Sequence record: MK327929.1 | Length of the DNA stretch: 64,000 bases | Source of the DNA: Escherichia phage D5505 | Direction: 5' to 3' (one strand) | Shown: piece after piece, positions 1 through 64,000 of the stretch | Numbering within the stretch: position 1 is the first letter of the stretch | How the letters are laid out: the number at the start of each line of letters is the position of its first letter | The notes under the pieces: model-generated | The model's input: the letters and a program-made list of their open reading frames with translations, nothing else | What the model was told of the DNA's origin: nothing | Database searches by the model: none | Made by a program: the position numbers and the translations under genes

Positions 1-2178
1 TTAGGCCGCAAGGGCCTTCATAGTTTTAGCGATTTGGGAAACTTCATCATCACTCAAAGAGTTGCGATAACCGATGAAGTCGGAAACAATACGGAATTTC
101 TTGGTAAACTCAGCAACCATTTTATCACTGTTTTTTGAAGCATTATTTGATAATACATCAAAAAGATTAGTTACTGTCCAGATGTCATGACCGATGGTAT
201 CTTTTCCACCATTGAAATATACGCCCCGTAATGAACTAACTATATTAGCGAGTCGTGTATATTCTTCAGAAACATCATCTGTACTGAAATACTTCATCAT
301 AAAATCTAGTTCAGGATACTTGATAATTTTATCAATATATCGTTGAGCTGAACTTGAATAACCTACATACTTATCATAATCTACATCATCAAAAGCATCT
401 ACATATAAATCACGCAAAGCTTCAAAAATACATTGGCACTGACCGAGTTCTTTTACCTTTTTCTGTAAAAGCGGACGAATAACATAAAATTCATTAATGC
501 CAATAAGATTAGCCATACGAATCAAAATATTCATAGATGGATGACAAAGAGATGTAGTACCATCCATAGAGAAAATATCAGAACGATGCATATACGCTAC
601 ATAACCAGTAATTTCATCTGCTTCTGACGTAAGTGTAAATAGTTCCTCTTTTTCCCAGCGCCCGTCTTTAATTTCAAACTTAAATGCTGTAGCAGCTTTA
701 GGACGAGGAGCTTTACTTTTAACTACCTTTGGAATATAGCTTTTAACTAAAGCTTCAATTTCTGACAAATAATGAATGTTAACTTCATCACTTTCAAACA
801 TCGCCATAATATCAGGAAGTAAATCAATCTGCGATTCTACTTCTGGGTTAATAAACAGAAGGCGTTCGTTATGATGAATATTTAAAGTGTTATTAAATTC
901 ACTATCATCTAACGCGTGTGCTAATCCACGGACAATATTAACACGATTTTTAATATTATCAATAACGATATTAATTTTTGTTGTATTAATACCAAACAGA
1001 CGATAACTTGATGCAACGGCTGAAGTTTCATGACTTTGCTTAATGCGTTTCAGTCGAGGGTCAAGATTTACTTCATACACAACTCCTGCATTACATAACT
1101 TATTGTCAGGTTCAAACATGCTCTGCATCTTTTTATATGACAGATTTTTAGTCGTGAATTTGACTGAATTACTAATCATATAATCTCGAGCAGAATATCC
1201 CATCTTCATCAATTCACGATATGTGTGACGAGGAGATGTAGATTCTTTAAATCGTTTTACATCTTCATTAAATGCTTTCTCACTGAGTTCTTTAACTCGT
1301 TCAATAATATTTTTACGAGTACGATCATCTAGTGAAAGAGCTTCGCGTGATGGAGCAATATCAAGCGAACCCATTGGAAACTTAATGTAATTCACTTCAT
1401 TACGAATGCTTAGCCAGTTACGGTCTTTAATAACACCATCGATAGGATAAACAATACCGCCATAGATAGCATATAATCCACCACGATCAGGCCAGTATCT
1501 TTCTGGATTTATGCCGTAATAATCATCAAAATCCGGAAAATAATCAATTTCGCGGTCAAGACCATTAATGATAGCCAAATCTTTGAATGGTCGCATGATA
1601 TAAGAAACTTCATAAGCAAAGTTTCTAAAGTCTTTTTCTTCAACTGGAACTACGATTTCAATACCAGTTTTATCATCTGGACCCATTTCTTTTACGAATG
1701 TAGGTTTAATCTGTGGACCATCACCATCCATGTAAGCTACATAACCACGAATTTCACCTTTATGATACGAAGTAATACTAAACGTATCAGTATAACTAAA
1801 CGGAGATTTAGAACCTAAACCAAATCCGCCAATAAAGTCATTAGATTCAGCTTTAGATGAACTGAAGTATGAATTATACAACCCAGGAGAATTATCATCA
1901 CCTTGAATATCAAAATCACTCATACCCGGACCAAAATCTCGACAAACAAATCGTGGGTCTAAACGTCCAGGAACTTGTATGATAAATTTTTCAGGATTTC
2001 CATTGAGAGCATGGGCATCAATCATGTTAGTAATCAATTCACGAACTACTGCGCGAATCTTGTTTGTATACAAATCAGATGACAGAATTTTAAATACTTT
2101 AGGATTTGCTGCGATGCTAAATGCTTTTGATTTAGAACCATTGCCAAGAATTGTTTCTTTTTCAGTGGTGATAATCAT
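1..2178 (-). CDS. rIIA: rIIA protein (membrane-associated, rapid-lysis/Rex-sensitivity locus)
   Basis: 725-aa ORF, same length as T4 rIIA, sequence recognisable; ATG at 2176-2178, TAA at 1-3; directly downstream of gene 39 as in T4. Confidence 0.9.
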
Positions 2179-2188
2179 AATTTCCTCA

Positions 2189-2392
2189 TTAATTCATATT
2201 ACGTTTAATAACTTCAGCAACTTCTAGCAGTTCATCTTTAGTTGCGGTGTCGGATTGAATTTTATCTCTAATATCTTTAAAGCGGTTTTTAAATTCTTCG
2301 GCTTCTCCCATATCGAAAAAGCGTTGAATGATTCTATATTCTCGATGAACTGCTTTATCAAAAAGTTCTAAATTTACTTTATATGATTTCAT
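2189..2392 (-). CDS. hypothetical protein at T4 rIIA.1 position
   Basis: 67-aa ORF between 39 and rIIA; promoter and GAGGA SD immediately upstream. Confidence 0.6.
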
Positions 2393-2417
2393 TTCAATAT
2401 CCTCATTTGCCCAATTA

Positions 2418-2447
2418 ATTATACCACATCCTTGTGGTAAAGTAAAC
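2418..2447 (-). promoter_or_regulatory. T4-early-type sigma70 promoter (-35 GTTTAC, 18-nt spacer, -10 TATAAT)
   Basis: minus strand reads GTTTAC..18 nt..TATAAT; overlaps gene 39 stop; 32-bp identical copy at 47025-47056. Confidence 0.55.
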
Positions 2448-4267
2448 TACTGGCTCATCCATTCTTTACGAAGGTCAGCATTATCTCCCATGAGCATTTC
2501 AAAAAGCTCTTTCCAGTTCTCAGGAAGTTTAACAACATCATATACTGGGTTTTGAATCATCTCACGATATTCAGATTTTTCCAAAGAGCCAAGTCCTTTA
2601 ATATAACGGATGCTATGTTTAGGTAGAGCATCTTTGGCACTCTCATATTCAGCGACTGTATAAAACCATTCTTGTTTTTTACCAATCTGAGCGATGATTA
2701 CAGGAGTTTTGACAAAACGAATTCGTCCTTGCTCAAACAATTCTGGCCAATTACTAAAAAATCCAAGCAGAGAAGGATAAATGCTTCCTAGACCATCATG
2801 GTCAGCATCAGTCATAATAGCAATATTATGATAATTCAAGTTTTCAGCTTTTTCACCGAGAACTAATCCAGTGATTGCGCAAATATCAAACAGTTCTTTG
2901 TTTTTAAGCATGTCAGCATATGACATACCCCAACTGTTGAGAACTTTACCACGTAATGGATAACCACCGTGAAGTTCTTTATCACGAACATCAATAAGAT
3001 ATCCGATAGCCGAATCACCCTCAGTCAAGAAAAGAGTAGTATCAGCATCTTTACCACAAAGATTCGCTTTAATATGTTTATGAACCTTAGCTTTAGAAGC
3101 CTTTTTAGCTGCTTTAGTTTCTGCTGCTTTTTCTGCCGCTAATTTACGAGCCAAAGCAGCTTCAATAATCGGCATTAGAATTGCTTCATTATTTAGAATA
3201 GCACGTGAAATCTTTTTAGCATCAAGTTGAATATGACTACGGATTTCACCAAATGGAGAAGTCAAACGCTCTTTAGTTTGAGAATCAAATCGCATGTTTT
3301 TCATATCACGGACAAACATAACGATAGTCAAACATTCTTTAACGCGTGCTTTAGTCACATCAATTTTGAACTTACGTTTGATTTGTGGAATAAGGTCTTC
3401 ACAAATATCATCCATAACACAGTCAATGTGATGGCCACCATTCTTAGTGTGAATGTTATTCACATAAGTTAATTGACGAAAACCATCCGGTGAACGACCA
3501 ACCGCAATAGAGCAATTTTCTTGTTCTTGAACGATAGCATGCTCATCATATTGGCGTGCATATTTCTTAAAATTGCCCTGAACCTTTTTACCATTAAAGG
3601 TAAATTGAATATCAGGATAAACTACTGCAAGTGTCTGGAGACGATCTAGTGTAATGTCAAGATAAACTTGGGACAGCTCATTAGTTTCAAATGACATAAA
3701 ATCAGGAATGAAAGTAACGCGAGTTCCTTTCCATTTTCCTGGAATAGTTTCCCATGATTTATTTTCCATGCCATTTGAACAACGAACTACAATATTATTT
3801 TGACCATCACCAGTTTCACCGACAAACATCACAGAAAAAATGTTTGTCAAACTAGAACCAACACCATTCATACCACCGGTGACGCGTTCTTTATCATCAC
3901 CGAAGTTACCACCTGCTTTTGGAATAGTCCAGGCAGCAACAGGACCAGGAATTTCTTCACCAGTAGGTGTTTTGACCATCGCTTGTGGAATACCGCGACC
4001 GTTATCTTCAACTGTTACTTGATTGTTTTTAATAGTAACATTAATTTTATTTGCGAATTTAAACTTAGTACGAATACCTTCATCTACTGAGTTATCGATA
4101 ATTTCATCAATAAGCTTAACAAGACCAGGTACATACTGAACACTTTCCCATTTACCAAACAGAAAGCGCTCATGCATTTCATTAGCAGAAGAGCCAATAT
4201 ACATGCCGCTACGCTTTTTGATATGTTCAATATCGCTCAGAATTTTAATTTCATTCTTAATCATCAC
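2447..4267 (-). CDS. 39: DNA topoisomerase II large subunit, continuous gp39 (T4 gp39 plus gp60 equivalent in one ORF)
   Basis: 606-aa uninterrupted ORF, sequence recognisable as T-even gp39; T4 splits this into 39 and 60. Confidence 0.9.
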   Translation of the reverse strand: MMIKNEIKILSDIEHIKKRSGMYIGSSANEMHERFLFGKWESVQYVPGLVKLIDEIIDNSVDEGIRTKFKFANKINVTIKNNQVTVEDNGRGIPQAMVKTPTGEEIPGPVAAWTIPKAGGNFGDDKERVTGGMNGVGSSLTNIFSVMFVGETGDGQNNIVVRCSNGMENKSWETIPGKWKGTRVTFIPDFMSFETNELSQVYLDITLDRLQTLAVVYPDIQFTFNGKKVQGNFKKYARQYDEHAIVQEQENCSIAVGRSPDGFRQLTYVNNIHTKNGGHHIDCVMDDICEDLIPQIKRKFKIDVTKARVKECLTIVMFVRDMKNMRFDSQTKERLTSPFGEIRSHIQLDAKKISRAILNNEAILMPIIEAALARKLAAEKAAETKAAKKASKAKVHKHIKANLCGKDADTTLFLTEGDSAIGYLIDVRDKELHGGYPLRGKVLNSWGMSYADMLKNKELFDICAITGLVLGEKAENLNYHNIAIMTDADHDGLGSIYPSLLGFFSNWPELFEQGRIRFVKTPVIIAQIGKKQEWFYTVAEYESAKDALPKHSIRYIKGLGSLEKSEYREMIQNPVYDVVKLPENWKELFEMLMGDNADLRKEWMSQ

Positions 4268-4318
4268 TTATCCTCGTTTGGTTTCGGGAATATTATACTC
4301 CGGTAATCATAAAGCTAA

Positions 4319-4332
4319 AGGCCCGAAGGCCT
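4319..4332 (-). terminator. GC hairpin with CGAA/UUCG tetraloop (aggcc-cgaa-ggcct), terminator-like
   Basis: perfect palindrome just downstream of the 4334..4603 stop; T-rich on plus side, moderately T-rich on minus side. Confidence 0.4.
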
Positions 4333-4333
4333 T

Positions 4334-4603
4334 TTATTTAAAACGAATAGTCGAATCCTTGAAGAATAGTCCAGAACATACTGTTCCTTCTACTTTCTGC
4401 CCAGTAGGTCCAATAGCACGAAATCCAGTATGCTGGAAATCATTTTCAGAGCAACCGAACCAATTATATCCAGTGATTTCAATATTAGTAAAACCACTTG
4501 AAGACAAAACTTTGGTTGCATTATCAGCATCAGTACATCCTATTAAAGACACTGCTAATACTAATGCTGCGATAGAACGATTAATATATTTCATAATTTT
4601 CAC
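4334..4603 (-). CDS. putative lipoprotein (signal peptide with LIGC lipobox)
   Basis: 89-aa ORF, N-terminal hydrophobic segment ending in Cys (AVSLIGC). Confidence 0.6.
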   Translation of the reverse strand: MKIMKYINRSIAALVLAVSLIGCTDADNATKVLSSSGFTNIEITGYNWFGCSENDFQHTGFRAIGPTGQKVEGTVCSGLFFKDSTIRFK

Positions 4604-4971
4604 TTAAATTTAATGGCTTGAAGAAGACTAATAATTCTCAAGCGACTTCCTTCATCTTTAACTGTAAAAGAAAGAGGGTCACCAGATTTCATAGTGATAG
4701 TGCATTCAAAAGCAAAACCTTCGGGAACTTCTTCGAAGAAGTCAAATTCTTCATCATAAATTAGAACATTACTCTGAAAACTGTGAAGAATTTTTCCGTC
4801 ATTTCCAGATGCTGTACTAATCATTGTAACATTATTACCTTTCATATCTTCAACGATAAATTCGCTTGTAGATATTACAGCATTAATAGAACCATTCCTA
4901 TAAATAGCAGAAAATAGATATTTCTTTTCTTCACCTTCGCGAATGCGATATTTCTTACCGATTTTAAACAT
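4600..4971 (-). CDS. hypothetical protein
   Basis: 123-aa ORF tiling the 39-goF interval; 4-nt overlap with downstream gene. Confidence 0.55.
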   Translation of the reverse strand: MFKIGKKYRIREGEEKKYLFSAIYRNGSINAVISTSEFIVEDMKGNNVTMISTASGNDGKILHSFQSNVLIYDEEFDFFEEVPEGFAFECTITMKSGDPLSFTVKDEGSRLRIISLLQAIKFK

Positions 4972-4973
4972 AA

Positions 4974-5150
4974 TTACCCTTTAAGTAAGTCGTAAAATCC
5001 GCCATTCACATGCTTAGGGGCAGAGACTAACCGAATAGCAATCCGATGACAATCAGGACATACATCAGTATCTCTTTCAGAAATTTTCTTGATTTTTTCG
5101 TATTCTTTTGCGCAGTCTTTTGATTGACATTTATAATCATAAAGCGGCAT
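4974..5150 (-). CDS. small zinc-ribbon protein (FmdB-like CxxC...CPxC), about 58 aa, absent from ORF track
   Basis: hand translation MPLYDYKCQSKDCAKEYEKIKKISERDTDVCPDCHRIAIRLVSAPKHVNGGFYDLLKG; AAGGA SD 6 nt upstream; fills an otherwise empty gap; coordinates approximate. Confidence 0.45.
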   Translation of the reverse strand: MPLYDYKCQSKDCAKEYEKIKKISERDTDVCPDCHRIAIRLVSAPKHVNGGFYDLLKG

Positions 5151-5152
5151 AA

Positions 5153-5566
5153 TTATTCCTTAAAGTGAGCTTTCAACATCTGATACAAGGACCATGCCTG
5201 TTCATCATTTTCAATAGTAACTTTCATTACAGGGAATTTAGATTGATCAGTTATCGGTGCAGATTCTTCCTGCTCTTCAGCTGCCTGGTATGGATTTTCA
5301 ACTTCATTAAAGAATTCAGCTTCATTCGATGAAAGCCAAATAAAATCTTCATCCAAAATATCTTTACCAGAAGATAGTACTAAATTTCCAGCAAATGACA
5401 TAATTTTAATAGGACGCCCAAGAGCATCCACATCTAAAATTTTAAAAGGATGCATACCTAAACGGCGTGCATAGATTCCGTTATCAGTATGGTCTTTAAT
5501 AAAATTTTCTTGAGCTTGTTTATTTTTAAATTGATACCATTTATTAACTTCAAATTTAATAGCCAT
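5153..5566 (-). CDS. hypothetical protein at T4 goF position
   Basis: 137-aa ORF; position matches goF by synteny (T4 goF about 141 aa); identity not confirmed. Confidence 0.5.
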
Positions 5567-5781
5567 TAATAAATTTCCTTCCAGTAAGTTGTACCATCTT
5601 CAGTGATTTCACGAAATACACCGTAAATTGGTTGTTTATCCCCAACCTTTTCATACACATAAACCGAAGTCAAGTGAGTAAACTTAGCAGTGTGTTCCTT
5701 TTGAACTACTACCAAATCTGGATCGAATAACACATCTTCAAATTCGTCATTAGTGCAGTTCTGAACAATTTTACGTTTCAT
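5566..5781 (-). CDS. hypothetical protein at T4 cef position
   Basis: 71-aa ORF, same length as T4 Cef, syntenic; identity not confirmed. Confidence 0.5.
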
Positions 5782-5880
5782 TACAATTTCCTCGTTAATT
5801 GAACATTGGAGCGGTGCGTTTCAGAAGAGTAGCAGCACCTTTGGCAAATTTTCCATTTTATTCTCCAAATTATTTTCTAT

Positions 5881-5923
5881 ATCAGTAGTTGATATTGATA
5901 TAGTACCATAATCAACTACTGAT
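5881..5923. repeat. perfect 13-bp inverted repeat (atcagtagttgat / atcaactactgat) with 17-nt loop
   Basis: read directly; loop carries the GGTACTATA promoter-core motif seen at 24781, 49997, 51919, 55506; lies between motB and the cef-position ORF. Confidence 0.7.
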
Positions 5924-5953
5924 GTATATAGTTTTATGAAAAAATTTTAAACT

Positions 5954-6445
5954 TTATGCATAGCGAGCTTTGCTGTAGTGTTTAATCCAACTTTCAGGAA
6001 TGACTTTGTATGTTCCTAAAAATACCGCGTTGTATAACTTAACGCCATCTTCTACCCATTGATCAGTAATGTATGCACACATAGCGCGAGTACGCCGAGG
6101 AAGTGGTTGTCCACCTTCGATAAATTCAAACTCATAAGGAGCAATGAACTTAATAGCTTGACCGAGTTTCCACTTAAAGTCTACACCTACATGCGAAGTA
6201 TCAATCGTTTCAATTCCTTTAGCGGGAACAGCTTTCAAAAACGCAGATTCAAGAAATTTCGCGCGAACATAACCAAACTGAGGTTTAGACTTTCCATCTT
6301 TAGGAATGATACGCACTTTTACTTCAGAATCTTCATCTTTAACGCCATGTTTAAGCTGAATGCTTACAATTTCGACCAATTTTCCTGCTGCTTTAGAACG
6401 GGATTTATCAGATACACGAGCAATTTCACCAATATTAATAATCAT
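5954..6445 (-). CDS. motB: MotB-like DNA-binding protein
   Basis: 163-aa ORF at T4 motB position (T4 MotB about 162 aa); assignment by synteny and length. Confidence 0.55.
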   Translation of the reverse strand: MIINIGEIARVSDKSRSKAAGKLVEIVSIQLKHGVKDEDSEVKVRIIPKDGKSKPQFGYVRAKFLESAFLKAVPAKGIETIDTSHVGVDFKWKLGQAIKFIAPYEFEFIEGGQPLPRRTRAMCAYITDQWVEDGVKLYNAVFLGTYKVIPESWIKHYSKARYA

Positions 6446-6521
6446 AGTTATCTCTCACTTGTTAAAAAGATTTTATACTCCACAGGACCATTATACTCTG
6501 GTCCCAAGAGTTTGTAAACTA

Positions 6522-7067
6522 TTAATTCAAAATAGCTACCACCGCACTACGAGGTACTACACTAAAATCTCCTGCATGGACAACGTTCAGAAGCTCAACA
6601 CCATCTTCAATCCACTGGTCTGTTACCCAACCACAGATAGGATTATCAAAAGGACGACGGATAGACACAGCAGCACACAATAGGTCTGTAGGGTCTTGTT
6701 CTTCAACTTCTTGGAACAGGATGAACTCATCTTCATAAACCAGGTTTTTCTTTATTTTGTTATTATCTAACCGGCGACCGTGGATGACGTAAGATTTGTC
6801 AAACCACTCACTTTTGGCAAATTCTTCAACAATAAATTCGCCTTCGCCAAAAACATCAGTCAGAGTTTTATGACCAGAAATCAAGGCATTAGTTTTAATT
6901 TTAGGTTCAACCAGTTTGTAGGTTTTGCCGATTTCAATAGCGGTAGTCATAGTAGGTTCCTTAATTTCCAGTGGTTTAACAGGGCATACATAAGTGCTTA
7001 CAACATCAAAATCAATCAGTTTAGCTACCGGATTTGGTATGTATTCAGGATTATAATTAAATTTCAT
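6522..7067 (-). CDS. MotB paralog (shares C-terminal module with 5954..6445)
   Basis: 181-aa ORF; C-terminal WVTDQWIEDGVELLNVV aligns with YITDQWVEDGVKLYNAV of the neighbour. Confidence 0.55.
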   Translation of the reverse strand: MKFNYNPEYIPNPVAKLIDFDVVSTYVCPVKPLEIKEPTMTTAIEIGKTYKLVEPKIKTNALISGHKTLTDVFGEGEFIVEEFAKSEWFDKSYVIHGRRLDNNKIKKNLVYEDEFILFQEVEEQDPTDLLCAAVSIRRPFDNPICGWVTDQWIEDGVELLNVVHAGDFSVVPRSAVVAILN

Positions 7068-7069
7068 AA

Positions 7070-7570
7070 TTATCTCATTTCAATAAAATCTACGAGTTCA
7101 GCATGCGATTTGCGGAACATTACTTGGTGCCCACCAATGATAACTTCATCTTCAGGAACTTCGTATACAGCGAGATAAAATCCTTTAGAAGATAATTCTT
7201 CCCGCTCTTCTCGTGTGAACCATCTCATCATATCATACTCACTAGCGAAAGCAAAATGATAAAGAGCTATAAACCATCCTGGAATATGATATTCTACTCC
7301 AACATAATCTTTCTTGAACTTAGTATTAATTACTATATTAGCGTTTTTAACTAATAGTTTATCTTCGTGTGGTAAAGGAATTCTTTTATTATTATCGCTA
7401 TGATGCATAAAATTAGGTCTGTCATAACCTACGTGTAATAGCCACTCTTCGCTCCATGGATCTATTATACTCCTGTACGGCGTTATTTGAACACAAAGAT
7501 TTCGACGTATTGTTATAGCATCTTCATAATCAAGAATACTAAACGATGATTCAACACGATAAATTTTCAT
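7070..7570 (-). CDS. hypothetical protein (start reassigned to internal ATG)
   Basis: ORF-track start 7609 lies inside the upstream promoter spacer; ATG at 7568-7570 has GAGGA SD; about 166 aa. Confidence 0.5.
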   Translation of the reverse strand: MKIYRVESSFSILDYEDAITIRRNLCVQITPYRSIIDPWSEEWLLHVGYDRPNFMHHSDNNKRIPLPHEDKLLVKNANIVINTKFKKDYVGVEYHIPGWFIALYHFAFASEYDMMRWFTREEREELSSKGFYLAVYEVPEDEVIIGGHQVMFRKSHAELVDFIEMR

Positions 7571-7597
7571 TTTATTATCCTCAGTAGCTATGGTGTT

Positions 7598-7627
7598 ATA
7601 ATACCACAACTAACCGAGGAAGTAAAC
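7598..7627 (-). promoter_or_regulatory. T4-early-type promoter (GTTTAC..18..TATTAT)
   Basis: minus-strand motif read directly upstream of 7070..7570. Confidence 0.45.
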
Positions 7628-7633
7628 AACTTT

Positions 7634-8317
7634 TTATCGTTTTGTTGGAAGAGATAGAGGATCGCAATCTTCCTCTGATGGAGCATCTTCAAGACCCATA
7701 GCATATCGCAAAGCGTACTTCATCATCAGGATGTCTTTCGCACAGTCATGAATAGAATCATGCGCAACGAATCCATCTAAAGTTCCTTTTGGAAGAGGAC
7801 ACGTGGTCATATCACGAACAAGCAGAAGTGCTTCAATTCTGGTACGAATATCACGCTGATTCCAGAATTTACATGGTTCTAACTTAAATGTGTCAAGTTC
7901 ATTCTCAGAAACACCATTAAGACGTTGAATATCACGAATGAGATCGACTAAAATTGGAAAATCAAACGACATTCCACGGCACCAGCCTTGAGATTTCCAA
8001 GGATCGATATTATGTGCATTGATGTAATCATTAAATTTCGCAATACCGTCGATAGTGCTTACATCTTCATCGGACGGTGCAATATTTTTTCGAGCTTCAG
8101 GAGACTGATTTTTCCACCATTCGATAGTGCTTTTAGTAAAAAGACGATGTCCTTTTTGGCTTTTTAAATCAAATTTGATTTTAATGCCGCGTGAAACTAA
8201 TTCATCAAATGTTTCAACTACTTCTGGGTTAGGGTCAAAAGCAATTACAGCTAAATCAATAACAGCTGCTTTTTCACCACTTCCCATTGTTTCAAAATCT
8301 ATAATAAAATCAAACAT
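7634..8317 (-). CDS. dexA: exonuclease A (DnaQ-like 3'-5' exonuclease)
   Basis: 227-aa ORF, same length as T4 DexA; N-terminal IIDFETMG exonuclease motif. Confidence 0.85.
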   Translation of the reverse strand: MFDFIIDFETMGSGEKAAVIDLAVIAFDPNPEVVETFDELVSRGIKIKFDLKSQKGHRLFTKSTIEWWKNQSPEARKNIAPSDEDVSTIDGIAKFNDYINAHNIDPWKSQGWCRGMSFDFPILVDLIRDIQRLNGVSENELDTFKLEPCKFWNQRDIRTRIEALLLVRDMTTCPLPKGTLDGFVAHDSIHDCAKDILMMKYALRYAMGLEDAPSEEDCDPLSLPTKR

Positions 8318-8592
8318 TAAATTTTCCTCGCTAAATCGCGAATTTGGCCTACAGTATAGTCTTGAATATAAACTTTATTAATAGGTTCATCAATAAATTT
8401 TGCCATAGATTCAATATCTTTTTGCATCTCTTCAAGACTGTATATTATCTTTAAAGCTTTTTCGCGAATAGTAATATTTTCAGGACCAGAATTTTTCTCA
8501 ATGACAGCTTTAACATTTGTCATAAGAGATTTAAACTGACACCAACTTAATTCAATCATTAATAATCGCCTTATAAAGATAGCTAATTTCAC
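8317..8592 (-). CDS. hypothetical small protein (dexA.x position)
   Basis: 91-aa ORF; start may be an internal Met; paralogous to 8552..8812. Confidence 0.45.
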   Translation of the reverse strand: MKLAIFIRRLLMIELSWCQFKSLMTNVKAVIEKNSGPENITIREKALKIIYSLEEMQKDIESMAKFIDEPINKVYIQDYTVGQIRDLARKI

Positions 8593-8812
8593 CTAAAACA
8601 TAATCACTGATTGTGACAGTTTTCACTTCACCACAAAAGAATTCTAACGCAATTAAATCTCGTTCAATTTCTTCTAATTGAAGCATCAACTTACTAGATT
8701 CAATTTTTACAGTTTCACGATTTTTACTATAAGCTATTTCATAAATTTCGCTCACTTTATCTTGAAGCAGATAAAACTGGTCTTTAGTTATTTCCACGAA
8801 TAGCTTCCTCAA
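8552..8812 (-). CDS. hypothetical small protein (dexA.x position)
   Basis: 86-aa ORF; shares LxEExxxD...V.I.DY.VG.I pattern with neighbour. Confidence 0.45.
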   Translation of the reverse strand: MRKLFVEITKDQFYLLQDKVSEIYEIAYSKNRETVKIESSKLMLQLEEIERDLIALEFFCGEVKTVTISDYVLGEISYLYKAIIND

Positions 8813-9044
8813 ATTTAATTAGTAATTTACAGACACTTTCATCTAGTGTAATTACCGTATCTGTATTACTGTGATATGATTGTTTTTCAATTCGTTTAAT
8901 TGCTAATATAGTATCACTTATAAGATAAAGCTTATGAAGGAGCTCAGCTCCTGTTACCATAACATCGAGATTATCTTGCTTATTAGTATGCTTCCTTATA
9001 CCATCTATTAGACGATTTAAATATTTTGAATTGATGTTAATCAT
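8784..9044 (-). CDS. hypothetical small protein
   Basis: 86-aa ORF between dda and the dexA.x ORFs. Confidence 0.4.
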   Translation of the reverse strand: MININSKYLNRLIDGIRKHTNKQDNLDVMVTGAELLHKLYLISDTILAIKRIEKQSYHSNTDTVITLDESVCKLLIKFEEAIRGNN

Positions 9045-9050
9045 ATATCC

Positions 9051-10370
9051 TCACACATAAAATACATCATAGCGACCACGGGTGACACCAACATAAAGAA
9101 GTTGTTGAGCCAATTCAGCATCTGCATAATGAATACAAGGCGTATAAATGAAAGCACGGTCTACAGACATACCTTGAGCTTTATGGAATGTTGATGCAGG
9201 AAGTGCTTTCACTTTACTAAACTGTGATTTAGCATCCCAAAAATCACTCCATGGAGCTTTTCCGCCTTTGTTCCAATTTTTATAAGTTTCTGCCGTTTTA
9301 CCTAAAAATAGGTTAAACTTATATAACTCTTCATCAGATGAAATTATTTTAATCTTTTCACGATAATATTCATCATCGCCGTAAGTTTCTACTGTTAAAT
9401 CCCAATGACGAATTAAGTATTCTCCAGGAACACCACGAGCTTTAACAAAGGTTGATGTATACTCTGCTTCTATAATACGAACTAATTGTCCGTTATTAAA
9501 AATAATTTCTGACACAGGCTTTCCATCAATTTTATATGTTTTAATTAATGGTTCCTGCATTACAATAATTTCACCGACAATAAAATCTTTATCAGTTTCA
9601 AAAATCTTTTTACGAATAATGCTATTTAACTTGTCAACAGATTTATTCGTAAATGCCATTACGCGATTTTCAAACAAATCATCTAGAGATTTGACGATTG
9701 AAAAATAATTTACCATAAAATCGCGTAAAGCGGTATCACCAGTAAATCCACGTACTCCATGCCCGTCAACAACTTTATCATAAATCCACTTACCGTTACG
9801 AACGTCAGTAGCTACATCAATAATAGGAGCATTACTGCGTTTAACTTCAGTGAGTTCACACTGATAAAAATCTTTATGTGTAAAGAATGGACTGATATAA
9901 GCAGTATTTTCTCCTGGATCAACAGGTCTAATTTGCTTATTATCACCTATTCCAATTATAGTACACCAAGGTGGAATAGTTGAAAGCAGAATTTTAAATA
10001 GCTTTCTATCATACATTGACACTTCGTCGCAGATTAATACCCTGCATTTAGCTAAATCTGGTACTTCCTTCTGTTCAAAAAGAACGTTTTCTTCATACGT
10101 AACTGGGTTAATTTTAAGAATACTGTGAATAGTACTCGCTTCTTTCCCCGACAGTTTTGAAAGAATCTTTTTAGCTGCATGAGTAGGAGCTGCTAAAATA
10201 ATACCAGTTTCACCCGTAGATATTAAAGCTTCAATGATGAATTTTGTAAGAGTAGTCTTACCAGTACCAGCAGGTCCATTAATAGTTACATGATGTTTCT
10301 TTTCTTTAATAGCCCTCATAACGATGTTAAAGGCATTTTTCTGGCCTTCTGTCAAATCATCAAATGTCAT
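9051..10370 (-). CDS. dda: Dda DNA helicase (SF1B)
   Basis: 439-aa ORF, same length as T4 Dda; Walker A GPAGTGKT. Confidence 0.9.
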   Translation of the reverse strand: MTFDDLTEGQKNAFNIVMRAIKEKKHHVTINGPAGTGKTTLTKFIIEALISTGETGIILAAPTHAAKKILSKLSGKEASTIHSILKINPVTYEENVLFEQKEVPDLAKCRVLICDEVSMYDRKLFKILLSTIPPWCTIIGIGDNKQIRPVDPGENTAYISPFFTHKDFYQCELTEVKRSNAPIIDVATDVRNGKWIYDKVVDGHGVRGFTGDTALRDFMVNYFSIVKSLDDLFENRVMAFTNKSVDKLNSIIRKKIFETDKDFIVGEIIVMQEPLIKTYKIDGKPVSEIIFNNGQLVRIIEAEYTSTFVKARGVPGEYLIRHWDLTVETYGDDEYYREKIKIISSDEELYKFNLFLGKTAETYKNWNKGGKAPWSDFWDAKSQFSKVKALPASTFHKAQGMSVDRAFIYTPCIHYADAELAQQLLYVGVTRGRYDVFYV

Positions 10371-10678
10371 CGGAAAGTCCCTGCAATTGGAATACTAACA
10401 ATACGCCCAGTATCTAGAATTCGTTGATATAATCTTTGTGTATCTACATCAGGCTTAACATGTTTAACTTCTATTTTATTAAACCAAAACTTGCGTGGAG
10501 TCTCAACTAGTCTTGGAATTCCCATACCTAAAGCTAGTTTATATTGGTCTTTGAGAGTAGTAAAAACTCTATCAGCAATCTCTCTTTCAAAAAACACAGC
10601 AGGACGATGTTCATCAAGTGGAACTGGCGCCGTAAATCCGTCTTTGTCTCGGTAAACTATCGCATATACATAAACCAT
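10367..10678 (-). CDS. hypothetical protein at T4 dda.1 position
   Basis: 103-aa ORF, 4-nt overlap with dda. Confidence 0.55.
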   Translation of the reverse strand: MVYVYAIVYRDKDGFTAPVPLDEHRPAVFFEREIADRVFTTLKDQYKLALGMGIPRLVETPRKFWFNKIEVKHVKPDVDTQRLYQRILDTGRIVSIPIAGTFR

Positions 10679-10679
10679 A

Positions 10680-11426
10680 TTATCCTCGGATAAGTTTAAA
10701 AATTGAACAATTTAGCGGGTATCCTCTTTTCAGTTTAAGTTTATCAATAAAAGACAAATTTTGATACCGCTCTACACCTTGAATAATTTTATCACACATA
10801 TCATATTGCATTTCTGCTTCTGACAGCTTTTTCACAATTTTCCAATCCGAGCCTTTAAGAAGAACGTTCAATTTAACAACTTCAGCGCCTTCTGCTATGC
10901 GAGAACCATCAATACGTGCTTTAAGTGCTATAATCCTTAGCTTAATGTCAGAGGTCTGTTTTGATTTAGAAAGCTGAGAAATGTGTTCAATTCGGTTTTC
11001 ACGTTTTTTCTGTATAGCTTTAATTTGATTATAAGTCTTTTTGATTTTAGCCCATTTCTTTTCATCTAAATTTAGTTTATGAACTTTTTTCGCAGATGAA
11101 CGACCAATTCGCAAAGCAAATAAATCACGCTTTTCAATCAACTCTTCTAAAGTATAATCAGAACGAAATGTATTATACTTTTTCTTTACTGCAATAACAT
11201 TCCCTTTAATGTATCCAACGTTATTATCAAAACGTTCTAATGATAATTTCTCTCCTTCAATACGATTATCAAAAGGTTCTCCCGAGTAAGCACAAACTTT
11301 TTGATCTAAAATGTTCTTAATGTAATTGAAGTCTAAGTTAAAATCTTTAGAACGTCTTTTTGCAGATGCCTGAGTATGCTCTAGACGACGTTTAATTTTA
11401 CGAATTTGGTTATTAGACAGCTTCAT
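10680..11426 (-). CDS. Srd-like protein by synteny
   Basis: 248-aa basic ORF between dda.1 and modA positions; T4 Srd about 250 aa; identity not confirmed. Confidence 0.5.
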   Translation of the reverse strand: MKLSNNQIRKIKRRLEHTQASAKRRSKDFNLDFNYIKNILDQKVCAYSGEPFDNRIEGEKLSLERFDNNVGYIKGNVIAVKKKYNTFRSDYTLEELIEKRDLFALRIGRSSAKKVHKLNLDEKKWAKIKKTYNQIKAIQKKRENRIEHISQLSKSKQTSDIKLRIIALKARIDGSRIAEGAEVVKLNVLLKGSDWKIVKKLSEAEMQYDMCDKIIQGVERYQNLSFIDKLKLKRGYPLNCSIFKLIRG

Positions 11427-11462
11427 ATTTTTCTCACATCTTACGGACGGTTAACTACTTAT

Positions 11463-11492
11463 ACTATAACATTTTTACCTTAACTTGTAAAC
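11463..11492 (-). promoter_or_regulatory. T4-early-type promoter (GTTTAC..18..TATAGT)
   Basis: minus-strand motif upstream of the srd-position ORF. Confidence 0.45.
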
Positions 11493-11548
11493 AACTTTAT
11501 GAAAAATGCTTTAAAACTTTCATGGTATAATGAATCTAAGTCCTTCCA

Positions 11549-12151
11549 TTATAGATTAAATCCTTCAAAATCAAGAGTATAGATAGTGTATGTTGAATAC
11601 TTTTTATACTCGTATCTATCCGCAATTCTAAATACACTTCCAGCTGGTATCATTACTTCTTGTTCATCTGAAACTAATTCCATATTACGATAGCGATGGC
11701 TATCCGGAAACTTAAAACTCGGACTATATTCTTTACAACGTAAAGCTTTTATAGCATACTCCTGGAAATTAAACACCATAGGAGCTTTGAATTCAAAAAT
11801 AACTTGTGTGTTGTATTCTAATCCAGAAGCAAAATGTAGAGCTATATTTTTATCATATGAAGCTGATACTACTTTATCAAATGTAATAATATCAATTCCT
11901 TGATTTAACACCTGTTTAGTCTCAACTGGAACACCTCTCCAAAGAGGTTTATCGTTTGGAACCAAACGAGATTTGACTATTTCATTTAACCAAGAATGAT
12001 CGTCTGGTTTATTAGTAATACAATGAATTAAAAGTTCAATTTCAGATAAATTAAATCCTTCGGAAAGTAATTCTTCACGAATAGAAGCACGCACAGATGC
12101 ATCCATTGATTTGATTTTAAAATCTTTTAATTGCATTGCTGAATATTTCAT
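11549..12151 (-). CDS. modA: ADP-ribosyltransferase ModA
   Basis: 200-aa ORF, same length as T4 ModA, syntenic with modB. Confidence 0.8.
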   Translation of the reverse strand: MKYSAMQLKDFKIKSMDASVRASIREELLSEGFNLSEIELLIHCITNKPDDHSWLNEIVKSRLVPNDKPLWRGVPVETKQVLNQGIDIITFDKVVSASYDKNIALHFASGLEYNTQVIFEFKAPMVFNFQEYAIKALRCKEYSPSFKFPDSHRYRNMELVSDEQEVMIPAGSVFRIADRYEYKKYSTYTIYTLDFEGFNL

Positions 12152-12771
12152 TCAACTACCTCAATATCATACACTTTAAATGTTCCAAATGAATCGTGTA
12201 ATTTTTCTTTTGAAATAGAAGTTATTTTATACTTTCCAATTGGAATCATCCATTCTTGTTCACGTACAATCATCATTAAGTTATCAGTACGTTCTGAATC
12301 TAATCCATCAGTATCTTCATATGTATACTTAAATTCAGTATTAGGAGAAGAAAGTATAATATCGCTGATATGGTCAGAATAATTAAAAGCTTTATCAGTT
12401 TTTAAGCGAAATATTATTTCAGTGAAATACTCAACATAAGAAAAACCACATGCTGTGTGCAAACTAGTAGTAAATGAATCTACTCTGTTCGTTGAAAACA
12501 CTTCTCCAACTTGTAAATCTTTAATGAGTTCTTTTGTCGATTTTGATATACCACGATATAGCTGATAAGGCGATTTAGTTAAATGCTTTTTAACGATTTT
12601 ATTCAACTGCCGATGAAGAGCTTCATTCTTTTTGGCTTCCATACACTGCCAAAGAACTGACTGTTCAAAGTCAGTAAATTTTTCACAGACCTTTTTGTAC
12701 ATATCATATTGAAAATCGACACTTTCAGCTTTTATAGATAACTGTTCAACATCTGCGAGATTAATAATCAT
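12148..12771 (-). CDS. modB: ADP-ribosyltransferase ModB (start reassigned to second ATG, 207 aa)
   Basis: ATGGAGGCTATCATG: GGAGG SD serves the second ATG, giving 207 aa as in T4 ModB; first ATG sits at the transcript start. Confidence 0.75.
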   Translation of the reverse strand: MIINLADVEQLSIKAESVDFQYDMYKKVCEKFTDFEQSVLWQCMEAKKNEALHRQLNKIVKKHLTKSPYQLYRGISKSTKELIKDLQVGEVFSTNRVDSFTTSLHTACGFSYVEYFTEIIFRLKTDKAFNYSDHISDIILSSPNTEFKYTYEDTDGLDSERTDNLMMIVREQEWMIPIGKYKITSISKEKLHDSFGTFKVYDIEVVE

Positions 12772-12797
12772 GATAGCCTCCATATACTTCAGAAGCT

Positions 12798-12827
12798 ATC
12801 ATATCATTGTTAGGAAGGAAAGTAAAC
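12798..12827 (-). promoter_or_regulatory. T4-early-type promoter (GTTTAC..18..TATGAT)
   Basis: minus-strand motif immediately upstream of modB. Confidence 0.45.
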
Positions 12828-12838
12828 AACTTTTTGAA

Positions 12839-13021
12839 TTATTTTGCCCAGGGAGCCCAAGGCGGAGGGTCAAGATGGTATGAAGCTAGTTCTTCTAGAA
12901 GAGCATCTGGGGCTTCAATTCCATAATTCTGTAATACTATACGGTACTCTTTCTTATAATCACTAGAATCATTCTGGATATTCGTAGAATGATTATCTTC
13001 TAACATCTCAAATAAATCCAT
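12839..13021 (-). CDS. hypothetical small protein
   Basis: 60-aa ORF. Confidence 0.4.
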   Translation of the reverse strand: MDLFEMLEDNHSTNIQNDSSDYKKEYRIVLQNYGIEAPDALLEELASYHLDPPPWAPWAK

Positions 13022-13029
13022 ATTAATTC

Positions 13030-13512
13030 CTAGCGATAAAAACCAAAATAACGATTAGCTTCAATAATCTTTCTTTCTTCTTCAGACATTCTCCAGCGTA
13101 GTCCAACATCAAAATGAGCCCAGACCATCTTAACAAATGCATTTATATCTTTAATATCTTCAATAATGAATGTTTTACTTTTAGAAGGTTGACCTGCTAA
13201 ATTAAGTGCTAATTTAACTTTATCGTCTTCAAACAGGGCAAAAAGACCATATTCATGAGCTCTTTTATAGCCTTTAATAGTTAAAGCTTCAGAAGAAGAA
13301 AACGGTGAATCAGTATTCTGTAAAATATCTTCAGTATGCTTTATAATTAGAATAACATTTTCTGGATATTTTCTTTCTTTTATATCTTTAATTAAAAGAT
13401 CCGGATTTTCTGCTAAAGGAATAATTAATGAGCATTTTTTATCAAGTGCATTTACTGATTTACCTTCTTTAGACATAAATTCTATTGAATAATGTTTTGC
13501 TACTTCAATCAT
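13030..13512 (-). CDS. hypothetical protein
   Basis: 160-aa ORF in the modB-soc interval. Confidence 0.5.
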
Positions 13513-13665
13513 GCGATTTCCTCTTGCCTACTAATGGACCGTCAGGAATTTTGTTTTCCTGGATATATTTCTCATTTTCTTCCATCATTTTACTGCCAAT
13601 TTTAAGAAGCAAATCCATTGCTTCATTTGCTTTAGCTTTAGCCTCTTCTAATATCATATCTCTGT

Positions 13666-13869
13666 TCACGATTTATCCCCATAGATGTCTCTCATTAATT
13701 TAAGCGCTGAGCGTTCTAATTTCTTTTCTTTCTCAGCACTAATCATTGATTTCATCCATTCTTCCGATTCGTTCTGCATTTCTTTATTTGCTTGTTCAAC
13801 CCAACCATCATCAATATACATCGAGTTTGGTCTATTGAACCATTCAAGCATCTTCTTCAGAGCTTTCAT
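13666..13869 (-). CDS. hypothetical small protein
   Basis: 67-aa ORF. Confidence 0.4.
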
Positions 13870-14341
13870 TTGTTTTACCTAAAACAACAGTAGGAGCATC
13901 ATCAAATTCATGAATTTTTAGCAAATTTGGATGTAAACTATTCCATACAGAAGAAATAAAGTATGATAACGCATCTTCACTTGCAATTATAAATTTATTT
14001 CCTTTATCTATTTTCCAACTATATAGTGAATCGTACGAATAAAAAGATAAAGGCTTATCATTATATTGTTCTGCGCTAACATTAATGTATTCGGATTTAG
14101 TAAATGCTTCAATTGCTCTAAATGGAATATTTGGTACAGTTTCAATAATACCAATCTTTTTAAGTTTTATTTCAGCATCTTCTGGAACTGGCATTGAAAC
14201 GAAATTTTCTACGAGATACATTGGGTCACAATAACCCTTATCAATCATTACTGCTACGGTAATTGGAACGTCTTTAGCAAACGACATACTATTACTGCTA
14301 ATATACATTTCAAACAAAATCGCTTCCATAATTTTCCTCAA
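13844..14341 (-). CDS. hypothetical protein
   Basis: 165-aa ORF. Confidence 0.5.
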
Positions 14342-14676
14342 TCACAAGATGTAGATGAACAACTAGAATCACAAGAACTTCCACATGAATCGCCCGTCCA
14401 TACATGAACAGGAACATTAGTGTCATATGAATCAGAACTAGACTGTGTATTCTGCGTATTAGATGATGTAGGTGTTGACCAACGCCAAGGATTTTTATAA
14501 TATTCCTGGGCTTCTTCATAAGTCATAGTAACCGCTTCTACTGTTCCATCTCCCATATAAACATATTCAACTACAGTTAAAGGAAGGTAGTCATTTGAAA
14601 TAGGAACTACACCTTCTCCGGGAGTTGTAGAGAAAAAATCCGTAAAGAAACTTTTAAACCAATTAAAGATAAACAT
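14338..14676 (-). CDS. hypothetical protein with Cys/Ser-rich C-terminal tail
   Basis: 112-aa ORF ending [17 protein letters not shown]. Confidence 0.5.
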
Positions 14677-14882
14677 TACAAAAAGCCTCTTTTGAATTCA
14701 ACTTGCTTCTCGCCATAATCATATCGAATCTCTGCATTAAATTCAACAGAACCATCTGCGTACATCATAAATGAATGCACAACAACTTCTGTAGACCATG
14801 GCTGTAGTTCATATTTCTTCATTACATGCCGTGAAATGATAATATCTAAATCTTCATTTGGTTTAATCCAGCGATTTAACAT
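14676..14882 (-). CDS. hypothetical small protein
   Basis: 68-aa ORF with AGGAG SD, directly downstream of promoter 14909-14938. Confidence 0.5.
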   Translation of the reverse strand: MLNRWIKPNEDLDIIISRHVMKKYELQPWSTEVVVHSFMMYADGSVEFNAEIRYDYGEKQVEFKRGFL

Positions 14883-14908
14883 AGTGCTCTCCTCTATAAG
14901 ATAATTCT

Positions 14909-14938
14909 ATTATACCATACTCATTTTGGAAAGTAAAC
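14909..14938 (-). promoter_or_regulatory. T4-early-type promoter (GTTTAC..18..TATAAT)
   Basis: minus-strand motif immediately after the soc terminator. Confidence 0.55.
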
Positions 14939-14948
14939 CGGTAAAATG

Positions 14949-14972
14949 AAAAAAGGACTCCCGAAGGAGTCC
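14949..14972 (-). terminator. rho-independent terminator downstream of soc (ggactcc-UUCG-ggagtcc plus T-run)
   Basis: 9-bp GC stem, UUCG tetraloop on minus strand, followed by TTTTTTC. Confidence 0.75.
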
Positions 14973-14980
14973 TTGAATTA

Positions 14981-15217
14981 TTAACCACCTATTTCTGTAG
15001 GCGTAAACATTGCAGCATTCTTAGTTTTCCAAGTTGTTGCATCGGAAACTACATCAGAATAAGCTGCTTTTTCTGACGGAAAGATTTGATAATGAGAATC
15101 TGCAATACGGTGTTCATTTGAATATACATCAAATGCTACAGAAACTTCCATACCTTTAACTTCTTTGCCTTCACCTGCTGGATGAGTAAAGGTCTTGATG
15201 TTAACGAAACCACCCAT
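14981..15217 (-). CDS. soc: small outer capsid protein Soc
   Basis: 78-aa ORF recognisable as Soc (VNIKTF...AHYQxFPSEKAAYS); late promoter upstream. Confidence 0.85.
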   Translation of the reverse strand: MGGFVNIKTFTHPAGEGKEVKGMEVSVAFDVYSNEHRIADSHYQIFPSEKAAYSDVVSDATTWKTKNAAMFTPTEIGG

Positions 15218-15248
15218 AATAAACTCCTTTATTGTTTAATTACAGGTG

Positions 15249-15256
15249 TATTTATA
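15249..15256 (-). promoter_or_regulatory. T4 late promoter TATAAATA (gp55-dependent) for soc
   Basis: exact TATAAATA on minus strand about 32 nt upstream of soc ATG, AAGGAG SD in between. Confidence 0.6.
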
Positions 15257-15426
15257 TCAGTCTTCAATGAAAACTTGTGCCAGGAATTCGTGTTCATCTT
15301 GAATTTGTTTATATAAAGCCATTACAGCATTTATATTAGAGCTATCTACTTTAAGTTGATAGGCATACCACTCGTATAAATTAATTAAAGCTTTTTGTCG
15401 TCTAATAAATTCTTCTTTGGATATTT

Positions 15427-15627
15427 TCATTTTGAATGCTCTATAATTAATTTTAAGGCTTCTTTACTGACAAAAATTTCATCAAGACCTTCTTCTACAC
15501 CCCAATCAACTACACGAAGCTGATTAGATAAGAGCTCGTATGTGAGCTCCTTGTCATAATTTTTAAATAGCTGGTCAATACGTTTCTTGTGGGCTTTCTT
15601 AAGCTGGCGTTTATTTAAACGAGCCAT
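15427..15627 (-). CDS. hypothetical small protein
   Basis: 66-aa basic ORF between 56 and soc; this is where T4 carries segF. Confidence 0.45.
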   Translation of the reverse strand: MARLNKRQLKKAHKKRIDQLFKNYDKELTYELLSNQLRVVDWGVEEGLDEIFVSKEALKLIIEHSK

Positions 15628-16145
15628 TAATAACCTCGGTCTTGACGAGCGAAGTTTTCAGCATTTTTCAGATAATAAAGTTTAAAGATTTCTTCAGCCG
15701 TAAGACCGAGGCCTTGGAACATGTTCAGAACGAAATGAAGAATATCAATCATTTCGAATTTAATTTCCAACTGGTCTTGTGGAGACAAATCAGTAATCAG
15801 AGTTTCACGTCGTTCACCATGTTGAGCTTTCCAAGGCTTCCATACAGCAGATGCATCTTTTTCACCATTGCTCATACCACCAAGAGAAGTCAATAGTTCG
15901 CGGAATTCATCATCAATATAATCTTTCTGATTACGCAGCCAATCAACAACTTCACCCGCAGTAGCCAAATCATCAGGATGACGGTTATATTCAGGTTTAT
16001 CTTTAGCTAAACGAACCTGCAGAGATTTCTGCATATCAAGCATAACTTGCAACGGGTCTTTTTCATCACCGAGAATATCCCAGTATTCATTTTGAGCTTT
16101 ATCAGCGCCTTCAATCAGTTGTGAACATTCATTAAAGTATGCCAT
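15627..16145 (-). CDS. 56: dCTPase/dUTPase gp56 (start at internal ATG, 171 aa)
   Basis: sequence from MAYFNECSQLIEG recognisable as T4 gp56; ORF-track N-terminal extension rejected; AGGAAA SD before ATG 16143-16145. Confidence 0.85.
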   Translation of the reverse strand: MAYFNECSQLIEGADKAQNEYWDILGDEKDPLQVMLDMQKSLQVRLAKDKPEYNRHPDDLATAGEVVDWLRNQKDYIDDEFRELLTSLGGMSNGEKDASAVWKPWKAQHGERRETLITDLSPQDQLEIKFEMIDILHFVLNMFQGLGLTAEEIFKLYYLKNAENFARQDRGY

Positions 16146-16179
16146 TATTTTTCCTTTCAATTCATGGGTTAGTAGATTA

Positions 16180-16203
16180 ATTATACAATAAATATATAAA
16201 GCA
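16180..16203 (-). promoter_or_regulatory. candidate MotA-dependent middle promoter for gene 56
   Basis: minus strand reads ttaTTGCTTTA, 11 nt, TATAAT; about 35 nt upstream of the 56 ATG. Confidence 0.45.
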
Positions 16204-16216
16204 ATAAGGAGGACAT

Positions 16217-16417
16217 ATGGTACAAAAATTAATGGCACTTGTTAATGCCATCAAAGGTAATAAAAAGCGTATAGCTTTTACTATTTCTGCTATGGTAGGA
16301 ATTTTACTCTGGAACTTTATTTTATCACCTGTTGCAATTGCACATGGTATTAATATTCCAGTAGTTACTCTTGATACATTCGTAGATTTAGCATTCGCTT
16401 TAGTTGGGTTAATTTAA
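16217..16417 (+). CDS. candidate plus-strand small hydrophobic protein (66 aa, two predicted TM segments)
   Basis: ATG preceded by AAGGAGG; sits in the 61-56 intergenic region, not antisense to a CDS except its last codons. Confidence 0.4.
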   Translation: MVQKLMALVNAIKGNKKRIAFTISAMVGILLWNFILSPVAIAHGINIPVVTLDTFVDLAFALVGLI

Positions 16418-17442
16418 ATCTTAGCATATTTAGATAACCGCATTTTAGCCATCAACCCCTGAGCAATATTATTTTTCATATATTCCATAATTTGTTCAGT
16501 GGTTGCACCTTCCTTTCTAATCATATCATTAACATCTTTTGATTTCCAGGGAGATTTATCCCAAAACATAACCCTTTCTCCTGCATCAACTAATTTAGTC
16601 ATTCGCTTAATAGTGTCAGGATGACGAGGTTCATTATCTAAAACCCACACACGTCTATCTTTAAATGGAACAACTTCTAGGTCTAATTGACCACCTGTAA
16701 TAGCTATACCATTTTCAATAAAAAGCGAATCTATAGGTCCTTCTAGAACATATACATCACCATCTTTGACTCGTTCGACTCCATAGATTTTTGTTGCCTC
16801 AGGATAAGCTTTGATGGTGATATATTTTTGAGGAGCATCTTTCTTTAATGCACGTCCTTGAAAAGACTCAGCTTTTCCGTTAGCATTATAAATTGGAATA
16901 ACAAGACGAGGCTCAGGTGTTTCCTTTTTATATGTTCCTGGAGCTATACTATTAACTAATTTAGGCCATTCAGTTGTAAACCAAAGATATTTCCATTTAT
17001 CCTTTGGAATACAACGAGCTTTTACATATTTTATAATTGGATGGTCTTCCGCCAATTTATCTAATCTGATGCATGACGGAAGAGATTTAATTATTTTCTT
17101 CTCAGGTTGTTTAGGAAGTTCTTTAGGTTTTTCTACTGGACGACTTTTACCTTTTTCTTTTCTTATTTCAAAGATATACTCACGATATAAATCAGGTTCA
17201 AACTCCTTTAAATATATTCCGATTGGTGCATGATAGTTACAGTTATAACAATGAATATTTCCTTCATTATTATCACCATAATACCATCCACGGGCTTTAT
17301 TTTGATCGGTTTTTGAATCTCCACAAACGGGACATCTAAACCGTAATTTAAAAGTTGAACTATTATTTACTTGTGCGAATTTAGGTAAATGAGCCAATGC
17401 ACGGTATGCAAACTCATTATCAATCCAAGGTATTGATGACAT
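16414..17442 (-). CDS. 61: DNA primase gp61
   Basis: 342-aa ORF, same length as T4 gp61; N-terminal zinc ribbon CPVCGDS...CYNC. Confidence 0.9.
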   Translation of the reverse strand: MSSIPWIDNEFAYRALAHLPKFAQVNNSSTFKLRFRCPVCGDSKTDQNKARGWYYGDNNEGNIHCYNCNYHAPIGIYLKEFEPDLYREYIFEIRKEKGKSRPVEKPKELPKQPEKKIIKSLPSCIRLDKLAEDHPIIKYVKARCIPKDKWKYLWFTTEWPKLVNSIAPGTYKKETPEPRLVIPIYNANGKAESFQGRALKKDAPQKYITIKAYPEATKIYGVERVKDGDVYVLEGPIDSLFIENGIAITGGQLDLEVVPFKDRRVWVLDNEPRHPDTIKRMTKLVDAGERVMFWDKSPWKSKDVNDMIRKEGATTEQIMEYMKNNIAQGLMAKMRLSKYAKI

Positions 17443-17444
17443 TT

Positions 17445-17610
17445 TTACTCTTCTTTTTCTTTAGATTCCTCTTTTTTCTTTTTAGGAATCTGTTCAGGAC
17501 CTTTATTTACTACAGCACCTGACGTTGTTCCAGTGGAGATATTTTCAGGATTACCACCTGAATCTCCAGCTACCATATCTTCTTTAATAAATTCTTTATA
17601 TGTTTTCATA
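17445..17610 (-). CDS. candidate small Lys/Glu-rich ORF (about 55 aa), absent from ORF track
   Basis: hand translation MKTYKEFIKEDMVAGDSGGNPENISTGTTSGAVVNKGPEQIPKKKKEESKEKEE; abuts primase start; coordinates approximate. Confidence 0.3.
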
Positions 17611-18237
17611 TTAACCTCTATTCATAAAAGCATTAAAAATTTGGTCATCAATAGAAACATCTACTTTAGACTGTTTTTCTGATGGTAATTCATATCCACA
17701 TATTACAATTTTGTGATCAATATCAAAATACACAGAAGCAATATGATTAATGATGTTTTCAGTAAAGTCTAAATCAACATCAATATCTTTTTGACCACAG
17801 CCCAAAGGATAAATAATGCGAGTAATTCGATTATCTTTAACAAAGATTCCACCGACATACTCTGTGCTTCGTTTAAAGTCTACACGCCAACGAAATGAAA
17901 AATATTCAGGCTCTTTATGAGCTCTGCTCATAGGACACAACGAGTAACTAGAATAAGAGATGTCAAATCCTACGCCTTCAATATGAGCCAAAGTATCATG
18001 ATTAAACCAATTATAATCGTACGCCAAATCCATTAGATTATAATATGTAAAAGGCACCGGATTAACGTCATTAATCACAAGCATGTAATTAGCAACTGCT
18101 ATAATTTCATTGTTTTTAACGAATACAAACCGTGATTGATGCGAATGACCTGGACCCGCGTTTTCACGATTAATGATATAACACTGGGCACCTTTATATT
18201 TGTATGTATCTTTGCACTTGTGCATTTGATAGAGCAT
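17611..18237 (-). CDS. hypothetical protein at T4 61.2 position
   Basis: 208-aa ORF; syntenic with the 61.x block between 41 and 61. Confidence 0.55.
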   Translation of the reverse strand: MLYQMHKCKDTYKYKGAQCYIINRENAGPGHSHQSRFVFVKNNEIIAVANYMLVINDVNPVPFTYYNLMDLAYDYNWFNHDTLAHIEGVGFDISYSSYSLCPMSRAHKEPEYFSFRWRVDFKRSTEYVGGIFVKDNRITRIIYPLGCGQKDIDVDLDFTENIINHIASVYFDIDHKIVICGYELPSEKQSKVDVSIDDQIFNAFMNRG

Positions 18238-18530
18238 TATTCACCTACCACTTCAGCGATGATATTTTTATTATTAAAGTTTTTATCGCAATACAGAACA
18301 TAATTATACTGCATTACACCACCAGATTTAAGTTGTTTTTGCACTTCAGCTTTCATTTCAGGACGATCACGTTCAACGATATTCATAATATCCGCTTCAA
18401 TTTGAATTTCAACTTCAGTCTGATCTGCAGTCATAGACCATTCGCACAAATCTTTGTCATAACCCGCCATAGCAGGCTGAGCAGCGCAAGAAGATAAAGC
18501 AAAAATTGCAGCAAAGATAAATTTTTTCAT
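18237..18530 (-). CDS. sp: Spackle-like periplasmic superinfection-exclusion protein
   Basis: 97-aa ORF with signal peptide MKKFIFAAIFALSSCAAQPAMA; length and position match T4 sp (61.3). Confidence 0.65.
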   Translation of the reverse strand: MKKFIFAAIFALSSCAAQPAMAGYDKDLCEWSMTADQTEVEIQIEADIMNIVERDRPEMKAEVQKQLKSGGVMQYNYVLYCDKNFNNKNIIAEVVGE

Positions 18531-18558
18531 GATAATCTCCTCAGTAGTTTATGTTTAT

Positions 18559-18588
18559 ATAGTATCTCAATTTCCAATAAAAGTAAAC
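18559..18588 (-). promoter_or_regulatory. T4-early-type promoter (GTTTAC..18..TACTAT)
   Basis: minus-strand motif upstream of sp; GAGGAG SD follows. Confidence 0.45.
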
Positions 18589-18590
18589 AG

Positions 18591-18890
18591 TTATTTTAAA
18601 ACTTCTGCATAATCACATGTTACAAACTGTTTCTCTAACTTGGCGATTTTACGAAAGTATCTTTTGCATTGACGAATCTGTCGCTTTGTAGGGCGCACAG
18701 CAAACTTAATAAATTCCACTCGACCAAATGGAGGGCTTTCTTCTGCCGGAATATCTAATACTAATTCCCACGTATCTGCAATAAGTGCTTTGAATTGAGT
18801 ATTTTTCCTGACATTATACGGAGTAGGTTTAAATAAAACGATATGCATATTATCCTCGGCAATCCACTTCACATACCTTCTTGTCATCAA
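18591..18890 (-). CDS. hypothetical protein at T4 61.4 position
   Basis: 99-aa ORF. Confidence 0.5.
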   Translation of the reverse strand: MMTRRYVKWIAEDNMHIVLFKPTPYNVRKNTQFKALIADTWELVLDIPAEESPPFGRVEFIKFAVRPTKRQIRQCKRYFRKIAKLEKQFVTCDYAEVLK

Positions 18891-19032
18891 TGAAAGCTTT
18901 AACTAGTGCTTTATTAACTTCAGCATATTGAGTAGTAGCCCATTGAACGTCATCTTTCATCATTGTGATCTCTTTAGTAAACATGCTTTCATTCTTAAAC
19001 CACCCCATAAAAACTACCTTTACCAATTCCAT
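18850..19032 (-). CDS. dmd: Dmd-like antitoxin (discriminator of mRNA degradation)
   Basis: 60-aa ORF immediately downstream of gene 41, matching T4 dmd (61.5) in length and position. Confidence 0.6.
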   Translation of the reverse strand: MELVKVVFMGWFKNESMFTKEITMMKDDVQWATTQYAEVNKALVKAFIDDKKVCEVDCRG

Positions 19033-19051
19033 AACAATCTCCTCATTTAAC

Positions 19052-19081
19052 CAACAAGACTACTATACCATAGTCTTGTCA
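19052..19081 (-). promoter_or_regulatory. T4-early-type promoter (GTTTAC..18..TATAGT) overlapping a 9-bp inverted repeat
   Basis: minus strand GTTTACaagctgacaagactatggTATAGTagtcttgt; acaagacta/tagtcttgt arms flank the -10. Confidence 0.45.
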
Positions 19082-19090
19082 GCTTGTAAA

Positions 19091-20518
19091 CTAAAATTTT
19101 AATTCATTTGCCAAAGCATCTAACTGAGCTCGAGTCGATTCGTTTCTTTGATAGCGATTCTGCTCAGCTTGTATCTGTTGTGAACCTGCTACCTCACTCA
19201 CTTCAGTTGGAGTAGAATCTTGTTCAATTTCTACCCATTTCTGATTTCCTTTTTGAACACCCATCAAAAACTTATTCCATTTATTCTTATCACCATATCG
19301 TGATTTGATTTGCTTAATAAGTTGTTGTTCAGCAGCTGCTAACTCCTCGGTTTCAATGACCGCAAGCATAAAATCAGCTGTTGCTGGAAGACCGGCAGAT
19401 TCTGCAATATCGCTCATGTTAACATCAGAAGAATCCCAAGCTTGTTTACCAACCTGTGCTGCAGTCCAAAGAACAGTTTCGGTTTCAACAGCAAGAGCAC
19501 GTAATTCCTCTGCAATGGCTTTAACAGTTGTGTAACTATTTTCTGAGTAAACTCTAATGCGGCAAGATTTACAAATACCCAGATAGTCGACAATAATGAT
19601 TGTTGGAACAAAATTCTTCTTGAGCTTTAATTCGTTTAAAAGCGATCGAAATGTATTAGCATCTGCTCCACCAGTAGGATACTGTTTAACTATTAAACGA
19701 CCGAGAGTAGATTTCTCGCGCCATTTTTCCATTTTTCCTTTATACTCAGCGTAAGAAATATGCCCGTCATCAATGTCATCAAGAGAAACATCAAGCATAT
19801 TAGCATCAATACGCTTAGCACAGACTTCTTCTGCCATTTCCATGGAAATGTAAAGAACATTATGTCCGAGCTGCAAATAATCTGCTGCCAATGAACACAG
19901 ACCTAATGACTTACCGACGTTAACACCAGCCATTAAAACGTTCAGTGTTCCAGTTTCAGCTCCACCTTTAGTAATTTTATTTAGAATTTTGAGTCTAAAT
20001 GGAACCTTACGAGCTTTATTCATATAAGATAGCCAACGTGCTTCGTAGTCATCCATCCAATCATGACCAACGTAACTATCAAATGAAATTGATAATGCTT
20101 GGCGCATGATGTCAGGAATAGCACCTACATCTGGCATTTTCTTATTTCGTTTTTCCGGAGGAAGCTCAGCATTAGTTTGAATTTCAATTATTTTAGACGT
20201 AGCATTAAACATCGCCCTTTGCTGAACATATTTTTCTGTTTCTTTTACTAACCAGCTATGGTCTTCTGGAGAATCGGCTAGTTTCGAAATAAGTGTTTTT
20301 ACACCAGAATATTCTGTTTCAGTAAATGAACTATTTTCTAATGCAACATTTAACGCATTAATAGATGGAACGCTATGGTACTCATTAACATGAGATTTAA
20401 TTAATTTGAATGTATTTTTAGCTGGACCACTTTCAAAATATTCTGAATCCATATATGGCCAAACTTTTGAAAAATAAGCTTGATCAAATATGAGATGGGA
20501 AAGAATAATTTCTACCAC
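19091..20518 (-). CDS. 41: replicative DNA helicase gp41 (DnaB-like)
   Basis: 475-aa ORF, same length as T4 gp41; Walker A GVNVGKS. Confidence 0.9.
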   Translation of the reverse strand: MVEIILSHLIFDQAYFSKVWPYMDSEYFESGPAKNTFKLIKSHVNEYHSVPSINALNVALENSSFTETEYSGVKTLISKLADSPEDHSWLVKETEKYVQQRAMFNATSKIIEIQTNAELPPEKRNKKMPDVGAIPDIMRQALSISFDSYVGHDWMDDYEARWLSYMNKARKVPFRLKILNKITKGGAETGTLNVLMAGVNVGKSLGLCSLAADYLQLGHNVLYISMEMAEEVCAKRIDANMLDVSLDDIDDGHISYAEYKGKMEKWREKSTLGRLIVKQYPTGGADANTFRSLLNELKLKKNFVPTIIIVDYLGICKSCRIRVYSENSYTTVKAIAEELRALAVETETVLWTAAQVGKQAWDSSDVNMSDIAESAGLPATADFMLAVIETEELAAAEQQLIKQIKSRYGDKNKWNKFLMGVQKGNQKWVEIEQDSTPTEVSEVAGSQQIQAEQNRYQRNESTRAQLDALANELKF

Positions 20519-20527
20519 ACTTACTCC

Positions 20528-20872
20528 TTAAAAGAATTTAAATTTTTTCTTTGACCTTTTATTAAATGCATCTTGTAGTTGCATTGTAATACATTTTTCT
20601 ACATGAGGAGCTAACTCAGCTTTTCTTTCTTGGTCAAGAACAGCAAAGTCCATTACGACTTTTCCATCAACCCAATCTAATTTTGTCACATACACAATGT
20701 GTGTAGAACCGTCTTCTAGTTTAATGACAATCTCCTGGATAACATTTTCCATGGCAGATTTAATTATCTTAAGAGATTCATTAAAAAGACGTTCTTTTCT
20801 TTCTTCTTCCCCCTCCGAAGAGGGGGATTCATCGATAATTTCTAGATCTAAATCTAAATCATCTTTATTCAT
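20528..20872 (-). CDS. 40: gp40-like head assembly protein (start at ATG 20870-20872, 114 aa)
   Basis: ORF-track start is a GTG; ATG overlaps uvsX stop (ATGAATAA); T4 gp40 is about 114 aa by my recollection. Confidence 0.65.
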   Translation of the reverse strand: MNKDDLDLDLEIIDESPSSEGEEERKERLFNESLKIIKSAMENVIQEIVIKLEDGSTHIVYVTKLDWVDGKVVMDFAVLDQERKAELAPHVEKCITMQLQDAFNKRSKKKFKFF

Positions 20873-22046
20873 TAAATTCTTCCATATCACTTAACTGTTC
20901 GAGGTCAGTTTCTAAATCAGCAGCTGATTTACTTTTACTTTCTGGAGATTTAAATTTTTCAACCTTTGAGTTAATCAATTCATCAACTTCAGCTTCAACA
21001 ATTTCATTACTATCAATAGCACCTAACTGATAAGCACGTTTAATAGCATCTCGGAATGGTTGATGCTTAAATAAAGGGCCCCAGAATGTAGTGCAGTTAG
21101 TATCTTTTGCACGCCAAGATTTTTCTTCGCGAATCATCTCGCCGGTTTCTTCATCAAGAAATTCACGAGCATACCAGCCATTTTTAGGTTTTACTACAAA
21201 TCCTAATTCTAGAGCCATATCTAACAATCCAGAATAAGGATCGATACCACCGTCAAATTTAACATCAATAAAGAATTTACTTTTTTCTTTAACGGTACGA
21301 GATTTTTCTACATTTAGAACAAATTGATATCCCTGAAGATCAGAACCATCTTTAATCTGACGCTTACCGATAATGAATACAGTATCAGCTGAATACATTA
21401 CGCCTGTACCACCTGTCATCACGGTTTTACTAAACATTTCAATGGTTTCAATTGTATGGTTAACCGCAACACATGGAATATTTTTAATGCTAAAATAAGG
21501 AGTAACAATACGGAATAATGACTTCAGTGATTTAGCACGAGTCATATCTGCCACAGATTTTTCATTCAAGGCATCTTCCGTTTCTTTCTTAGAAGCCATA
21601 TTACCAATTGAGTCGATGAATACAATAACCTTTTCACCACGCTCAATAGCTTCAAGCTGATTCACCATATCAATTTTCAGCTGTTCAACTGACTGGATTG
21701 GTGTATGAATTACTCGTTCCGGGTCAACTCCCATGGATCGCAAATAAGCTGGAGTAATACCAAATTCGCTATCATAGAATAGACAAACTGCATCAGGATA
21801 TTTGTTCAAATACGCTGCAACCATAGTCAAAGACATATTTGATTTAAAGTGTTTAGAAGGCCCTGCGAAAATAGTTAAACCAGACTGCATACCGCCATCA
21901 ATCGCACCAGAAATAGCAATATTAAGCATTGGGATTTTTGTACGGATTACATCCTTTTCATTAAAGAATTTAGATGTAGTCAGTTCAGCAGTCATTTTAG
22001 AAGTGGAAGCTTTAATCAAACGGGATTTTAAATCTGCAATAGACAT
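20865..22046 (-). CDS. uvsX: UvsX recombinase (RecA homolog)
   Basis: 393-aa ORF recognisable as UvsX. Confidence 0.9.
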   Translation of the reverse strand: MSIADLKSRLIKASTSKMTAELTTSKFFNEKDVIRTKIPMLNIAISGAIDGGMQSGLTIFAGPSKHFKSNMSLTMVAAYLNKYPDAVCLFYDSEFGITPAYLRSMGVDPERVIHTPIQSVEQLKIDMVNQLEAIERGEKVIVFIDSIGNMASKKETEDALNEKSVADMTRAKSLKSLFRIVTPYFSIKNIPCVAVNHTIETIEMFSKTVMTGGTGVMYSADTVFIIGKRQIKDGSDLQGYQFVLNVEKSRTVKEKSKFFIDVKFDGGIDPYSGLLDMALELGFVVKPKNGWYAREFLDEETGEMIREEKSWRAKDTNCTTFWGPLFKHQPFRDAIKRAYQLGAIDSNEIVEAEVDELINSKVEKFKSPESKSKSAADLETDLEQLSDMEEFNE

Positions 22047-22123
22047 TCATTTTTTCCATAGGCATCATTATATTTTCCTCACTGGTTAAAGATAGAGTAA
22101 TTATAACACAATAAATTTAGGCA

Positions 22124-22972
22124 TTAATCAACTGCTATTGGATGAATAGCATTAAACTTATGAAATGCTTCTGATTTTTCTTTACGTGAAACGCACATGC
22201 GAAGAACCTTTAATGGCTCGTCTTCTTCACCCAACGATTTTCGTTTTTCGATATTAGAAGTTTTCCAACGAGCTTGCTCTGGAAACTCTCTATTGATTTG
22301 CTCAAGCGCTCTATTATGTTTAGAATTACTACGAATTGAACTGCACCCGCCAGGAGCTTGTGCTTTTCCAGATACAACCAGATATTTGAACAAGGCCAAA
22401 TGCGGATAACCTTGATTAATTAAATTGAGAAATGCATACATATCTTCGCATAAATCAATTTTTCCATACCCAATTTGTTCTGTCGTAAGTTTTCCGAGGT
22501 CATACCATGTATTCGTGAATCCATATGAATTTTCACGATAATTACCCCAAGATGAAGTAATTTTAAAAATAGGTAGACGAGCATGGCCATGATAATACCC
22601 GCAATCCATGGCATCTTCGACGTATTGAATCAATTCATAGAACTGTTCACGGGTTAATTGATTGACTTTATCTACACAACGACGGTCATCTCTTTTTCGC
22701 ATTGAACTCATACGAATAGTAGTATCATCGTCAATCATCCAGATTCGTTGACCTGCATACATATCAGTAATTGCTTTACGAGTACCAGCAATTCCATTTA
22801 CATCGTCAGGAATAGTTATAATTTTAGCTCTAGACCCATAGGCATCATAATAAGCTTTTTCTTCATGTTCACGCACTACAATATGGGGTTCATAATTAGT
22901 CGGAAACATATCAAGGGCAGAAACTGCCCCGACACGCTGATAACTTGGAATTACGAATTGAATCATTTCCAC
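22124..22972 (-). CDS. putative DNA glycosyltransferase at the T4 beta-gt position (not T4 beta-gt-like)
   Basis: 282-aa ORF between uvsX and 42; does not resemble my recollection of T4 beta-glucosyltransferase; T2/T6 carry a different transferase here. Confidence 0.45.
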   Translation of the reverse strand: MEMIQFVIPSYQRVGAVSALDMFPTNYEPHIVVREHEEKAYYDAYGSRAKIITIPDDVNGIAGTRKAITDMYAGQRIWMIDDDTTIRMSSMRKRDDRRCVDKVNQLTREQFYELIQYVEDAMDCGYYHGHARLPIFKITSSWGNYRENSYGFTNTWYDLGKLTTEQIGYGKIDLCEDMYAFLNLINQGYPHLALFKYLVVSGKAQAPGGCSSIRSNSKHNRALEQINREFPEQARWKTSNIEKRKSLGEEDEPLKVLRMCVSRKEKSEAFHKFNAIHPIAVD

Positions 22973-23703
22973 TCACCTTTATAGTCTTTTTTCACAATAT
23001 GAGTTTCGCCAGTATTCCACCAATGATCAACCAAGTAAAAATGACGAGAATATACATGAAGACTTCCAACATTCCATATAATAGAACCTGCTTTATACTG
23101 ACGAGTTGAATCGCCTGCATTCAAATCAGATACTAATTTATCTAATACGTATTTTTGCCATGCATAATCATTACGGAATCCGAAGACCACGTCATTTGAG
23201 CGCATGCTTACTACTGCATTGACTTTCTTATCACGAATCAGGTACTGTACTGTATTAGTACACATGAAATCTGACATACCATCTTTATTGTAGTCAAATT
23301 GCATGGATGGACGAGTATAAATCATGATACCACGCCGAGAATCAGGATTTTGACCAAGTTCAGCTAAACACATATCATACTGGGCATAGTTATCTTCTGA
23401 CCAAATAGCCCAACCATAATTCGAGTTAATTTCGCCTTTAGAAGATGCTACCTGCTGCCAAATCTTTGGTGTTTCACCTGGAATATCTTTAACAAACAAG
23501 CTCTTAGATTTATACCATTCAAGTTCGCGCTGAATGTATTCATCATTAAGAGCACCAAAAATAAACGGTTCATCTGCTACAAATGATGCGCCAATAATTT
23601 CAATAGTTTTAACACCAGTTTTATCAACTACGAAATCTTTTTCTTTTAATGCAAGCCCCAAATGAAGACGGATTTCTTCAACTGTCATAGAGTCACTAAT
23701 CAT
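22963..23703 (-). CDS. 42: dCMP hydroxymethylase gp42
   Basis: 246-aa ORF, same length as T4 gp42; thymidylate-synthase-like fold. Confidence 0.9.
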   Translation of the reverse strand: MISDSMTVEEIRLHLGLALKEKDFVVDKTGVKTIEIIGASFVADEPFIFGALNDEYIQRELEWYKSKSLFVKDIPGETPKIWQQVASSKGEINSNYGWAIWSEDNYAQYDMCLAELGQNPDSRRGIMIYTRPSMQFDYNKDGMSDFMCTNTVQYLIRDKKVNAVVSMRSNDVVFGFRNDYAWQKYVLDKLVSDLNAGDSTRQYKAGSIIWNVGSLHVYSRHFYLVDHWWNTGETHIVKKDYKGEWK

Positions 23704-23710
23704 TTAAACC

Positions 23711-23860
23711 TCAATTGATACATTCATATTTAACTTGTAACAGTAATAAACCCCAACCTAAAATAATAGTTGGAATCATAAGAGGAACCGTTACACTATA
23801 GTATATACTTATTATAATCATCAAGATTAAAAGCAACACTGTTATAATTTTGCTTTTCAT
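23711..23860 (-). CDS. candidate small membrane protein (about 49 aa), absent from ORF track
   Basis: hand translation MKSKIITVLLLILMIIISIYYSVTVPLMIPTIILGWGLLLLQVKYECIN; ATG overlaps imm stop (ATGA); coordinates approximate. Confidence 0.35.
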   Translation of the reverse strand: MKSKIITVLLLILMIIISIYYSVTVPLMIPTIILGWGLLLLQVKYECIN

Positions 23861-24108
23861 TCCTTCTCTCTGATGATAATTACCTGATTTGGTTGTGCAG
23901 ACTTTTTAGTTTCACCCGCAATTGACCAAATAAATGTAATAAACCAACCAATAATTGACCAGTTAAACAGTAAAGATGTGAAAAAGATTCCTACTGTCGA
24001 TTTTGACCCACGCATCAAAGCAATAAACCATGGAAGCATGTATATAATAATAGCCAACACACCTGAAACTAAAACCATAAAAATTGAACCTGCTACTAAA
24101 GTTTCCAT
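23857..24108 (-). CDS. imm: Imm superinfection immunity membrane protein
   Basis: 83-aa ORF, same length and position as T4 Imm, two hydrophobic segments. Confidence 0.8.
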   Translation of the reverse strand: METLVAGSIFMVLVSGVLAIIIYMLPWFIALMRGSKSTVGIFFTSLLFNWSIIGWFITFIWSIAGETKKSAQPNQVIIIREKE

Positions 24109-24115
24109 ATTTTCC

Positions 24116-24496
24116 TCACTTAGTCAAATTTTTTACGCATGAATTATAAGAATTCACTACATACTCCATCGGAGCATTTTTACCAGTACGCCATTGGTAA
24201 TTATTGGCCCAATTAGCCCAAAGCTCGGCGCAGTAGTTTTCAATTTTTTCTTCGCGTGTAATTACATCTGAATTACGATATGCTTGAGCAGATTCATCTG
24301 GACGAATAGCTTCGTCAAAATTCGCCTGCATTTGTTCGACTGTTTGCTTTGGAGCTTCTTTATAACACTTGACATTAGGATTATAAAATTTGCTTGAACA
24401 GTTTACAATTTTTCCTGCATCAGACTGATTTACTACCGGTCCTTGAGCTACACAACCAGTAAGACCTAATGCAATAACCAAAATAGCGATTTTCAT
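24116..24496 (-). CDS. putative lipoprotein
   Basis: 126-aa ORF; signal peptide ending LTGC lipobox. Confidence 0.55.
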   Translation of the reverse strand: MKIAILVIALGLTGCVAQGPVVNQSDAGKIVNCSSKFYNPNVKCYKEAPKQTVEQMQANFDEAIRPDESAQAYRNSDVITREEKIENYCAELWANWANNYQWRTGKNAPMEYVVNSYNSCVKNLTK

Positions 24497-24506
24497 AATA
24501 ATTTCC

Positions 24507-24743
24507 TCAAATGCAAGTAGTAATTACTCCAGTAGTGCTTATGCAGGTATTACCCATTTGCACACCTAAAGATCCATTTGTATTCACATGAAGATTATCA
24601 TCAATTTTAACTGATATTTTACCATTAGTGTGAATAACAGTGCTAGATTCAATCACAGGTTGAGTATCATTTTCAACACTAACAAATGGAACTGCTGCTA
24701 ATGCAACTAAACAAACTGCTAAGCATCCCATAACAATTTTCAT
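24507..24743 (-). CDS. small secreted/membrane protein (start reassigned to internal ATG, about 78 aa)
   Basis: ORF-track start 24800 lies within promoter 24781-24810; MKIVMGCLAVCLVALAAVPFV signal-like N-terminus with GGAGA SD. Confidence 0.45.
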   Translation of the reverse strand: MKIVMGCLAVCLVALAAVPFVSVENDTQPVIESSTVIHTNGKISVKIDDNLHVNTNGSLGVQMGNTCISTTGVITTCI

Positions 24744-24780
24744 TTTATTCTCCAAATCCGTATCAGTAGTTGATAGTTGT

Positions 24781-24810
24781 ATAGTACCATGGAAGAACAT
24801 TCTTGTAAAC
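24781..24810 (-). promoter_or_regulatory. T4-early-type promoter (GTTTAC..18..TACTAT) with conserved downstream ACAACTATCAACTAC
   Basis: minus-strand motif; A/T-rich upstream tract; 24-mer shared with 49982-50005. Confidence 0.5.
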
Positions 24811-24892
24811 AGTTTTGTGAAAATTTTTTAGGGAATTCTAAAGGTCCAGAATCATCTGTTTTTCATAAGTATAGATTTATATTACTTGTATG

Positions 24893-24913
24893 AAAAAGGG
24901 ACCCGGAGGTCCC
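24893..24913 (-). terminator. rho-independent terminator downstream of gene 43
   Basis: gggacc-tccg-ggtccc hairpin on minus strand followed by TTTTTTC. Confidence 0.7.
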
Positions 24914-24926
24914 TAGATTTATTCTA

Positions 24927-27623
24927 TCAGCCAAACAGGAAGTCTAACGAAGCTTTTTCTTCATAGTCCATACCTGCCGATTCACACATACCAGCAAGCG
25001 GTTTAACAAACGATTTTTGGAACAAAGTTGAGTAGTCAATCCAAGACAGTACATCAGAACGAATTTCTTTTGGAAGTTCTGTACCCGACGGCCAAGCAAT
25101 GCACTTATCACCAAATGGATTTCCTTCACGCAATGGAAGAACCATTACCTTATTTCCATCCAAAATTGGAGCTACACCTAAACCGCTAACAGCTCGACGA
25201 TAAGTTAGCACACCACGAATATGGAACGGACATTTAAATCCTGGCCAACCTTTATCATCATATTTCGCTATATCGTTCGCAGTTTTTACTTCAGCAATAA
25301 CTTTATAGTCAAGTTGACGATATTCTTTCTCGAAGTTCTTGTAATATTCTTGGACAGACTCTTCACCTTCCTGAAGAATACGACGAATACTTTCTTCGAG
25401 AGCTTCTTGGACCGCTTTAGGCGTTGAACTCTGCTGAGTTTCCATACCCATGATTTTTAGATGTGGTTCAGCAAAACGCTTATCTTCCATATCATAAACG
25501 TTCAGAGCATAACGCTTTTTCGCTTTCCAAAATCCACCAACGCCCTTTGAACCAAGTGGAGGGCAAGAAATAGCTTCACGGTCCATATGCATCAGATGCT
25601 CGCGGTTATTCATATAATCACATAACTCACGATATGCAACATCAATCATAGGTTCCATCTTTTTCTTACCGAACTGATTCATGAATTCAACTAAATCGTT
25701 CTGCTCTTTGAATCGGTCAAGACCAACTTTTTCAATAACTTTATCTACACAAACATATACCGAATCAGTATCACCTGCTGCAATGAAATCTTCGCCATTA
25801 GTTCCGCATACTTTATTCAGATATTCATTAATTTTACGAGCAATCCACTGAATACCAACTTGGCCGAAAATTGTGATAGCAGTAGCATTTCGCAAATCAT
25901 AGTAACGGAAATGAATATTACCAAGAGCACCATAAAGACTGTTAATAAGAATTTTACGGTTCAGCTGATTTGTATTAGCAAGTGTAGCTGCTTTTTCACA
26001 TTCTTCAATCAAACTATTGAGAACAGATTCAGTATAATTCGATAGTTCATTTAAGAAATCATCACTGAACTTAACATATCGTTCAACTTCAGGTTTAGTT
26101 GAACAAGACCCTGCGCCTTTCATAATAATCTTTTTAATAGCTTCGGCATTCATTTCTTCAGCGAACATTTTCTTTTTCCAGTCTTTACGCTGGAAAAATA
26201 CTTTAGCGATTTCCTTTGGAATGATACCTTCTTGATGCTTATCATACATCCATCCATTCGGAGAACAAGAATATTCATCACTCGGTTTAGGAGCTGTTCC
26301 TGCGATATATTCATGAATTGGATGAACTTTAAACTGACCACGAATAGTCTCAGGACTAATGTTAACCTGACGAATAATGCTCGGATACAGAGACGTCAAG
26401 TCAAAACTCATAATATATCGACGAGCAATTGGTTTAGGTTCAAATACAAATGCACCTGGAAAACTTTGTTTAACGTGCGAACCTTGTTGAGGAATAACCT
26501 TATGTTCACCTTTCAATGAGTTAAAAATAATAGCATCCCAGGTTTTAATAGGACTCATTACACCAGAAAAAGGCATTTTAGCGTAATAAGACATACTTAA
26601 AACTAGATCGATAAACCCGCGAATTTTATCAATTGCTTGAACTGATTCTACGTCAATGATGTTATAACTAATGTATCGTTGATGATTAGTCTCACGAAGT
26701 TTATTAATAGGACCATCATACGGTAATTTACCTTTTTTGGTTTCATGCTGAGCAACTGATTCCAAAGAGAATGACGGCAAATTAGTAAAAGCGAATTTCT
26801 TGTACAAATCTAAATAATCAAGAATAGATACGCCATCAATAGAATAAATTTCTTTGCTACCGTACATATTTTGGATAAGTTTAGATTTTACTCGACTGAT
26901 TGGAGAGAAACGTTTCATACTGCGTTCACCGAGAACCATTTTAACGCGATTCATGATATACGGAACGTCAAATCCCTCAATATTCCAACCGGTAAAAATA
27001 GCAGGTCGTTTCTGTTCCCAGAGATTAATATATTCCATGAGCATATCACGCTCATTATCAAATGGCATATAAATTACTCGGTCAAGAATTTCTTGAGGAA
27101 CTTCATCACCGCCTTCACAGTCAAGCTTAGCAGCTAACTTTGCATCCCATTTTGATACTGAACCGTACATTGAATTCAAAAGGTCGAAAACATAAAAACG
27201 ATCATCAATTGAATCGTAATGAGTGATAGCATCAATTTCATATTCAGCTTTCATTGGGTCAGGAAATTTATCACCAGTAACCTCAATGTCACAGTTAGCT
27301 ACACGAACAAATTTTCGGTCATAAACAATTTCTGAACCATACGTATCACTGATATAAGCGAGTTTAAAATCGTTCATACCGAGAGCTTCGAGACCGATGT
27401 CTTCCATTCGCTTCATCCAATCTCGAGCATCTTTCATTGATGGAAATTTTTGAGGAGCGCAATTTTTACCATAGATGTCTTTGTACTTTGACTCTTCCTT
27501 ACAATGTCTAAACATAGTTGGAAGATATTCTACTTCGCGAGTACGTTCCTTTCCATTTTCATCAATATAACGTTCAACAATGTTATTTCCGACTGTTTCG
27601 ATAGAGATATAAAATTCTTTCAT
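24927..27623 (-). CDS. 43: DNA polymerase gp43 (family B)
   Basis: 898-aa ORF, same length as T4 gp43, recognisable exo and pol motifs. Confidence 0.95.
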   Translation of the reverse strand: MKEFYISIETVGNNIVERYIDENGKERTREVEYLPTMFRHCKEESKYKDIYGKNCAPQKFPSMKDARDWMKRMEDIGLEALGMNDFKLAYISDTYGSEIVYDRKFVRVANCDIEVTGDKFPDPMKAEYEIDAITHYDSIDDRFYVFDLLNSMYGSVSKWDAKLAAKLDCEGGDEVPQEILDRVIYMPFDNERDMLMEYINLWEQKRPAIFTGWNIEGFDVPYIMNRVKMVLGERSMKRFSPISRVKSKLIQNMYGSKEIYSIDGVSILDYLDLYKKFAFTNLPSFSLESVAQHETKKGKLPYDGPINKLRETNHQRYISYNIIDVESVQAIDKIRGFIDLVLSMSYYAKMPFSGVMSPIKTWDAIIFNSLKGEHKVIPQQGSHVKQSFPGAFVFEPKPIARRYIMSFDLTSLYPSIIRQVNISPETIRGQFKVHPIHEYIAGTAPKPSDEYSCSPNGWMYDKHQEGIIPKEIAKVFFQRKDWKKKMFAEEMNAEAIKKIIMKGAGSCSTKPEVERYVKFSDDFLNELSNYTESVLNSLIEECEKAATLANTNQLNRKILINSLYGALGNIHFRYYDLRNATAITIFGQVGIQWIARKINEYLNKVCGTNGEDFIAAGDTDSVYVCVDKVIEKVGLDRFKEQNDLVEFMNQFGKKKMEPMIDVAYRELCDYMNNREHLMHMDREAISCPPLGSKGVGGFWKAKKRYALNVYDMEDKRFAEPHLKIMGMETQQSSTPKAVQEALEESIRRILQEGEESVQEYYKNFEKEYRQLDYKVIAEVKTANDIAKYDDKGWPGFKCPFHIRGVLTYRRAVSGLGVAPILDGNKVMVLPLREGNPFGDKCIAWPSGTELPKEIRSDVLSWIDYSTLFQKSFVKPLAGMCESAGMDYEEKASLDFLFG

Positions 27624-27641
27624 AGATATTCCTTAGTTTAT

Positions 27642-27659
27642 AGCCCGAGTTATTAGGCT
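27642..27659 (-). promoter_or_regulatory. gp43 autogenous translational operator hairpin
   Basis: minus strand AGCCU-AAUAACUC-GGGCU, 5-bp stem with 8-nt loop AAUAACUC, just upstream of the 43 SD/ATG, as in T4. Confidence 0.6.
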
Positions 27660-27683
27660 CTTGATATATTATACTCCAAATAA

Positions 27684-27697
27684 GGGGCCGAAGCCCC
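27684..27697 (-). terminator. GC hairpin with UUCG tetraloop (ggggc-uucg-gcccc)
   Basis: perfect palindrome 5 nt after the 27702..27923 stop; followed by TTATTT on minus strand. Confidence 0.4.
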
Positions 27698-27701
27698 TTG
27701 C

Positions 27702-27923
27702 TTAAATTAATACCAGTTGTCGGTGAAAAATTGTCAATCCATCTGCATTAATTGACTTAACGACTGCTGTAAAATGTTTTTGTTCTGGATGAACTAGTTT
27801 TTGAAATTCTACTTGAAATTTTAGTTGGAGGTTTTCTGGTAAATCAAAAAGCGTTTCTGTCGCAGAAAGATTATATTTTTCTTTAAGAGACGTCATGTAT
27901 TCTTGTGGAGTTATAGCAGTCAT
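27702..27923 (-). CDS. hypothetical small protein (start at ATG one nt after regA stop)
   Basis: about 73 aa from the internal ATG; TAAtATG junction with regA. Confidence 0.4.
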   Translation of the reverse strand: MTAITPQEYMTSLKEKYNLSATETLFDLPENLQLKFQVEFQKLVHPEQKHFTAVVKSINADGLTIFHRQLVLI

Positions 27924-27924
27924 A

Positions 27925-28293
27925 TTAATTACCAATCGTATATTTAGGAACGAGTTTCCATTCATGTTTTTGTTTAAAAGAAATAACTCGGAAGTTATTA
28001 GTTAAATCTTTCATAAAAGTTCTTTGACCAGGGACGATTTCAATCAGTCCCCAATCTTCTAACAGCCATGCAATCGAATCACGACGAACTTCATCTTCTT
28101 CTGTCATTTCAACTTGACGGCCATCCATACGAAGCATTTCTTTAAAATGAACGATATAGTATAGTCCTTTTTTCTGAAGAATATGACAGGACTGATACAG
28201 AACTTTATCTTTATTATTAGCAATTCCCATACGAGTCAAAGTTTCTTTTACTTTCAGAAAATCTTCAGGTTTTTTAAGAGTAATTTCAATCAT
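27925..28293 (-). CDS. regA: RegA translational repressor
   Basis: 122-aa ORF recognisable as T4 RegA. Confidence 0.85.
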   Translation of the reverse strand: MIEITLKKPEDFLKVKETLTRMGIANNKDKVLYQSCHILQKKGLYYIVHFKEMLRMDGRQVEMTEEDEVRRDSIAWLLEDWGLIEIVPGQRTFMKDLTNNFRVISFKQKHEWKLVPKYTIGN

Positions 28294-28294
28294 T

Positions 28295-28858
28295 TTACCA
28301 TTCCAATGCTAGTTTTTTGAGTTGTTTCTGTTCTTTTACGTTCTTAGTCACTTCTTTCAAAAAATCATCCGTGACTAAACCTTTTAGTTCTTTTAATACT
28401 AAAGGAAGTTTTCCATTTTTAGTAAGAATTGATTTATAGTTAATTGCATCATTTGTATTAACTTGATACCGCTTAGCAAGTAACTTAATAATCAATACTT
28501 CGGTAGAATCTTCAACCAGTTTTGCCCATTTACCATATCTTTTACCCCGAGGAACAGCAGCCATCAGATAATTAAAATGGGCTTCATCACTTAAACCTGA
28601 TCCAATTAAATTCATAGCATATACAGCTGGCATGCATTCAGGAAATTGTGATAATGCATTCTCAACCATGTATTTTGAATAATCTTTTTGAGCAATAGAG
28701 CATTTAGTTTTATTATTAATAGCTCCAATTATTTCAAAAAATTCATTTTCAGCTTTTTCTTTAAAAGAATCAGCAGCGGATTGGACAGTTGTCCAATCTT
28801 TTGAATACCAAGCAACTTGATGCTCGTTTAATTGAATATCATCTTCAAATAAGCTCAT
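28295..28858 (-). CDS. 62: clamp loader small subunit gp62 (187 aa from ATG overlapping the 44 stop)
   Basis: [15 protein letters not shown]-terminus; ATGA-type overlap with 44; T4 gp62 is 187 aa. Confidence 0.85.
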
Positions 28859-28859
28859 A

Positions 28860-29819
28860 TCACTTCCACTGCATTTCACATGCCAATTGAATGAAAAGAT
28901 ATGCTAAATGTAATTCAGTATTAGCCGCAATTCCATGATACTGGTTATTTTCACCAACAATTTCATACATACGAATAATACTTTGCGGAGTTACGCGTGT
29001 ATAGATTTCTTCGGCAAGTTTACCTACGAACCACGAATAATCAGCTGCATATTTTGGTGCTAAAGCTCTGAGCTGTTTAACATCTTTATTTTTGAGAGAC
29101 TCAAGAACATCATCAATAGCACCACGATCGTTAGTAACCAGTGATAAAATACCAGCATCCAAAACACCTTTAGATGAATAACTATCGAGCTCGCCAATAG
29201 TTTTACGAAAATCAGGAAAATTCTTTTTAACCAAAGCTGCTACAACTTTCATATCAGCTATAGCAATTCCTTCACGCTTGCAGATTTCAGTCAATCGACG
29301 AATCATCTGCTTCATCATTTCTATTTTATCTTCATCGGTCGGTTGACCGAACGTAATAACTCGGCAGCGTGACTGAAGTGGTTTAATAATACCATCAATA
29401 TTATTAGCAGTAATAATAATACTACAGTTTGAACTATAAGCTTCCATAAAGGAACGAAGATGTCGCTGAGACTCTGCTAATCCTGAGCGGTCAAATTCAT
29501 CAATAACGATTACTTTTTGACGACCATCAAATGAAGCGGCGCTGGCAAAATTAGTCAAAGGACCGCGAACGAAATCAATTTTACAATCTGATCCATTCAC
29601 AAACATCATATCAGCATTTACATCATGACACAATGCTTTTGCTACAGTTGTTTTACCTGTTCCTGGAGAAGGAGAATGAAGAATAATATGTGGAATCTTA
29701 CCTTTACTTGTAATAGATTTAAAGGTTTCTTTATCAAAGGCGGGAAGAATACATTCATCGATAGTAGATGGACGATATTTCTGTTCAAGAATGTGTTCTT
29801 TTTCATTTACAGTAATCAT
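28860..29819 (-). CDS. 44: clamp loader large subunit gp44 (AAA+; start at MITVNEKEH, 319 aa)
   Basis: Walker [10 protein letters not shown]; length from the internal ATG equals T4 gp44. Confidence 0.88.
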
Positions 29820-29854
29820 AATTTCCTCATTCAAGTTTTAGTGTAAATTATAAA

Positions 29855-29868
29855 GGGCCGAAGCCCTT
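29855..29868 (-). terminator. intercistronic GC hairpin with UUCG tetraloop between 45 and 44
   Basis: agggc-uucg-gccct palindrome; may be a stabiliser rather than a full terminator. Confidence 0.35.
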
Positions 29869-29870
29869 TA

Positions 29871-30557
29871 TTAAAAATCGTGGGTAGAATCAGCTTCAAG
29901 AGCTACCACATAATTCGCGTGTTCACCTTCAAATTTAGCAGCACCTTGTTTACCTTTTGCCCAGAGCAGAAGTTTATAATTTCCTGGTTGCATTTTCATA
30001 TTTGCCATATTGATAATGAAATTAAATGTATTTTCACCATCATAATCACCAAGAGTCAAAGAATATTTAACACGGGTCAGAGCAGAATCTTCTACTTTAT
30101 TAAAACCGTTAATTACGATTTTACCTTCTTTTACCGTGATAGCAATTGTATCAATTTGCAGACCACGAGATACACGCAACAGTTGTTGAAGGTCTTCAGC
30201 TTTAATTTCAGTAACAACAGATGCTACCGGAAATGGAATTGGTTTATTAGGAGCAACTACTGTACTCGGATCGGCTGCTGGCCAAAAAATTGTTGAACGA
30301 GCATCAGCAATTTTAATATTTCCATCTTCTGACTGGGAAATTTCTGCATCATCATTAACTAGCGACAGAATACCGAGAAAACCGTTCAAATCGTAAATTG
30401 CTACATCAAAATCAATAACGTCAGAAATATTTGCTTCCGCGTAAGTTGTACCATTAACTGCGCGAGTCATAATAAATTGACCGGATTTAAGCATAATGCC
30501 AGAGTTAATAGTAGCGAAATTTTTCAAAATATTCAGTGTATCTTTAGACAGTTTCAT
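29871..30557 (-). CDS. 45: sliding clamp gp45
   Basis: 228-aa ORF, same length as T4 gp45. Confidence 0.9.
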   Translation of the reverse strand: MKLSKDTLNILKNFATINSGIMLKSGQFIMTRAVNGTTYAEANISDVIDFDVAIYDLNGFLGILSLVNDDAEISQSEDGNIKIADARSTIFWPAADPSTVVAPNKPIPFPVASVVTEIKAEDLQQLLRVSRGLQIDTIAITVKEGKIVINGFNKVEDSALTRVKYSLTLGDYDGENTFNFIINMANMKMQPGNYKLLLWAKGKQGAAKFEGEHANYVVALEADSTHDF

Positions 30558-30612
30558 GTAATTTCCTTCAATTCAAATGAGATTTAATTTTATAACTAAT
30601 TTAATAAAGCAA

Positions 30613-31002
30613 TTAACGATTAAAATCAGTTGCGATTGTTTCGGCAACAATTTGAGCAGCAACAATCAGACGTTCATCTGCATTGCCGCAATATTCATCT
30701 TCAAGGCGTTCACCACATGAAGTCATAATAAATTTAGCACCGGCGTTTAGAGATTCTGTAGTATGTTTGCGCATTAGTTCAATCCATTTATTACTTACTT
30801 CACGATCGATAGCTTCATAATACGCATGACGAGCAGGTGCAGATTTAATTTTGCTCTGAATAACTTCCATTGCGTTATCAGAAAGAGACAAAACCCATGC
30901 TCGACGAATTTTATTTTGGTTTTGTGGATTTGATTCAGAACGCACGTGTTTTGGCTGAATATCTTTTACATCAACAGTATAATTCACAGTAATTTTAGTC
31001 AT
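30613..31002 (-). CDS. rpbA: RNA polymerase-binding protein RpbA
   Basis: 129-aa ORF at T4 rpbA position between 46 and 45. Confidence 0.65.
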
Positions 31003-31011
31003 AATACACCT

Positions 31012-31200
31012 TTAGTCATAATAATCAGTAACAGTCCAAGCTTCATTTCTATTGGACATTATTTTTGTATATTCTGCTTTAAATGCATTCCTAAGCATAG
31101 ATTCAGTAACTATATGCTCTTCATTAGAAAAATTATTTCTCAGAATATATCGTTTTATTTCAGGAAAAGTTAATAAATGCTGTCCAGTTGAATATTCCAT
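31012..31200 (-). CDS. hypothetical small protein
   Basis: 62-aa ORF. Confidence 0.4.
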   Translation of the reverse strand: MEYSTGQHLLTFPEIKRYILRNNFSNEEHIVTESMLRNAFKAEYTKIMSNRNEAWTVTDYYD

Positions 31201-31255
31201 GTTTTTCCTCCATAGAGATTATACTCTAATAAATTAAAGCATAATCTCTTATAAA

Positions 31256-32938
31256 TTAAACCATTACAGTAAATCGACCAACTTTCTTCATTTGAAGATG
31301 CTGACCATATTCTTGCGGGTCATGGTCTTTATGCGAAATTATAAAAACATTAGTGTTTTTCATTGAATTTATAATATTAGCTACACCTTTAATACCTTCG
31401 GCATCAAATGACCCATCAAACACTTCATCAAGAATTAATGTACTAATACTAACACCAGATACGATAGAAGCAATATCACGCCAAGTAAATAAAAGAGCAA
31501 TATCAATTCGTGCCTTTTCACCTTCACTAAATGAAGCATAACTAAAATCTTCACGACCACGGGATTTAATTGTCTCATTAAATTCTTCATCTAATGTAAA
31601 CACATAATCCGCTTCCATTATTTTAAGATAATGGTTAATCTGCTTATTAAATAATGGAATGTACTTTTTAATAATAGCACCTTTAATACCAGAATCTTTG
31701 AGCATATCAGTCAAAATTCCTCGGTGGTATTTTTCCATTACTAAATTAGTTTTTGTCTTAACAATTTTATCAAGTTCTTCTTGAAGCAGTGCTATTTCAT
31801 CAGCATGGTCAATAAACTCGGATGATGCTTTTTCTATAGCTGCTTTAACTTTTTTAGCTTTATCTACTGTCGTGATTAGAGATTGCTTTTTATTGCGAAT
31901 ATCATTTGCCAACGACTGCTGGGTTTTAATATTATCTCGGTATTCATCAACAAGAACTTTTAAATTATCACGGTGCGTTGAAAGCTGTTCAAACGAATGC
32001 GTACATTCAGAAACTTTATCTTTAATTTTAGAAACAACTTTATCACCGGAACTTAATTGTGACAAGCAGGTTGGACATAATCCACCTTCGTGATACATAT
32101 TAATGACTTTATTATACGAGTCAATTTTTGATTTAATTAAAACTGCTTCTTGACCGATTTTATTAAATGCATCAGTCGGGTCTTCATCCAAAACAATATT
32201 AACTAATCTTTCATTAGCTTCTTCTATTTCCGATTTTAACGTTCTAGCTTCTTTTGCCAAATCATCATACATATTTTGAAGACGAGTAAGGTTGTCACCA
32301 GACAATTTTTTCTGACGTTCAACATTATCATTATATATTTTAATTTGTTGGATAATACTATCTTTTTTAACATCAAGCACTTGGTTTTGTGAATTTAATT
32401 CACGTATTAGTGCTTTATTAAGCTTATCCATTTCAGCTAATGTTCCTACCTCAAGCAGGTCTTCCACAAGCTTTCTTCGTGCAGGGGTCGACAAACCCAT
32501 GAAAGGGGTATACCCTGCTGTACCAAGGACAACAATCTGCTTGAAACTGGCATATGACATTCCGATAAGCTGTTCAAATTCTGCTTGGAAATCTTTACTG
32601 CTGGCAGATTCATTAAGACGTGTACCGTTAACGGTGATTTCGAAAACGTTTGGTTTTTGTCCTCTTTTGATATAGTACTTTTTCTCATCATATTCCATCC
32701 ACAGTTCAACTAAAAGTTCTTTCTTATTTGTACTGTTTATTAATTGACCTTTCTTTACATCACGAAATGGCTTGCCAAAAAGCCCAAATGTGATGGCTTC
32801 TAACATAGTAGACTTACCACCGCCATTTCGTCCAGTAATAAGAGTTTTTTGAACCTTATCTAATTGAATGTCAATAGGATTTCCACCTACTGACATTATA
32901 TTTTGATACCTAACTCGGTTTAGTTTAAAATTCTTCAC
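31256..32938 (-). CDS. 46: recombination nuclease subunit gp46 (Rad50/SbcC-like ATPase)
   Basis: 560-aa ORF; Walker A GRNGGGKST, central coiled coil with CPTC zinc hook, C-terminal ABC signature. Confidence 0.9.
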   Translation of the reverse strand: MKNFKLNRVRYQNIMSVGGNPIDIQLDKVQKTLITGRNGGGKSTMLEAITFGLFGKPFRDVKKGQLINSTNKKELLVELWMEYDEKKYYIKRGQKPNVFEITVNGTRLNESASSKDFQAEFEQLIGMSYASFKQIVVLGTAGYTPFMGLSTPARRKLVEDLLEVGTLAEMDKLNKALIRELNSQNQVLDVKKDSIIQQIKIYNDNVERQKKLSGDNLTRLQNMYDDLAKEARTLKSEIEEANERLVNIVLDEDPTDAFNKIGQEAVLIKSKIDSYNKVINMYHEGGLCPTCLSQLSSGDKVVSKIKDKVSECTHSFEQLSTHRDNLKVLVDEYRDNIKTQQSLANDIRNKKQSLITTVDKAKKVKAAIEKASSEFIDHADEIALLQEELDKIVKTKTNLVMEKYHRGILTDMLKDSGIKGAIIKKYIPLFNKQINHYLKIMEADYVFTLDEEFNETIKSRGREDFSYASFSEGEKARIDIALLFTWRDIASIVSGVSISTLILDEVFDGSFDAEGIKGVANIINSMKNTNVFIISHKDHDPQEYGQHLQMKKVGRFTVMV

Positions 32939-33198
32939 AAAAGATTCCTTTTAATGTATCTTTTAGACCATTCTATCATATCATCATAATCTAAAAAGTA
33001 TTCATCAAATTCAGCCATGCAAACAACGCCTTGTGCTGTTTTTGATGTAATATAAATTATTCCAACATATCTAGAATCTTCTTCGGTATAATCAATGTTT
33101 GCTATGAATTCATCATTAATGTCAAATGTCGAAAACTTCACAGTATGCATCCTTAATACAAGATACGGCCATATCTCGCAATGATTTAGGTGTGTCAT
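32935..33198 (-). CDS. hypothetical small protein
   Basis: 87-aa ORF between 47 and 46; overlaps next ORF, one start probably internal. Confidence 0.4.
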   Translation of the reverse strand: MTHLNHCEIWPYLVLRMHTVKFSTFDINDEFIANIDYTEEDSRYVGIIYITSKTAQGVVCMAEFDEYFLDYDDMIEWSKRYIKRNLL

Positions 33199-33385
33199 TA
33201 TCTAAAATGTTGAAGTTAAAAGATACAGCCCAGTCAGTGCAGACCGTGACCTTTTTAATACAATTATCTTCAACCTCTAGCGGTTCAAACCAATATTCAA
33301 TAATTTCTTTATGCCCAATATCATCTTTTACTTCGCATTCAAAATGCTGACTCATCATAACATTTTTAAATTCATCAAAAGTCAT
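33122..33385 (-). CDS. hypothetical small protein
   Basis: 87-aa ORF between 47 and 46. Confidence 0.4.
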   Translation of the reverse strand: MTFDEFKNVMMSQHFECEVKDDIGHKEIIEYWFEPLEVEDNCIKKVTVCTDWAVSFNFNILDNDTPKSLRDMAVSCIKDAYCEVFDI

Positions 33386-34401
33386 TGTGTTGCCTCTACA
33401 TATAACTGATTTGCATATTGAATAAGTGCTTCACGGTCAGAATCAGTGATGTCTGGAATTGCATTAATGTATTCTTCCATCAACGTCTGAAGAGATTGAA
33501 CTTCAACTTCTTCACTGTCATCTGACTCGACAGAGTTATCAATCTTTGACACAACTCGTAATGAATGCACAACTTTTTCTAGTTCAGATTCGAACTTCGT
33601 TAGATTTTTGTCTACTTCAGTTACTATAACACGTACTGATAGATTTGTAAAATCTTTATAGTCAATTTTTCCTTTAAATGGATAATGAATTCTACGATGC
33701 CAGGTAGTGTTGTTTGGAATAAATTCCATTCGTTCTGTTTCTGTATCAAACATCCAGAACCCACGAGGGTCATTCTCGTCACCTGCAGTTAGTGTCCATG
33801 GTGTCCCAATATATCTGACGTTAGCAGCCTCAGAGATAGTATGGAAGTGACCAGACCACACCTCTTTATAAGTCTTAAGGAAATCAGGTTCAAGACCGTG
33901 AGATTTCATTCCTTTATAAAAATAAAATCCATTCAGTTCCCAGTGACCGACGCAAAAAGAAGCAGATGAAGTTTTGATGTGCTCAAGAATTTCACCAGTA
34001 TTTTCTTCACACATCCAAGGAATTAAATCAATTAAACATCCGTCAAAATCTACTGTAGTAGGCTTATCATATACTTTAACATTAGGATATTTAGCCAAAA
34101 GCTCAGTAGAGGCATTTGGAGTTAAAGTATTTTTAAAGTGCATATCATGGTTTCCTACAACAGTATGTAGGGTAATACCAGCATCATCAAGCATTTGAAC
34201 TATTTCACGAGCGAACTCCATAGTTTTATGCGTGATTGCTTTTCGCACATCAAAAATATCGCCGTATTGAATCCATGTAGTAATTCCATTTTTCTTAGAA
34301 TATTCTATTGCTTGTTTAATTCCATCCAACTGAATGGATTGAACCCACTCATCATCGGCTTTAACGCCTAAATGCCAATCACCTAAATTTAAAATTTTCA
34401 T
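33382..34401 (-). CDS. 47: recombination nuclease subunit gp47 (Mre11/SbcD-like phosphoesterase)
   Basis: 339-aa ORF; calcineurin-like motifs GDWH, GDIFD, GNHD. Confidence 0.9.
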   Translation of the reverse strand: MKILNLGDWHLGVKADDEWVQSIQLDGIKQAIEYSKKNGITTWIQYGDIFDVRKAITHKTMEFAREIVQMLDDAGITLHTVVGNHDMHFKNTLTPNASTELLAKYPNVKVYDKPTTVDFDGCLIDLIPWMCEENTGEILEHIKTSSASFCVGHWELNGFYFYKGMKSHGLEPDFLKTYKEVWSGHFHTISEAANVRYIGTPWTLTAGDENDPRGFWMFDTETERMEFIPNNTTWHRRIHYPFKGKIDYKDFTNLSVRVIVTEVDKNLTKFESELEKVVHSLRVVSKIDNSVESDDSEEVEVQSLQTLMEEYINAIPDITDSDREALIQYANQLYVEATQ

Positions 34402-34561
34402 ATATCAAGAACCGTCATTGAAATGCAAAATAAAATTATTGAAATAAACCCATCTGGTGTGCTAAAGAAACCAATCCAGCATGCTCTAGTGAATAGATAA
34501 AATGCAAGAAAAAGTATCACATATCCAAGAAATATCATTATATCAAACTCCGTATAAAGCT

Positions 34562-34579
34562 AAAGGGCCGAAGCCCTTT
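34562..34579 (-). terminator. GC hairpin with UUCG tetraloop at the a-gt stop
   Basis: aaagggc-uucg-gcccttt palindrome overlapping the a-gt stop codon. Confidence 0.4.
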
Positions 34580-35780
34580 ATTTTGTAATAATGTCAAACT
34601 GTTCTTTAAAGCAGAAGCTTGAATCTTGATGCTGATACAAAAATTCATATGCTTTTTCTCGCTCACGGTCATAAAGAGCTCGGTCAGATGACAGTTCTTT
34701 AATACGTTCAAACGTTGATTCCATATCATTTTCATCAAACCAAATGATACCGCTATCATGCGAGGTCAAAGGAGTATTATCAACACGGAATTTTAAATTT
34801 TCGCCAGTAGATTTCCAAAATACCGGAATTGTTCCACATGCACCAAGCTCGAGATGAGTATATTCTAAAGAACGTTGTAGATATTTTTTGTCCAACTTAC
34901 TCAGCTGATAACCAAATCCGGATTTACTCATGCGTTCAAGCATTTCGCTATTTACATAACGGTCAAGAATTTGCGTTGGCAAATTAGGAGCAATTTTAAT
35001 TTGGTCTACTTGATGAAGACGATAATACTCGTATGGAATTCCTTTTTCTTTAATAGGAATGAACGCTGGAGAACGCTCCAGACCTTCCATAATAGTACTT
35101 AGTCCTGCAGGTTTAAGATGTTTTTCATGAAAATCAAACATCTGATAAAAACCTTTCCATGTAGTCGTACGACCAATCCAACGGTTGATATTCATGTTAA
35201 TTTCAGAAACATCTTTCCAGTAGGTTGATCTAACCTTCGCAATATCCATAGGAGGCTGAAAGTTATATACTGTCGGCGCTTCTTCAATATCATCAAACAA
35301 AGAAACTGTTTCAGGATACCATTCTTTCATCAGAACTTTATTAAAATCGCCATTATCAGAATGACTAAAAATAACATCAGCTCGACGAACAGTTTCTTCT
35401 AATCCCAAATTTCGACGCAAAGAAAGAGAAGAATGGTCATGTTGATAAACTACAACACGAACAGAAGGTTTAATGTTATCAATAATTTTTTTATAGTTAT
35501 TAATAGTGTCTTCTTCAACCGAAGTAGCAGGAACTGAATTAATAATTAGAATATCACAATCATTTACCAGCTTAAGTGTTTTATCATATTCTTTTGCCAA
35601 TAAAACCGGAATTGAAAATGATTTATAATCATGCGCGCAATTACGAGTAAATGATTTATCTTTAGCATAAACCAAAGTTACTTCATGACCATTTTTAATA
35701 AACCAATCACGCTGCTCAAGAGAAAATTTAGTTACACCGCAACCTTCAAGACCCCGAGCCAGAAAAATGCATACTTTCAT
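34578..35780 (-). CDS. agt: DNA alpha-glucosyltransferase
   Basis: 400-aa ORF, same length and position as T4 a-gt. Confidence 0.8.
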   Translation of the reverse strand: MKVCIFLARGLEGCGVTKFSLEQRDWFIKNGHEVTLVYAKDKSFTRNCAHDYKSFSIPVLLAKEYDKTLKLVNDCDILIINSVPATSVEEDTINNYKKIIDNIKPSVRVVVYQHDHSSLSLRRNLGLEETVRRADVIFSHSDNGDFNKVLMKEWYPETVSLFDDIEEAPTVYNFQPPMDIAKVRSTYWKDVSEINMNINRWIGRTTTWKGFYQMFDFHEKHLKPAGLSTIMEGLERSPAFIPIKEKGIPYEYYRLHQVDQIKIAPNLPTQILDRYVNSEMLERMSKSGFGYQLSKLDKKYLQRSLEYTHLELGACGTIPVFWKSTGENLKFRVDNTPLTSHDSGIIWFDENDMESTFERIKELSSDRALYDREREKAYEFLYQHQDSSFCFKEQFDIITK

Positions 35781-35833
35781 TTAATATCCTCATTGTTTTG
35801 GTTTATTTTACCAAAAATTTATAAAGCAATATA

Positions 35834-35849
35834 GGAGCCGAAGCTCCTA
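35834..35849 (-). terminator. GC hairpin with UUCG tetraloop (aggagc-uucg-gctcct)
   Basis: palindrome upstream of a-gt. Confidence 0.35.
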
Positions 35850-36023
35850 TCCGCATAATACGCCATACAAAGGCTCATTAGAACTTCTAAATTTTATGCG
35901 CTTATATGTTATAGTTCCTTCTGCTTTAGCTTTATCATGAGACTCTTTAAAGCGTCTCATCATTTCCTCTTTAGAGGAACGAATTTTATTATAATCTATT
36001 TCAGAAGTCTGGGTGTTCATCTT

Positions 36024-36230
36024 TCACAGTTGCCACCATTTTTTGACTTGATAAGAATCAACCCACACTTTCATATTAGGGTCTGCTCTTACAATAGGAG
36101 GATTAACTTCTTTAATTGAACTATCATGGTATTCTTTTTCAGAAATTTTCACACAAAGATGACCATTCAAAGATTCAGTAAATCCTGCATTAATTTTAAG
36201 ACGCTTGAATTTTACGTGTGTAAGCATCAA
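36024..36230 (-). CDS. hypothetical small protein
   Basis: 68-aa ORF. Confidence 0.4.
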   Translation of the reverse strand: MMLTHVKFKRLKINAGFTESLNGHLCVKISEKEYHDSSIKEVNPPIVRADPNMKVWVDSYQVKKWWQL

Positions 36231-36513
36231 TCATATCCTCAATCTGCGATCTAGTAGTCTTCCAAAGAATACTAATGAGTTCATCGTTATATGGCTGTTT
36301 TAGAATATCCCGACTTTTCTTGATAGCATATTCGTATTGAGCAAAATTATTATTTTCAGCCGCAATCTGAGCATGCTTATAAAGACGATTCAGTTCGCGT
36401 TTGTTTTTAGACAATAACTTATTTGCTTTTCTTTCTGCTTCAAGACGGTTCTTTTCTTCAATAGAAGAAATAAGCTTTTCCACTTCATCATTAATTTCGG
36501 GTTTATCAGTCAT
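36196..36513 (-). CDS. hypothetical protein
   Basis: 105-aa ORF. Confidence 0.45.
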   Translation of the reverse strand: MTDKPEINDEVEKLISSIEEKNRLEAERKANKLLSKNKRELNRLYKHAQIAAENNNFAQYEYAIKKSRDILKQPYNDELISILWKTTRSQIEDMIDAYTRKIQAS

Positions 36514-36514
36514 A

Positions 36515-36733
36515 TTATTTCTCTAATATAAAATAAAAATCATCATCTGTTAAATGATACCGATAGTTTAATTCTACACCATTAGATTTAAAAGCGGTAT
36601 CATACGGATTTTCTGGATCAATATCAATGTCAAGAGCTAAAACTTCCCTGAGATACATTTTAAGTAAATAGGGAATAGCTTCAACTTCAGGTATTTCTTC
36701 CAAGAATCCGGAGAGGTTAATCGTTAGCCTCAT
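36515..36733 (-). CDS. hypothetical small protein
   Basis: 72-aa ORF. Confidence 0.4.
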
Positions 36734-37274
36734 ATAAAAAATCCAAACTAGGAGAATCGTCTACAACACTTTTCTTTTCAGCCCCCGGTGTTCTATAGGT
36801 TGATTCTTCGTAATGCGTCATTTTATCGTAGATGTCTTGAATAAAAGTTTCATCTACTAACGCAACCATATCGTCGTCACGACTGTCATAGACATTGTGA
36901 ACGAAGTAACTGTATTTCTTTGCAACTTCCTTACGTTCTTTTTTAATACGTTGGACGAATGCATTAAAACAAGCTTGAGTTATATATGCATGCGGGTTTT
37001 TATATTTCGTTTCATCAAAATTGTGAAGCCCCTTAATAGAAGCTTCTATACCATCTGCAATCATTTCTTGTTTCCAAGACTGGGTGTATCCTGAAAAGTT
37101 GAAACGTTTAGATAAGCCTTCTGCAATAAGCATAATGGCTAATCCGATAGTATCATTCTGACGAACTACTTTATTTGGGTCTTTATTATTTGCTAATTCT
37201 GTTTTCCAATCAATAATAGCTTGTAAAAGCTCTTTATTGTTTACGTAATTATATTTAGGCTTAGTTTCTGACAT
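36717..37274 (-). CDS. 55: late sigma factor gp55 (start at MSETKPKY, 185 aa)
   Basis: sequence recognisable as T4 gp55; ORF track adds two residues upstream. Confidence 0.85.
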
Positions 37275-37352
37275 TTTCACCTCTTAGCTCAATTCATAGA
37301 TCTATTATATCATAATATTTGAAGATCTATCTTAAAGCATAGAGGATATCAG

Positions 37353-37622
37353 TTATCTAAGTAAACAGTATGCTTGGAACACTTTTTCCATCATCTTTTT
37401 AAATTCATGAATATCTATGTAATGACTAGTTAAATCAGCATGATATAAAAAGTCTAAAAACTTTTCATGTGTGCTAACATATTCACTTTCATTTAATTCA
37501 GAAACATGACTTTCCCAATATCCAACACCAGTCTTATTTGGGAAAAATGAAATTTTCATGTATTGGTCAACATAGAAAATGCCATAATTTTCAATAGTAA
37601 TAGAAATATTAATAAATTTCAT
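37353..37622 (-). CDS. hypothetical protein
   Basis: 89-aa ORF in the 55-nrdH interval. Confidence 0.4.
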   Translation of the reverse strand: MKFINISITIENYGIFYVDQYMKISFFPNKTGVGYWESHVSELNESEYVSTHEKFLDFLYHADLTSHYIDIHEFKKMMEKVFQAYCLLR

Positions 37623-37834
37623 ACATTCATCAACTTAGCCGCTTCAAGAGCTGCATCTAGTGAATCAAATTGGTCAACATATTCAATCAATTCGCCGTAA
37701 TTGGCATATAACCACCATTGGCTAAATTCATACTCAAGGATGAATCCGTTTCCTTCAATTTGAGTTAAACCAATGCCATTTGTATTTACTTCATATCCAG
37801 CAAGACGCAAATCGTTAATAAGAGCTTCGTTCAT
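37619..37834 (-). CDS. hypothetical small protein
   Basis: 71-aa ORF. Confidence 0.4.
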   Translation of the reverse strand: MNEALINDLRLAGYEVNTNGIGLTQIEGNGFILEYEFSQWWLYANYGELIEYVDQFDSLDAALEAAKLMNV

Positions 37835-37836
37835 AA

Positions 37837-38163
37837 TTATACCTTAGTAATTTTCAGGTCTGCAAATTTTTTCTTGCGTTGATTTTTCATGCGACGAATA
37901 GTTTTATCGGAAATTTCATGCTTTTGATAAGCTTTAGATTCTACACCAAAAGCTTTAACATCAAATTCTGACAAGATATATTGAACCAACAATTCACGGA
38001 CAGTATTGCGTCCAATCTTCTGATCATTCTGTTTCATCATCTGATGAAGCTCTTTTTCCCATTTATCCAAAATTTGAGGAGTTACAATATCGCCTTTTTC
38101 TAGCAAAGAAACTACTTTATCATATGCGTAAGAATTGATGGCGTTTTTAATTTGAATAGTCAT
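37837..38163 (-). CDS. hypothetical protein
   Basis: 108-aa ORF. Confidence 0.45.
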   Translation of the reverse strand: MTIQIKNAINSYAYDKVVSLLEKGDIVTPQILDKWEKELHQMMKQNDQKIGRNTVRELLVQYILSEFDVKAFGVESKAYQKHEISDKTIRRMKNQRKKKFADLKITKV

Positions 38164-38202
38164 ACATTATCCTCAATTACGTTAAAATTTTATTATCCAA
38201 AA

Positions 38203-38216
38203 AGGGCCGAAGCCCT
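38203..38216 (-). terminator. GC hairpin with UUCG tetraloop
   Basis: agggc-uucg-gccct palindrome at the stop of 38216..38416. Confidence 0.35.
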
Positions 38217-38416
38217 TAGCTAAACTTTTTGGCACCCTTCCAGCCTTCGTACATCATTGCGACTGACAATGACAAAGCTCCTTCACATGCTGCATACTTA
38301 TTATTCCAGAACCAATTTAGAAAAACTTCATCCTCAATACCATTATGTTTCATGTTCTGGAAAAATTTGGCACGTTCTTCAGCAATTCGTTGCGATAATT
38401 TAGATTCAGGATTCAT
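38216..38416 (-). CDS. hypothetical small protein
   Basis: 66-aa ORF. Confidence 0.4.
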   Translation of the reverse strand: MNPESKLSQRIAEERAKFFQNMKHNGIEDEVFLNWFWNNKYAACEGALSLSVAMMYEGWKGAKKFS

Positions 38417-38632
38417 TTAAATTTTCCAGTTACCATTTTCATCAATAAATTTAATCCAGTCATTTACTGACCACTTAGTTGTATCGCCTTTTGGAGTAAC
38501 ATTTAAAGTATATAACCCCTGCTTAAAAAGCATTCGTTTGATATTCATATTTTCCTCAGCTATAACGATAACACTCGTTTGATTTACGTTTAGCAACTCG
38601 TTGAGAAGTATTATAATCAAAATCATCGTCAA
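38417..38632 (-). CDS. hypothetical small protein
   Basis: 71-aa ORF. Confidence 0.4.
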   Translation of the reverse strand: MTMILIIILLNELLNVNQTSVIVIAEENMNIKRMLFKQGLYTLNVTPKGDTTKWSVNDWIKFIDENGNWKI

Positions 38633-38888
38633 TGTAAACTGATTTTTTCAACTTTCTTACTTCACCGCGTAATTGACGATTTAACTCATCTTTAACTTCT
38701 GAATCAATACCTTTCATTCTACGCCATTTATCTGAGCGAAAAATGTTTTCAACCATATCTTTATGACTTACACCATCAGGAGCTTTACGCTTTCCGAAAT
38801 AGTCATAATCACGAACTTTCAAGTCTTTACGACGATACGTTTTACCCATGGAGTTTAATTTCCTTAGCAACTGAACTAAATGCAGCAC
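38556..38888 (-). CDS. hypothetical basic protein
   Basis: 110-aa ORF; overlaps 38417..38632, so one start is probably internal. Confidence 0.4.
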   Translation of the reverse strand: MLHLVQLLRKLNSMGKTYRRKDLKVRDYDYFGKRKAPDGVSHKDMVENIFRSDKWRRMKGIDSEVKDELNRQLRGEVRKLKKSVYIDDDFDYNTSQRVAKRKSNECYRYS

Positions 38889-39024
38889 GATCGCAAATCA
38901 TGTGTTTATGTAACTTAAGTATAAGATAATAAACATCATAACCATTTACGTAAGTAACACGAACAGCATTACCATTAATGAGATAATACTGTCCCTTTTT
39001 AATTTCTTTATCAACCATAACCAT
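38842..39024 (-). CDS. hypothetical small protein
   Basis: 60-aa ORF downstream of promoter 39055-39084, GAGGA SD. Confidence 0.45.
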   Translation of the reverse strand: MVMVDKEIKKGQYYLINGNAVRVTYVNGYDVYYLILKLHKHMICDRAAFSSVAKEIKLHG

Positions 39025-39054
39025 ATCAATTCCTCAAAGGCAATTCATATGTTA

Positions 39055-39084
39055 ATAATACCACAGTTTGAGCTCGTTGTAAAC
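39055..39084 (-). promoter_or_regulatory. T4-early-type promoter (GTTTAC..18..TATTAT)
   Basis: minus-strand motif with A/T-rich upstream tract. Confidence 0.5.
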
Positions 39085-39172
39085 AACTTTGTGAAAATTA
39101 TTTTAGGGAATGATAATAAGGGAACGATAGCTTAATACAGAATGTGAGAAAGAAGGACCCAGAGGGCCCGTC

Positions 39173-39496
39173 TTAGTCTTCTATGATATCTCTATCATAT
39201 CCAAGTGAAATGAGAGTTTCTTTGAAGTGTTTAATGTTCTTTTGTCTAGAATCATTAATGAAAATGACTGGATAACGAATGTTAAGAGATGTGAATCCAG
39301 CGCGTTTAGCAAGAGATACAATCAGCGGACGATCATACTCAATCTTACCGTTATTTGTAAGAACTTTATAGAAAGTAAAAGGAGCATTGAGCTCCTTTAG
39401 AAGTTTTGTAACTGATTGACATCCAGGACAACGACCTACTTCTTCGGGGATGCCATAGATTTCAATCTTATTCTTTAAGTTCGAGTTTTGTTCCAC
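39173..39496 (-). CDS. nrdH: NrdH-like glutaredoxin (candidate GTG start, about 107 aa)
   Basis: CPGC redox motif after KIEIYG; no ATG near the conserved N-terminus, but a GTG with AAGGA SD 10 nt upstream is in frame; the ORF-track start 39625 overlaps the upstream gene; local coordinates uncertain. Confidence 0.5.
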   Translation of the reverse strand: MEQNSNLKNKIEIYGIPEEVGRCPGCQSVTKLLKELNAPFTFYKVLTNNGKIEYDRPLIVSLAKRAGFTSLNIRYPVIFINDSRQKNIKHFKETLISLGYDRDIIED

Positions 39497-39779
39497 GAGA
39501 AATAATTCCTTGATAAGCCCAGTATGGCGGGTTAACAGAATCCTCACCAGAGTTTTCTTCAGGAAAATAAACCTGGATAACAAATCCAGATGCATCAAAG
39601 GTAAAATAAACCGTAGGCAGTTCACCTAACAATTCGGCACGAGCATTAATTTCTTCGAGATCTCGTTCACGTCCAGCCCAAAAACTAGGATTTAGACTAC
39701 ATTCGTAAAAATAATAGTCATTACCGAACATGTCAAAACCCTTCCAACTCTCTACCACATACCGCTCAAAACTAATCAT
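39468..39779 (-). CDS. hypothetical protein
   Basis: 103-aa ORF with ATG start. Confidence 0.45.
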   Translation of the reverse strand: MISFERYVVESWKGFDMFGNDYYFYECSLNPSFWAGRERDLEEINARAELLGELPTVYFTFDASGFVIQVYFPEENSGEDSVNPPYWAYQGIISRGTKLELKE

Positions 39780-39781
39780 AA

Positions 39782-40021
39782 TTAAGCCTTTTTATCAAGA
39801 ACAGAATTCAGCTTGTTAGTAATTTTATCCAGACGCTCGTTAAACTCACTAGAAGATAGTCCTTTTTCTGGAGAAATCAAACTAATCACGAAAAATATAG
39901 CAATAAAAGGAATAAGGAAAATAGCTCCAACTGCCATAAACAAAAAGAATGTTACGGTTGTAAGAAAATCAGCTAAACCTTTACGAAATTTATACATATT
40001 TACCCTTAATTGATTAACCAA
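39782..40021 (-). CDS. small membrane protein
   Basis: 79-aa ORF with central hydrophobic stretch. Confidence 0.45.
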   Translation of the reverse strand: MVNQLRVNMYKFRKGLADFLTTVTFFLFMAVGAIFLIPFIAIFFVISLISPEKGLSSSEFNERLDKITNKLNSVLDKKA

Positions 40022-40111
40022 GCATTGATAAGCACTAAACTATACTGTGAATAAAATTCTGGACCAAAATGAAAAATCATATCATTTATAGTATCCATAA
40101 TATAATTCAAT

Positions 40112-40582
40112 TTAATCATGTTTCCACACCCCATCGGTATTTGACCAAAGTCGCTGATTATCTGATCCTCGCCACAGCTTTTTGGTCGGAAGATTTTTCT
40201 CATACTTCCCATCAATAATAACATCAACATATTTAAGCATTTCTAGTTGTTTAATATCTTCAAACTTATATCCTGTCCACAACCAAATGCTTTTATTTGG
40301 ATAAAGATTTTTTACTGTTTGAACAATGCAATGAATAACATCTCGATTATCAGGATAGAGAGGGTCTCCTCCAGTTATAGTTAATCCTTCTATATAATCA
40401 TTATTCAAACATTCAATTAATTGTTCTAGTGTTTCACCAGTGAATGGAATACCATTTCTAGCATTCCATGTTGATTTATTATAACACCCTTCGCATTTAT
40501 GCAAACAACCTGTAACGAAAAGAACGACCCTGCAACCAGGGCCATTCACAAAATCGCAAGGATAAAATCTATCATAATTCAT
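40112..40582 (-). CDS. nrdG: anaerobic ribonucleotide reductase activase NrdG (radical SAM)
   Basis: 156-aa ORF, same length as T4 NrdG; CxxxCxxC cluster. Confidence 0.85.
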   Translation of the reverse strand: MNYDRFYPCDFVNGPGCRVVLFVTGCLHKCEGCYNKSTWNARNGIPFTGETLEQLIECLNNDYIEGLTITGGDPLYPDNRDVIHCIVQTVKNLYPNKSIWLWTGYKFEDIKQLEMLKYVDVIIDGKYEKNLPTKKLWRGSDNQRLWSNTDGVWKHD

Positions 40583-42396
40583 TGATGCTTAACCCTATGC
40601 ATGATTTCTTTATTTTTGCCGAGATTAAATCCGCGTTCGTTCGGATTTCCCAAATAACCACATGTTCTTCTTATTGTATTCATCTTTTTAGGATCAGTTT
40701 CTCCACAAATAGAACAAACAAATCCGTTTTCAGTAGGAGTCATTTCATGGGTACTTCCACATGTAAAACATTTATCCACTGGCATATTAACACCAAAATA
40801 ATCTAAATGTTGTGCAGCATAATCCCATACGGCCTCAAGACCTTTCAAGTTATTTTTCATATCAGGAAGTTCAACATAAGAAATGTGACCACCTGTCGCA
40901 ATGAAATGATATGGCGCTTCACGAGAAATCTTTTCAAACGGAGTAATATTTTCTTCTACTGAGACATGGAAACTGTTAGTGTACCAGCCTTTATCGGTAA
41001 CATCTTTTACACTTCCATATTTTTCTGTATCGAGTTTACAGAAGCGATAACAAAGGTTTTCAGCAGGAGTCGAATATAAACTAAAAGCAAATCCGGTTCT
41101 TTCAGTCCACTGTTTAAGATGAGCATTCATTTTAGTTAAAATTTCTCGTCCAATATCACGACCGACAAGAATATTCAATTCGTGAATACCAATGTATCCT
41201 AGGGACACTGAACTTCTACCATTTTTAAATAACTCAATTATATCGTCATCAGGTTTAAGACGAACCCCGAATGCACCTTCTTGGTAAAGAATAGGAGCAA
41301 CAGTCGCTTTAACTCCTTTTAAGGAACTAATTCTACACATCAAAGCTTCAAAACATAAATCCATTCGTTCATTGAATAATTCAACAAATTTCTGTTCATT
41401 GAACTGTGTTCCAATATAAGAATCTAACGCGATGCGAGGAAGATTCAGTGTTACAACACCAAGATTATTACGTCCATCAAGAATTTCATTACCAGTCGAA
41501 TCTTTCCATACGCTCAAGAAACTACGGCAACCCATTGGAGAAACAGGAATAGATGAACCAGTGATAGCTTTATTGTTCTTAGCTGAAATAATATCAGGAT
41601 ACATTCTTTTGCTTGCACACTCTAGAGCAAGCTGCTTAATATCATAGTTCGGATCGTCTTTGTAAAGATTAACGCCTTCTTCGACGAACATAACAAGCTT
41701 AGGGAAAATAGGAGTTATCCCATCACGACCAAGACCTTTAATACGATTTTTCAGAATTGCTTTCTGAATCATTCGTTCAGTCCAGTCAGTTCCCGTACCA
41801 AATGTAATTGTTACAAAAGGTGTTTGCCCGTTTGAACTAAAGAGAGTATTTACTTCATATTCATAAGCTTGGAATGCATCGTATACGTCTTTTTCTGTTT
41901 TAGATTGAGCATAATTCAACGCATCAGCGATTTGCCATTTTTCTGCATCCTCAATATGTTTTGCATAGGTGCGTTTAACATAAGGAGAAAGTACTTTATC
42001 TACATTCGCAAAAGTCGTTCCGCCGTATTGGTGAGAAGCAACCTGTGCAGTAATTTGTGCCATAATTGCAGTAGCAACACCGATTGATTTAGGAGTTTCA
42101 ATCTGTGCATTACCGAGCTTAAATCCGTTCTCAAGCATTCCTTTTAAATCTACTAAACAGCAATTAGTAAATGGAAGAGCAGGGGAATAATCAATATCAT
42201 GAAAATGGATAATTCCGCTTTCATGCGCTTTCATAATAAAAGACGGGACCATATTTTTGGCAATGTGTTTAGACACAATACCAGCCATAAGGTCCCGTTG
42301 AGTTGGAAAAACACGAGAATCTTTATTAGCATTCTCGTTTAAAAGGTCTTTATTAGTTTTATGAATCAATCCTTCAATTTCTTTTTCAATTGTCAT
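40579..42396 (-). CDS. nrdD: anaerobic ribonucleotide reductase NrdD, uninterrupted
   Basis: 605-aa continuous ORF with C-terminal glycyl-radical region; no intron-sized interruption. Confidence 0.9.
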   Translation of the reverse strand: MTIEKEIEGLIHKTNKDLLNENANKDSRVFPTQRDLMAGIVSKHIAKNMVPSFIMKAHESGIIHFHDIDYSPALPFTNCCLVDLKGMLENGFKLGNAQIETPKSIGVATAIMAQITAQVASHQYGGTTFANVDKVLSPYVKRTYAKHIEDAEKWQIADALNYAQSKTEKDVYDAFQAYEYEVNTLFSSNGQTPFVTITFGTGTDWTERMIQKAILKNRIKGLGRDGITPIFPKLVMFVEEGVNLYKDDPNYDIKQLALECASKRMYPDIISAKNNKAITGSSIPVSPMGCRSFLSVWKDSTGNEILDGRNNLGVVTLNLPRIALDSYIGTQFNEQKFVELFNERMDLCFEALMCRISSLKGVKATVAPILYQEGAFGVRLKPDDDIIELFKNGRSSVSLGYIGIHELNILVGRDIGREILTKMNAHLKQWTERTGFAFSLYSTPAENLCYRFCKLDTEKYGSVKDVTDKGWYTNSFHVSVEENITPFEKISREAPYHFIATGGHISYVELPDMKNNLKGLEAVWDYAAQHLDYFGVNMPVDKCFTCGSTHEMTPTENGFVCSICGETDPKKMNTIRRTCGYLGNPNERGFNLGKNKEIMHRVKHQ

Positions 42397-42866
42397 TTTA
42401 AACTCTTTCTAAGCTGCTTCTTAAATGAAGCTATTAACTGTGTTTTGGTGTCAGATTCATTATATTCAAATCCTCTTTGAAGCATCTCGGCCATCATTTC
42501 CTCTTTTCCTAAACGAGAAAATTCCTTTGATTTATCTCCAACAAAGTTAGGGTGAATATTATTTTGGGTGTAATCGGATTTTAAATAAGTAAGTAAATTT
42601 TCTAACCATTCAAGATAATCAACACCCTGTCCCTTTAAGCCAGAACGATTAAATTTATGCTTCATTTGACCTTCTGCAGCATTGCAGAGATTACAAAGCA
42701 ATCCACGTATCTTTCCTGCTTTTGGTCCATTTAATTCATGGTCATGGTCGAGGTGATTAGCTTGAACATCAGGATTTAGTTCTCGTTGGCAAATTAAGCA
42801 TTTACCGTTTTGTGCATTATAAAATTTTTGTTTTTCTTCTTTGTATAATTTGCCAGTCAATAACAT
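42393..42866 (-). CDS. 49: endonuclease VII gp49 (Holliday junction resolvase)
   Basis: 157-aa ORF, same length as T4 gp49; CxxC...HxH zinc/HNH-like motifs. Confidence 0.85.
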   Translation of the reverse strand: MLLTGKLYKEEKQKFYNAQNGKCLICQRELNPDVQANHLDHDHELNGPKAGKIRGLLCNLCNAAEGQMKHKFNRSGLKGQGVDYLEWLENLLTYLKSDYTQNNIHPNFVGDKSKEFSRLGKEEMMAEMLQRGFEYNESDTKTQLIASFKKQLRKSLK

Positions 42867-42908
42867 AATAAAACCCTTACCTTAAATAGATAAGGGTATT
42901 TATTATTT

Positions 42909-42955
42909 TTAAGTATTGTAAAACATTCGATGCAATCGTTTATACTGTCGAATCA
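42909..42955. repeat. direct repeat copy 1 (about 47 bp, about 88 percent identical to 43122-43168)
   Basis: read directly: ttaagtattgtaaaacattcgatgcaatcgtttatactgtcgaatc versus tcaagtattgtaaaacatttgatgcaatcgcttatattgccgaatc. Confidence 0.7.
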
Positions 42956-43085
42956 TCTTTTTAGTAGGACGAGAATAGGTTCCTACGCAAGTGGTCATAT
43001 GAGGGTCCGTAGAATGTCCTTTAATAAAAAGTTTCCAAACCTTACCGCCATTTAACTTTTCAGTATAAACCAATTCGGTTTTCAT
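42909..43085 (-). CDS. candidate small ORF (about 58 aa) whose C-terminus duplicates that of 43122..43625
   Basis: hand translation MKTELVYTEKLNGGKVWKLFIKGHSTDPHMTTCVGTYSRPTKKMIRQYKRLHRMFYNT; below ORF-track cutoff; coordinates approximate. Confidence 0.3.
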   Translation of the reverse strand: MKTELVYTEKLNGGKVWKLFIKGHSTDPHMTTCVGTYSRPTKKMIRQYKRLHRMFYNT

Positions 43086-43121
43086 TAAAATGCCTTGTCA
43101 GAAAAAGAATTTTGAGTTTTT

Positions 43122-43168
43122 TCAAGTATTGTAAAACATTTGATGCAATCGCTTATATTGCCGAATCT
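43122..43168. repeat. direct repeat copy 2 (3-prime end of the 167-aa ORF)
   Basis: see copy 1. Confidence 0.7.
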
Positions 43169-43625
43169 TTTGGTCAGAAAAAGAAATTTGATTTTCAAGC
43201 CATTCAATGTATTCTGCGGCAGCTTGCATCAGGTTACCTTCATAGCCATCGTTATTTTCTTGTGCAGCTAATTTAGCTAATGCGTATGAAATACGTTCAC
43301 CTTGAAAATCGGCTTTAGGCTTCTGAACAACTTGATTAGTTCGCTCTACAACTTCTTCAATTTCGCCATTTTCTACTGATTCAGTATTCCACAAACACCA
43401 ATACGTAATTGGCTTATCGTAGATGTTAATAATCTTTCCATCAGAAAGTTCAATTTCAATAATTCCAGTATCAGGTTCTATATCATCTTCACATTCTTTT
43501 GCAAGTTCACGAACTTTAAAGACAGTACCTGCACTAAGTTCCGGCCAGTAATTACATAGCCCTGTATCAGCACGATTAATTCTAAACCACTTATCTACTG
43601 TAATCATGTCCCATCTCCATATCAA
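43122..43625 (-). CDS. hypothetical protein at T4 pin position
   Basis: 167-aa ORF between 49 and nrdC; assignment to Pin is by position only. Confidence 0.4.
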   Translation of the reverse strand: MIWRWDMITVDKWFRINRADTGLCNYWPELSAGTVFKVRELAKECEDDIEPDTGIIEIELSDGKIINIYDKPITYWCLWNTESVENGEIEEVVERTNQVVQKPKADFQGERISYALAKLAAQENNDGYEGNLMQAAAEYIEWLENQISFSDQKIRQYKRLHQMFYNT

Positions 43626-43729
43626 TTAAGTCATTTATCGTTGGTTCATTATATACTGTTTCTTCATCAGTGTAAACCGGTTCTTCCGGCTCTGGCTCTA
43701 CAGTTTCCCATCTAGCCGCCCACCAAGGT

Positions 43730-43924
43730 TTAACCCCGAAGCTTATTAAGTTCTTCATAATCAACCCAGGATTCTAATCCTGATGGCAGGTCACATTCAA
43801 TTTCCCAAAGAAGTTCTTCAATTTTATGAAGACGATCTAATTCTTCAACAGGAATAGTAACCATTGATGGAGCTCTTGCTGCACTAATATCGTATATCAT
43901 ATTTACCCCAGTTTGACCATGCAA
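43730..43924 (-). CDS. hypothetical small protein
   Basis: 64-aa ORF. Confidence 0.4.
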   Translation of the reverse strand: MHGQTGVNMIYDISAARAPSMVTIPVEELDRLHKIEELLWEIECDLPSGLESWVDYEELNKLRG

Positions 43925-44118
43925 TCACCGTATTTCCACTTAGAAATAGACTTTTCACCATTAGAATAATAAACTTCGAGTTTAGCACGATTATTTTTAA
44001 TTTGAATAACCTTGGCTGTCATCAAAGTTCCATACCCATAATAAACTGCAACTTCATCACCTACATATACCGCGCTTCCGCGGTAATCATGAATATAGCC
44101 AGTTCCTTCGAGCATCAT
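43903..44118 (-). CDS. hypothetical small protein
   Basis: 71-aa ORF, 4-nt overlap with nrdC. Confidence 0.45.
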   Translation of the reverse strand: MMLEGTGYIHDYRGSAVYVGDEVAVYYGYGTLMTAKVIQIKNNRAKLEVYYSNGEKSISKWKYGDCMVKLG

Positions 44119-44378
44119 TTAAAGTATTCCCGCAATTGATCAAATCCACCAATATGACTTCCACCAGGAGCAAATACCTGAGGCATTGTCAAGCCTATTT
44201 GAGTATCACGACCTAGTTTAGTCAGAAGCTCAGCGATTTTCTCATCATCAAAAACACCTTTTTCCGGCATAATGTTGATAAATTCAAACGGCTGTTTCTT
44301 CACAGTCAAAAGACGTTTTGCATTATCGCAATACACGCATTTATGAATGTTGCTATCATAACCATATACTTTAAACAT
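44115..44378 (-). CDS. nrdC: thioredoxin NrdC
   Basis: 87-aa ORF recognisable as T4 NrdC; CVYC active site. Confidence 0.85.
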   Translation of the reverse strand: MFKVYGYDSNIHKCVYCDNAKRLLTVKKQPFEFINIMPEKGVFDDEKIAELLTKLGRDTQIGLTMPQVFAPGGSHIGGFDQLREYFK

Positions 44379-44379
44379 A

Positions 44380-44622
44380 TTATTCCTTAATTCCTAGTAC
44401 TTGTTTAAAAGTCTCGTCGTAATCAAGACTTTGGCCCGTTTGTTCTTTATGTTTGTATATAATATCACTTACTTCTGATAGCATATTTTTATATGAACGA
44501 GTTAAAGCAGATTTAAGCACGCTGTATCTATCAGGAAATTTACCGTGTTCATTATAATAAGCTATTGCTAATTCACGGACTGCCTTTTCAGCAGCCTCCA
44601 TATATTCTTTACGCTTGGTCAT
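44380..44622 (-). CDS. hypothetical protein
   Basis: 80-aa ORF (nrdC.x block). Confidence 0.45.
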
Positions 44623-44624
44623 TT

Positions 44625-45014
44625 TTAATCCAAAATATTATTAGGCATTGGTTGAACACTCACAAGTTCTTTAAAGAACTCAGTAGAGTCAGGCAATTTA
44701 ACCATTTCCGGAGCATGCTTACTGAATTTATGTTTACATTGACGGCATTTATATTCAAGCTCTGGTTTACGCCAGTTAATCAACTGAACTTGTTCAGTAC
44801 CGCATTCAGGGCAATTAGGAACGTTTTTAGAAGCTCTTTCACGTCGTTCAACCATAGCCATAATAGCATCCCATGCTGGAGGTTTAAAATCTAAATCGTC
44901 GCAGCCGTGAATCTTTCCACGCATTTCCATATCATCTTCCTCACCAGCCATAATAATTTTAATTAGACTAGAATTACTTGAAGCTGCAATGTCTTCTAAT
45001 AAACGCTTTTTCAT
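44625..45014 (-). CDS. hypothetical zinc-ribbon protein
   Basis: 129-aa ORF with CPECG...CRQCKH. Confidence 0.5.
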
Positions 45015-45940
45015 TTCAATACCTCAATAGCATTACGTAAACCATTTGCTTTTGCATTAAGAGCTTTTAACAATTTGGTGTGTTCTGCAATTTGGGCTTC
45101 AACTTCAATCAAACGGGCATTGAGATATTCACGTTCTTCACTCAGATTATCAACCTTTTCTACTTTAGGCTCTTTTACAACTGTCTTATATGTATTAGGG
45201 TTCTTCAGTTTAATTAGAATGCGTGAACTGTATAACATTGAACCATTATCTTCGGTTTCGTCATACATTTCCACTACGTCCATAATTTTTAACATCATGC
45301 GGAGTTTATAAGACAACGAACGAATAGTTTTGTTGTGCTTATTAATTTCTTTAGCTGTCATGGTGCCAAGATTACGTGAGTAATAATAAGGAACCTGGAT
45401 ATTAATTAATACTGATGAACCACCTGGCTTGTGTGTTACTTCATCAGCAATAACCCAATCCTTAACATGAACTGTATTTGTACGGTCATCGCCCGCGGTA
45501 AATAGTTTACGAGCATGCTTAAAAAGCATATTCACTTGGTCATTGAATTGACAAGCGAATTTATCAGCAAATTTAGTTTCGGGAATGGTAGATAACCAAT
45601 CAGCCAAATGGGTCTTTTTAACATCGTTAACAATAGTAAATTCAACCAAATCGGTTATAGATGTCGCAGTTTTAATGAATCTCGGCTTCATAAAGTTTTT
45701 AATGTTATCGCGAGCTACAGTAGAAGATAACATACGAGAACGTTTAAACCATTCAAGTAAATTGCCTAACGAATGAGAATAAGCGTTCTGAGTATCTTTA
45801 CAGATATGATTTTCCTGGCCAACATACTGAAGGAAATCACGAAGAATATTATTGATTACTGCTCTGTGTCCTATCTGATAATCACGATGTTTAGTAATAA
45901 GACTGTCAAAATAATCAATATAATGTTTACGAGTTTTCAT
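45011..45940 (-). CDS. hypothetical protein with C-terminal coiled coil (tandem family member)
   Basis: 309-aa ORF; heptad-like C-terminus. Confidence 0.5.
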   Translation of the reverse strand: MKTRKHYIDYFDSLITKHRDYQIGHRAVINNILRDFLQYVGQENHICKDTQNAYSHSLGNLLEWFKRSRMLSSTVARDNIKNFMKPRFIKTATSITDLVEFTIVNDVKKTHLADWLSTIPETKFADKFACQFNDQVNMLFKHARKLFTAGDDRTNTVHVKDWVIADEVTHKPGGSSVLINIQVPYYYSRNLGTMTAKEINKHNKTIRSLSYKLRMMLKIMDVVEMYDETEDNGSMLYSSRILIKLKNPNTYKTVVKEPKVEKVDNLSEEREYLNARLIEVEAQIAEHTKLLKALNAKANGLRNAIEVLK

Positions 45941-45994
45941 GTTCTTCTCACTTGGTTAATGGTTTATACTCCGAGCCATCCTTGGCTTTAAATT

Positions 45995-46996
45995 TTACTT
46001 AATTAACTGTAAAGCTTGTTCAAGACGATCCAGGCGATTAACAGATTCTTCCCAAATCCTTTTAGCCTGCTCATATTCTTTCTGTGCTTTATTAGAAATT
46101 TCTAGAACTTCTTTATAAGCTTTTTCTAATGCAATAACTTCTGGACGAATTTCTACCGATTCAGGTGAATCATCAAGATTATCCATTAGTTCCTCAAGGG
46201 TAGTTTCTTCTTTAGGGGTATTCACAATTTCTTCACATTTTTGTTGATAAATTTCTTTATTAGTAGGTGAGTACGCGCACTTTACTTCACGAAGACTAAC
46301 TACAATTTTATATCCTTCCCAACCGCATATATTCTTAAAAGGATAAGTATGAATATTTTCTACCGTTTCCATACAAAGTAATGCAGTCTCTAACTGACGA
46401 GTTGTATCACTAGCAATTGAGAAAAATTTATTAATGTTCTTTTGATTAGCTTCTGGTGTAAAAAATTCATAATTCACAAAAATAGCTGCTTTATTTTTAT
46501 CAAGTTCATATTCTTTTATGATAATCATATCAGAAGCCAAAGGATGAATTTGACGATAATCGCCATAACATAATTTAGAAGCTGATTTTAGAATTTGCTT
46601 CTTGAAAAGTCTAAAATTACTAATCCAACGACGAGTAAAAATATTCTCAGGGTCTTCTTTATTATTAAGATGATAAGAATTAACATCACCGAACCAACTG
46701 TATCCTACTACATCTTTGGTTCGTTTAATTTCTTTCCCAAAATTACTAAGAATATCTTGATTAACTAAATATGAAAGAAGACGAGACCCTTTAAAGGTTT
46801 CCTTAATATCATCTTTATCTACACGACTAGAAATTTTATGAACTTCATGAATAAATTTGCTGGAAGAAACAATACTTGCATCAGTATTGTTGAGCCACTG
46901 ATTGATAATAGAAAGAACACTATTCTGACTAGACATAGGTTTAACTTTATCATCAATAACGCTATTGAATGATTTGATATATTCGTTACGAGTCAT
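45995..46996 (-). CDS. hypothetical protein with C-terminal coiled coil (start reassigned, about 333 aa)
   Basis: ORF-track start 47026 overlaps promoter -10; ATG 46994-46996 has GAGGAG SD; internal motif aligns with 47054..48073. Confidence 0.5.
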   Translation of the reverse strand: MTRNEYIKSFNSVIDDKVKPMSSQNSVLSIINQWLNNTDASIVSSSKFIHEVHKISSRVDKDDIKETFKGSRLLSYLVNQDILSNFGKEIKRTKDVVGYSWFGDVNSYHLNNKEDPENIFTRRWISNFRLFKKQILKSASKLCYGDYRQIHPLASDMIIIKEYELDKNKAAIFVNYEFFTPEANQKNINKFFSIASDTTRQLETALLCMETVENIHTYPFKNICGWEGYKIVVSLREVKCAYSPTNKEIYQQKCEEIVNTPKEETTLEELMDNLDDSPESVEIRPEVIALEKAYKEVLEISNKAQKEYEQAKRIWEESVNRLDRLEQALQLIK

Positions 46997-47024
46997 ATTA
47001 ATCTCCTCAGTAGAAAGTAAGAAC

Positions 47025-47054
47025 ATTATACCACATCCTTGTGGTAAAGTAAAC
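47025..47054 (-). promoter_or_regulatory. T4-early-type promoter, sequence-identical to 2418-2447
   Basis: 32-bp exact repeat attataccacatccttgtggtaaagtaaacta. Confidence 0.55.
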
Positions 47055-48073
47055 TAGTTCAGCGCATTTAGTGCATTGTTCAATTTAGAACGTTGCTTCG
47101 TGAGATTTTTGACTTTTTCTTGAGCTTTTTCTAGCATCTTTTCAGCTTCTAGCACTTCATTAGTTGCTTTAACGAGTTCATCATCTACTGCCTTGATAGA
47201 CTTCTCAATCGCATCCGCGTGCCATTTTTCAACAGGTTTAAGACTCGGATTTTCAATAGGAAGAAAATTCACTTTATTGAATTTCCATGCATCTTTATTA
47301 CCTGAGCTATACATCCAAAATTTAGGATCGTTTGATGAGCAATTAGATAAATTTAAGTTATCTTGCACTTCCTGCTTTTTCTCTTGCGGGACTTCATCCT
47401 TTCTCAAAAAATCGTATTTAAATGAAACGATCATATCAAGTTCATACGTTGTTGTATGTTCCCAATTTCGCTCAAAATGAGGTAAAATCTTAGACTGAAC
47501 AGCGGCAACAACATCCATATACTTAAATGCTTCTGTCAACTGTGATTTAAGGCATTCACAAATTGAAAGAGAATTTTTTGTATTAGGTTTAAAGCTAATT
47601 CGTGCAGTTCTATTATTTTCTTTTAATGGTCTTACTTCCATCTGAAGAGTATAACCATCAAATTTCAGGTTCTTTAAGTTAATGTCAGAACCTTTTAATC
47701 GACTAGCCGTCGACAAAATTTGCTTTAATTGTTTACGGAATAGAGCAATAAATCTCCATTCAAGACGGTAATGATTTGGATTAAAAAATCCTGTTGATAA
47801 ATCAACCTTACTCTGACCAACGCCTTGAACAAATAGAGGATTTTTATAATCAATAGTTTTACAGAAATCGGTGAGCTGTTCGCGAGCAGTCATTTGCGTA
47901 ATATATCCAGCTTTATCAAAATGTCGCAGCCATTCACTGCTATTCATATACTTAAAGTGAATGGAACTATTAACTCTATCAGGGTCTAAATTATTTTGGC
48001 ACAAAAATGTCATAACATCACGAGTATAACTGGCATTACGAACCATATCTTCAATTTGAGAACGAGTTTTCAT
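47054..48073 (-). CDS. hypothetical protein with C-terminal coiled coil (paralog of 45995..46996)
   Basis: 339-aa ORF; YRLEWRFIALFRKQLKQILSTASRL aligns with FTRRWISNFRLFKKQILKSASKL. Confidence 0.5.
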   Translation of the reverse strand: MKTRSQIEDMVRNASYTRDVMTFLCQNNLDPDRVNSSIHFKYMNSSEWLRHFDKAGYITQMTAREQLTDFCKTIDYKNPLFVQGVGQSKVDLSTGFFNPNHYRLEWRFIALFRKQLKQILSTASRLKGSDINLKNLKFDGYTLQMEVRPLKENNRTARISFKPNTKNSLSICECLKSQLTEAFKYMDVVAAVQSKILPHFERNWEHTTTYELDMIVSFKYDFLRKDEVPQEKKQEVQDNLNLSNCSSNDPKFWMYSSGNKDAWKFNKVNFLPIENPSLKPVEKWHADAIEKSIKAVDDELVKATNEVLEAEKMLEKAQEKVKNLTKQRSKLNNALNALN

Positions 48074-48081
48074 GGTGTTCC

Positions 48082-48984
48082 TTAAAATTTAAGTAAATCA
48101 ACGATTTTAATTAATTTTTCACGCTCAGATTTAGCTTTACTACTCAATCCAGATAGTCTGAAAATTTCATCATCATATTGCTGAATAGAAATATTTAGCT
48201 CTTCAATCTGCTTATTAAAATAAGCAATTTGTTCAGAATGTTTTTCATTACTGCGAACTGGTACAGGTTTTGTAGGTAATTTAGATGAACTGGATTCATC
48301 CGGGCGATAAATTAAAATACAACTTGAACCAATCGGACATTTAGCACCAGATGAATATTCTAATGTTCCAGCTTCTTTTAAAACTTCAAAAGCTAAACAG
48401 AGATGATGCCCCATATTGACATAATCTGTAGAGTGAGCTCTGATGTAATAATCATCTCCACGAGTACTAAATTTAAAGCATTTAAGGTCTTCTGTATTAT
48501 TGGTCTTAAAAATCATTTGTTTATCTAGACCTTTAGCTAATCGAGCGCCTAATGCTAATAATCGTCGTTGATTTTCCCACAAATCCGCAATCATTTGGTC
48601 AAATGATAATTTCGGCATTAGTCGACCATAAAGGTCATATCCTTTATTATAATTGCGAAGGATTTCACTCGCATTAATACGAGACAACGCTCCAATTTTA
48701 TTAAGGGCTTTCATGATGCGATTAGATAAACCCATTCCAGATCCGTTTGTTCGTTGCAAATGTTTATCTAATCCAAACCCAATATCAACTTTAAATTTAT
48801 CTAAAATTTCAGCATGAACATCTCTGTCAATAACATTCAAATCCAAAGTTGGGTTAAATCTATGAAAAAATTTATCTGGCTCTCCACGACGAAGTACAGT
48901 CCATTCATTTAATTTTTTATTAACTAAAGATTTAATTACTGCATTGACATTATTAATTACTACTGACATATTTTTCTCACTCAA
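48082..48984 (-). CDS. hypothetical protein with C-terminal coiled coil
   Basis: 300-aa ORF. Confidence 0.5.
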   Translation of the reverse strand: MSEKNMSVVINNVNAVIKSLVNKKLNEWTVLRRGEPDKFFHRFNPTLDLNVIDRDVHAEILDKFKVDIGFGLDKHLQRTNGSGMGLSNRIMKALNKIGALSRINASEILRNYNKGYDLYGRLMPKLSFDQMIADLWENQRRLLALGARLAKGLDKQMIFKTNNTEDLKCFKFSTRGDDYYIRAHSTDYVNMGHHLCLAFEVLKEAGTLEYSSGAKCPIGSSCILIYRPDESSSSKLPTKPVPVRSNEKHSEQIAYFNKQIEELNISIQQYDDEIFRLSGLSSKAKSEREKLIKIVDLLKF

Positions 48985-49385
48985 TTTTCAATTTTACTAA
49001 ATACACAGAATATGATGGAAAAGACTATATAAGCACCGCATACAGATTGAACTAATACCATTCCAAAGAACCAAACAATATTATCAAACAATGTCTGTTT
49101 TACGTCGAAAGGACGTAAACTTACAGTAATATTATCGCCTTTTTCTATTGATGAATACATCTCTGGTGAAATATATTCACTAAATCTATAACCGTCTTTG
49201 AGTTCATATACGGCAATAAACGATAAACTAGACCCCTTTCCTTGAGTTCCTGTAAGGGTATTAACTACAGTAACATCATAATCTTTATAATGCATATAAT
49301 CATTAATTGCATAATAACCATATGCAACTACTACACATAAACAACATATCAATAAATTCAATCTTTTAATTATCAACTGTTTCAT
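48981..49385 (-). CDS. membrane protein
   Basis: 134-aa ORF with N- and C-terminal hydrophobic segments. Confidence 0.5.
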   Translation of the reverse strand: MKQLIIKRLNLLICCLCVVVAYGYYAINDYMHYKDYDVTVVNTLTGTQGKGSSLSFIAVYELKDGYRFSEYISPEMYSSIEKGDNITVSLRPFDVKQTLFDNIVWFFGMVLVQSVCGAYIVFSIIFCVFSKIEN

Positions 49386-49440
49386 AATAATCTCAATTAA
49401 AAGGGCTTAGAACCATTATACCATCCTTGGTATAAAGCGG

Positions 49441-49968
49441 TTATGCGAGTACCGTCTTTAACCGTTCTTCAAACTTCCGAAGAGTATTTTGGCGTTCAGC
49501 TCTTTGCTTTTTGTAAGTTTCAATACGCTCTGAAATGAGAGTGTATCGTTCATTTACTGATTCTTTCATAAAATCAGGAATTTCACGAGAAGCTTTAATC
49601 TCATCAAATTTATCAATAACAGCTTGCTCTTCAGCAATTAAGTTATCATACATCAAAATATCTTTCTTGATGAACTCAATATCTTCTTGAGTTACACGAG
49701 ATAATTTAGATGCTTTATCCTTTTTGTACTGTTCGTTAGTATCACGAGACCAGTGTAATGTACGATTTTTATTCGTATTCTTGTAAATTTCTACAATACC
49801 AATCTCATCGATAATAACGATCCAATTCCAACGAGATTTGTAAATTTGTCCTCCGTCAACCGTGATTTCACCTCCGATTGAGATGTCATTAAAGAACTTG
49901 CTTTGTGCTTCAGATTTAAATTTACCATCGTTGTAATTTACCAGGTTGAAAATATCTTTAGCGTTCAT
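49441..49968 (-). CDS. hypothetical protein with helical C-terminus
   Basis: 175-aa ORF with GGAGG SD downstream of promoter 49997-50026. Confidence 0.5.
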   Translation of the reverse strand: MNAKDIFNLVNYNDGKFKSEAQSKFFNDISIGGEITVDGGQIYKSRWNWIVIIDEIGIVEIYKNTNKNRTLHWSRDTNEQYKKDKASKLSRVTQEDIEFIKKDILMYDNLIAEEQAVIDKFDEIKASREIPDFMKESVNERYTLISERIETYKKQRAERQNTLRKFEERLKTVLA

Positions 49969-49996
49969 TTTGTGTTCCTCCGTAGTTGATAGTTGT

Positions 49997-50026
49997 ATAG
50001 TACCACAGAGGAACAGTCTTGTAAAC
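49997..50026 (-). promoter_or_regulatory. T4-early-type promoter (GTTTAC..18..TACTAT) with conserved downstream ACAACTATCAACTAC
   Basis: shares a 24-mer with 24773-24796. Confidence 0.5.
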
Positions 50027-50028
50027 CA

Positions 50029-50343
50029 CTAAAAGAAACTTCTTTCACAATTTTTTCCACTGAACCATGCGCTTACCGCTTTCTTAGTCTCAGGAGCAGT
50101 GTTATCCATAAACCATTCAAAGGCAGCCTTTTTATGATTCTGGAGGGCTTCTCGGGCTTTAATCTGCTCACGGTCTATTAACACTAACATATGAGCCTTT
50201 CTTGTCACCATGGGCTTCTTATGATTTTTTGAATACTCCCAGTCATTTGTCCATCGCATTGTCGTTGCGAACTTAAATACTGCTTCTTTAATTTTAGTTT
50301 CGTAAATTTCACGAGCCTTTGAGTATAACATCATTACCTCCAT
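50029..50343 (-). CDS. hypothetical protein
   Basis: 104-aa ORF. Confidence 0.45.
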   Translation of the reverse strand: MEVMMLYSKAREIYETKIKEAVFKFATTMRWTNDWEYSKNHKKPMVTRKAHMLVLIDREQIKAREALQNHKKAAFEWFMDNTAPETKKAVSAWFSGKNCERSFF

Positions 50344-50433
50344 TCACCAGTTTAATTCTAGTCATCTTTTTAATGGCAGTCCATATAATCTATTTCTGAA
50401 CTGCCTTTTTGTCATAGAAGTCCTCTTATGAAT

Positions 50434-51420
50434 TTATTTCAGAAGAGTAACCTCAGCGATTTCTTGCCAACCGTTTTTGTCGGTCATAATAAAGTCAGCA
50501 AGATAAAGTGCAGTACGCAGTGAAACATTGCGTAAACGGTTAACATTGACTTTCATCCATGATAATGCTTTATAAGTTTCTTCATCAGAAAGACCGCGCT
50601 TTTGCATCATGTCAGTTGAAAGAATAACATCTTCAACCCTGACCATAATTTCTTCATTAGTGTGAACACCCAAATCCAAATAAACCGAGCGGGACACTAA
50701 TGCTTGTAAATGTGGAGCAAGTTTAGTACCACGGTCTAATTCGCGGTCAATGTCAACGTTTGTGATAAAAACAATCGTTCCTTTAAATTCAAACTCACGC
50801 TCAATGCCTTTTTCTTCTAAGTAAGAAGATGCGGTGCTCCAGCAGACTTTACGGGTCTCTCCAGTGTCCAGAGCAGCTTTCAGAAGATTAAGAATGTCCA
50901 TATCAGAGAAAACATCCACATCATCAATCAAAAGGACAGAATTCTCTTCACGATTATTCCAAAGTTGTTCATAAAGACCGATACCGGAGATTTTACCGTT
51001 AATGCTTTTATATTCAATGTATCCATTATCATTTGCTTTATTCAAAGCTTTATCTAAAGAATACGTTTTACCAATACCCGCCGCACCAGAGATAATTAAT
51101 GAACGAATGTTTCCGTTAATAATACCATTCGTCATCATTCCCATAACATTAAATCTTTTATTAATGCGGGTTTTCATATCTTCATATGATTCTTTAACTT
51201 CTTCAACTTTTACACCATCATATGAAATGTCTGATTTGTAAACCCAAACACCGCGACGCTTACCGTCAATTTCAACAAAAACTTTACCATCTCCTTGTGC
51301 ATCTACCGGAGCATTATCTGGGAACCATTCACCTAAGAGCTCAAAAGTTCCAGAGATTTCTTTACCGAAGTAGATACCCTTATTGATAGTTACAGTTTTC
51401 ATTTTATTCTCCAATCTCAC
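50434..51420 (-). CDS. P-loop ATPase (AAA+-like) of unknown function
   Basis: 328-aa ORF; Walker A GAAGIGKT, Walker B LLIDDVD. Confidence 0.6.
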   Translation of the reverse strand: MRLENKMKTVTINKGIYFGKEISGTFELLGEWFPDNAPVDAQGDGKVFVEIDGKRRGVWVYKSDISYDGVKVEEVKESYEDMKTRINKRFNVMGMMTNGIINGNIRSLIISGAAGIGKTYSLDKALNKANDNGYIEYKSINGKISGIGLYEQLWNNREENSVLLIDDVDVFSDMDILNLLKAALDTGETRKVCWSTASSYLEEKGIEREFEFKGTIVFITNVDIDRELDRGTKLAPHLQALVSRSVYLDLGVHTNEEIMVRVEDVILSTDMMQKRGLSDEETYKALSWMKVNVNRLRNVSLRTALYLADFIMTDKNGWQEIAEVTLLK

Positions 51421-51471
51421 ATTCGTTTTGATAGGGTAATAGTATCACACTACTACCCTTCTGTAAACAAT

Positions 51472-51735
51472 TTATTTTAACGTTCGCCAAATTTTTACTG
51501 CTTCACGGCGAGATACTTCTACAGCTCCAAGTTCTACAGCTTTTTGGCGTCGGCGAGCGTGTAAGTCATAATGTTTAATGCGTTTATCTTGAAACCAAGA
51601 ACGTTTCATTCCTATTGCTTCTGCCATTTCATGAAGCTCTTCAATATCTCCATCAGTGAACATATGACAATTTTTAGTTGGATGACCGCGAAGTTTCCAT
51701 CCATGATTCATTAAAACATCTACGTAAACTGTCAT
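51472..51735 (-). CDS. hypothetical protein
   Basis: 87-aa ORF. Confidence 0.45.
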   Translation of the reverse strand: MTVYVDVLMNHGWKLRGHPTKNCHMFTDGDIEELHEMAEAIGMKRSWFQDKRIKHYDLHARRRQKAVELGAVEVSRREAVKIWRTLK

Positions 51736-51881
51736 TGATTCTTCTCCAAATAAGTTTCGATAATTTTCTGAGCGAGATAAACTGCATTATCTTCAGTTGC
51801 ATCTTCTAAGAAACTTTCAAAACACTCTGAAATTTCTTCTGTGTCAATCAACTTTTTTACTTCAATTGGTGTAATTTTCAT
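51732..51881 (-). CDS. hypothetical small protein (start reassigned to ATG 51879-51881, about 49 aa)
   Basis: ORF-track start 51950 lies inside promoter 51919-51948. Confidence 0.35.
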   Translation of the reverse strand: MKITPIEVKKLIDTEEISECFESFLEDATEDNAVYLAQKIIETYLEKNQ

Positions 51882-51918
51882 TTTGTTTTTCCGTTTAAGT
51901 GTTTGTTTTGATAGTTGT

Positions 51919-51948
51919 ATAGTACCATAAAGCTTTATGCTTGTAAAC
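51919..51948 (-). promoter_or_regulatory. T4-early-type promoter (GTTTAC..18..TACTAT)
   Basis: minus-strand motif just downstream of terminator 51973-51996. Confidence 0.5.
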
Positions 51949-51972
51949 AATTTTGTGAAAAATTTTTGAAAT

Positions 51973-51996
51973 AAAAAAGGGAGCCCGAAGGCTCCC
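51973..51996 (-). terminator. rho-independent terminator after the 337-aa nucleotidyltransferase gene
   Basis: gggagcc-uucg-ggctccc hairpin followed by TTTTTT on minus strand. Confidence 0.7.
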
Positions 51997-51998
51997 TA

Positions 51999-53012
51999 TC
52001 ATTTATAATAACTTCGGTGGTTTTCAAGATAAACCCTCTCAAGGAAGTCATCCCAAAAACCCATGTCTACTTTTTGCTGCATACCGTTCTTAGAAGCTTC
52101 AGTAGATGCTGCTTCTACTTGATCGACCACATCTTCCAAAAACTCTTGAACCGTTTTAAATGGATGTTTACCCAACTTCACGTCGAGAATAAATGGAGCA
52201 TCTTGGAGTGGATAAACCAAGTCACCAGTTTTGTAAATTTCCAATAGTTGGAGTCCACCACGGCAAGCATGACTCAGAGCTTTCCAGTCAATACCTTCAT
52301 TGGCTTCGGCCTTACGAGCACGTTCACCGTATTCAGCATCTAATTTGTTCAGTGACTGCTTAAGCTCAATAAGAGAAAGCGTTGTCTGATATTTACGACC
52401 CAACACTGTGTAGAACGTCTGTGGGCCTGTTTTCTCATGATTATGGAACACCCATTCACAGAATTCGTTTTCTGGAAGACGATGCTTAATATCTTCAACT
52501 TTAGTACGACGCTGCTTAATAGAACCATCTTCTTGGTAATCAACCCACTGCTCAGGGATTTGATTAACTACTTTCAATACATCACGTAATGCAGCCAAAC
52601 GAGAACCCTTAACGCCGTATTTAGAAGCTTGCTTACGGACATATCCTAAATAGGATTTCATGTTAGTCGTATAAAAACGAGAACGGTTGTCTTGAATAAA
52701 CTTCCACACATCAGGCAAATCAGATTTAACCACTAGTTCAGGTGGAGTGTGAAGCATATCTAACGCTACAGTTTCACCATCTGCTGCTAATTTAAAGAAA
52801 TATTTAAGACTGTATAGTTCATGGTCAATATCATCTTTAGTGTTTTTAGATGATGTGTTGTTAGTGTTTTTACTCATGTGCTCTTTAACATTTCCGATAA
52901 GAATATCACGAGCAGGAGGAACAAAGATTTCTTTAAAATCTACATCAGATTCTGGGGTAGAAGTTCCATAAAGATGACTACCAAAATAGCTTTTCATTAC
53001 TGTTTTCATCAT
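51999..53012 (-). CDS. nucleotidyltransferase-fold protein (Pol-beta superfamily), function unknown
   Basis: 337-aa ORF; N-terminal GSHLYGTSTPESDVDF fits the minimal nucleotidyltransferase signature GS-x9-13-DxD. Confidence 0.6.
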   Translation of the reverse strand: MMKTVMKSYFGSHLYGTSTPESDVDFKEIFVPPARDILIGNVKEHMSKNTNNTSSKNTKDDIDHELYSLKYFFKLAADGETVALDMLHTPPELVVKSDLPDVWKFIQDNRSRFYTTNMKSYLGYVRKQASKYGVKGSRLAALRDVLKVVNQIPEQWVDYQEDGSIKQRRTKVEDIKHRLPENEFCEWVFHNHEKTGPQTFYTVLGRKYQTTLSLIELKQSLNKLDAEYGERARKAEANEGIDWKALSHACRGGLQLLEIYKTGDLVYPLQDAPFILDVKLGKHPFKTVQEFLEDVVDQVEAASTEASKNGMQQKVDMGFWDDFLERVYLENHRSYYK

Positions 53013-53470
53013 TCAGCCTTATATTCAATAACAGGACATACTTTAGCTTTACGAGCTTTTAAAAATTCAACGATAATCGATTTCTTGGGTTGAATAGGAG
53101 GTAAACCTTTATACGCCCTATCAATATTTTCTACGTGTAAAGCATAATCCTTTTTCCATTTATAATCTTTATATTTTTCACGCAGTTGTGCAGGAATAAC
53201 AAATGAACCGATAATAAGTAAAACAAGCAAAATGGCAAGTATAAATGCCGATGGAAGAAGAGTCCATAAACTACCAAAAATAAGCCATTTCTGTATGATT
53301 TCTGCACAGATAATAGTTAGACCTGCGAGTATAGTACATCCGAAAAAAGAAACGAAAAATGTAGGGATAACAATAGACCAAAAGTATGCACACAGTGTCT
53401 TAGGTCGTTTCCATTCGTCGTTAAACAGTTTGAATAATTTATAGTGCCAAGAGTTTTCATTAATAATCAT
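53009..53470 (-). CDS. integral membrane protein (about 3 TM segments)
   Basis: 153-aa ORF; 4-nt overlap with the nucleotidyltransferase gene. Confidence 0.5.
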   Translation of the reverse strand: MIINENSWHYKLFKLFNDEWKRPKTLCAYFWSIVIPTFFVSFFGCTILAGLTIICAEIIQKWLIFGSLWTLLPSAFILAILLVLLIIGSFVIPAQLREKYKDYKWKKDYALHVENIDRAYKGLPPIQPKKSIIVEFLKARKAKVCPVIEYKAE

Positions 53471-53472
53471 AA

Positions 53473-53994
53473 TTATCCTTTCATTGAAGGTGTAACAGTT
53501 GTTAAATACTTAATCATAGCTTCAGCTTCTGATTTTGATAATGAAATTTCTTCATTGTTTTGACGAATAGAAATAAAATCCGGATGACGGTCACCACCAG
53601 CTTTTAAAACACACATATAAGTATCAGTTTCATCTTCAATATCTGAAATGATTGAAGCAGTTCCACATGAATGTGGTTTTTGATAAATCAATACAGCTTT
53701 TCTTCCACCGTTTGACTGTTCATAAACTTTTAACACATCAAACAAATCGCTTCTTTTATCAATAGCTAAGATGTTGTTTTCATCTTCAATATTAAATCCT
53801 TCGGATACTTCATAAAGTGTCACCCATAAATCACCAATATCAATAACAGCGTTCACTTTTCCATGACTTTCAAGAGCATTACAAATTTTCTTAATTTCAT
53901 CATAACTCATTTTAATAATATCATCTCCTTGAATAAGGAAGATGTCATTTTTAAATTCAATACGAATTAAACCACTTCCACTTGAAATAAACAT
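53473..53994 (-). CDS. hypothetical protein (paralog of 54001..54558)
   Basis: 173-aa ORF; C-terminal KSEAEAMIKYLTTVTPSM resembles TKDEAIALKTYLDSVIPTM. Confidence 0.5.
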   Translation of the reverse strand: MFISSGSGLIRIEFKNDIFLIQGDDIIKMSYDEIKKICNALESHGKVNAVIDIGDLWVTLYEVSEGFNIEDENNILAIDKRSDLFDVLKVYEQSNGGRKAVLIYQKPHSCGTASIISDIEDETDTYMCVLKAGGDRHPDFISIRQNNEEISLSKSEAEAMIKYLTTVTPSMKG

Positions 53995-54000
53995 ATTTCC

Positions 54001-54558
54001 TCACTTTGAAATCATAGTTGGAATGACAGAATCGAGATAAGTCTTTAGCGCAATAGCTTCGTCTTTGGTAAATGTGACAATATGTGATCGAAAATCGTCG
54101 ATTTGGCGAATAGTTAAGACATCTCCCTCTTCATAACATTTTGATACGTTTAAAACAGTTTCATCATTCTGATTGCAAGCGTTAGTAATAATAGCATTGC
54201 AATTTTTGAGCCATTTTAAACTATGTTTTCTTTCATTAGAATAATAAAAATATTTAATCTTATCTATAAAACTATCCCAATGGATAACTGATAAACACAT
54301 TGACTCACTTTTAATATTAAATCCTGGGCATGAAGAATAAAAATGAATTTTGTGCTCATCATTGATGCTTACTATTTTATCAGTATAAGGATATTCAATT
54401 TGGGTTAAATGAATGATTTCACTAGGCGTAAAATATAGCATATCGTCTTCTTGTGTCAAACGATACATATTATTTACTTTTTCTATAGCTAATTCACCAA
54501 AAAGCGGACTAACTTCTAATACTAATCGTTTCATATTGATTCTCTTCGACTCACTCAC
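54001..54558 (-). CDS. hypothetical protein (paralog of 53473..53994)
   Basis: 185-aa ORF. Confidence 0.5.
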   Translation of the reverse strand: MSESKRINMKRLVLEVSPLFGELAIEKVNNMYRLTQEDDMLYFTPSEIIHLTQIEYPYTDKIVSINDEHKIHFYSSCPGFNIKSESMCLSVIHWDSFIDKIKYFYYSNERKHSLKWLKNCNAIITNACNQNDETVLNVSKCYEEGDVLTIRQIDDFRSHIVTFTKDEAIALKTYLDSVIPTMISK

Positions 54559-54693
54559 AATTACATACTCCTTTGAATAATATCAATAATGTTGTTCACC
54601 AGATTATAAGTAAACATTGGGTAATTATATTGAATCATTACATACACAACAAACAAAACTTTCATTCTCTTCTCCTTGACAGTTGACAAGATT

Positions 54694-54723
54694 ACTATAC
54701 CATAACCTTGCCAACTTGTAAAC
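54694..54723 (-). promoter_or_regulatory. T4-early-type promoter (GTTTAC..18..TATAGT)
   Basis: minus-strand motif in the 330-bp intergenic region upstream of 54001..54558. Confidence 0.45.
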
Positions 54724-54888
54724 CGTTAAATGTTGTTTTCAATAAAATTCTGAAGCTTTGTGTGAGCATCAACCATGATTTTCATTTCTTCTTTGGCGAA
54801 AGCTGTACCTCTTTCCCGAGAAGAACACTCATAGTCAGAAACTGCATTAGCATATTCTTCAATTAGTTTCATTAAAAACATCTGCTTT

Positions 54889-55083
54889 TCAGTTTTCATT
54901 GTTCCACCTAATCATTTCAAGATATTGAACTAACTTAGCTTTAGATTTATCCAAATCCTTTTTAGCTGCTTCTATACCATCGTATGAATATCCTTCACAA
55001 TGCTCAACTGCTAATTGATATGAATCTATTTCAATATCACGTGCTAATTTAATGATTTTTTCAAACTGTTCGCGTGTTAGCAT
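54889..55083 (-). CDS. hypothetical small protein
   Basis: 64-aa ORF. Confidence 0.4.
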   Translation of the reverse strand: MLTREQFEKIIKLARDIEIDSYQLAVEHCEGYSYDGIEAAKKDLDKSKAKLVQYLEMIRWNNEN

Positions 55084-55085
55084 AC

Positions 55086-55325
55086 TTACACTCTCGTATT
55101 ATGATCGATAATTTCATCAAGAAACATATCTAACGCTTCTATAGCATTATCCACTTTAGTTTCAAAGTCTTTAATGCCTTTATTCGAAATACCCGATGAA
55201 TACCAAGCAAAGTCAATCAGCTCTTCATCTGCTTTGCGAATTGAAGCCACTAATTCCTTAATTTTATCTGCTTGTTCAATGCTAGTCATTATTCCACCAC
55301 ATATGAAAGAGAGAATATTGCACAC
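55086..55325 (-). CDS. hypothetical small protein
   Basis: 79-aa ORF. Confidence 0.4.
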
Positions 55326-55477
55326 GCCATATGAGTTGCAGCTTCATCACACATATCATAACGTTTCTTAAGAAGTTCTACAAGTTCTTCACTAGTAACT
55401 TCATCCATGTCGACGAAAAAATCACCATTAATGATGACGTAGATATTTCCTTCTTGATTAAGTGCTTCAATTTTCAT
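55289..55477 (-). CDS. hypothetical small protein (start reassigned to ATG 55475-55477, about 62 aa)
   Basis: ORF-track start 55522 lies in the promoter spacer; GAGGAG SD before the internal ATG. Confidence 0.4.
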
Positions 55478-55505
55478 GATGTTCTCCTCTTTATCCGATA
55501 GTTGT

Positions 55506-55535
55506 ATAGTATCACAGCTCAAATGGAAAGTAAAC
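55506..55535 (-). promoter_or_regulatory. T4-early-type promoter (GTTTAC..18..TACTAT)
   Basis: immediately downstream of terminator 55546-55568. Confidence 0.5.
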
Positions 55536-55545
55536 CGGTAAAATG

Positions 55546-55568
55546 AAAAAAGTCTCCCGAAGGAGACT
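55546..55568 (-). terminator. rho-independent terminator (agtctcc-UUCG-ggagact plus T-run)
   Basis: perfect stem, UUCG tetraloop, TTTTTTC on minus strand; follows the rI.-1-position ORF. Confidence 0.75.
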
Positions 55569-55572
55569 AATG

Positions 55573-55959
55573 TTATTCGAGGGAAAGAAGATATTTACTC
55601 TGGTAAAACACCCCAGTAATATCATCTATCGTGCTTTGAATGGCTGGAGGCATTTCTTTATAAATGCTGTTAGATTGGTCTAGTATGCGATCAATCATTT
55701 TAATTGTGTCGGTAGGAAGTTTACTGGCATCTGGAATAGAAGGCGTGTATTTTCTACCAGAATACCCCAAATATTGCTCACCAAATTTATCAATCAAATC
55801 TGGCAACTCAGAGAAAATAAAATCGTATGCTTTGTGTCTAGCATAACTTTTAGTTTCAAAATGCGCAGAATGAAAATAAGCTTGTGCAGCCATTAATAAA
55901 CCTAAGTATTCATCTGCCTTTGAAGGTTTTCCACTTTGTGAAAAGTCGCTGAATTTCAT
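55573..55959 (-). CDS. hypothetical protein at T4 rI.-1 position
   Basis: 128-aa ORF, 4-nt overlap with rI. Confidence 0.5.
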
Positions 55960-56249
55960 TCAGTCTCCAATTTAATGTTCATAATTCTAGCGTATGATTG
56001 TGCCATCTCCGCGCCTCGCTCTATACATTCAAAATCGGAAGAGCACGGGTCATTTTTATAAGTCGTTCGCATAAAACTATAGAACTGTTCAGATGATTCT
56101 ACGCTTTTGTTTTCAAAAAGCATATAAACGTGTCTAATACCAGATTCCATAAATTTATCAAAATGAGGATCGACATTCGCTTCAATTGGTGGAGATAAAG
56201 CAAACGCTAATCCTAGCATGGCAAATAGTGCCGTTGCTTTTAAGGCCAT
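55956..56249 (-). CDS. rI: lysis inhibition regulator RI
   Basis: 97-aa ORF recognisable as T4 RI; N-terminal signal-anchor then periplasmic domain. Confidence 0.85.
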   Translation of the reverse strand: MALKATALFAMLGLAFALSPPIEANVDPHFDKFMESGIRHVYMLFENKSVESSEQFYSFMRTTYKNDPCSSDFECIERGAEMAQSYARIMNIKLETE

Positions 56250-56261
56250 AAAGGCCTCCTA

Positions 56262-56474
56262 TCATTTTTGTCCTGTATTTACTTTATGCCGATGCACGGC
56301 CTTAACTTTATCAAGGTATTTTTCAAAATTTCGCAATCTAGTATAGTCTGCCGGAGATTGGTTGAGTGATACTTCTCGACGCAAAGCTGAAATGATATTT
56401 CCAACTTCCCTACGAATTTCATCTAATTGAAGAACAGTAAGATTGCGAAGTTGCTTTTCAGTTAATTGTAGCAT
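56262..56474 (-). CDS. hypothetical small protein (rI.1 position)
   Basis: 70-aa ORF. Confidence 0.45.
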
Positions 56475-56516
56475 ATATACCCCTTTAGTTAGATAAACCT
56501 ATTTATAACTTTTGCA

Positions 56517-57098
56517 CTAACCGAGCTTTTTAGTTAATTCATTCCAATGTTTTCTACACAAAGAAACATAAATTTCATCACCAATACAGATTTGATTACC
56601 TTCTTTAACTGGTGTTCCATCTTCCATTAATCGAGCTGTCATAATAGCTTTTTTACCACAATGACAAACTGCCTTTAGTTCAATAAGTTTATCTGCAATC
56701 GCCAAAAGTTCTTTAGAACCTTCAAATAATTTTCCAGCGAAATCAGTCCTTAGCCCATAAGCCATAACAGGAACATTATATGTATCAACAATTCGACTTA
56801 ATTGATGCACCTGTTCAGTTTTTAAAAACTGAGCTTCATCTACAAATACACAATGAATATCTTTTTGTGCTTCAGCCCATTTATAGAACTCAAAAATATC
56901 CATATCATCCGTAATAATATTCGCTTCCTGCTTAATTCCAATGCGAGAAACGACTTCACAGACAGAATCGCGAGTATCAATAGCAGGCTTAAGAACTAAT
57001 ACACCCATTCCGCGTTCTTTATAATTATGTGCAGCAGTCAAAAGAGAAGCAGATTTTCCAGCATTCATTGCTGCGTAAGTAAAAATTAAACTCGCCAT
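56517..57098 (-). CDS. tk: thymidine kinase
   Basis: 193-aa ORF, same length as T4 Tk; P-loop AAMNAGKS and C-terminal zinc ligands. Confidence 0.88.
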   Translation of the reverse strand: MASLIFTYAAMNAGKSASLLTAAHNYKERGMGVLVLKPAIDTRDSVCEVVSRIGIKQEANIITDDMDIFEFYKWAEAQKDIHCVFVDEAQFLKTEQVHQLSRIVDTYNVPVMAYGLRTDFAGKLFEGSKELLAIADKLIELKAVCHCGKKAIMTARLMEDGTPVKEGNQICIGDEIYVSLCRKHWNELTKKLG

Positions 57099-57107
57099 AT
57101 CACCTTC

Positions 57108-57293
57108 TTAAAGCATATTCACATAAGCTATTAATTCGTTTTCTTTCTTATCAAACCGATCAGCAAATTCTTCTTGCTGATCGGGAGATAGCGGGCCGTA
57201 TTCATCATAAAAGGTGTTTGCTTCTGTATGCTCATCTAGAAGTTCATGGATAAGCTCAAACAATTTATCTTTTTGTTCTTTACTCAGACTCAT
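57108..57293 (-). CDS. hypothetical small acidic protein (tk.1 position)
   Basis: 61-aa ORF. Confidence 0.45.
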   Translation of the reverse strand: MSLSKEQKDKLFELIHELLDEHTEANTFYDEYGPLSPDQQEEFADRFDKKENELIAYVNML

Positions 57294-57459
57294 ATATTAA
57301 TTTCCAGGAGTTTTAAAATAATTCGCTTTTGCTTAAATATTTCCATAGTTAAATGACCAGTATCTTTTTGACCGATTCCAATGGCAAAACCTTTATTGAC
57401 AGCGAGTTCAATTAAATTATCAAGCTCACGTAACACTTCATACTGTAACTCAAAACTAT

Positions 57460-57672
57460 TCATTTCGGTTTACCTTCTTTAACGAAATCTGGATAAGGAT
57501 AAAATCCCGAATAAAATCCTTCACCTTTATGATTGATGCATCCTTTATTAGAACAATAGCACCAATAATCGAAATCACAAGCCATTTCATCGTTGCATAA
57601 AGCAAAAACAACTGGCCATTTACACTTTTCACAATGGGCATTTTTAAGAATACTAGTTTGGCTCATAACCAT
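57460..57672 (-). CDS. hypothetical Cys-rich small protein (tk.2 position)
   Basis: 70-aa ORF with multiple Cys pairs; preferred over overlapping 57456..57641. Confidence 0.4.
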   Translation of the reverse strand: MVMSQTSILKNAHCEKCKWPVVFALCNDEMACDFDYWCYCSNKGCINHKGEGFYSGFYPYPDFVKEGKPK

Positions 57673-57890
57673 GTAACCTTTAAGCAGTATTCTTCTACAT
57701 GCTGTTTACGACCTTTCTTATCAATAAAGGTATATTCAACGAATGTTCCAATGTAGTCTTTATCTACATCATGCGGACTATTAATTGGACATTTAGTACG
57801 GCAAATGCGTTCCCATTGACGAATAATTTCCACTTTGTTTTTAGGATCAAACGGATGCGGGTAATGTACTTTCATAATAATGGTTCCCAA
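57663..57890 (-). CDS. hypothetical small protein (tk.3 position)
   Basis: 75-aa ORF. Confidence 0.45.
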   Translation of the reverse strand: MGTIIMKVHYPHPFDPKNKVEIIRQWERICRTKCPINSPHDVDKDYIGTFVEYTFIDKKGRKQHVEEYCLKVTWL

Positions 57891-58339
57891 TCAACAATCA
57901 CAATTTCTAATTTAGAGGAATATGTATCTAAAATCCCCTCAATAATATCCCAGTTCCCTTTACCTATGCCTGCACCAATCCTAGGCATATAGATTGTAGG
58001 TTTAATCAGTTTATTTTCACCAAACTCATTTAATTCTAACATACAATTCATTAAAGCAGAGTACTCAAAATTCGGTCCAGGTTCGAACTGTGTGTAAAGA
58101 TTAAAGCAATAAGCTTTATGAGTTCTGAAATATTTTTCGTAAACCGAATAAGAACCGAGTTTAGTTTCATCTCCCCATTCAGTTTGCAATTTGTCGGCTT
58201 CCAAAATCTTAGGAAAAGCTTTAGCTAATTGACCAGCTACTCCTGATCCCATCGTGTGGAAACAGTTACAACCATGAGCGATATTTTTACCTTCAGCGAA
58301 AAGGGCGACAATATCGCCCTTGATATATTTTACAATCAT
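57872..58339 (-). CDS. macro-domain protein (ADP-ribose binding/processing fold), tk.4 position
   Basis: 155-aa ORF; IKGDIV...NIAHGCNC...MGSGVAGQL and IGAGIGKGNWDIIEGIL match macro-domain signature regions. Confidence 0.55.
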   Translation of the reverse strand: MIVKYIKGDIVALFAEGKNIAHGCNCFHTMGSGVAGQLAKAFPKILEADKLQTEWGDETKLGSYSVYEKYFRTHKAYCFNLYTQFEPGPNFEYSALMNCMLELNEFGENKLIKPTIYMPRIGAGIGKGNWDIIEGILDTYSSKLEIVIVDWEPLL

Positions 58340-58677
58340 CTAGTACTCAATCCTCGATTATAAGAATCTACTAAACGGTCAACCATTGAATGACAAGCGG
58401 CTTTATCTTTCTCCTCCGCAACTGAACATTCTAAAGTATTCCACTTTTTAGCATATCGTTTTAACAATGTATCATTTTTATATCTGCTTGATTTATCTCT
58501 TTCTCCGTCTTTGTATGCATATATTAATTTCTGCGCAAATTCAGCTTGGCATGCTTTATTTTTCCCACAATAATCCGCGGCAGTACGGTTTACATACTCT
58601 CTAATTTCAGTATATGATGTATCTGCTAACACAGAAAATGAAATTAATCCTATACATAAAACCAAAATTTTAGTCAT
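58336..58677 (-). CDS. hypothetical protein with signal-peptide-like N-terminus (T4 vs position)
   Basis: 113-aa ORF; a hydrophobic N-terminus is unexpected for a valyl-tRNA-synthetase modifier, so identity is open. Confidence 0.45.
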   Translation of the reverse strand: MTKILVLCIGLISFSVLADTSYTEIREYVNRTAADYCGKNKACQAEFAQKLIYAYKDGERDKSSRYKNDTLLKRYAKKWNTLECSVAEEKDKAACHSMVDRLVDSYNRGLSTR

Positions 58678-59215
58678 TTACTATTTCCAAAAGTTTATTA
58701 TTTTTAAGGTAATTAGCCTTTTCTAGGACTTCAGAAGCATATTTAGAACCTGCTTTAACATTCCATCCCGAATTATAAGAGGATATCGCCTTTCTTATAT
58801 CGCCCTTATGTATATTTAACCAATAAGAAAGTTCAATGTACGCCCAGGAAGCTGAATTGGACCGTTTATTCAACATTCTTTTTATTTCAGCATCGGTCAT
58901 ATTATAACCAAGTTCCTTAACTCTTGCTCGCATAGTAGGCAAATAATTTTGGAACATTCCATAGGCATGATGCTTTGGTTTAGATTTTAAATTAACTCCG
59001 GCAGAGCTTTCTTGCCACAAAATAGCAGCCATTATATGACCCAATCCGCTCTTATGGATGTTTTTGTGTGTTTTATATTTTCCATCCTTAGAAAATTGTT
59101 CCCCGAATTGATACGCGTAACGCATGTTATCGAGTTGGACATTACTGAAAGTGTGCTCGGAGCTATGTGCCATCATTGAAATGGCCAATAGACCAGCGAG
59201 TAGTGCTTTTCTCAT
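58670..59215 (-). CDS. secreted lytic transglycosylase-like protein (SLT domain)
   Basis: 181-aa ORF; signal peptide; WQESS, YGMFQ and SYNSG motifs in SLT order. Confidence 0.6.
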   Translation of the reverse strand: MRKALLAGLLAISMMAHSSEHTFSNVQLDNMRYAYQFGEQFSKDGKYKTHKNIHKSGLGHIMAAILWQESSAGVNLKSKPKHHAYGMFQNYLPTMRARVKELGYNMTDAEIKRMLNKRSNSASWAYIELSYWLNIHKGDIRKAISSYNSGWNVKAGSKYASEVLEKANYLKNNKLLEIVND

Positions 59216-59222
59216 GCTTACC

Positions 59223-59684
59223 TCATTGAGTTTTAATTACTGCTTTAGAAGCCTTTCCTGGTAAACGACGACTGTTAATAATTGCCATCCTACATTGAAG
59301 TGACGGGTCTTTGAACTTTGCATTAGGTTTACAAACTGTAAATCCAAGCCAAAGATTTCCATCTGTGATTTCTAAACGTCCAGGACGGTATTCAACCCCA
59401 TCAATAAAATCCTCATCAATGTCAGGACGCGGAGGCATACTCAGGAATTCATTAACTTCTAAAACATGGTCTTTTATTTTATGGAATAATTCAAAAACAT
59501 ATGTCTCATCAATCTCCCGTTGAATTGCACGATCAAGAAGATGTTGAGAATATTTTAGATGAAACGATGAGACTCCTGCTGCTTTTGATGCCTCACGAAT
59601 CTCATTGTTAATTTGACGAAACTCCGACTCAAAGTGACGACGAAGCTTATTTCGACGGATAAAAACTTCTGTATTGATAGTCAT
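59223..59684 (-). CDS. regB: RegB site-specific endoribonuclease
   Basis: 153-aa ORF recognisable as T4 RegB. Confidence 0.85.
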   Translation of the reverse strand: MTINTEVFIRRNKLRRHFESEFRQINNEIREASKAAGVSSFHLKYSQHLLDRAIQREIDETYVFELFHKIKDHVLEVNEFLSMPPRPDIDEDFIDGVEYRPGRLEITDGNLWLGFTVCKPNAKFKDPSLQCRMAIINSRRLPGKASKAVIKTQ

Positions 59685-59743
59685 GTTATTCTCCTCTTAA
59701 CTGATAGAAAAATTATACCACAGTCAAGAGGAAAAGTAAACAG

Positions 59744-60064
59744 TTATTCTTTAAATCTAATCAATTTATTCATAGACTTTGAAACTTCTGCACGAACCTC
59801 ATGTAAGTTTTTAAGCTGTTCAAGACGTTGCTCATAGTAAGCAATTTCATCTTCTTCGAGGCAGTCCTGTGAATCTTCTTTAAGATAACGTGCATAGTCC
59901 TGGAAAGCTTTACGGACTACTTCCTGGAAATCATCAAGACTTTGAATTTTCTTAGAAGCAATAGATACACGACGAGGGGCAGTATAATACTCATAACCAA
60001 ACCCTGCGCTTAATTGAGCCATTAATATTTTTCCTCTGGTTGGAACACAGCACGACAAGCCCAC
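59744..60064 (-). CDS. hypothetical protein
   Basis: 106-aa ORF. Confidence 0.45.
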
Positions 60065-60324
60065 ATACTAGCTTCTTTGAGTTTCGTTTTAGCAATAGTT
60101 AACTGATCTAGGCTTTCAGCATAATTCTTTGCGAATTCGTAGTCTTCACAATTATCTAGTGCTTCCCAGAATTCATCATATAAAGCATCAAAGATAAGTC
60201 CTAAACGAACTTCAGCGTCTTTGATAGCATTCACTTTATCGATTTTCTCTTCAGTGTGCGGCTTATAACCTTTAATATCTTCAATCATATTTGACTTCCT
60301 CGCCCGTTCCCAAATCATATTCAA
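60022..60324 (-). CDS. hypothetical protein
   Basis: 100-aa ORF. Confidence 0.45.
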
Positions 60325-60502
60325 CTAAACGAATAGGTTCATGAATGCCATATCCCTGAACAGAAATTTCTGTCGTAGGATAAATTCCACTAATATCACC
60401 CATATTCCACGCTTCATTAAATTGCTGTTCGCCTGAATTACTAAACCATTCTGCGAAAGCATTTAACACATCTTTAGAACCTTCAATAATTATCTTTGCC
60501 AT
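60281..60502 (-). CDS. hypothetical small protein
   Basis: 73-aa ORF. Confidence 0.4.
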   Translation of the reverse strand: MAKIIIEGSKDVLNAFAEWFSNSGEQQFNEAWNMGDISGIYPTTEISVQGYGIHEPIRLVEYDLGTGEEVKYD

Positions 60503-60864
60503 TACAAGCTCTCAGTAAAGGTACGAGCGATAACGTCGCGCTGCTGTTCCGGAGTCAGAGAGTTAAAGCGAACTGCATAACCGGATACACGGATGGTCAG
60601 CTGCGGATATTTTTCCGGATGCTTAACTGCATCTTCCAGAGTTTCACGACGCAGAACGTTAACGTTCAGGTGTTGACCACCTTCAATTTTAACTGTAGGC
60701 TGTGGTTCAATTTCAATTTCACGGGTGTGCAAACCGTAGAAAATTTCTGGGTCTACAAAAGAGTCCTCTTTAAAGGTTTTAGAAACAATAATTCGTGCTT
60801 GAATACCATCTTCAAAATAAATAGTACCTTTATGCGTGCCTTCAAGAATTTGATATGCTTTCAT
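60502..60864 (-). CDS. autonomous glycyl radical cofactor (GrcA/YfiD-like)
   Basis: 120-aa ORF; C-terminal about 60 residues (EGGQHLNVN...RVSGYAVRF...TESL) match E. coli GrcA as I recall it; visibly GC-richer DNA than surroundings. Confidence 0.8.
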
Positions 60865-60870
60865 ATAACC

Positions 60871-61251
60871 TCAATTAGAAAATAAATTTATCCAAGACTG
60901 TTCTTTAATTAAAAATGGCTCAGAATCATATGCCATTAAACTTTGAGTAATTAATCCTTTAAATGGTCCATCAATAAATTCCATGGTAAAATATGGAATT
61001 TTATTCATTAATCTTGCATTAGGAGCAGTGCACAAAACTCTGCATCCTTTGAATACACCTTTTTGTAATTTGTATTGCTTGGGATAAAATTCGCTCAAGA
61101 CGTTGTTATTTGCCAAAATTTCAAAATGATTCACCAATTTATTTTTAATAGTTTTTGGCGAAAAATAAAGATATTCGAAAAGTTGCGTATCTGTCATCAT
61201 TGCATTCCAATTACGAAAAACTGCGGACGAGTAATACCGCCAATGCAGCAT
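60871..61251 (-). CDS. hypothetical protein
   Basis: 126-aa ORF. Confidence 0.45.
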   Translation of the reverse strand: MLHWRYYSSAVFRNWNAMMTDTQLFEYLYFSPKTIKNKLVNHFEILANNNVLSEFYPKQYKLQKGVFKGCRVLCTAPNARLMNKIPYFTMEFIDGPFKGLITQSLMAYDSEPFLIKEQSWINLFSN

Positions 61252-61784
61252 TTACTATTACAGCAGTGTTGCACAGTTTCAATATGAATATCGTAAATTT
61301 TATCCATATCAGGAGATTTGACAGGCTCATCAATTATATACAAAATTCGCGAAAGCGATAAACCTCTGAACTTGCTTCCTTTATTACCAATAAAACTGCG
61401 CACAGAATCAGTAAATAAACGAAAACGTATATCATCATTAGAATAACGAGAAAATTCTTTTTTAATGTGGCCTGCAGAAATTTTAGCGTAAGCTGAAGTA
61501 TTAGAAAGAACAATAACTGTTCCACCGTCATACAGCCAATTAGCAGCAAAGTTAGTCACAGCAGTTGATTTACCGGATTGACGTCCACCGTCTAGTCGAA
61601 GTGTGCAATACTGCTTAAGTAAGTCTTCAAATGGCGGGATATATTCGTTTTTACAAATTTCTTCTACTCTAGCATCAGAATGGTGTGTAAAAGCATTCAT
61701 CAGGGATAGATAAGGACCAGTTAAAAATGTTCTCATTTTGTTATCTCTAGGTTTGGGCCATTCCATGGCGCATGAATTGTCCAT
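61197..61784 (-). CDS. P-loop protein of unknown function
   Basis: 195-aa ORF with GGRQSGKST Walker A-like motif. Confidence 0.5.
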   Translation of the reverse strand: MDNSCAMEWPKPRDNKMRTFLTGPYLSLMNAFTHHSDARVEEICKNEYIPPFEDLLKQYCTLRLDGGRQSGKSTAVTNFAANWLYDGGTVIVLSNTSAYAKISAGHIKKEFSRYSNDDIRFRLFTDSVRSFIGNKGSKFRGLSLSRILYIIDEPVKSPDMDKIYDIHIETVQHCCNSKCCIGGITRPQFFVIGMQ

Positions 61785-61881
61785 TTCTGTATTTACCCAT
61801 TACCGCACTTGGGCTCGACCTTATTACAGGTTGGCGGGAATCCCTCACAGAATCATGAGGTCCAGGTTATTCCCATGTTAT

Positions 61882-62298
61882 TTAAATGTAAATATTTTTG
61901 CCGTAATACTTATACCAGTGTGGCTTCATTAAAATTTTTTCATCGAGTCGTTGTTGACTCAACTTAATAGCTGATTTGCATGGATTATAATCATTTTTCC
62001 ATTCTACTGGAATATCGCTGATGTCAGGAACTTCAGTATCTTTTATACTGAACCCGCGTTTTAAGCATTCCGTTATAATGTCCGATTGACGCTTTCGCAA
62101 AAATTCTAACTTATCGTAAAAGAAAGTAACATGACCAGAACCTAAAATAAATTTAGAAGATATTTTAAAATCTTTAGCGCGCTTACCGTTTGCCACATGC
62201 TTACGAACTATACCAAAAACACGCGGCAATTCACGGTATTCTGCGATTAAATGTTGATCAGCAAGTTCAGATACTAAAGTCAAATTAATACGAGTCAT
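61882..62298 (-). CDS. denV: endonuclease V (pyrimidine dimer DNA glycosylase)
   Basis: 138-aa ORF recognisable as T4 DenV. Confidence 0.88.
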
Positions 62299-62357
62299 TT
62301 TATCCCTCCAAGTAACTGTGAATATACTATCACAATTCTAGGAGAAAGTAAATAGCT

Positions 62358-62888
<531 letters not shown>

Positions 62889-63344
62889 TTAAAAGAGGCT
62901 GTTCATTATTCGGTAAAGTGAAGGACCCATCACATATTGCCACTGAGTACGAGGAATAAGAGCAAAAGCATCCATCTCTGGAATCATAACGCCATCTTTA
63001 TTTTCAAAATAAGACTCGCAATGGCAATTTCTAAACATCTCATGCTCTACTGGAATCGTATAATAAAATAACTGTAAGTCTTTATTACTAGAATATTTAA
63101 ATACACCTAAGTCTTCTAGAAGGTCTGGATTATAATCGATAAAACCAGTCTCTTCTGAGCATTCTCTTTTTGCAGCTTCCAGTGCATTCAAATCAGAACT
63201 TTCTACACGCCCCTTTGGAATATCCCAGCGATGTGCAATCATTCCAGGTTTACGAGAACCGGTAACTCGTCCCATAAATAAATCTTTATCTTCTGTCATA
63301 AAGATAATACCAGCTGATAATGTTTTCATTTTAATTTCCTGCAT
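62889..63344 (-). CDS. nudE: Nudix hydrolase NudE
   Basis: 151-aa ORF; Nudix box around GRVESSDLNALEAAKRECSEETG. Confidence 0.8.
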   Translation of the reverse strand: MQEIKMKTLSAGIIFMTEDKDLFMGRVTGSRKPGMIAHRWDIPKGRVESSDLNALEAAKRECSEETGFIDYNPDLLEDLGVFKYSSNKDLQLFYYTIPVEHEMFRNCHCESYFENKDGVMIPEMDAFALIPRTQWQYVMGPSLYRIMNSLF

Positions 63345-63814
63345 TCAGTGATAAAGTTATTTAAATTTTGAGCATATTTCTTTTCATCAAAAATCTTTTG
63401 TTGTCTGCGTAACCGCCATGGCATTTCAATGAACACACACCATATTCCGGATAATATTGCTGCAGTAAAAATATTAACAAATATAGTACAAAGAGCCCAA
63501 TCTCCTATTCTGTCCATTGGATTTTTTCCAAAGAAGTAAAATACGAATGATGACGCAGGAAGACTAATGATATACCACAGAAGCATATTCTTATCCGTAA
63601 ACCATTCAGCGTTCGTTAACTTAGCACGACCGTTTTGAATACAAACGAATTTATCGTCTGTTACAGTAGATGGCTTAACTGCTTGATATCCCATTCTAAA
63701 CTCCCTAATCAACAAATTTTTCATATCTTCGGAACAGCCATTCCAATCAACTCTATCAACTGGAATGCCATCATCTCCATCATCTAAATCATACCAGCGA
63801 GTTTTTAAAATCAT
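63326..63814 (-). CDS. membrane protein
   Basis: 162-aa ORF with two hydrophobic segments. Confidence 0.5.
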   Translation of the reverse strand: MILKTRWYDLDDGDDGIPVDRVDWNGCSEDMKNLLIREFRMGYQAVKPSTVTDDKFVCIQNGRAKLTNAEWFTDKNMLLWYIISLPASSFVFYFFGKNPMDRIGDWALCTIFVNIFTAAILSGIWCVFIEMPWRLRRQQKIFDEKKYAQNLNNFITECRKLK

Positions 63815-64000
63815 TTAATTTTCCTGCAATCACTCACAAACTCTTCCATTGATTCTTTTTCAATATAAGACATGTAGTTATTATATTCTTTTAATTGTAT
63901 TTTGTAATCCTTTTTTCTTTGCCAATTTATTTTAAAATTATCATAATGAAAATATAAAATGATACCAAAGAATGAAAACAATGAAATAATTTTAGTATAA

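Follow-up and report, generated by a model that had tools for sequence, protein, structure and literature searches.

In phage T4, the holin T, the antiholin RI and the i-spanin PseT.3 have a membrane span close to the N-terminus and a C-terminus in the periplasm, and all three act at the end of infection. The T4 exclusion proteins Imm and Sp are small envelope proteins that are made early. A small gene can also carry late signals of its own among early and middle genes, as is the case for soc, which has its own late promoter and Shine-Dalgarno sequence and encodes a soluble capsid decoration protein. Finally, the type I toxins are short hydrophobic peptides that are encoded under an overlapping antisense transcript.

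Here we compare with these systems a 66-codon ORF of Escherichia phage D5505 (MK327929.1), a Tequatrovirus (T4-like) genome of which we analyzed a 64 kb stretch, hereafter called the window. The overall best explanation, which we consider probable, is that the ORF is the T-even gene dam.1 and encodes a late inner-membrane protein. Like soc, dam.1 is a small gene with a late promoter motif and a Shine-Dalgarno sequence of its own among early and middle genes, but soc reads on the same strand as its neighbors whereas dam.1 is on the opposite strand, and the dam.1 product is a predicted membrane protein rather than a soluble one. With T, RI and PseT.3 the dam.1 product shares a predicted single span and a periplasmic C-terminus. 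Those three proteins have folded periplasmic domains while the predicted periplasmic part of the dam.1 product is only about 24 residues long, and no sequence or fold similarity to the T4 lysis-control proteins is detectable. Imm and Sp resemble it as small envelope proteins encoded in the same arm of the T-even genome (sp lies within the window), but dam.1 is preceded by a late motif and by no sigma-70-like promoter, and there is no sequence similarity to either protein. The resemblance to type I toxins is likewise limited, as the antisense RNA over dam.1 is the gene 61 3' UTR, the putative promoter is a phage late promoter and dam.1 is a single-copy syntenic gene of lytic phages.

The gene itself is already known, as dam.1 is catalogued in databases and annotated in hundreds of records. 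It appears as T4Tp032 (ADJ39749.1, 17724-17924) in T4T, as Sf21_gp31 in Shigella phage Sf21 ('predicted membrane protein'), as RB32ORF030w in RB51 and as gp16.1 in S16; PHROG 2024 gives the family as 'unknown function' and UniRef as 'Uncharacterized protein dam.1'. The T4T gene has the same strand, length and position between dam/56 and 61 as the window gene and is the same gene, and the T4 protein is one residue apart from the window protein (I45V). The match of the window protein to the PHROG 2024 profile has E=1.4e-31, with residues 2-66 aligned to profile positions 1-65 of 65, and the 801 bp around the ORF are 100 % identical in Sf21 and several further phages. In the reference T4 records AF158101.6 and NC_000866.4, however, the 309-bp gap between dam and 61 (17626-17934; our loci L003 and L028) is unannotated, and our literature searches on dam.1 and related T4 topics found no paper about dam.1. 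A sequence-only reading of the locus that preceded our analysis overlooked the existing annotation, as well as the conserved late-promoter motif and the single conserved span described below. Automated naming has given a number of family members implausible labels ('DNA packaging ATPase', 'thymidylate synthase', 'Holin'); the oddly named members are those of UPEC01 (L008:1701-1901), SAKp28, MY02, phage 04086 and OE5505.

Re-reading the sequence returned exactly the 66-codon ORF and translation of the earlier reading, and the AAGGAGG that it had placed 4-5 nt ahead of the ATG is present with a spacer of 4 nt (Table 1). Scanning both strands of the window for AAGGAGG-N3-8-ATG gave dam.1 as the sole instance, and a GGAG-type Shine-Dalgarno sequence at unchanged spacing is also found in the dam.1 orthologs. 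On its plus strand the window has 30 ORFs that start with ATG and reach 60 aa or more, among which only the dam.1 ORF has a Shine-Dalgarno sequence; the other 29 are all antisense to real genes. The length of the ORF was rejected as significant by itself in view of this number. The statement that all other genes lie on the minus strand agrees with the annotation of Sf21, where the counterpart of dam.1 is the sole plus-strand CDS among the first 90 CDS (about 50 kb). The description of the ORF as intergenic is correct in that it lies between genes 56 and 61, but its stop codon overlaps that of gene 61, the two sharing a TTAA, and the 3' UTR of gene 61 covers most of the ORF in antisense, because the gene 61 terminator sits inside the early codons of the ORF. 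Comparison with the Sf21 annotation places the true start of gene 56 at the ATG at 16145, which is preceded by GAAAGGAAA. A mechanical ORF list runs gene 56 on the minus strand from 15627 to 16238, up to a GTG at 16238, and thus over the spacer and into dam.1.

Table 1. Coordinates of dam.1, its neighbors and the regulatory signals discussed in the text (positions in the window)
Feature	Position	Strand	Remarks
dam.1 CDS	16217..16417	+	66 codons + TAA; ATG at 16217, stop at 16415-16417; ORF and translation, PHROG 2024 match, comparative data
Shine-Dalgarno AAGGAGG	16206..16212	+	4-nt spacer (ACAT) to dam.1 ATG
T4 late-promoter-like motif AATAAATA	16187..16194	+	22 nt ahead of dam.1 ATG; putative activity
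Predicted transmembrane helix	16271..16342	+	codons 19-42, contains W32, N33, P38; hydropathy, AlphaFold2
Gene 61 (DNA primase)	16414..17442	-	convergent with dam.1
TTAA shared by stop codons of dam.1 and gene 61	16414-16417
Gene 56 (dCTPase)	15627..16145	-	divergent neighbor of dam.1
Middle-promoter-like site of gene 56	16180..16206	-	MotA box TATTGCTTTA 16206-16197, 11-nt spacer, TATAAT 16185-16180
Intrinsic terminator of gene 61 transcripts	16222..16254	-	stem 16254-16229, 11-bp, then TTTTTGT
sp	18237-18530
Tandem TATAAATA	62885, 62872	-	26 and 13 nt ahead of lysozyme e ATG 62852
AATAAATA variant	42903	-	ahead of gene 49
TATAAATA late promoter	15255	-	ahead of soc, ATG 15217
Single late motif		-	ahead of 70-codon ORF starting 56474
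Plus-strand late-like motif, perfect TATAAATA	4899-4906	+	inside a minus-strand gene
Plus-strand late-like motif GATAAATA	17808-17815	+	inside a minus-strand gene
Plus-strand late-like motif AATAAATA	60816-60823	+	inside a minus-strand gene
Plus-strand late-like motif CATAAATA	63273-63280	+	inside a minus-strand gene

Conservation of the frame in relatives had been set beforehand as a test. A translated search found the ORF in 692 phage records, full length in all but six (686/692), and its position and orientation, convergent with the primase gene 61, are the same in at least nine genera of the Tevenvirinae (Tequatro-, Mosig-, Gapriver-, Dhaka-, Marfa-, Kanagawa-, Mosuguk-, Moon- and Gelderlandvirus). 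The neighbors on the far side of dam.1 differ by genus and include 56, dam, homing endonucleases and small ORFs. The Ka/Ks comparison that had also been proposed gives its lowest value in the dam.1 frame: across eight Tequatrovirus sequences dN/dS is 0.20 with zero stops, whereas the five remaining frames range over 0.33-1.18 and contain 0.4-8.4 stops per sequence. Between copy B of UPEC01 and the gene of Klebsiella phage Potts1, the protein is 89 % identical while the DNA is 71 % identical, with 59 % of third positions mismatched. As judged from these alignments, dam.1 is almost certainly a genuine protein-coding gene under purifying selection in its own frame only.

To place dam.1 in the infection cycle we looked at the signals upstream of the ORF. 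The window motif AATAAATA departs from the T4 late consensus TATAAATA at position 1. All first-copy orthologs checked have NATAAATA at 13-22 nt ahead of their ATG, bar those of Moon and S16, which have TATTAAATA. The form of the motif varies among phages, with AATAAATA in the window phage, Mosigvirus and JS98, GATAAATA in T4 and PM2, CATAAATA in Gaprivervirus and PEi26 and a perfect TATAAATA in Potts1, Q7622 and Kosakonia phage 305; the ortholog spacers around it are otherwise unalignable. ATAAATA is about 5-fold under-represented in the window (5 per strand compared to 23-29 expected from base composition), and each of the five minus-strand copies lies 13-31 nt upstream of the ATG of an ORF. 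A consensus scan of the plus strand just upstream of dam.1 found no sigma-70-like promoter. Because the late motif is present and no sigma-70-like promoter accompanies it, we infer that dam.1 is probably a late gene read by the gp55-containing RNA polymerase. The four other plus-strand late-like motifs of the window (Table 1) are antisense to the genes in which they lie, and neither a Shine-Dalgarno sequence nor a sizeable ORF was found behind them. Since the motif is rare, these four positions might start late antisense RNAs.

Two further signals on the minus strand overlap or abut the ORF. The divergent middle promoter of gene 56 that the sequence-only reading had pointed out can be read in the sequence as a candidate site with a MotA box and a TATAAT, using the middle-promoter consensus that we take to be established T4 knowledge, and it is also annotated as predicted at the same place in phage fPS-90. 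The dam.1 late motif falls within the spacer of this middle-promoter-like site, on the opposite strand. The intrinsic terminator of gene 61 transcripts is embedded in about codons 2-13 of dam.1, with its stem within codons 5-13; it is annotated in fPS-90 and found in Tequatrovirus only. No plus-strand terminator was found after dam.1 in the window.

The product is most likely a small inner-membrane protein, as had been suggested, and the predictions from hydropathy, charge distribution and the AlphaFold2 model agree on this point. A single clear membrane span, at about residues 19-42, stands out in the hydropathy profile. The 18 residues of the N-terminus carry a charge of +5 and the C-terminal tail a charge of -2, which by the positive-inside rule would put the N-terminus in the cytoplasm and the C-terminus in the periplasm. 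The AlphaFold2 model, built from 36 family sequences, has a mean pLDDT of 79 (84-87 in the transmembrane block) and consists of three helices (2-12, 16-42 and 52-63), the last two joined by a loop at 43-51. Resting on the positive-inside rule and a monomer model, a single-pass topology with the N-terminus inside is, we think, reasonably likely. The earlier reading had counted two hydrophobic segments. Both are present in the window protein, but only the one at about 19-42 is a convincing and conserved span. The second segment, at residues 49-66, contains two Asp and is modeled as a 12-residue helix, too short in the model to cross the membrane, and it is hydrophobic in one branch of the family alone (branch A, below); we therefore rejected it as a conserved second span.

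Across the 36 family sequences W32, N33, P38, G44 and P48 are invariant, and the family motif W-N-x4-P-x5-G-x3-P with an acidic residue after it is present in the window protein. Together with the acidic residue at 52/53, these invariant positions are confined to the helix's outer half and the loop that follows. A polar Asn within a membrane helix commonly mediates helix-helix association. The clustering of the invariant residues and the Asn inside the predicted membrane helix suggest that the protein works by self-association or by binding a partner membrane protein at this face.

The family has two branches. Branch A comprises the window phage, T4, Mosigvirus and the first copy of Gaprivervirus (..AIKGNKKR..LLWNF..P.A.AHG...P.V.LD..VD..), and branch B the Dhaka-, Marfa-, Kanagawa- and Mosugukviruses and the second tandem copy of Gaprivervirus (MGTLFYQIWKL..FLWNLLVVPIAATQGV.LPQVTMEH..). 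The Gapriverviruses thus have a branch A copy followed by a branch B copy in tandem (L008:1495-1901, L013:2495-2901, L006:1690-1875, L016:2690-2899). In some of them the B copy has decayed: in DK-13 and one IMG/VR contig it is truncated or has a stop at codon 2, the latter being the case in DK-13. That the B copy is knocked out in some Gapriverviruses suggests functional redundancy between the two branches. The dam.1 pair of DK-13 is separated from gene 61 by a homing endonuclease gene. The window has no paralog of dam.1, as determined by a profile search of all its six-frame ORFs.

To look for remote relatives, we searched 1.84 billion representative proteins exhaustively with a HMMER profile; only 18 small clusters came back, all of 33-70 residues and none with a known function. 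The protein motif persists at 20-57 % identity, and both tandem paralogs and remote relatives with other gene contexts retain it. Some remote members with the motif sit directly 3' of an endonuclease VII (gene 49-like) gene with a 4-base overlap. In T4-related metagenomic contigs, the small membrane protein comes last in a co-oriented trio (L032:3260-4210, L033:3263-4153, L034:2486-3376, L037:3272-4159), of which the first gene encodes a protein of 94 residues that has a coiled coil and an N-terminal membrane span, and the second encodes endonuclease VII. These metagenomic contigs also have the T4-type genes Cef, T4-type lysozyme and SegE-type endonuclease, and in L032 a perfect TATAAATA is found 21 nt ahead of the first gene of the trio.

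Searches for function led to nothing beyond the family itself. Neither Pfam nor NCBIfam gave a match to the dam.1 product at E up to 10, and a sequence-profile search of the PDB gave noise alone (best E 0.45). Foldseek comparison of the AlphaFold2 model found nothing in the PDB and only the dam.1 family itself among viral predicted structures.

We considered whether the locus could be explained without a functional peptide. The sequence-only reading had allowed for a chance ORF, and the comparative data refute this: in at least nine genera the frame is conserved in syntenic position, and purifying selection acts on it. A variant of this idea is that the ORF arose by chance in a spacer that is itself conserved for regulatory signals, such as the gene 61 terminator or the promoter of gene 56 or dam. 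Plus-strand ORFs of this size do arise by chance in the window (30 of at least 60 aa), and two minus-strand signals, a terminator and the divergent middle promoter, reach into the ORF or border on it. Conservation merely for the embedded terminator was rejected, because the terminator is limited to Tequatrovirus while the ORF is found in nine genera. Substitutions are moreover concentrated at third positions, dN/dS is lowest in the dam.1 frame, and the protein motif persists at low identity, in tandem paralogs and in relatives located elsewhere, making this variant extremely improbable. Another explanation is that the locus acts through its RNA: late antisense transcription through gene 61 would shut primase down late in infection, with the peptide being secondary. 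The overlapping stop codons of dam.1 and gene 61, the lack of a plus-strand terminator after the ORF in the window and the convergence with gene 61 that is conserved across genera are all consistent with such a role. The strong purifying selection is on the protein sequence, however, DK-13 keeps the ORF even though the homing endonuclease gene parts it from gene 61, and the remote relatives adjoin endonuclease VII and not primase. We consider a primarily RNA-level role very unlikely, while an antisense effect on gene 61 could occur as a by-product.

Granting that the peptide matters, it could be a holin or another direct lysis protein that accumulates late in the inner membrane and forms holes or times their formation. 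The dam.1 product is predicted to be a small, late, single-pass membrane protein, which broadly puts it in one class with T, RI and the i-spanin of T4, it has the one membrane span by hydropathy and AlphaFold2 that is the least expected of a holin, and the conserved Asn in the span could drive oligomerization. One member of the family, from phage OE5505, is even named 'Holin' in UniRef; we rejected this name as evidence, as it is a lone automated label among several that are plainly wrong. Against a holin, no holin family of Pfam or NCBIfam matches at E up to 10, and the protein is without a charged cytoplasmic C-terminal tail: its hydrophobic last 18 residues include two Asp but no basic residue, and the charge is at the N-terminus. 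There is also no endolysin neighbor, lysozyme e being about 46 kb off, and T-even phages already possess a complete and genetically defined lysis set. This explanation is in our view unlikely. We find it similarly improbable that dam.1 encodes a toxin-like or exclusion peptide, active on membranes, that damages the host, or else blocks its defenses or other phages. A small hydrophobic peptide with a cis-antisense RNA would fit, and the tandem paralogs of Gaprivervirus, one of which is decaying in some strains, are reminiscent of fast-evolving host-interaction genes. Yet no dedicated antisense RNA promoter was found, and the only antisense RNA evident over dam.1 comes from the 3' UTR of gene 61, as far as the terminator and in Tequatrovirus only. 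The late motif without a sigma-70-like promoter differs from the early expression of Imm and Sp, and toxin-antitoxin addiction logic is without obvious use in the strictly lytic phages in which dam.1 is conserved.

Returning to dam.1 as the gene of a late inner-membrane protein, we propose the following scheme. The gene would be silent early in infection. Late in infection, RNA polymerase with the gp55 late sigma factor would start near position 16200, leaving a leader of about 17 nt, and the dam.1 mRNA would continue antisense into gene 61 because no plus-strand terminator follows. The 66-residue product would insert into the inner membrane with its basic N-terminus (+5) in the cytoplasm, one transmembrane helix at about 19-42 and a 24-residue acidic tail, containing the helix at 52-63, at the periplasmic face. 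There it may tune a late envelope event, for example lysis timing, membrane integrity or the exclusion of superinfecting phage. We offer such an envelope or lysis-related role tentatively, as a possibility that falls well short of probable. To our knowledge, no locus between dam and 61 came out of the classical hunts for rapid-lysis (r) mutants of T4, which argues against a strong lysis-inhibition phenotype.

It is conceivable, though we hold this as a speculative and still more doubtful extension, that dam.1 is an overlooked late inner-membrane effector, for instance one more regulator of lysis or of its inhibition, or a factor in late exclusion or anti-defense, which would act through the W-N...P...G...P face. 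Such an effector would have been kept from T4 to distant T4-related phages, where it would be translationally coupled to endonuclease VII. It would have escaped study because the reference T4 annotation omits dam.1.

Few viruses have been studied as thoroughly as T4, but dam.1 is missing from its reference records AF158101 and NC_000866. Transcriptomic, proteomic, knock-down and deletion studies based on these records will miss the gene and, given the annotation gap and the empty literature searches, we expect that most such studies have missed it. To what the databases already hold, our analysis adds the evidence for a late gene and for a putative late promoter nested in a divergent middle promoter, the extent of the family and its two-branch structure, the predicted single-span topology with a conserved candidate interaction face, and the absence of dam.1 from the reference T4 annotation. 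The practical value lies in a corrected annotation; the gene is ordinary in kind and does not constitute a new kind of system. As a small late membrane protein, its product could nevertheless bear on the timing of lysis or on the guarding of the infected cell.

Follow-up and report, generated by a model that had tools for sequence, protein, structure and literature searches.

The closest described system to the locus considered here is NrdC.5 of phage T4. When nrdC.5 alone was supplied on a plasmid, plating of a T4 deletion clone was restored on MG1655 carrying dsr1 from ECOR17, Dsr1 being a SIR2 NADase (SIR2-TPR) (Srikant, Guegler & Laub, eLife 2022; PMC9391042). The TPR sensor of E. coli Dsr1 is triggered by the major capsid protein according to a preprint (PMC12803255), and T4 nrdC.5 has been described as an early gene. 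NrdC.5 has so far been known only as a protein that 'overcomes Dsr1', and no published mechanism for it was found in the literature searched.

Two further systems offer points of comparison. DSAD1 of phage SPbeta is a small non-enzymatic phage protein directed against a defence-associated sirtuin, the SIR2 NADase DSR2, and binds the sensor region in the published DSR2 structures; DSR2 senses the tail tube and E. coli Dsr1 the capsid protein. NrdC.5 belongs to another phage family and has a different host and sirtuin, and the likeness is drawn solely as a mechanistic analogy. As a working model by analogy, NrdC.5 may block Dsr1 as DSAD1 blocks DSR2. The T4 internal proteins IPI, IPII and IPIII (see also PMC9391042) are T-even paralogues that combine one constant module with bodies that vary; IPI counters GmrSD and IPIII counters an ECOR17 system. 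In these injected proteins the constant module is N-terminal and targets them to the capsid. In the nrdC.3–nrdC.6 products it is instead the coiled coil at the C-terminus, and expression follows infection.

The window analysed (a 64,000-nucleotide stretch of Escherichia phage D5505, MK327929.1) is Tequatrovirus (T4-like) genome sequence, in which the genes nrdC.3 to nrdC.8 all lie on the minus strand.

45011–45940, minus strand: nrdC.3, 309 aa, family member
45995–46996, minus strand: nrdC.4, 333 aa from the ATG at 46996, family member
47025–47053, minus strand: early-promoter-like site 5' of nrdC.4, TTTACT-17-TATAAT with an upstream TG, a consensus match only
47054–48073, minus strand: nrdC.5, 339 aa, Pfam DUF7235/PF23882, family member
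48082–48969, minus strand: nrdC.6, 295 aa from the ATG at 48969, PF26899 by precomputed annotation, family member
48981–49385, minus strand: nrdC.7, 134 aa, predicted membrane protein, not a family member
49441–49968, minus strand: nrdC.8, 175 aa, separate family with its own helical tail

The sequence-only reading had described consecutive ORFs of 309, about 333, 339, 300 and 175 aa. All five are present on the minus strand where it placed them, but they are not consecutive, as nrdC.7 separates nrdC.6 from nrdC.8. Its length of about 333 aa for nrdC.4 was correct: the mechanical ORF reaches 47026 (343 aa), the ATG at 46996 is preceded by a GAGGAG ribosome-binding site and the alternative upstream ATG at 47026 falls within the TATAAT -10 box. 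For nrdC.6 the most likely start is the ATG at 48969, the upstream TTG at 48984 giving the 300 aa version. Identity to the T4 orthologues was 61% for nrdC.3, 91% for nrdC.4 and nrdC.5, 97% for nrdC.6 and 99% for nrdC.8. The nrdC.3–nrdC.6 genes are located in the nrdC–nrdC.11 accessory region, 3' of sigma-70-type promoter-like sites.

The proteins NrdC.3–NrdC.6 follow a single plan, consisting of an M(K)TR..YI N-terminus, a variable helical bundle, an alpha/beta core, a disordered and often acidic linker, and a heptad helix. The core opens with a conserved helix pair, 'F..F.....IL..A.(K/R)L..GD'. Two ORFs had been noted to begin MKTR; the M(K)TR start is found in nrdC.3 and nrdC.5, and also in nrdC.4 as MTR. 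T4 NrdC.5 has an architecture in common with nrdC.3, nrdC.4 and nrdC.6, its distant paralogues. It differs from them in Pfam assignment: the window nrdC.5 matched DUF7235 (PF23882) over residues 1–339 with E 1.2e-124 and 416 bits (cut-off 30), whereas that scan found DUF7235 in none of the other three, which are placed in other Pfam and PHROG families. A motif had also been picked out as common to two ORFs, at the following positions.

46571–46642, minus strand: core helix pair of nrdC.4 containing the motif (RRWISNFRLFKKQILKSASKL), conserved
47696–47758, minus strand: homologous motif helix of nrdC.5 (WRFIALFRKQLKQILSTASRL)

The two motifs were identical at 11 of 21 residues, where 200 shuffles reached 9 at most, and occupy homologous positions in colinear profile alignments, which bears out that observation. 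In the AlphaFold model of nrdC.4 the motif is a helix pair with pLDDT ~95.

Profile comparisons and predicted structures support the interpretation of nrdC.3, nrdC.4, nrdC.5 and nrdC.6 as old, diverged tandem duplicates of one protein family. nrdC.3 and nrdC.4 belong to the same PHROG and aligned with each other by hhalign at 98.9% (E 3.5e-17), and an nrdC.4 query recovered an nrdC.3-type gene at E 8e-8 by tblastn against 2.3 Gb of phage DNA. The nrdC.3/4 profile aligned with nrdC.5 at 90.9% (E 1.1e-6) over 234 colinear columns, and still at 73.9% (E 2.8e-5) when the core was used without the tail, whereas reversed-profile controls gave E values of at least 0.08. Profile alignment had been suggested as a check on the proposed duplication, and the colinear similarity of nrdC.3/4/5 over more than 200 columns, with failing reversed controls, is in its favour. 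The direct hhalign comparison of nrdC.3/4 with nrdC.6 was not significant (E ~0.08–0.1), and the membership of nrdC.6, which we regard as probable, rests on intermediates from other genera, the common tail and predicted structures. Core-only HMM iteration, with the last 60 residues cut from every protein, pulled in Jiaodavirus and Kanagawavirus intermediates, after which nrdC.5 was found at E ~1e-6 and nrdC.6 at E 5e-6 and then 1e-13 to 1e-38, in a database of 462 ORFs, a small size at which iterated profiles can drift.

Independent AlphaFold models of nrdC.4 (pLDDT 82) and nrdC.6 (pLDDT 78), for which separate family alignments were used, had an identical order of secondary-structure elements: N-terminal helical bundle, helix pair, beta hairpin, long helix, beta hairpin, linker and long C-terminal helix. 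Both models matched the same six BFVD proteins, from other Straboviridae genera, near full length with E values of 1e-7 to 1.5e-3; the fold comparison for these two models consists of element order and common BFVD neighbours rather than superposition. All family members found belong to Straboviridae phages, and the genomic position beside nrdC is conserved across several genera. No paper treating nrdC.3–nrdC.6 as a single family was found in the literature searched.

The C-terminal tail of nrdC.3–nrdC.6 is a conserved heptad helix of ~50 residues with the terminal motif 'R..L..A(I/M)..LK'.

45014–45148, minus strand: heptad helix tail of nrdC.3, residues ~265–309
45998–46144, minus strand: tail of nrdC.4, residues 295–343 (343-aa numbering), one long helix H295–342 in the AlphaFold model, shorter by one heptad than the tails of the other members
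47057–47233, minus strand: tail of nrdC.5, residues ~281–339
48085–48246, minus strand: tail of nrdC.6, residues 242–295, helices H242–271 and H276–294 in the AlphaFold model

A heptad-rich C-terminal helix had been attributed to each of the five ORFs, and the best heptad-scoring 28-residue window was indeed within the last ~60 residues in all five (nrdC.3–nrdC.6 and nrdC.8). For the aligned nrdC.3–nrdC.6 tails, hydrophobic periodicity power was 45 at 3.5 residues, 27 at 3.6 and no more than 14 elsewhere among the periods tested; this periodicity and the long helices without Pro or Gly predict a coiled coil. A tail HMM scored 42–69 bits on nrdC.3, nrdC.4, nrdC.5 and nrdC.6 and had no match at E <= 10 in nrdC.8 or ~700 other ORFs, apart from one at E 8.3. 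Between orthologues of nrdC.4 and nrdC.6 the tail was also the best-conserved region (61–69% vs 26–59% elsewhere). The tail is the most conserved module of the family, beyond compositional bias. The earlier proposal of diversification at the N-terminus holds for the bundle but was too narrow, as the core diverges equally while the tail is constant.

The sequence-only reading had anticipated host-interaction or anti-defence specificity. Since T4 NrdC.5 has been published as countering Dsr1, this is experimentally supported for one member, and the window nrdC.5 is its orthologue at 91% identity, for which the same role is predicted. For nrdC.3, nrdC.4 and nrdC.6, an anti-defence role is suggested by paralogy, early-promoter context and variability in copy number and allele. 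Because the four genes form one family and NrdC.5 disarms Dsr1, these three are good anti-defence candidates that can be tested at once, in a family represented in T4, the best-studied phage.

We consider it reasonably probable that nrdC.3–nrdC.6 are diverged tandem paralogues acting as immune-sensor blockers, with nrdC.7 and nrdC.8 outside the family. No enzyme family matched nrdC.3–nrdC.6, and the most likely family mechanism would be that oligomers block host immune sensors without enzymatic activity. The proteins would act stoichiometrically, the variable bundle and core setting the choice of sensor and the constant coiled-coil tail oligomerising the protein to give avidity against oligomeric sensors. 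Early synthesis could let them occupy the sensor ahead of its late trigger, which for E. coli Dsr1 is the major capsid protein. Specificity should be mappable by domain swaps, with the head expected to set the target and the tail oligomerisation. A more specific version, which we put forward only tentatively, is that NrdC.3–NrdC.6 form a modular 'anti-sensor' toolkit in which the constant tail serves oligomerisation or shared docking and interchangeable bundle-and-core heads each plug a different receptor. The targets would then be fold-sensing immune receptors, for example Dsr1/Avs7-type TPR sensors that recognize capsid protein. If so, nrdC.3, nrdC.4, nrdC.6 and their relatives from phages of Acinetobacter, Klebsiella, Enterobacter, Pectobacterium and Yersinia would be a reservoir of inhibitors with separate specificities.

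A rather doubtful alternative is that nrdC.5 alone is an anti-defence gene and that in nrdC.3, nrdC.4 and nrdC.6 the scaffold serves different early roles, for instance in taking over the host or in regulating proteins of phage or host. Functional data on these three genes were not found, as this alternative would allow, but they are dispensable and vary in presence and allele, which is typical of accessory counter-defence genes. The comparison of copy number suggested earlier gave 1–4 copies across the Straboviridae genera with members, with variation even within Tequatrovirus: Jiaodavirus and Kanagawavirus have one detectable member each, nrdC.4 is missing from EC121, and nrdC.3 from the loci of Gaprivervirus and Dhakavirus. 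The nrdC.3 alleles fall into three classes, at >=92%, ~75% and ~60% identity. The window nrdC.3, with its 61% identity to T4 NrdC.3, is a highly polymorphic allele, and its core is 84% identical to the copy in Mosigvirus AV117 vs 50% to that of T4. This implies that the gene has been exchanged and has diversified, and speaks against a fixed housekeeping role.

It is less likely again that the tails of nrdC.3, nrdC.4, nrdC.5 and nrdC.6 join the four proteins in a single hetero-oligomeric coiled-coil complex that has one function, in place of independent inhibitors with separate targets. The genes are adjacent and co-oriented, and the tail with its common terminal motif is better conserved among the paralogues than any other module, as such a complex would predict. 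The variation in copy number argues against it, as does the restoration of infection by nrdC.5 alone from a plasmid, in so far as the deletion in the T4 mutant used also covers the other members. In addition, a frameshift in the T4 reference nrdC.6 removes most of its tail, which indicates that the nrdC.6 tail is dispensable, at least in the laboratory.

The five-gene family originally proposed to have arisen by tandem duplication holds for nrdC.3–nrdC.6 on hhalign, HMM iteration and models, but not for nrdC.8. That all five ORFs form one family is highly improbable, although nrdC.8 too has a helical, heptad-like C-terminal tail and is conserved beside the family in Tequatrovirus, Gaprivervirus, Dhakavirus and Mosigvirus. 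No similarity of nrdC.8 to nrdC.3–nrdC.6 was detected in core or tail by hhalign, HMM iteration or the tail HMM, nor was there a DUF7235 match in the Pfam scan, and its heptad score was not above that of shuffles (reached by 13 of 200). A search of 1.84 billion representatives placed its relatives in a distinct family, mostly of 150–240 aa with one 533-aa fusion, which has an N-terminal 'NDGKFKSE(A/K)Q' domain that is absent from nrdC.3–nrdC.6. nrdC.8 and nrdC.7 are neighbours and not members, and nrdC.7 was seen only in Tequatrovirus among the loci examined.

Convergence of nrdC.5, nrdC.6 and nrdC.3/.4 through coiled-coil composition and chance, without common ancestry, would agree with the weak BLASTP results (nrdC.4 vs nrdC.5 E 0.67, nrdC.6 matching nothing) and the non-significant direct hhalign for nrdC.6, but is the least credible reading of all given that the links survive tail removal, extend over colinear columns that the reversed controls do not reproduce, and are matched by agreeing independent models and the same position beside nrdC across genera.

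In GenBank, the nrdC.1–nrdC.11 genes are labelled 'thioredoxin', and a thioredoxin or glutaredoxin identity was considered and rejected: there was no thioredoxin Pfam match at E <= 1 in any of the five proteins, and the predicted folds of nrdC.4 and nrdC.6 are unrelated. With nrdC itself the genes so labelled share only the prefix of the name and the genomic neighbourhood, and the label reflects an annotation error that has been propagated, a widespread mis-annotation that the family assignment corrects for nrdC.3–nrdC.6. A natural nrdC.5/nrdC.3 fusion was also found.

Genes were assigned in the AT-rich window (GC ~0.34) by comparison with the annotated T4 genome and by protein alignments. Matches to the 4,958-bp stretch at 45011-49968 were found in 743 phage records, mostly from T4-like phages of Escherichia and Shigella; in 465 of the 743 a single match spanned at least 80% of the stretch, with a top identity of 99.5%. 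A reading from sequence alone had described a tandem family of five consecutive genes here. The ORF lengths that it gave were correct, but the ORFs are not strictly consecutive, since nrdC.7 lies between nrdC.6 and nrdC.8.

Genes of the array region (window coordinates, strand, product)
45011-45940, minus strand: nrdC.3, 309 aa, 61% identity to T4
45995-46996, minus strand: nrdC.4, 333 aa, 91% identity to T4
47054-48073, minus strand: nrdC.5, 339 aa, 91% identity to T4
48082-48969, minus strand: nrdC.6, 295 aa, 97% identity to T4 across the first 259 residues
48981-49385, minus strand: nrdC.7, 134 aa, 91% identity to T4, predicted membrane protein
49441-49968, minus strand: nrdC.8, 175 aa, 99% identity to T4

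The nrdC.4 ATG at 46996 is preceded by a GAGGAG ribosome-binding site, and the longer mechanical start at 47026 (343 aa) falls within a TATAAT -10 box. For nrdC.6, the ATG at 48969 is the most likely start. Many GenBank records label most genes of the nrdC.1-nrdC.11 block as 'thioredoxin'. Because no thioredoxin Pfam match was found for nrdC.3, nrdC.4, nrdC.5, nrdC.6 or nrdC.8, this is a name-derived annotation error, apparently stemming from the gene-name prefix; within the nrdC-nrdC.11 block, the only thioredoxin/glutaredoxin is nrdC itself.

The array genes are preceded by sigma-70-type promoter-like sites, identified as consensus matches only. Three near-identical sites (TTTACA-17-TACTAT with TG upstream; minus strand, 50025-49997, 51467-51439 and 51947-51919) lie before nrdC.8, nrdC.10 and a small ORF downstream of nrdC.11, respectively. 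Among the flanking minus-strand genes, the ORF at the nrdC.2 position (44625-45014) encodes 129 aa with zinc-ribbon-like CxxC pairs and weak Pfam Zn_ribbon matches; it is 104 aa in T4, and the 129-aa form also occurs in EC121. In the nrdC.10 product (50434-51420), a P-loop NTPase domain is accompanied by weak Pfam matches of AAA and STAND-like type; the nrdC.11 product (51999-53012) gives a match to the RlaP nucleotidyltransferase family. These two are far more widely conserved than the nrdC.3-.6 array.

In pairwise BLASTP among the five proposed family proteins, only nrdC.3 and nrdC.4 gave a convincing match (25.7% over 226 residues), and nrdC.4 and nrdC.5 aligned colinearly at a non-significant score; the sensitivity of this method is too low for it to exclude homology of the remaining pairs. 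One PHROG holds both nrdC.3 and nrdC.4, and tblastn with nrdC.4 recovers an nrdC.3-type gene (E 8e-8) in phages without nrdC.4. The internal motif reported from sequence alone, which lies in nrdC.4 and nrdC.5, was upheld, with 11 of 21 residues identical against a maximum of 9 in 200 shuffles, and the MKTR starts belong to nrdC.3 and nrdC.5 (MTR in nrdC.4).

Profiles were then constructed from collected homologues and from loci in synteny in seven other phages (Gaprivervirus VR25, Dhakavirus WG01, Dhakavirus ABTNLsp5, Mosigvirus AV117, Jiaodavirus FRZ284, Kanagawavirus IME523 and Lazarusvirus KARL-1); three more loci were collected and proved memberless. With shallow alignments, the first hhalign comparison of nrdC.5 and nrdC.4 gave a probability of 4.8%, which rose only once the Gaprivervirus, Dhakavirus and Mosigvirus orthologues were included. 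The probability was 98.9% for nrdC.3 against nrdC.4 (E 3.5e-17), 90.9% for the joint nrdC.3/4 profile against nrdC.5 (E 1.1e-6, 234 colinear columns) and 94% for nrdC.3/4 against a 324-aa Jiaodavirus protein, and control comparisons with reversed profiles gave E values of at least 0.08. For nrdC.6, a 335-aa Kanagawavirus protein was matched at 87% through the tail and 18.6% through the motif helix, and direct hhalign comparison with nrdC.3/4 was non-significant (E ~0.1).

Full-length HMM iteration quickly joined everything, in part through the C-terminal tails. As coiled coils may give false links, iteration was also run on a 462-ORF locus database with the last 60 residues cut from every protein. 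The tail-less nrdC.3/4 core HMM still picked up the two Jiaodavirus and Kanagawavirus intermediates (E 8e-6 and 8e-5), next added nrdC.5 colinearly (E ~1e-6) and also added nrdC.6 (E 5e-6, later 1e-13 to 1e-38). These comparisons show nrdC.3, nrdC.4 and nrdC.5 to be paralogues, and nrdC.6 probably belongs to the same family. Pfam and PHROGs returned only families of unknown function for the array proteins.

The earlier observation is largely real, its single family holding in spirit for four genes and failing for the fifth, nrdC.8. HMM iteration in the 462-ORF database never recruited nrdC.8 and hhalign never linked it, whether tails were kept or removed, and the tail HMM did not match it at E <= 10. 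When 1.84 billion representatives were searched with phmmer, 37 relatives were recovered, mostly of 150-240 aa with one 533-aa fusion. Most of these align solely within the N-terminal ~125 residues, which bear an 'NDGKFKSE(A/K)Q' motif; a few align on into the helical C-terminus, which is otherwise variable. Since neither this search, the expanded profile nor the tail HMM gave a link, nrdC.8 was rejected as a member of the nrdC.3-.6 family and is a family of its own. One study describes T4 nrdC.8 as down-regulated in cells that express DRT1 and calls it a nucleotide reductase (PMC13275509); no reductase features were found in it by Pfam scan or among its phmmer relatives.

For the heptad tails that had been proposed, a simple heptad score places the best 28-residue window within the last ~60 residues in all five proteins; the nrdC.8 score is not above shuffles (reached by 13 of 200). 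The same simple score gave nothing in nrdC.7 comparable to the five tailed proteins. In the four family members, the tail is a homologous module. The tail HMM scores 42-69 bits on nrdC.3, nrdC.4, nrdC.5 and nrdC.6 of the window, and across the remaining ORFs, in the loci as well as in the 64-kb window, it gives a single further match, at E 8.3. Mean hydrophobicity of the tails, once aligned, has a sharp peak at a period of 3.5. Blocks common to the paralogues in a 13-sequence alignment are M(K)TR..YI, FKxSRLLS...A...L.NF, the motif helix followed by GD(D)R, a 'P-V' ahead of the tail and a C-terminal R..L..A(I/M)..LK; apart from FKxSR and GD(D)R, these are mainly hydrophobic.

Orthologue identity between genera, by region
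nrdC.4: tail 61-65%, core 40-46%, N-domain 46-59%
nrdC.6: tail 61-69%, core 32-50%, N-domain 26-28%

Orthologues from different genera are thus most alike in the tail. The proposed N-terminal diversification was found in the bundle, the core varies as well, and it is the coiled coil that stays constant.

AlphaFold2 models of nrdC.4 (pLDDT 82, core >90) and nrdC.6 (pLDDT 78), with family-specific alignments as the only input, predict the same order of elements.

Predicted elements of nrdC.4 (residues in 343-aa numbering)
13-94: helical bundle
98-120: small beta region
129-152: helix pair, corresponding to the shared internal motif
168-184: hairpin
195-218: helix
222-245: hairpin
256-269: helix
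270-295: disordered linker
295-342: single helix (tail)

Predicted elements of nrdC.6 (residues)
3-106: bundle
123-150: helix pair
165-178: hairpin
186-199: helix
204-221: hairpin
227-241: disordered
242-271 and 276-294: tail helices

The anti-defence role suggested from sequence is published for T4 nrdC.5. A T4 clone without some accessory genes failed to plate on ECOR17 and regained plating on deletion of the host dsr1; cloned dsr1 protects MG1655, and expression of T4 nrdC.5 restores infection (PMC9391042). This anti-Dsr1 activity is the sole functional result for nrdC.3-.6 in the literature searched, where no paper was found that groups these genes into one family or mentions DUF7235, PF26897 or PF26899. 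By extension, nrdC.3, nrdC.4 and nrdC.6 may also have anti-defence roles. nrdC.3-.6 and nrdC.8 are long-annotated T4 ORFs; the new points are that nrdC.3-.6 are related as a family, that they follow a modular plan, and that the three paralogues other than nrdC.5 become candidates.

A 2026 preprint reports the phage major capsid protein as the trigger of the E. coli Dsr1 TPR sensor (PMC12803255). No enzyme family match was found for nrdC.3, nrdC.4, nrdC.5 or nrdC.6 by Pfam scan, and together with the mainly hydrophobic common blocks and the sigma-70-type sites this makes stoichiometric blocking of immune sensors the most likely mechanism, with DSAD1 acting on DSR2 as a model by analogy only. 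The proteins would bind the sensor directly, with target choice residing in the head (N-terminal bundle and alpha/beta core) and oligomerisation in the coiled-coil tail.

Only four family members were detected in the whole 64-kb window, and the set varies among genera.

Family members detected by phage group
This window (Tequatrovirus): four
Tequatrovirus EC121 and ECO07P1: three, with one nrdC.3-like gene and without nrdC.4
Gaprivervirus and Dhakavirus: three, of nrdC.4, nrdC.5 and nrdC.6 types
Mosigvirus AV117: three, of nrdC.6, nrdC.5 and nrdC.3 types
Jiaodavirus and Kanagawavirus: one each

Pseudotevenvirus, Slopekvirus and Krischvirus loci, anchored on nrdC.11, had no detectable member. 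In Acinetobacter phage KARL-1, a 343-aa ORF immediately upstream of the thioredoxin gene (L011 16396-17427) begins with MTTR and has at its end a heptad helix, '...ILEESIKILSK', similar to the family tail. Its hhalign scores against the family profiles were under significance; it is probably a member beneath sequence-profile sensitivity, which fits the Acinetobacter phage matches in BFVD. In the memberless Pseudotevenvirus and Slopekvirus loci, those of Lw1 (L012 7108-8166) and phiKp_12 (L013 7099-8160), a gene for a bifunctional NMN adenylyltransferase/Nudix protein lies within a few kb of nrdC.11; it may provide another way of countering NADase defences, by restoring NAD+.

Within Tequatrovirus, nrdC.3 falls into three allele classes with at least 92%, ~75% and ~60% identity to the window. 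The window nrdC.3 core shares 84% identity with the copy in Mosigvirus AV117 and only 50% with that of T4, a pattern that suggests inter-genus exchange. Several rearrangements were also observed. P0056, a metagenomic/ENA protein of 299 aa, is a natural nrdC.5/nrdC.3 fusion in which nrdC.3, from the motif helix onward, follows the C-terminal two thirds of the nrdC.5 core (join 'FNKVN|MLFKHARKLF'); it represents a deletion that removed nrdC.4 and portions of the genes on either side, at a short stretch of similarity between the paralogues. In the Shigella phage Sf25 NrdC.6 (P0121, 378 aa), an internal stretch of 83 residues (181-263) is duplicated in tandem. Compared with the window, the T4 reference nrdC.6 (NC_000866) lacks 1 nt (L002 ~10067-10130; window ~48190), reading GAAGAGCT-GATATT in T4 and GAAGAGCTAAATATT in the window. 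The frameshift replaces ~36 residues at the end of the coiled-coil tail, which the other frame downstream still encodes; its source is either a lesion in the laboratory strain or a sequencing error in the reference. In Tequatrovirus ECO07P1, nrdC.11 and nrdC.10 are separated by an inserted gene for a modA-like NAD-protein ADP-ribosyltransferase (L007 2001-2486).

Follow-up and report, generated by a model that had tools for sequence, protein, structure and literature searches.

The RlaP enzymes of P. fluorescens and P. aeruginosa (PfRlaP and PaRlaP), encoded in an rtcB-rlaP-rtcA operon, add 1-2 NMP to the 3'-OH of RNA but do not modify DNA or protein; they favour Mn2+ and mimics of nicked tRNA, and a tRNA that is short of one nucleotide can be aminoacylated again after their action (PMC12776372). 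Addition to the RNA 3'-OH and the preference for Mn2+ are demonstrated for these two enzymes only, and RlaP enzymes have little specificity and use all four NTPs to label rRNA, tRNA and fragments (PMC12776372). In the same preprint (December 2025), NrdC.11 of phage T4 is assigned to SSN cluster 5 of the family (PF10127) with its function listed as unknown, whereas canonical RlaP falls into cluster 1a (PMC12776372). For phage RlaP enzymes, restoration of nucleotides ahead of ligation has been predicted (PMC7824862).

Class II CCA-adding enzymes (PF01743) are comparable as template-independent nucleotidyltransferases restoring RNA 3' ends, but represent another Pol-beta family without Pfam overlap and co-occur with the NrdC.11 type rather than replacing it. 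HalB, the nucleotidyltransferase of the Hailong anti-phage system, is a protein of about 217 aa that synthesizes poly-dA from a tyrosine primer. MNT antitoxins AMPylate HEPN toxins, and the kanamycin nucleotidyltransferase ANT(4') has an antibiotic as substrate.

Locus organization and identity of the nucleotidyltransferase

The window, i.e., the whole stretch of 64,000 nucleotides analysed here (Escherichia phage D5505, record MK327929.1), belongs to a T4-like phage (Tequatrovirus) and contains the following features at the locus studied:

54694..54722, minus strand: promoter-like site of the early sigma-70 type (GTTTACA, 17 nt, TATAGT, upstream TG; 10/12 matches plus TG)
54561..54665, minus strand: MobD.2 ortholog, ORF of 34 aa, translation nearly identical to T4 MobD.2
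54001..54558, minus strand: MobD.1 ortholog, y05I-like, 185 aa from GTG, 88% identity to T4 MobD.1
53473..53994, minus strand: second y05I-like paralog (by Pfam), 173 aa, no match in T4T
53009..53470, minus strand: small membrane protein, 153 aa (phrog_944 membrane protein, 9.4e-50; hydropathy)
51999..53012, minus strand: NrdC.11, Pol-beta nucleotidyltransferase of the RlaP family (PF10127)
51978..51997, minus strand: intrinsic terminator hairpin directly 3' of the nrdC.11 stop codon, identical in T4
51919..51947, minus strand: next early-type promoter-like site, opening the downstream unit, identical in T4

The product of the nucleotidyltransferase gene (337 aa with the first ATG as start codon, 336 aa with the second) shares 99.1% identity over its full length with NrdC.11 of T4T, the flanks being conserved as well, and is orthologous to NrdC.11 of phage T4. 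The position of T4 nrdC.11 (between nrdC.10 and mobD), its orientation, the terminator and the downstream promoter are the same here. The present locus differs from that of T4 in carrying the membrane protein gene and the second y05I-like paralog where T4 has mobD, and in two extra small genes that separate nrdC.11 from nrdC.10, one an ORF of 49-72 aa and the other coding for a DUF4031 protein. A first-pass annotation of this DNA had placed mobD-family ORFs in this region of T4, where mobD indeed lies between nrdC.11 and mobD.1, but had refrained from assigning a function to the nucleotidyltransferase. This reservation no longer holds, since the protein is the product of a named T4 gene and its family has both a prediction in the literature and recent biochemical data; the nucleotidyltransferase finding is real but already described.

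All genes concerned are located on the minus strand; therefore, the nucleotidyltransferase gene does not head the group, as had been supposed, but closes the unit. The order reads promoter (54722), mobD.2, mobD.1, the 173-aa y05I-like paralog, the membrane protein gene, nrdC.11 and terminator, with the 34-aa MobD.2 ortholog between promoter and 185-aa ORF having been overlooked in the first-pass annotation. The stop codon of the membrane protein ORF overlaps the start of nrdC.11 (GAATGATGAAA), by 4 nt with the first ATG and by 1 nt with the second. In this phage, nrdC.11 ends an early polycistronic unit. The four ORFs, their overlap, the GS...DxD motif, the terminator and the promoter-like site are otherwise present as first described.

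The terminator has a UUCG loop on an 8-bp stem, 6 pairs of which are G-C, as well as a U-run, and its folding energy is -17.3 kcal/mol (z = -4.3). The promoter-like site at 54722-54694 (TTTACA and TATAGT spaced by 17 nt, TG upstream) counts only as a well-placed consensus match, since such sites are not enriched across the region (30 observed versus 23.9 +/- 4.3 expected). The promoter-like site at 51919..51947 marks the boundary of the cassette and lies outside of it.

Motif, family and predicted fold of NrdC.11

Residues 11-26 of the 337-aa ORF (GSHLYGTSTPESDVDF) carry the nucleotidyltransferase motif. Among 137 homologs, the most distant of them at about 25% identity, E65 and D85 are invariant and G11, S12, D23 and D25 nearly so. 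NrdC.11 thereby displays the features of Pol-beta enzymes, i.e., hG[GS], DxD on the next strand and a third carboxylate; the conserved motif residues are carried by strands 3-10, 24-31 and 62-68 of the AF2 model. The protein matches PF10127 with 44.3 bits (E 2.4e-11; Pfam gathering cut-off 23) and the phrog_388 'nucleotidyltransferase' family at 8e-137, and most of its homologs carry a precomputed PF10127 assignment. PADLOC and NCBIfam yielded zero matches among the cassette proteins.

The structural model was built from the 137-sequence alignment (pLDDT 86), single-sequence AlphaFold being unusable (pLDDT 41). Structure comparison of this model confirmed the minimal alpha/beta fold of nucleotidyltransferases and assigned it to the kanamycin-nucleotidyltransferase/HalB-like type rather than the cGAS/DncV-like type. 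The best structural match is HalB (PDB 9dbh, 9dbj), with similarity at the fold level only (16% identity), and kanamycin nucleotidyltransferase shares 8-10% identity; neither of these closest solved structures acts on RNA, HalB being concerned with DNA synthesis and the kanamycin enzyme with antibiotics. PDB sequence searches with NrdC.11 alone gave no useful match and those with the alignment profile none better than E 0.14; the PfRlaP crystal structure was absent from the matches of all PDB searches with NrdC.11.

NrdC.11 as a sub-clade distinct from canonical RlaP

Both NrdC.11 and canonical RlaP combine a Pol-beta nucleotidyltransferase core containing GS...DxD with a helical C-terminal domain, and canonical RlaP and distant homologs of NrdC.11 alike occur beside genes for RNA ligase, RtcB and CCA-adding enzymes. 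However, NrdC.11 is about 60-70 residues longer, contains an insert rich in beta structure (residues ~158-209), and its C-terminal two-thirds have no detectable sequence similarity to canonical RlaP. The Pfam match of NrdC.11 spans only profile positions 23-142 of 249, and profile alignment by hhalign covers 85 columns (E 9e-6), i.e., only the N-terminal nucleotidyltransferase core, whereas the C-terminal halves showed no similarity (hhalign E 0.15, probability 0.4%). The partial profile match together with the dissimilar C-terminal halves indicates that NrdC.11 represents a divergent sub-clade rather than canonical RlaP. A K-x3-(H/Y)-x2-R motif that by eye seemed common to both C-terminal domains was dropped in view of the hhalign E of 0.15.

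Genomic neighbourhoods of NrdC.11 homologs

Homologs of NrdC.11 form 3421 clusters at 50% identity and are genomically associated with RNA-repair genes: (i) in 6 of 78 IMG/VR loci, from two sub-lineages, the gene order is AAA_33 kinase, HD+AAA_33 kinase, T4 Rnl1-type ligase (PF09511, 7.5e-25) and NrdC.11 homolog, the ligase gene being located directly upstream of the homolog (L080-L084 and L086), (ii) a Rnl2-type ligase is encoded 2 kb downstream in L078, (iii) genes for CCA-adding enzymes adjoin the homolog directly in several phages (L005-L008 among the loci inspected) and in Campylobacterales, and are located within 5 kb in L067, L072 and L073, and (iv) the bacterial loci L103 and L105 have the order CCA-adding enzyme, NrdC.11-like protein and RtcB. 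Thus, the association with RNA repair is not limited to canonical RlaP. Proximity to RNA ligase genes gave the RlaP family its name; in the window and, as a rule, in T4-like phages, the surroundings of nrdC.11 are free of genes for RNA ligases, kinases and CCA-adding enzymes.

A full-length RlaP of the canonical type accompanies the NrdC.11-like protein in 27 of 47 bacterial loci, either as a fusion partner or encoded immediately downstream. This pairing argues against interchangeability of the two types and implies distinct roles, so that the activity of PfRlaP may not transfer to NrdC.11. On a rough judgement, there is somewhat less than an even chance that the NrdC.11 type is a distinct partner subunit of canonical RlaP, with an RNA-repair step or specificity of its own.

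Proposed function and alternative readings

NrdC.11, a template-independent Pol-beta-fold nucleotidyltransferase of the RlaP family, is proposed with slightly better than even confidence to restore the 3' ends of damaged RNA for tRNA repair, as an accessory counter-defence function. We infer that its substrate is RNA, that the damaged 3'-OH end is extended by one nucleotide or a few, and that the role is one in anti-defence. Binding of the NTP and a divalent metal would fall to the G11-S12 loop and to the acidic residues D23, D25 and E65 or D85, and the probable substrates would be halves of cleaved tRNAs, or 3' ends shortened by anticodon nucleases or ribotoxins of the host. The genes for T4 polynucleotide kinase-phosphatase and RNA ligase lie elsewhere in the genome; their products might then reseal a functional tRNA.

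The concept of RNA repair as counter-defence was founded on the Pnkp/Rnl1 pathway of T4. When a nucleotide is cut out by a host nuclease such as RloC, plain religation should be useless; an enzyme of the RlaP type in T4 would be the missing step giving back the lost nucleotide. This idea is already published (Iyer et al. 2021; Carruthers et al. 2025; also Burroughs and Aravind 2016, as represented in the preprint PMC12776372), and the present finding therefore adds no new concept. Added here are the occurrence of the NrdC.11 sub-clade itself in phage cassettes with kinase, HD-kinase and Rnl1 as well as beside CCA-adding enzymes and RtcB, its distinctness from the assayed enzymes and its usual fusion or adjacency to canonical RlaP in bacteria, and the interchangeability of the upstream genes in a slot shared with mobD.

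T4 remains viable in the laboratory after loss of the nrdC.11-mobD.3 block, which fits an accessory role and argues against nrdC.11 being a housekeeping gene. A match to a conserved housekeeping ORF of T-even phages had been named in advance as contrary evidence; conserved the ORF proved to be, housekeeping it is not. Of the two roles first envisaged for the protein, anti-defence agrees with the published prediction of RNA repair by RlaP enzymes, whereas support for signalling by a CD-NTase is absent. A synthase of cyclic or linear signalling nucleotides resembling cGAS/DncV would share with NrdC.11 only the generic GS...DxD motif of Pol-beta enzymes; since no CD-NTase is among the significant structural matches (the sole one, 8ysd, having a Foldseek E = 0.12 and TM 0.14 with the AlphaFold model), PADLOC is without a match and the Pfam family is RlaP instead of CD-NTase, this reading is close to refuted.

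Fold and family would equally suit an RNA-tailing enzyme acting outside of repair, which would attach short non-templated tails to RNAs of the host or the phage, thereby marking them for decay or altering tRNA 3' ends during host takeover. The broad labelling of RNA by RlaP enzymes, the early expression of nrdC.11 from an early-type promoter and the absence of repair genes in its vicinity in T4-like phages are consistent with such an enzyme, but it appears rather unlikely, since the distant homologs are repeatedly encoded beside ligases, end-healing kinases, CCA-adding enzymes and RtcB, and not beside RNases or decay factors. Still less probable is nucleotidylylation of a protein or small molecule, e.g., to inactivate a host toxin, as known from MNT antitoxins and from aminoglycoside and lincosamide nucleotidyltransferases; the genomic context of NrdC.11 gives no pointer to small-molecule modification.

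The structural proximity to HalB and the conserved linkage of NrdC.11 to a small membrane protein among T-even-like phages might suggest a Hailong-like pair, in which an oligonucleotide made by the nucleotidyltransferase gates or neutralises the membrane protein (that of the phage or the host HalA), serving superinfection exclusion or, as an anti-Hailong decoy, the disarming of host Hailong. Both this pair and these uses of it are very unlikely, since searches with the membrane protein and the nucleotidyltransferase profile (PDB sequence searches) and PADLOC retrieved neither HalA nor HalB, T4 and locus L011 retain NrdC.11 at 96-99% identity without the membrane protein gene, other genes separate the two in many phages, and the distant homologs, unlike HalB, have RNA-repair neighbours and no membrane partner. 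A role of NrdC.11 as partner subunit of canonical RlaP seems more likely than a Hailong-like module.

Upstream genes

The 173-aa and 185-aa ORFs are true diverged paralogs, as first annotated (27% identity, E 2e-9), sharing both Pfam domains of the T4 y05I-like family (PF24449 and PF24448). The scores for T4_y05I_N and T4_y05I_C are 9.7e-35 (119.6 bits) and 2.4e-23 (82.7 bits) for the 173-aa ORF, and 2.5e-39 (134.3 bits) and 2.2e-21 (76.4 bits) for the 185-aa ORF, both of which thus pass the cut-offs of about 25-27 bits. The membrane protein contains two long hydrophobic stretches (residues ~25-60 and 62-98), which allow for 2-4 membrane spans; the three spans originally given are plausible, not fixed. 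Neither for the membrane protein nor for the y05I protein did PDB sequence searches yield matches above chance level.

In T4, the homing endonuclease gene mobD (HNH) occupies the place of the membrane protein gene and the 173-aa paralog, and locus L011 is devoid of all three upstream genes. A homolog of the membrane protein is encoded upstream of nrdC.11 in most Straboviridae loci, in many phages with other genes in between. By tblastn, 1517 phage records contain NrdC.11, compared with 851 for the membrane protein and 448 for the 173-aa paralog. These very different distributions, and the absence of upstream members from T4 and L011, led us to reject the notion of a stable cassette inherited as one functional unit. 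The upstream three or four genes are co-transcribed neighbours of nrdC.11 rather than required partners, i.e., interchangeable occupants of a hyperplastic slot that is also used by mobD. The MobD.1 ortholog likely starts at the ATG at 54534, corresponding to 177 aa, as annotated in phage Ptacy1496.

Gene order and transcription signals

All coding between 50.4 and 56.5 kb of the window is on the minus strand. The four ORFs described in the first-pass annotation (NTase, membrane protein and two paralogs) are present. They are listed here with the two transcription signals and a fifth small ORF, which was added:

51978-51997, minus strand: intrinsic terminator 3' of the NTase stop codon (UUCG loop, U-run)
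51999-53012, minus strand: NTase ORF (NrdC.11), 337 aa
53009-53470, minus strand: membrane-protein ORF, 153 aa
53473-53994, minus strand: y05I-like paralog ORF, 173 aa
54001-54558, minus strand: MobD.1 ortholog ORF, 185 aa
54561-54665, minus strand: MobD.2-like ORF, 34 aa, nearly identical to T4 MobD.2
54722-54694, minus strand: early-type promoter-like site (GTTTACA, 17 nt, TATAGT with TG)

The NTase had been described as heading this unit; since transcription proceeds from 54.7 to 52.0 kb, it is instead the last gene, its start being overlapped by the stop codon of the 153-aa ORF (GAATGATGAAA). The terminator stem comprises 8 bp (6 G-C pairs), and the hairpin has a folding energy of -17.3 kcal/mol vs. 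-7.8 +/- 2.2 in shuffles. The 34-aa ORF is placed between the promoter-like site and the 185-aa ORF. Since the region as a whole is not enriched in promoter-like matches, the site at 54722-54694 is no more than a match consistent with the consensus. Within the MobD.1 coding sequence, ~100 nt from its start, lies the region's best match to the sigma-70 consensus (54432-54459, minus strand; TTGACA, 16 nt, TATATT with TG, 11/12), which may drive the downstream genes as an internal promoter.

Family and fold of NrdC.11

The 337-aa protein is almost certainly the ortholog of T4 NrdC.11 (99.1 % identity to that of phage T4T) and a Pol-beta NTase of PF10127 (RlaP, 'RNA repair pathway DNA polymerase beta family'; 44.3 bits vs. 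a cut-off of 23). The Pfam match is limited to residues 7-135, i.e., profile positions 23-142 of 249. PHROGs assigns the protein to phrog_388 'nucleotidyltransferase' (8e-137), while PADLOC and NCBIfam yielded no match. The family comprises 3421 clusters at 50 % identity (E <=1e-3), 827 of them at E <=1e-30. In an alignment of the window protein with 16 T4-like proteins and 120 of a marine Vibrio-phage clade with ~25-34 % identity (137 sequences in all), G11, S12, D23 and D25 of the N-terminal motif (residues 11-26, GSHLYGTSTPESDVDF) are nearly invariant, and E65, D85, K135, R138, K207, R231, D242, K244, S247, H248, R251 and K279 are invariant. The first-pass observation is confirmed, and its NTase call is right. 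A single-sequence AlphaFold model was useless; the model based on the 137-sequence alignment (pLDDT 85.8, pTM 0.69) consists of an N-terminal alpha/beta NTase domain, a beta-rich part (~158-209) and a C-terminal helical bundle, confirming a Pol-beta fold in the kanamycin-NTase-like two-domain form.

NrdC.11 is already known, being a T4 gene product with published family assignment and functional prediction. Orthologs were assigned to COG3541 'nucleotidyltransferase' in 2006 (PMC1524935), and the name RlaP stems from Burroughs and Aravind (2016), as cited in PMC12776372. Phage RlaP was predicted to restore nucleotides lost at RNA ends prior to ligation, e.g., after excision of the wobble base by RloC, as restated for jumbo phages (PMC7824862). 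A preprint of December 2025 characterised RlaP from two bacteria, the gene being located between rtcB and rtcA. Both enzymes extend RNA 3'-OH ends by one or two NMP (or dNMP), do not accept DNA or protein, prefer Mn2+ and nicked-tRNA mimics, and partly restore aminoacylation of a tRNA lacking one anticodon-loop nucleotide; the crystal structure (2.1 Å) comprises an NTase and a helical domain (PMC12776372). In the similarity network of that study, the assayed enzymes belong to cluster 1a and 'T4NrdC.11' to cluster 5, RlaP of unknown function (PMC12776372). A fragment spanning nrdC.11-mobD.3 is among the large ones lost in viable mutants of a T4 genome-reduction study (PMC9825161).

Relation to T4 and variability of the upstream genes

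Megablast with 51900-54750 matched 663 phage records, 428 of them at >=80 % query coverage; the latter are almost all Tequatrovirus with Escherichia, Shigella or Yersinia as hosts. The 185-aa ORF is orthologous to MobD.1 (88 % identity). As proposed, the 173-aa ORF is its diverged paralog (27 % identity, E 2e-9), T4_y05I_N and T4_y05I_C scoring far above threshold in both. For the 153-aa ORF, PHROGs gives phrog_944 'membrane protein', and its two long hydrophobic stretches fit 2-4 membrane spans.

In T4 the order in transcription direction is mobD.2, mobD.1, mobD, nrdC.11, nrdC.10; the first-pass placing of mobD-family ORFs was right, and a review gives nrdC.11/mobD.1 as the insertion site of mobD (PMC2988022). 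In T4 the membrane gene and the 173-aa paralog are missing, and the slot is occupied by mobD alone, a free-standing HNH homing endonuclease gene. The terminator and the next downstream early promoter are identical in T4 and the window. In T4, mobD may have displaced the two genes.

The four genes, described as a cassette in the first-pass annotation, do not form a unit: tblastn matched 1517 phage records with NrdC.11, 851 with the membrane protein and 448 with the 173-aa paralog, and across 78 IMG/VR loci NrdC.11 stays while the upstream slot varies. The membrane gene adjoins nrdC.11 in some phages; in others, further genes intervene. In one locus (L015) mobD lies between the two, indicating that this endonuclease inserts directly upstream of nrdC.11; the homolog there (79 % identity) is located ~760-1220 nt upstream. 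Another locus (L011) is devoid of all three upstream genes and has rI 1.3 kb upstream. In most Straboviridae loci a membrane-protein homolog (22-50 % identity) is found upstream, and nrdC.10 (AAA-type ATPase) recurs downstream, for nrdC.10 also in Acinetobacter phages. We read this pattern as retained synteny; a link in function is conceivable.

nrdC.10 stays linked to nrdC.11 more persistently than the upstream genes do. In the window, NrdC.10 (50434-51420, minus strand) is an AAA/STAND-like P-loop ATPase. Two small genes absent from T4 lie between nrdC.11 and nrdC.10 (51472-51950, minus strand), encoding a 49-72 aa ORF (phrog_6888) and an 87-aa DUF4031 protein. Since this pair is located 2-5 kb farther downstream of nrdC.11 in other T4-like phages, it behaves as a movable mini-cassette. 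GenBank entries of T4-like phages often name NrdC.11 and most other nrdC.x ORFs 'thioredoxin', and NrdC.11 is given in one record as 'putative HNH homing endonuclease'. Such labels seem erroneous, carried over from the nrdC prefix and the neighbouring mobD.

RNA-repair genes near phage homologs

In Vibrio phage 11895-B1, the genes for a CCA-adding enzyme and a small 'hydrolase' precede the NrdC.11 homolog. The former gene (L005:2275-4456) is annotated as a two-piece join with an HNH endonuclease ORF inside, suggesting that this phage tRNA nucleotidyltransferase gene contains an intron or intein. In two metagenomic phage contigs (L007, L008) the NrdC.11 homolog lies directly 3' of a PF01743 enzyme, in L006 at a distance of 1.2 kb, and in three phage genomes of ~183-232 kb (L067, L072, L073) a CCA-adding enzyme is encoded <5 kb away.

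A full and compact RNA heal-and-seal cassette is located directly upstream in two IMG/VR sub-lineages (L080, L083, L084 and L081, L082, L086), in the order AAA_33 P-loop kinase, HD+AAA_33 kinase, T4 Rnl1-type ligase (PF09511, 7.5e-25) and NrdC.11-like NTase. Between the sub-lineages, the NTases are 78 % and the ligases 58 % identical. An example is:

L080:2285-6930: heal-and-seal cassette with NTase, uncultured phage contig

In addition, an Rnl2-type ligase is encoded 2 kb downstream (L078) and an Rnl1-like gene 3.3 kb upstream (L071) of NrdC.11 homologs. No canonical RlaP, i.e., full-length PF10127 enzyme, is encoded near NrdC.11 in the 86 viral loci or the window.

Bacterial homologs and canonical RlaP

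The bacterial set comprises 47 loci with 28-38 % identity, except for two likely phage-derived contigs. Two Campylobacterales contigs encode, in order, a CCA-adding enzyme, the NrdC.11-like protein and RtcB (PF01139, 5e-85). Canonical RlaP (PF10127 positions 1-249, E 1e-68 to 1e-75) is immediately downstream or fused in 27 of the 47 loci, for example:

L091:6001-7814: NrdC.11-like and canonical RlaP
L099:6004-7760: NrdC.11-like and canonical RlaP
L101:5929-7803: NrdC.11-like and canonical RlaP

ORF tracing revealed at least 13 fusions in Desulfovibrio, Synergistaceae and Adiutrix (404-857 aa, mostly ~620-860 aa; the contig with the shortest is truncated); several Alphaproteobacteria have start/stop overlaps of 1-4 nt between the two genes. 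Both halves retain the GS...DxD motif. In one fusion protein, Pfam NTP_transf_2 matches near the N terminus, in the NrdC.11-like half, and PF10127 covers residues 369-614 (E 1.5e-85).

When the NrdC.11 alignment and 10 canonical RlaP were compared as profiles, the NTase core alone could be aligned (85 columns, E 9e-6, probability 83 %); the C-terminal halves of these profiles share no similarity. This core-only alignment, together with the pairings and fusions, points to the NrdC.11 type as a separate sub-family, which in bacteria would work alongside canonical RlaP rather than as its substitute, and in phages alone. Given this separation, the published RlaP activity is the best available model for NrdC.11, to which it may or may not transfer; the relation being one of partners and not of equivalents, the activity of NrdC.11 could differ.

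Proposed function

We consider it somewhat probable that NrdC.11 adds nucleotides to RNA 3'-OH ends and that the tRNA is then resealed by T4-like enzymes. NrdC.11 would be made early, from a polycistronic message ending at the hairpin terminator, and would attach one or few nucleotides to RNA 3'-OH ends in a template-independent manner. Probable substrates are tRNA fragments or tRNA 3' ends trimmed by host nucleases, which T4-like phages could turn back into usable tRNA with their healing and sealing enzymes. In T4 the established ones are Pnkp, Rnl1 and Rnl2, none of which lies in the 64,000-nt window.

One may also consider a Hailong-like pair, since Hailong itself consists of membrane protein and NTase and its HalB is the top structural match of NrdC.11. 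However, the likeness is at fold level, sequence similarity being absent for both partners; moreover, NrdC.11 is kept in T4 without the membrane gene, and distant homologs have RNA-repair neighbours instead, rendering this pairing very improbable. Tailing of RNA unrelated to repair is unlikely. Nucleotidylylation of a protein or small molecule, of the MNT or kanamycin-NTase kind, is quite unlikely. Cyclic-nucleotide signalling is hardly conceivable, and the structural model gives no support for the cGAS/DncV-like fold that had been considered.

Follow-up and report, generated by a model that had tools for sequence, protein, structure and literature searches.

DarT2 blocks phage DNA replication by ADP-ribosylating thymidine at N3 within TNTC motifs of ssDNA. 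The macrodomain proteins DarG, TARG1, SCO6735, and PhiKZ gp104 can strip DNA of DarT marks in vitro. Earlier work showed that T4 lacking both adfA and adfN (gene 30.3, a NADAR protein specific for DarTG1) is still resistant to DarTG2, and a further factor was therefore expected. In a preprint of November 2025, the HIDEN-SEQ method was used to grow a T4 transposon library on a DarTG2-expressing host, and tk.4 was the sole significant T4 gene, depleted on this host (bioRxiv 10.1101/2025.11.20.689424). A clean tk.4 knock-out sensitises T4 to DarTG2; the gene was renamed adfM (anti-DarT factor Macrodomain), and the authors propose, without biochemistry, that AdfM removes ADP-ribose from DNA (10.1101/2025.11.20.689424). 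These genetics cover T4 only and come from this single preprint. A 2026 Cell Reports paper shows that PhiKZ gp104, also named AdfM, removes ADP-ribose from DarT2-modified ssDNA in vitro.

Two further systems are close to the protein described here. SCO6735 of Streptomyces coelicolor (PDB 5e3b) is TARG1-like, cleaves thymidine-linked ADP-ribose on DNA, and protects cells against DarT (PMC9411070). According to its authors, Gln85 of SCO6735 occupies the position of TARG1 K84 and DarG K80, and the Lys/Asp residues are absent; the Q85A mutation abolishes dT-ADPr hydrolysis on DNA, Asn27 locks Gln85 in position, and catalysis is proposed to begin with a water held by the Val25 backbone, with a role also given to H24 (PMC9411070). 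K34 and K89 of SCO6735 contact DNA, and the protein has a long mobile loop (PMC9411070). The second system is aRES, a RES-domain defence that converts NAD+ to nicotinamide and ADPR-1''-phosphate (ADPR-1''P), as described in a January 2026 preprint (bioRxiv 10.64898/2026.01.28.702374). Adpp, a Poa1p-like phage macrodomain encoded in Adps–Adpp–Namat operons, dephosphorylates ADPR-1''P, after which Adps and Namat (NARP1; with Adpp, NARP1-AP) rebuild NAD+ (10.64898/2026.01.28.702374). The phosphatase activity is demonstrated for the Adpp of Vibrio phage Gary only (KNV71_gp137), of which phage Morian has a 94%-identical copy.

We analysed a stretch of 64,000 nucleotides of phage DNA, hereafter the window, in which an earlier note had described an ORF with macro-domain motifs at 57872–58339. 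Every motif quoted in that note is present, and the ORF lies in a string of co-directional genes with the following features.

58336–58677, minus strand: vs, valyl-tRNA synthetase modifier, upstream of tk.4
58336–58339, minus strand: ATGA, in which the vs stop codon overlaps the tk.4 start codon (coupled translation)
57872–58339, minus strand: tk.4 (adfM), coding sequence of a 155-aa single-domain macrodomain, TARG1/ALC1-like class with a Gln-type active site
57872–57875, minus strand: ATGA, in which the tk.4 stop codon overlaps the tk.3 start codon

The tk.4 ORF has 155 codons with an ATG start and a TGA stop (product, in excerpts: MIVKYIKGDIVALFAEGKNIAHGCNCFHTMGSGVAGQLAKAF...PRIGAGIGKGNW...). 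Its GC content of 35.5% matches that of the window (34.4%), and a Shine-Dalgarno-like GAGGA lies about 13 nt upstream of the start codon. The ORF is the tk.4 orthologue, because 152 of its 155 residues (98%) are identical to those of T4 Tk.4 (NP_049723), which has the same length, and because the gene stands at the equivalent T4 position, where the T4 reference record describes tk.4 as "phosphatase; contains A1pp phosphatase motif". The two proteins differ at positions 39, 58, and 86, where the substitutions are conservative and outside every conserved column; none falls in an invariant or nearly invariant one. The identity of the gene was thus already known, as A1pp/macro in the T4 reference record and with the AdfM function assigned since late 2025.

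The gene order tk–tk.1–tk.2–tk.3–tk.4–vs–vs.1–regB, in which tk encodes thymidine kinase, vs.1 an SLT-domain protein, and regB RegB, is identical in T4, and the strand arrangement from tk.3 to regB is also the same. The position of vs next to tk.4 is evidence of synteny only, and we claim no functional link. The product of tk.3, which is annotated at the equivalent position in T4 and in Escherichia phage FL23, matches Pfam DUF7202, and that of tk.2 matches Pfam Phage_zn_bind ('Phage zinc binding domain'). The two small genes 3' of tk.4 (57460–57875, minus strand), of no known function, are coupled to it in translation; a polar effect on tk.3/tk.2 needs excluding wherever tk.4 insertion phenotypes are read.

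The phage is another Tequatrovirus than T4. Around tk.4, a 1.4-kb stretch matches Escherichia phages FL23 and FL44 at 100% identity and several hundred further Tequatrovirus genomes at about 95%. The whole window aligns with FL23, the nearest complete genome, in reverse orientation at 94–98% identity (about 95–97% overall), so the window derives from a close relative of FL23 and not from FL23 itself. The alignment has gaps at window positions 14989–15663, 39472–39797, 51414–51908, and 61798–62369, which indicate mosaic exchange and accessory-gene indels among close Tequatroviruses; the tk.4 region is 100% identical.

From the gene position we infer early expression of tk.4. A promoter and terminator scan of 56000–61500 was uninformative, with 21 promoter-like sites against 20.2 expected, and the best minus-strand site (59740–59712, upstream of regB) is a consensus match only. 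A terminator-like hairpin, AAGGGCGACAATATCGCCCTT, with a T-rich tail lies at 58301–58321 on the plus strand, antisense within the 5' part of tk.4; since five such hairpins occur in 5.5 kb against 2.8 expected, it may be a chance occurrence. In T2, the Tk.4 protein is detected in the infected-cell proteome (2026 preprint 10.64898/2026.06.19.733364). RIL-seq in the same preprint reveals pairing between T2 tk.4 mRNA and ArcZ, a host sRNA, and tk.4 is mislabelled there as 'putative thymidine kinase' (10.64898/2026.06.19.733364). A search for a second macrodomain gene in the window and in the FL23 genome found none besides tk.4. A 151-aa Nudix hydrolase ORF lies 4.5 kb from tk.4 (62889–63344, minus strand) and adjoins the lysozyme gene (62358–62852). 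It occupies the position of T4 e.1/NudE.1 and is annotated 'Nudix hydrolase' in FL23, its matches to NCBIfam Nudix models are weak, and NAD/ADP-ribose-metabolite substrates are possible.

The macro-domain assignment made in the earlier note is upheld by sequence, profile, and structure. Tk.4 matches Pfam Macro PF01661 at 28.3 bits, above the curated gathering score of 22 bits, with residues 22–132 covering profile positions 2–113 of 118, and it matches PHROG 335 at E=4e-67. An AlphaFold2 model of Tk.4, built from an alignment of 91 homologues, has a pLDDT of 96.4 and a pTM of 0.91 and shows the three-layer alpha/beta macro fold with both ADP-ribose-binding glycine loops. Macrodomains of the MacroD and PARG types are structurally further from it than are TARG1, DarG, and Poa1p; a structure of the Poa1p H23A mutant also exists. 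Tk.4 belongs to the TARG1/ALC1-like class and consists of a single macrodomain.

Residue conservation was evaluated in a MAFFT alignment of 117 homologues and reference sequences, and four segments stand out.

58262–58276, minus strand: H22-G23-C24-N25-C26 motif, in which N25 is the conserved macrodomain Asn
58241–58249, minus strand: G31-S32-G33, first ADP-ribose-binding loop (GxG)
58088–58102, minus strand: N80-L81-Y82-T83-Q84, family signature, with Q84 at the position of the catalytic Lys
57968–57985, minus strand: P119-R120-I121-G122-A123-G124, diphosphate-binding loop

In the first motif, C26 is conserved in all 117 homologues, G23 and N25 in 116 each, H22 in 113, and C24 in 110. The counterpart of Tk.4 H22 is H23 in Poa1p and, judged by the H-x-x-N spacing, H24 in SCO6735. 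N80, Y82, and Q84 are invariant (117/117), and T83 is found in 114 of the 117; Q84 aligns with TARG1 K84 in the HMM alignment and with K80 of the DarG 'PTK' in the MAFFT alignment. In the diphosphate-binding loop, which aligns with TARG1 'PRIGCGLD', P119, I121, G122, and G124 are invariant, and G126 lies at the position of the TARG1 catalytic D125. Further invariant or near-invariant residues are G33, A35, D49, K60-L61-G62, and W130. These alignments show that Tk.4 has conserved ligand-binding loops and an active site of Gln type.

Tk.4 is not DarG-like in sequence. It scores 28.9 bits against the NCBIfam DarG model NF048014, whose equivalog cut-off is 250 bits and which implies a macrodomain plus a C-terminal DarT-binding domain; the 155-aa protein matches only model positions 2–146 of 338. 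Against two DarG macrodomains, Tk.4 gives 38 and 30 bits at 21–26% identity. DarG (T. aquaticus 5m31/5m3e, M. tuberculosis 5m3i) and PhiKZ gp104 have F-P-T-K-x-x-W-R-x-P-S with the catalytic Lys, whereas Tk.4 has N-L-Y-T-Q; the Lys of the F-P-T-K motif (K80 in Taq DarG) is absent from Tk.4, with Q84 there in every one of the 117 family members. The PhiKZ gp104 sequence (taken from PMC13309987) has the motif FPTKDNWRNPS and matches Mtb DarG at a phmmer E-value of 1e-24, whereas Tk.4 matches gp104 by BLASTP at a non-significant 21 bits and E=0.03. Judged by these comparisons, gp104 is a true DarG relative and Tk.4 is not, and the name 'AdfM' covers two unrelated lineages, T4 Tk.4 (Adpp/Poa1p-like, Gln-type) and PhiKZ gp104 (DarG-like, Lys-type). 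Net charge and pI do not discriminate as a proxy for DNA binding, as Tk.4 has a pI of 5.4 and the DNA-active gp104 a pI of 5.05. In addition, DarG has a C-terminal DarT-binding domain and an adjacent darT, and Tk.4 has neither: a tblastn search of the window with P. aeruginosa DarT2 (sequence from PMC13309987) found no DarT2 homologue (best E=0.8).

The remaining reference macrodomains are also distant, as human TARG1/OARD1, yeast Poa1p, and Bacteroides BT1257 (2fg1/2afc, function unknown) show 20–30% identity to Tk.4. Instead of the K84/D125 dyad of TARG1, Tk.4 has Q84 and G126 at the aligned positions, and Poa1p apparently has Ser at the Gln position (LFTS vs LYTQ, in a motif register set by eye and not the printed phmmer register).

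Bacterial members of the family, found at no fewer than 530 loci, are stand-alone proteins of about 150 aa. In 80 of these loci (L003–L082), tblastn detected no DarT2 homologue nearby (best E=2.9), and the macro genes lie beside housekeeping genes such as argC, secA, ileS, and an amino-acid ABC transporter, in lineage-specific synteny. Clustering of 701 neighbouring ORFs yielded no conserved partner gene and only this lineage-specific housekeeping synteny; one neighbour cluster spanning 16 loci was rejected as antisense artefact ORFs.

SCO6735 provides a precedent for a macrodomain of this kind. Like Tk.4, it has Gln in place of the catalytic Lys, an H-x-x-N motif, and a stand-alone build unpaired with DarT, and it matches the Tk.4 family profile at E=4e-14. 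H22-G23-x-N25 and Q84 of Tk.4 (N25 in 116 of 117 homologues) appear to reproduce the SCO6735 arrangement; the correspondence of Q84 with Gln85 is transitive, through TARG1 and the statement in the SCO6735 paper, and not from a direct alignment. The two proteins differ in that SCO6735 is distant in sequence and has K34, K89, and a longer mobile loop, whereas Tk.4 has S32 at the K34 position, by spacing from the Asn, and after Q84 an uncharged loop (QFEPGPN) that contains no Lys or Arg. The middle residue of the first GxG loop is likewise Lys in DarG (GKG).

We consider it probable that Tk.4 is a stand-alone macrodomain enzyme that would protect the phage from DarTG2 by removing ADP-ribose from thymidine in ssDNA. 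We assign this physiological role because of the genetics in the T4 orthologue, and we infer the catalytic step from the fold, from the conservation of the ligand loops, and from the Gln-type precedent of SCO6735. In the proposed mechanism, the ADP-ribose moiety would be bound in the macro cleft formed by the G31-S32-G33 and P119–G124 loops, and Q84, held by N25, would position the distal ribose. The C1''-N3 bond would then be hydrolysed by water and not by a catalytic Lys, as proposed for SCO6735, and free ADP-ribose and intact thymidine would be released. The earlier note had suggested that the phage macrodomain could reverse DarT-type ADP-ribosylation, which agrees with the T4 genetics (10.1101/2025.11.20.689424). 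Its caution that the substrate is not readable from sequence also holds, and we found no enzymology of T4 Tk.4 in the searchable literature, including assays on ADP-ribosylated DNA. Several observations speak against this explanation. The catalytic Lys is absent, and S32 stands where SCO6735, by spacing, has the DNA-contacting K34 and DarG has the Lys of GKG; the closest characterised relative, Adpp, is a small-molecule phosphatase, and none of the 80 bacterial loci adjoins DarT; Tk.4 is not DarG-like in sequence, and its similarity to the biochemically proven gp104 is non-significant.

The relationship to Adpp bears directly on the substrate. Gary Adpp is the best-scoring characterised homologue of Tk.4 (36% identity, E=1e-23), and the Adpp and Tk.4 queries retrieve the same approximately 2,700 phage records, which form one family. 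Both proteins have the single-domain build of about 155 aa and the HxCNC / D49 / KLG / NxY[T/G]Q / PxIGxG signature. They differ in that Adpp has FNVYGQY where Tk.4 has FNLYTQF and has Q23, R32, and G83 where Tk.4 has G23, S32, and T83. Adpp lies between Adps and Namat, whereas tk.4 is neither within nor next to such a NARP1 operon in the window or in FL23: tblastn of the window gave neither an Adps nor a Namat homologue (E>0.3), and in the reconstructed FL23 genome of 170,663 bp no Namat match was found at E<=1 and the best Adps match had E=0.99. The phenotypes also differ, Adpp being anti-aRES and Tk.4 anti-DarTG2.

Family members directly after Adps–x–Namat occur in one Pakpunavirus and one Saclayvirus. 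More broadly, macro genes of this family lie within or right after Adps and Namat in members of Thalassavirus, Pakpunavirus, and Saclayvirus (L083:4132-7138, L084:1629-4659, L089:972-4483, and L091:889-4459), frequently with an RNA ligase gene close by on the upstream side. Members with and without a NARP1 link are not told apart consistently by any active-site residue; Aci01-1 has G23/T83 as in T4, and Gary and Ps25 have Q23/G83. Escherichia phage Andreotti (Felixounavirus, L090:3995-4780) encodes a 261-aa member in which the macrodomain is followed by about 100 uncharacterised residues at the C-terminus; a polynucleotide kinase gene lies nearby.

This homology to Adpp is what favours the view that Tk.4 is primarily an Adpp/Poa1p-like phosphatase, which would convert ADPR-1''P, arising from RES-domain NAD+ phosphorylases (e.g., aRES) or as an RNA-repair by-product, to ADP-ribose. 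We regard this as unlikely. The phosphatase step of NARP1-AP serves a purpose only through the rebuilding of NAD+ by Adps and Namat, and the phage has neither partner in the regions searched; moreover, ADPR-1''P hydrolysis does not explain DarTG2 sensitivity, the sole known tk.4 phenotype. The processing of NAD-derived molecules, which the earlier note had also raised, is nevertheless a reasonable suggestion from homology, because the closest characterised homologue is an ADPR-1''-phosphate phosphatase. The two activities could coexist, because in both substrates C1'' of the distal ribose carries a leaving group.

The conservation of the active site bears on a further possibility, namely that binding to DarT2 or to its DNA product, rather than catalysis, is the main way in which Tk.4 neutralises the toxin. 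The catalytically dead mutants SCO6735 Q85A, DarG K80A, and TARG1 K84A inhibit DarT on DNA, SCO6735 most strongly (PMC9411070), and AdfA and AdfB are non-enzymatic DarT binders. However, the ligand-binding and active-site positions are invariant or nearly so in more than 100 homologues from phages and bacteria, most of them without a nearby DarT, and this family-wide conservation argues for selection on catalysis. In addition, Tk.4, with 155 aa, has no counterpart of the C-terminal DarT-binding domain in the 338-position DarG model. We therefore consider a non-catalytic role quite improbable.

It is very unlikely that Tk.4 degrades or sequesters another ADP-ribose derivative, for example O-acetyl-ADP-ribose or a cyclic ADPR signal of the Thoeris type. 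Homologues bear the name 'O-acetyl-ADP-ribose deacetylase' in several database sources, TARG1 has the alias OARD1, and comparative genomics argues that phage macrodomains mostly target soluble ADP-ribose derivatives. These database names, however, are automatic transfers, no experiment ties the family to O-acetyl-ADP-ribose or Thoeris substrates, and the only reported screen yielded DarTG2.

ModA and ModB are encoded in the window at the positions given in the earlier note (11549–12771), and both match the annotated modA/modB of RB14 and RB18 at 97–97.5%.

11549–12151: ModA, 200 aa
12148–12783: ModB, in which 12771 is an internal ATG

The T4 Alt/Mod enzymes modify arginine, and we know of no TARG1-class macrodomain that cleaves arginine-linked ADP-ribose. 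Macro-family genes are present in 2,757 of 50,697 phage records (about 5%) and ModA-like genes in 927, so that at least two thirds of the macro-family phage carriers are without Mod. That Tk.4 reverses or tunes the ADP-ribosylation or RNAylation of host proteins by Alt, ModA, and ModB is barely credible: both Mod enzymes are indeed in the window, and TARG1-class macrodomains can de-modify proteins, SCO6735 acting on auto-modified PARP1 (PMC9411070), but the family far outnumbers ModA in phages and is also common in bacteria, tk.4 lies about 46 kb from modA/modB, and no tk.4 phenotype is reported on a plain host (10.1101/2025.11.20.689424). Nothing found in this analysis ties Tk.4 to the phage's own ADP-ribosyltransferases, and the link to ModA and ModB implied in the earlier note is unsupported.

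As an enzyme that probably acts against DarTG2, Tk.4 is an example of the phage erasure of toxic DNA ADP-ribosylation, and tk.4 is part of a layered anti-DarTG armoury of T-even phages that comprises AdfA, AdfN (NADAR, against DarTG1), and AdfM (against DarTG2). We also put forward, tentatively and with more doubt than confidence, that the Gln-type macro family (HxCNC, D49, NxY[T/G]Q) may be promiscuous for ADP-ribose with any leaving group at C1'', in which case Tk.4 and Adpp would be the same enzyme directed against DarT2 and aRES, respectively. If this is true, about 5% of sequenced phage genomes would carry a lysine-independent eraser of DNA ADP-ribosylation, and T-even Tk.4 would be an Adpp whose partners for rebuilding NAD+ were lost or were never there. 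The remaining interest lies in how a macrodomain that is related to Adpp and lacks the lysine would counter a DNA ADP-ribosyltransferase, and in its substrate range (DNA-thymidine-ADPr or ADPR-1''P), a question that concerns a family whose carriers number thousands among phage genomes and hundreds among bacterial species.
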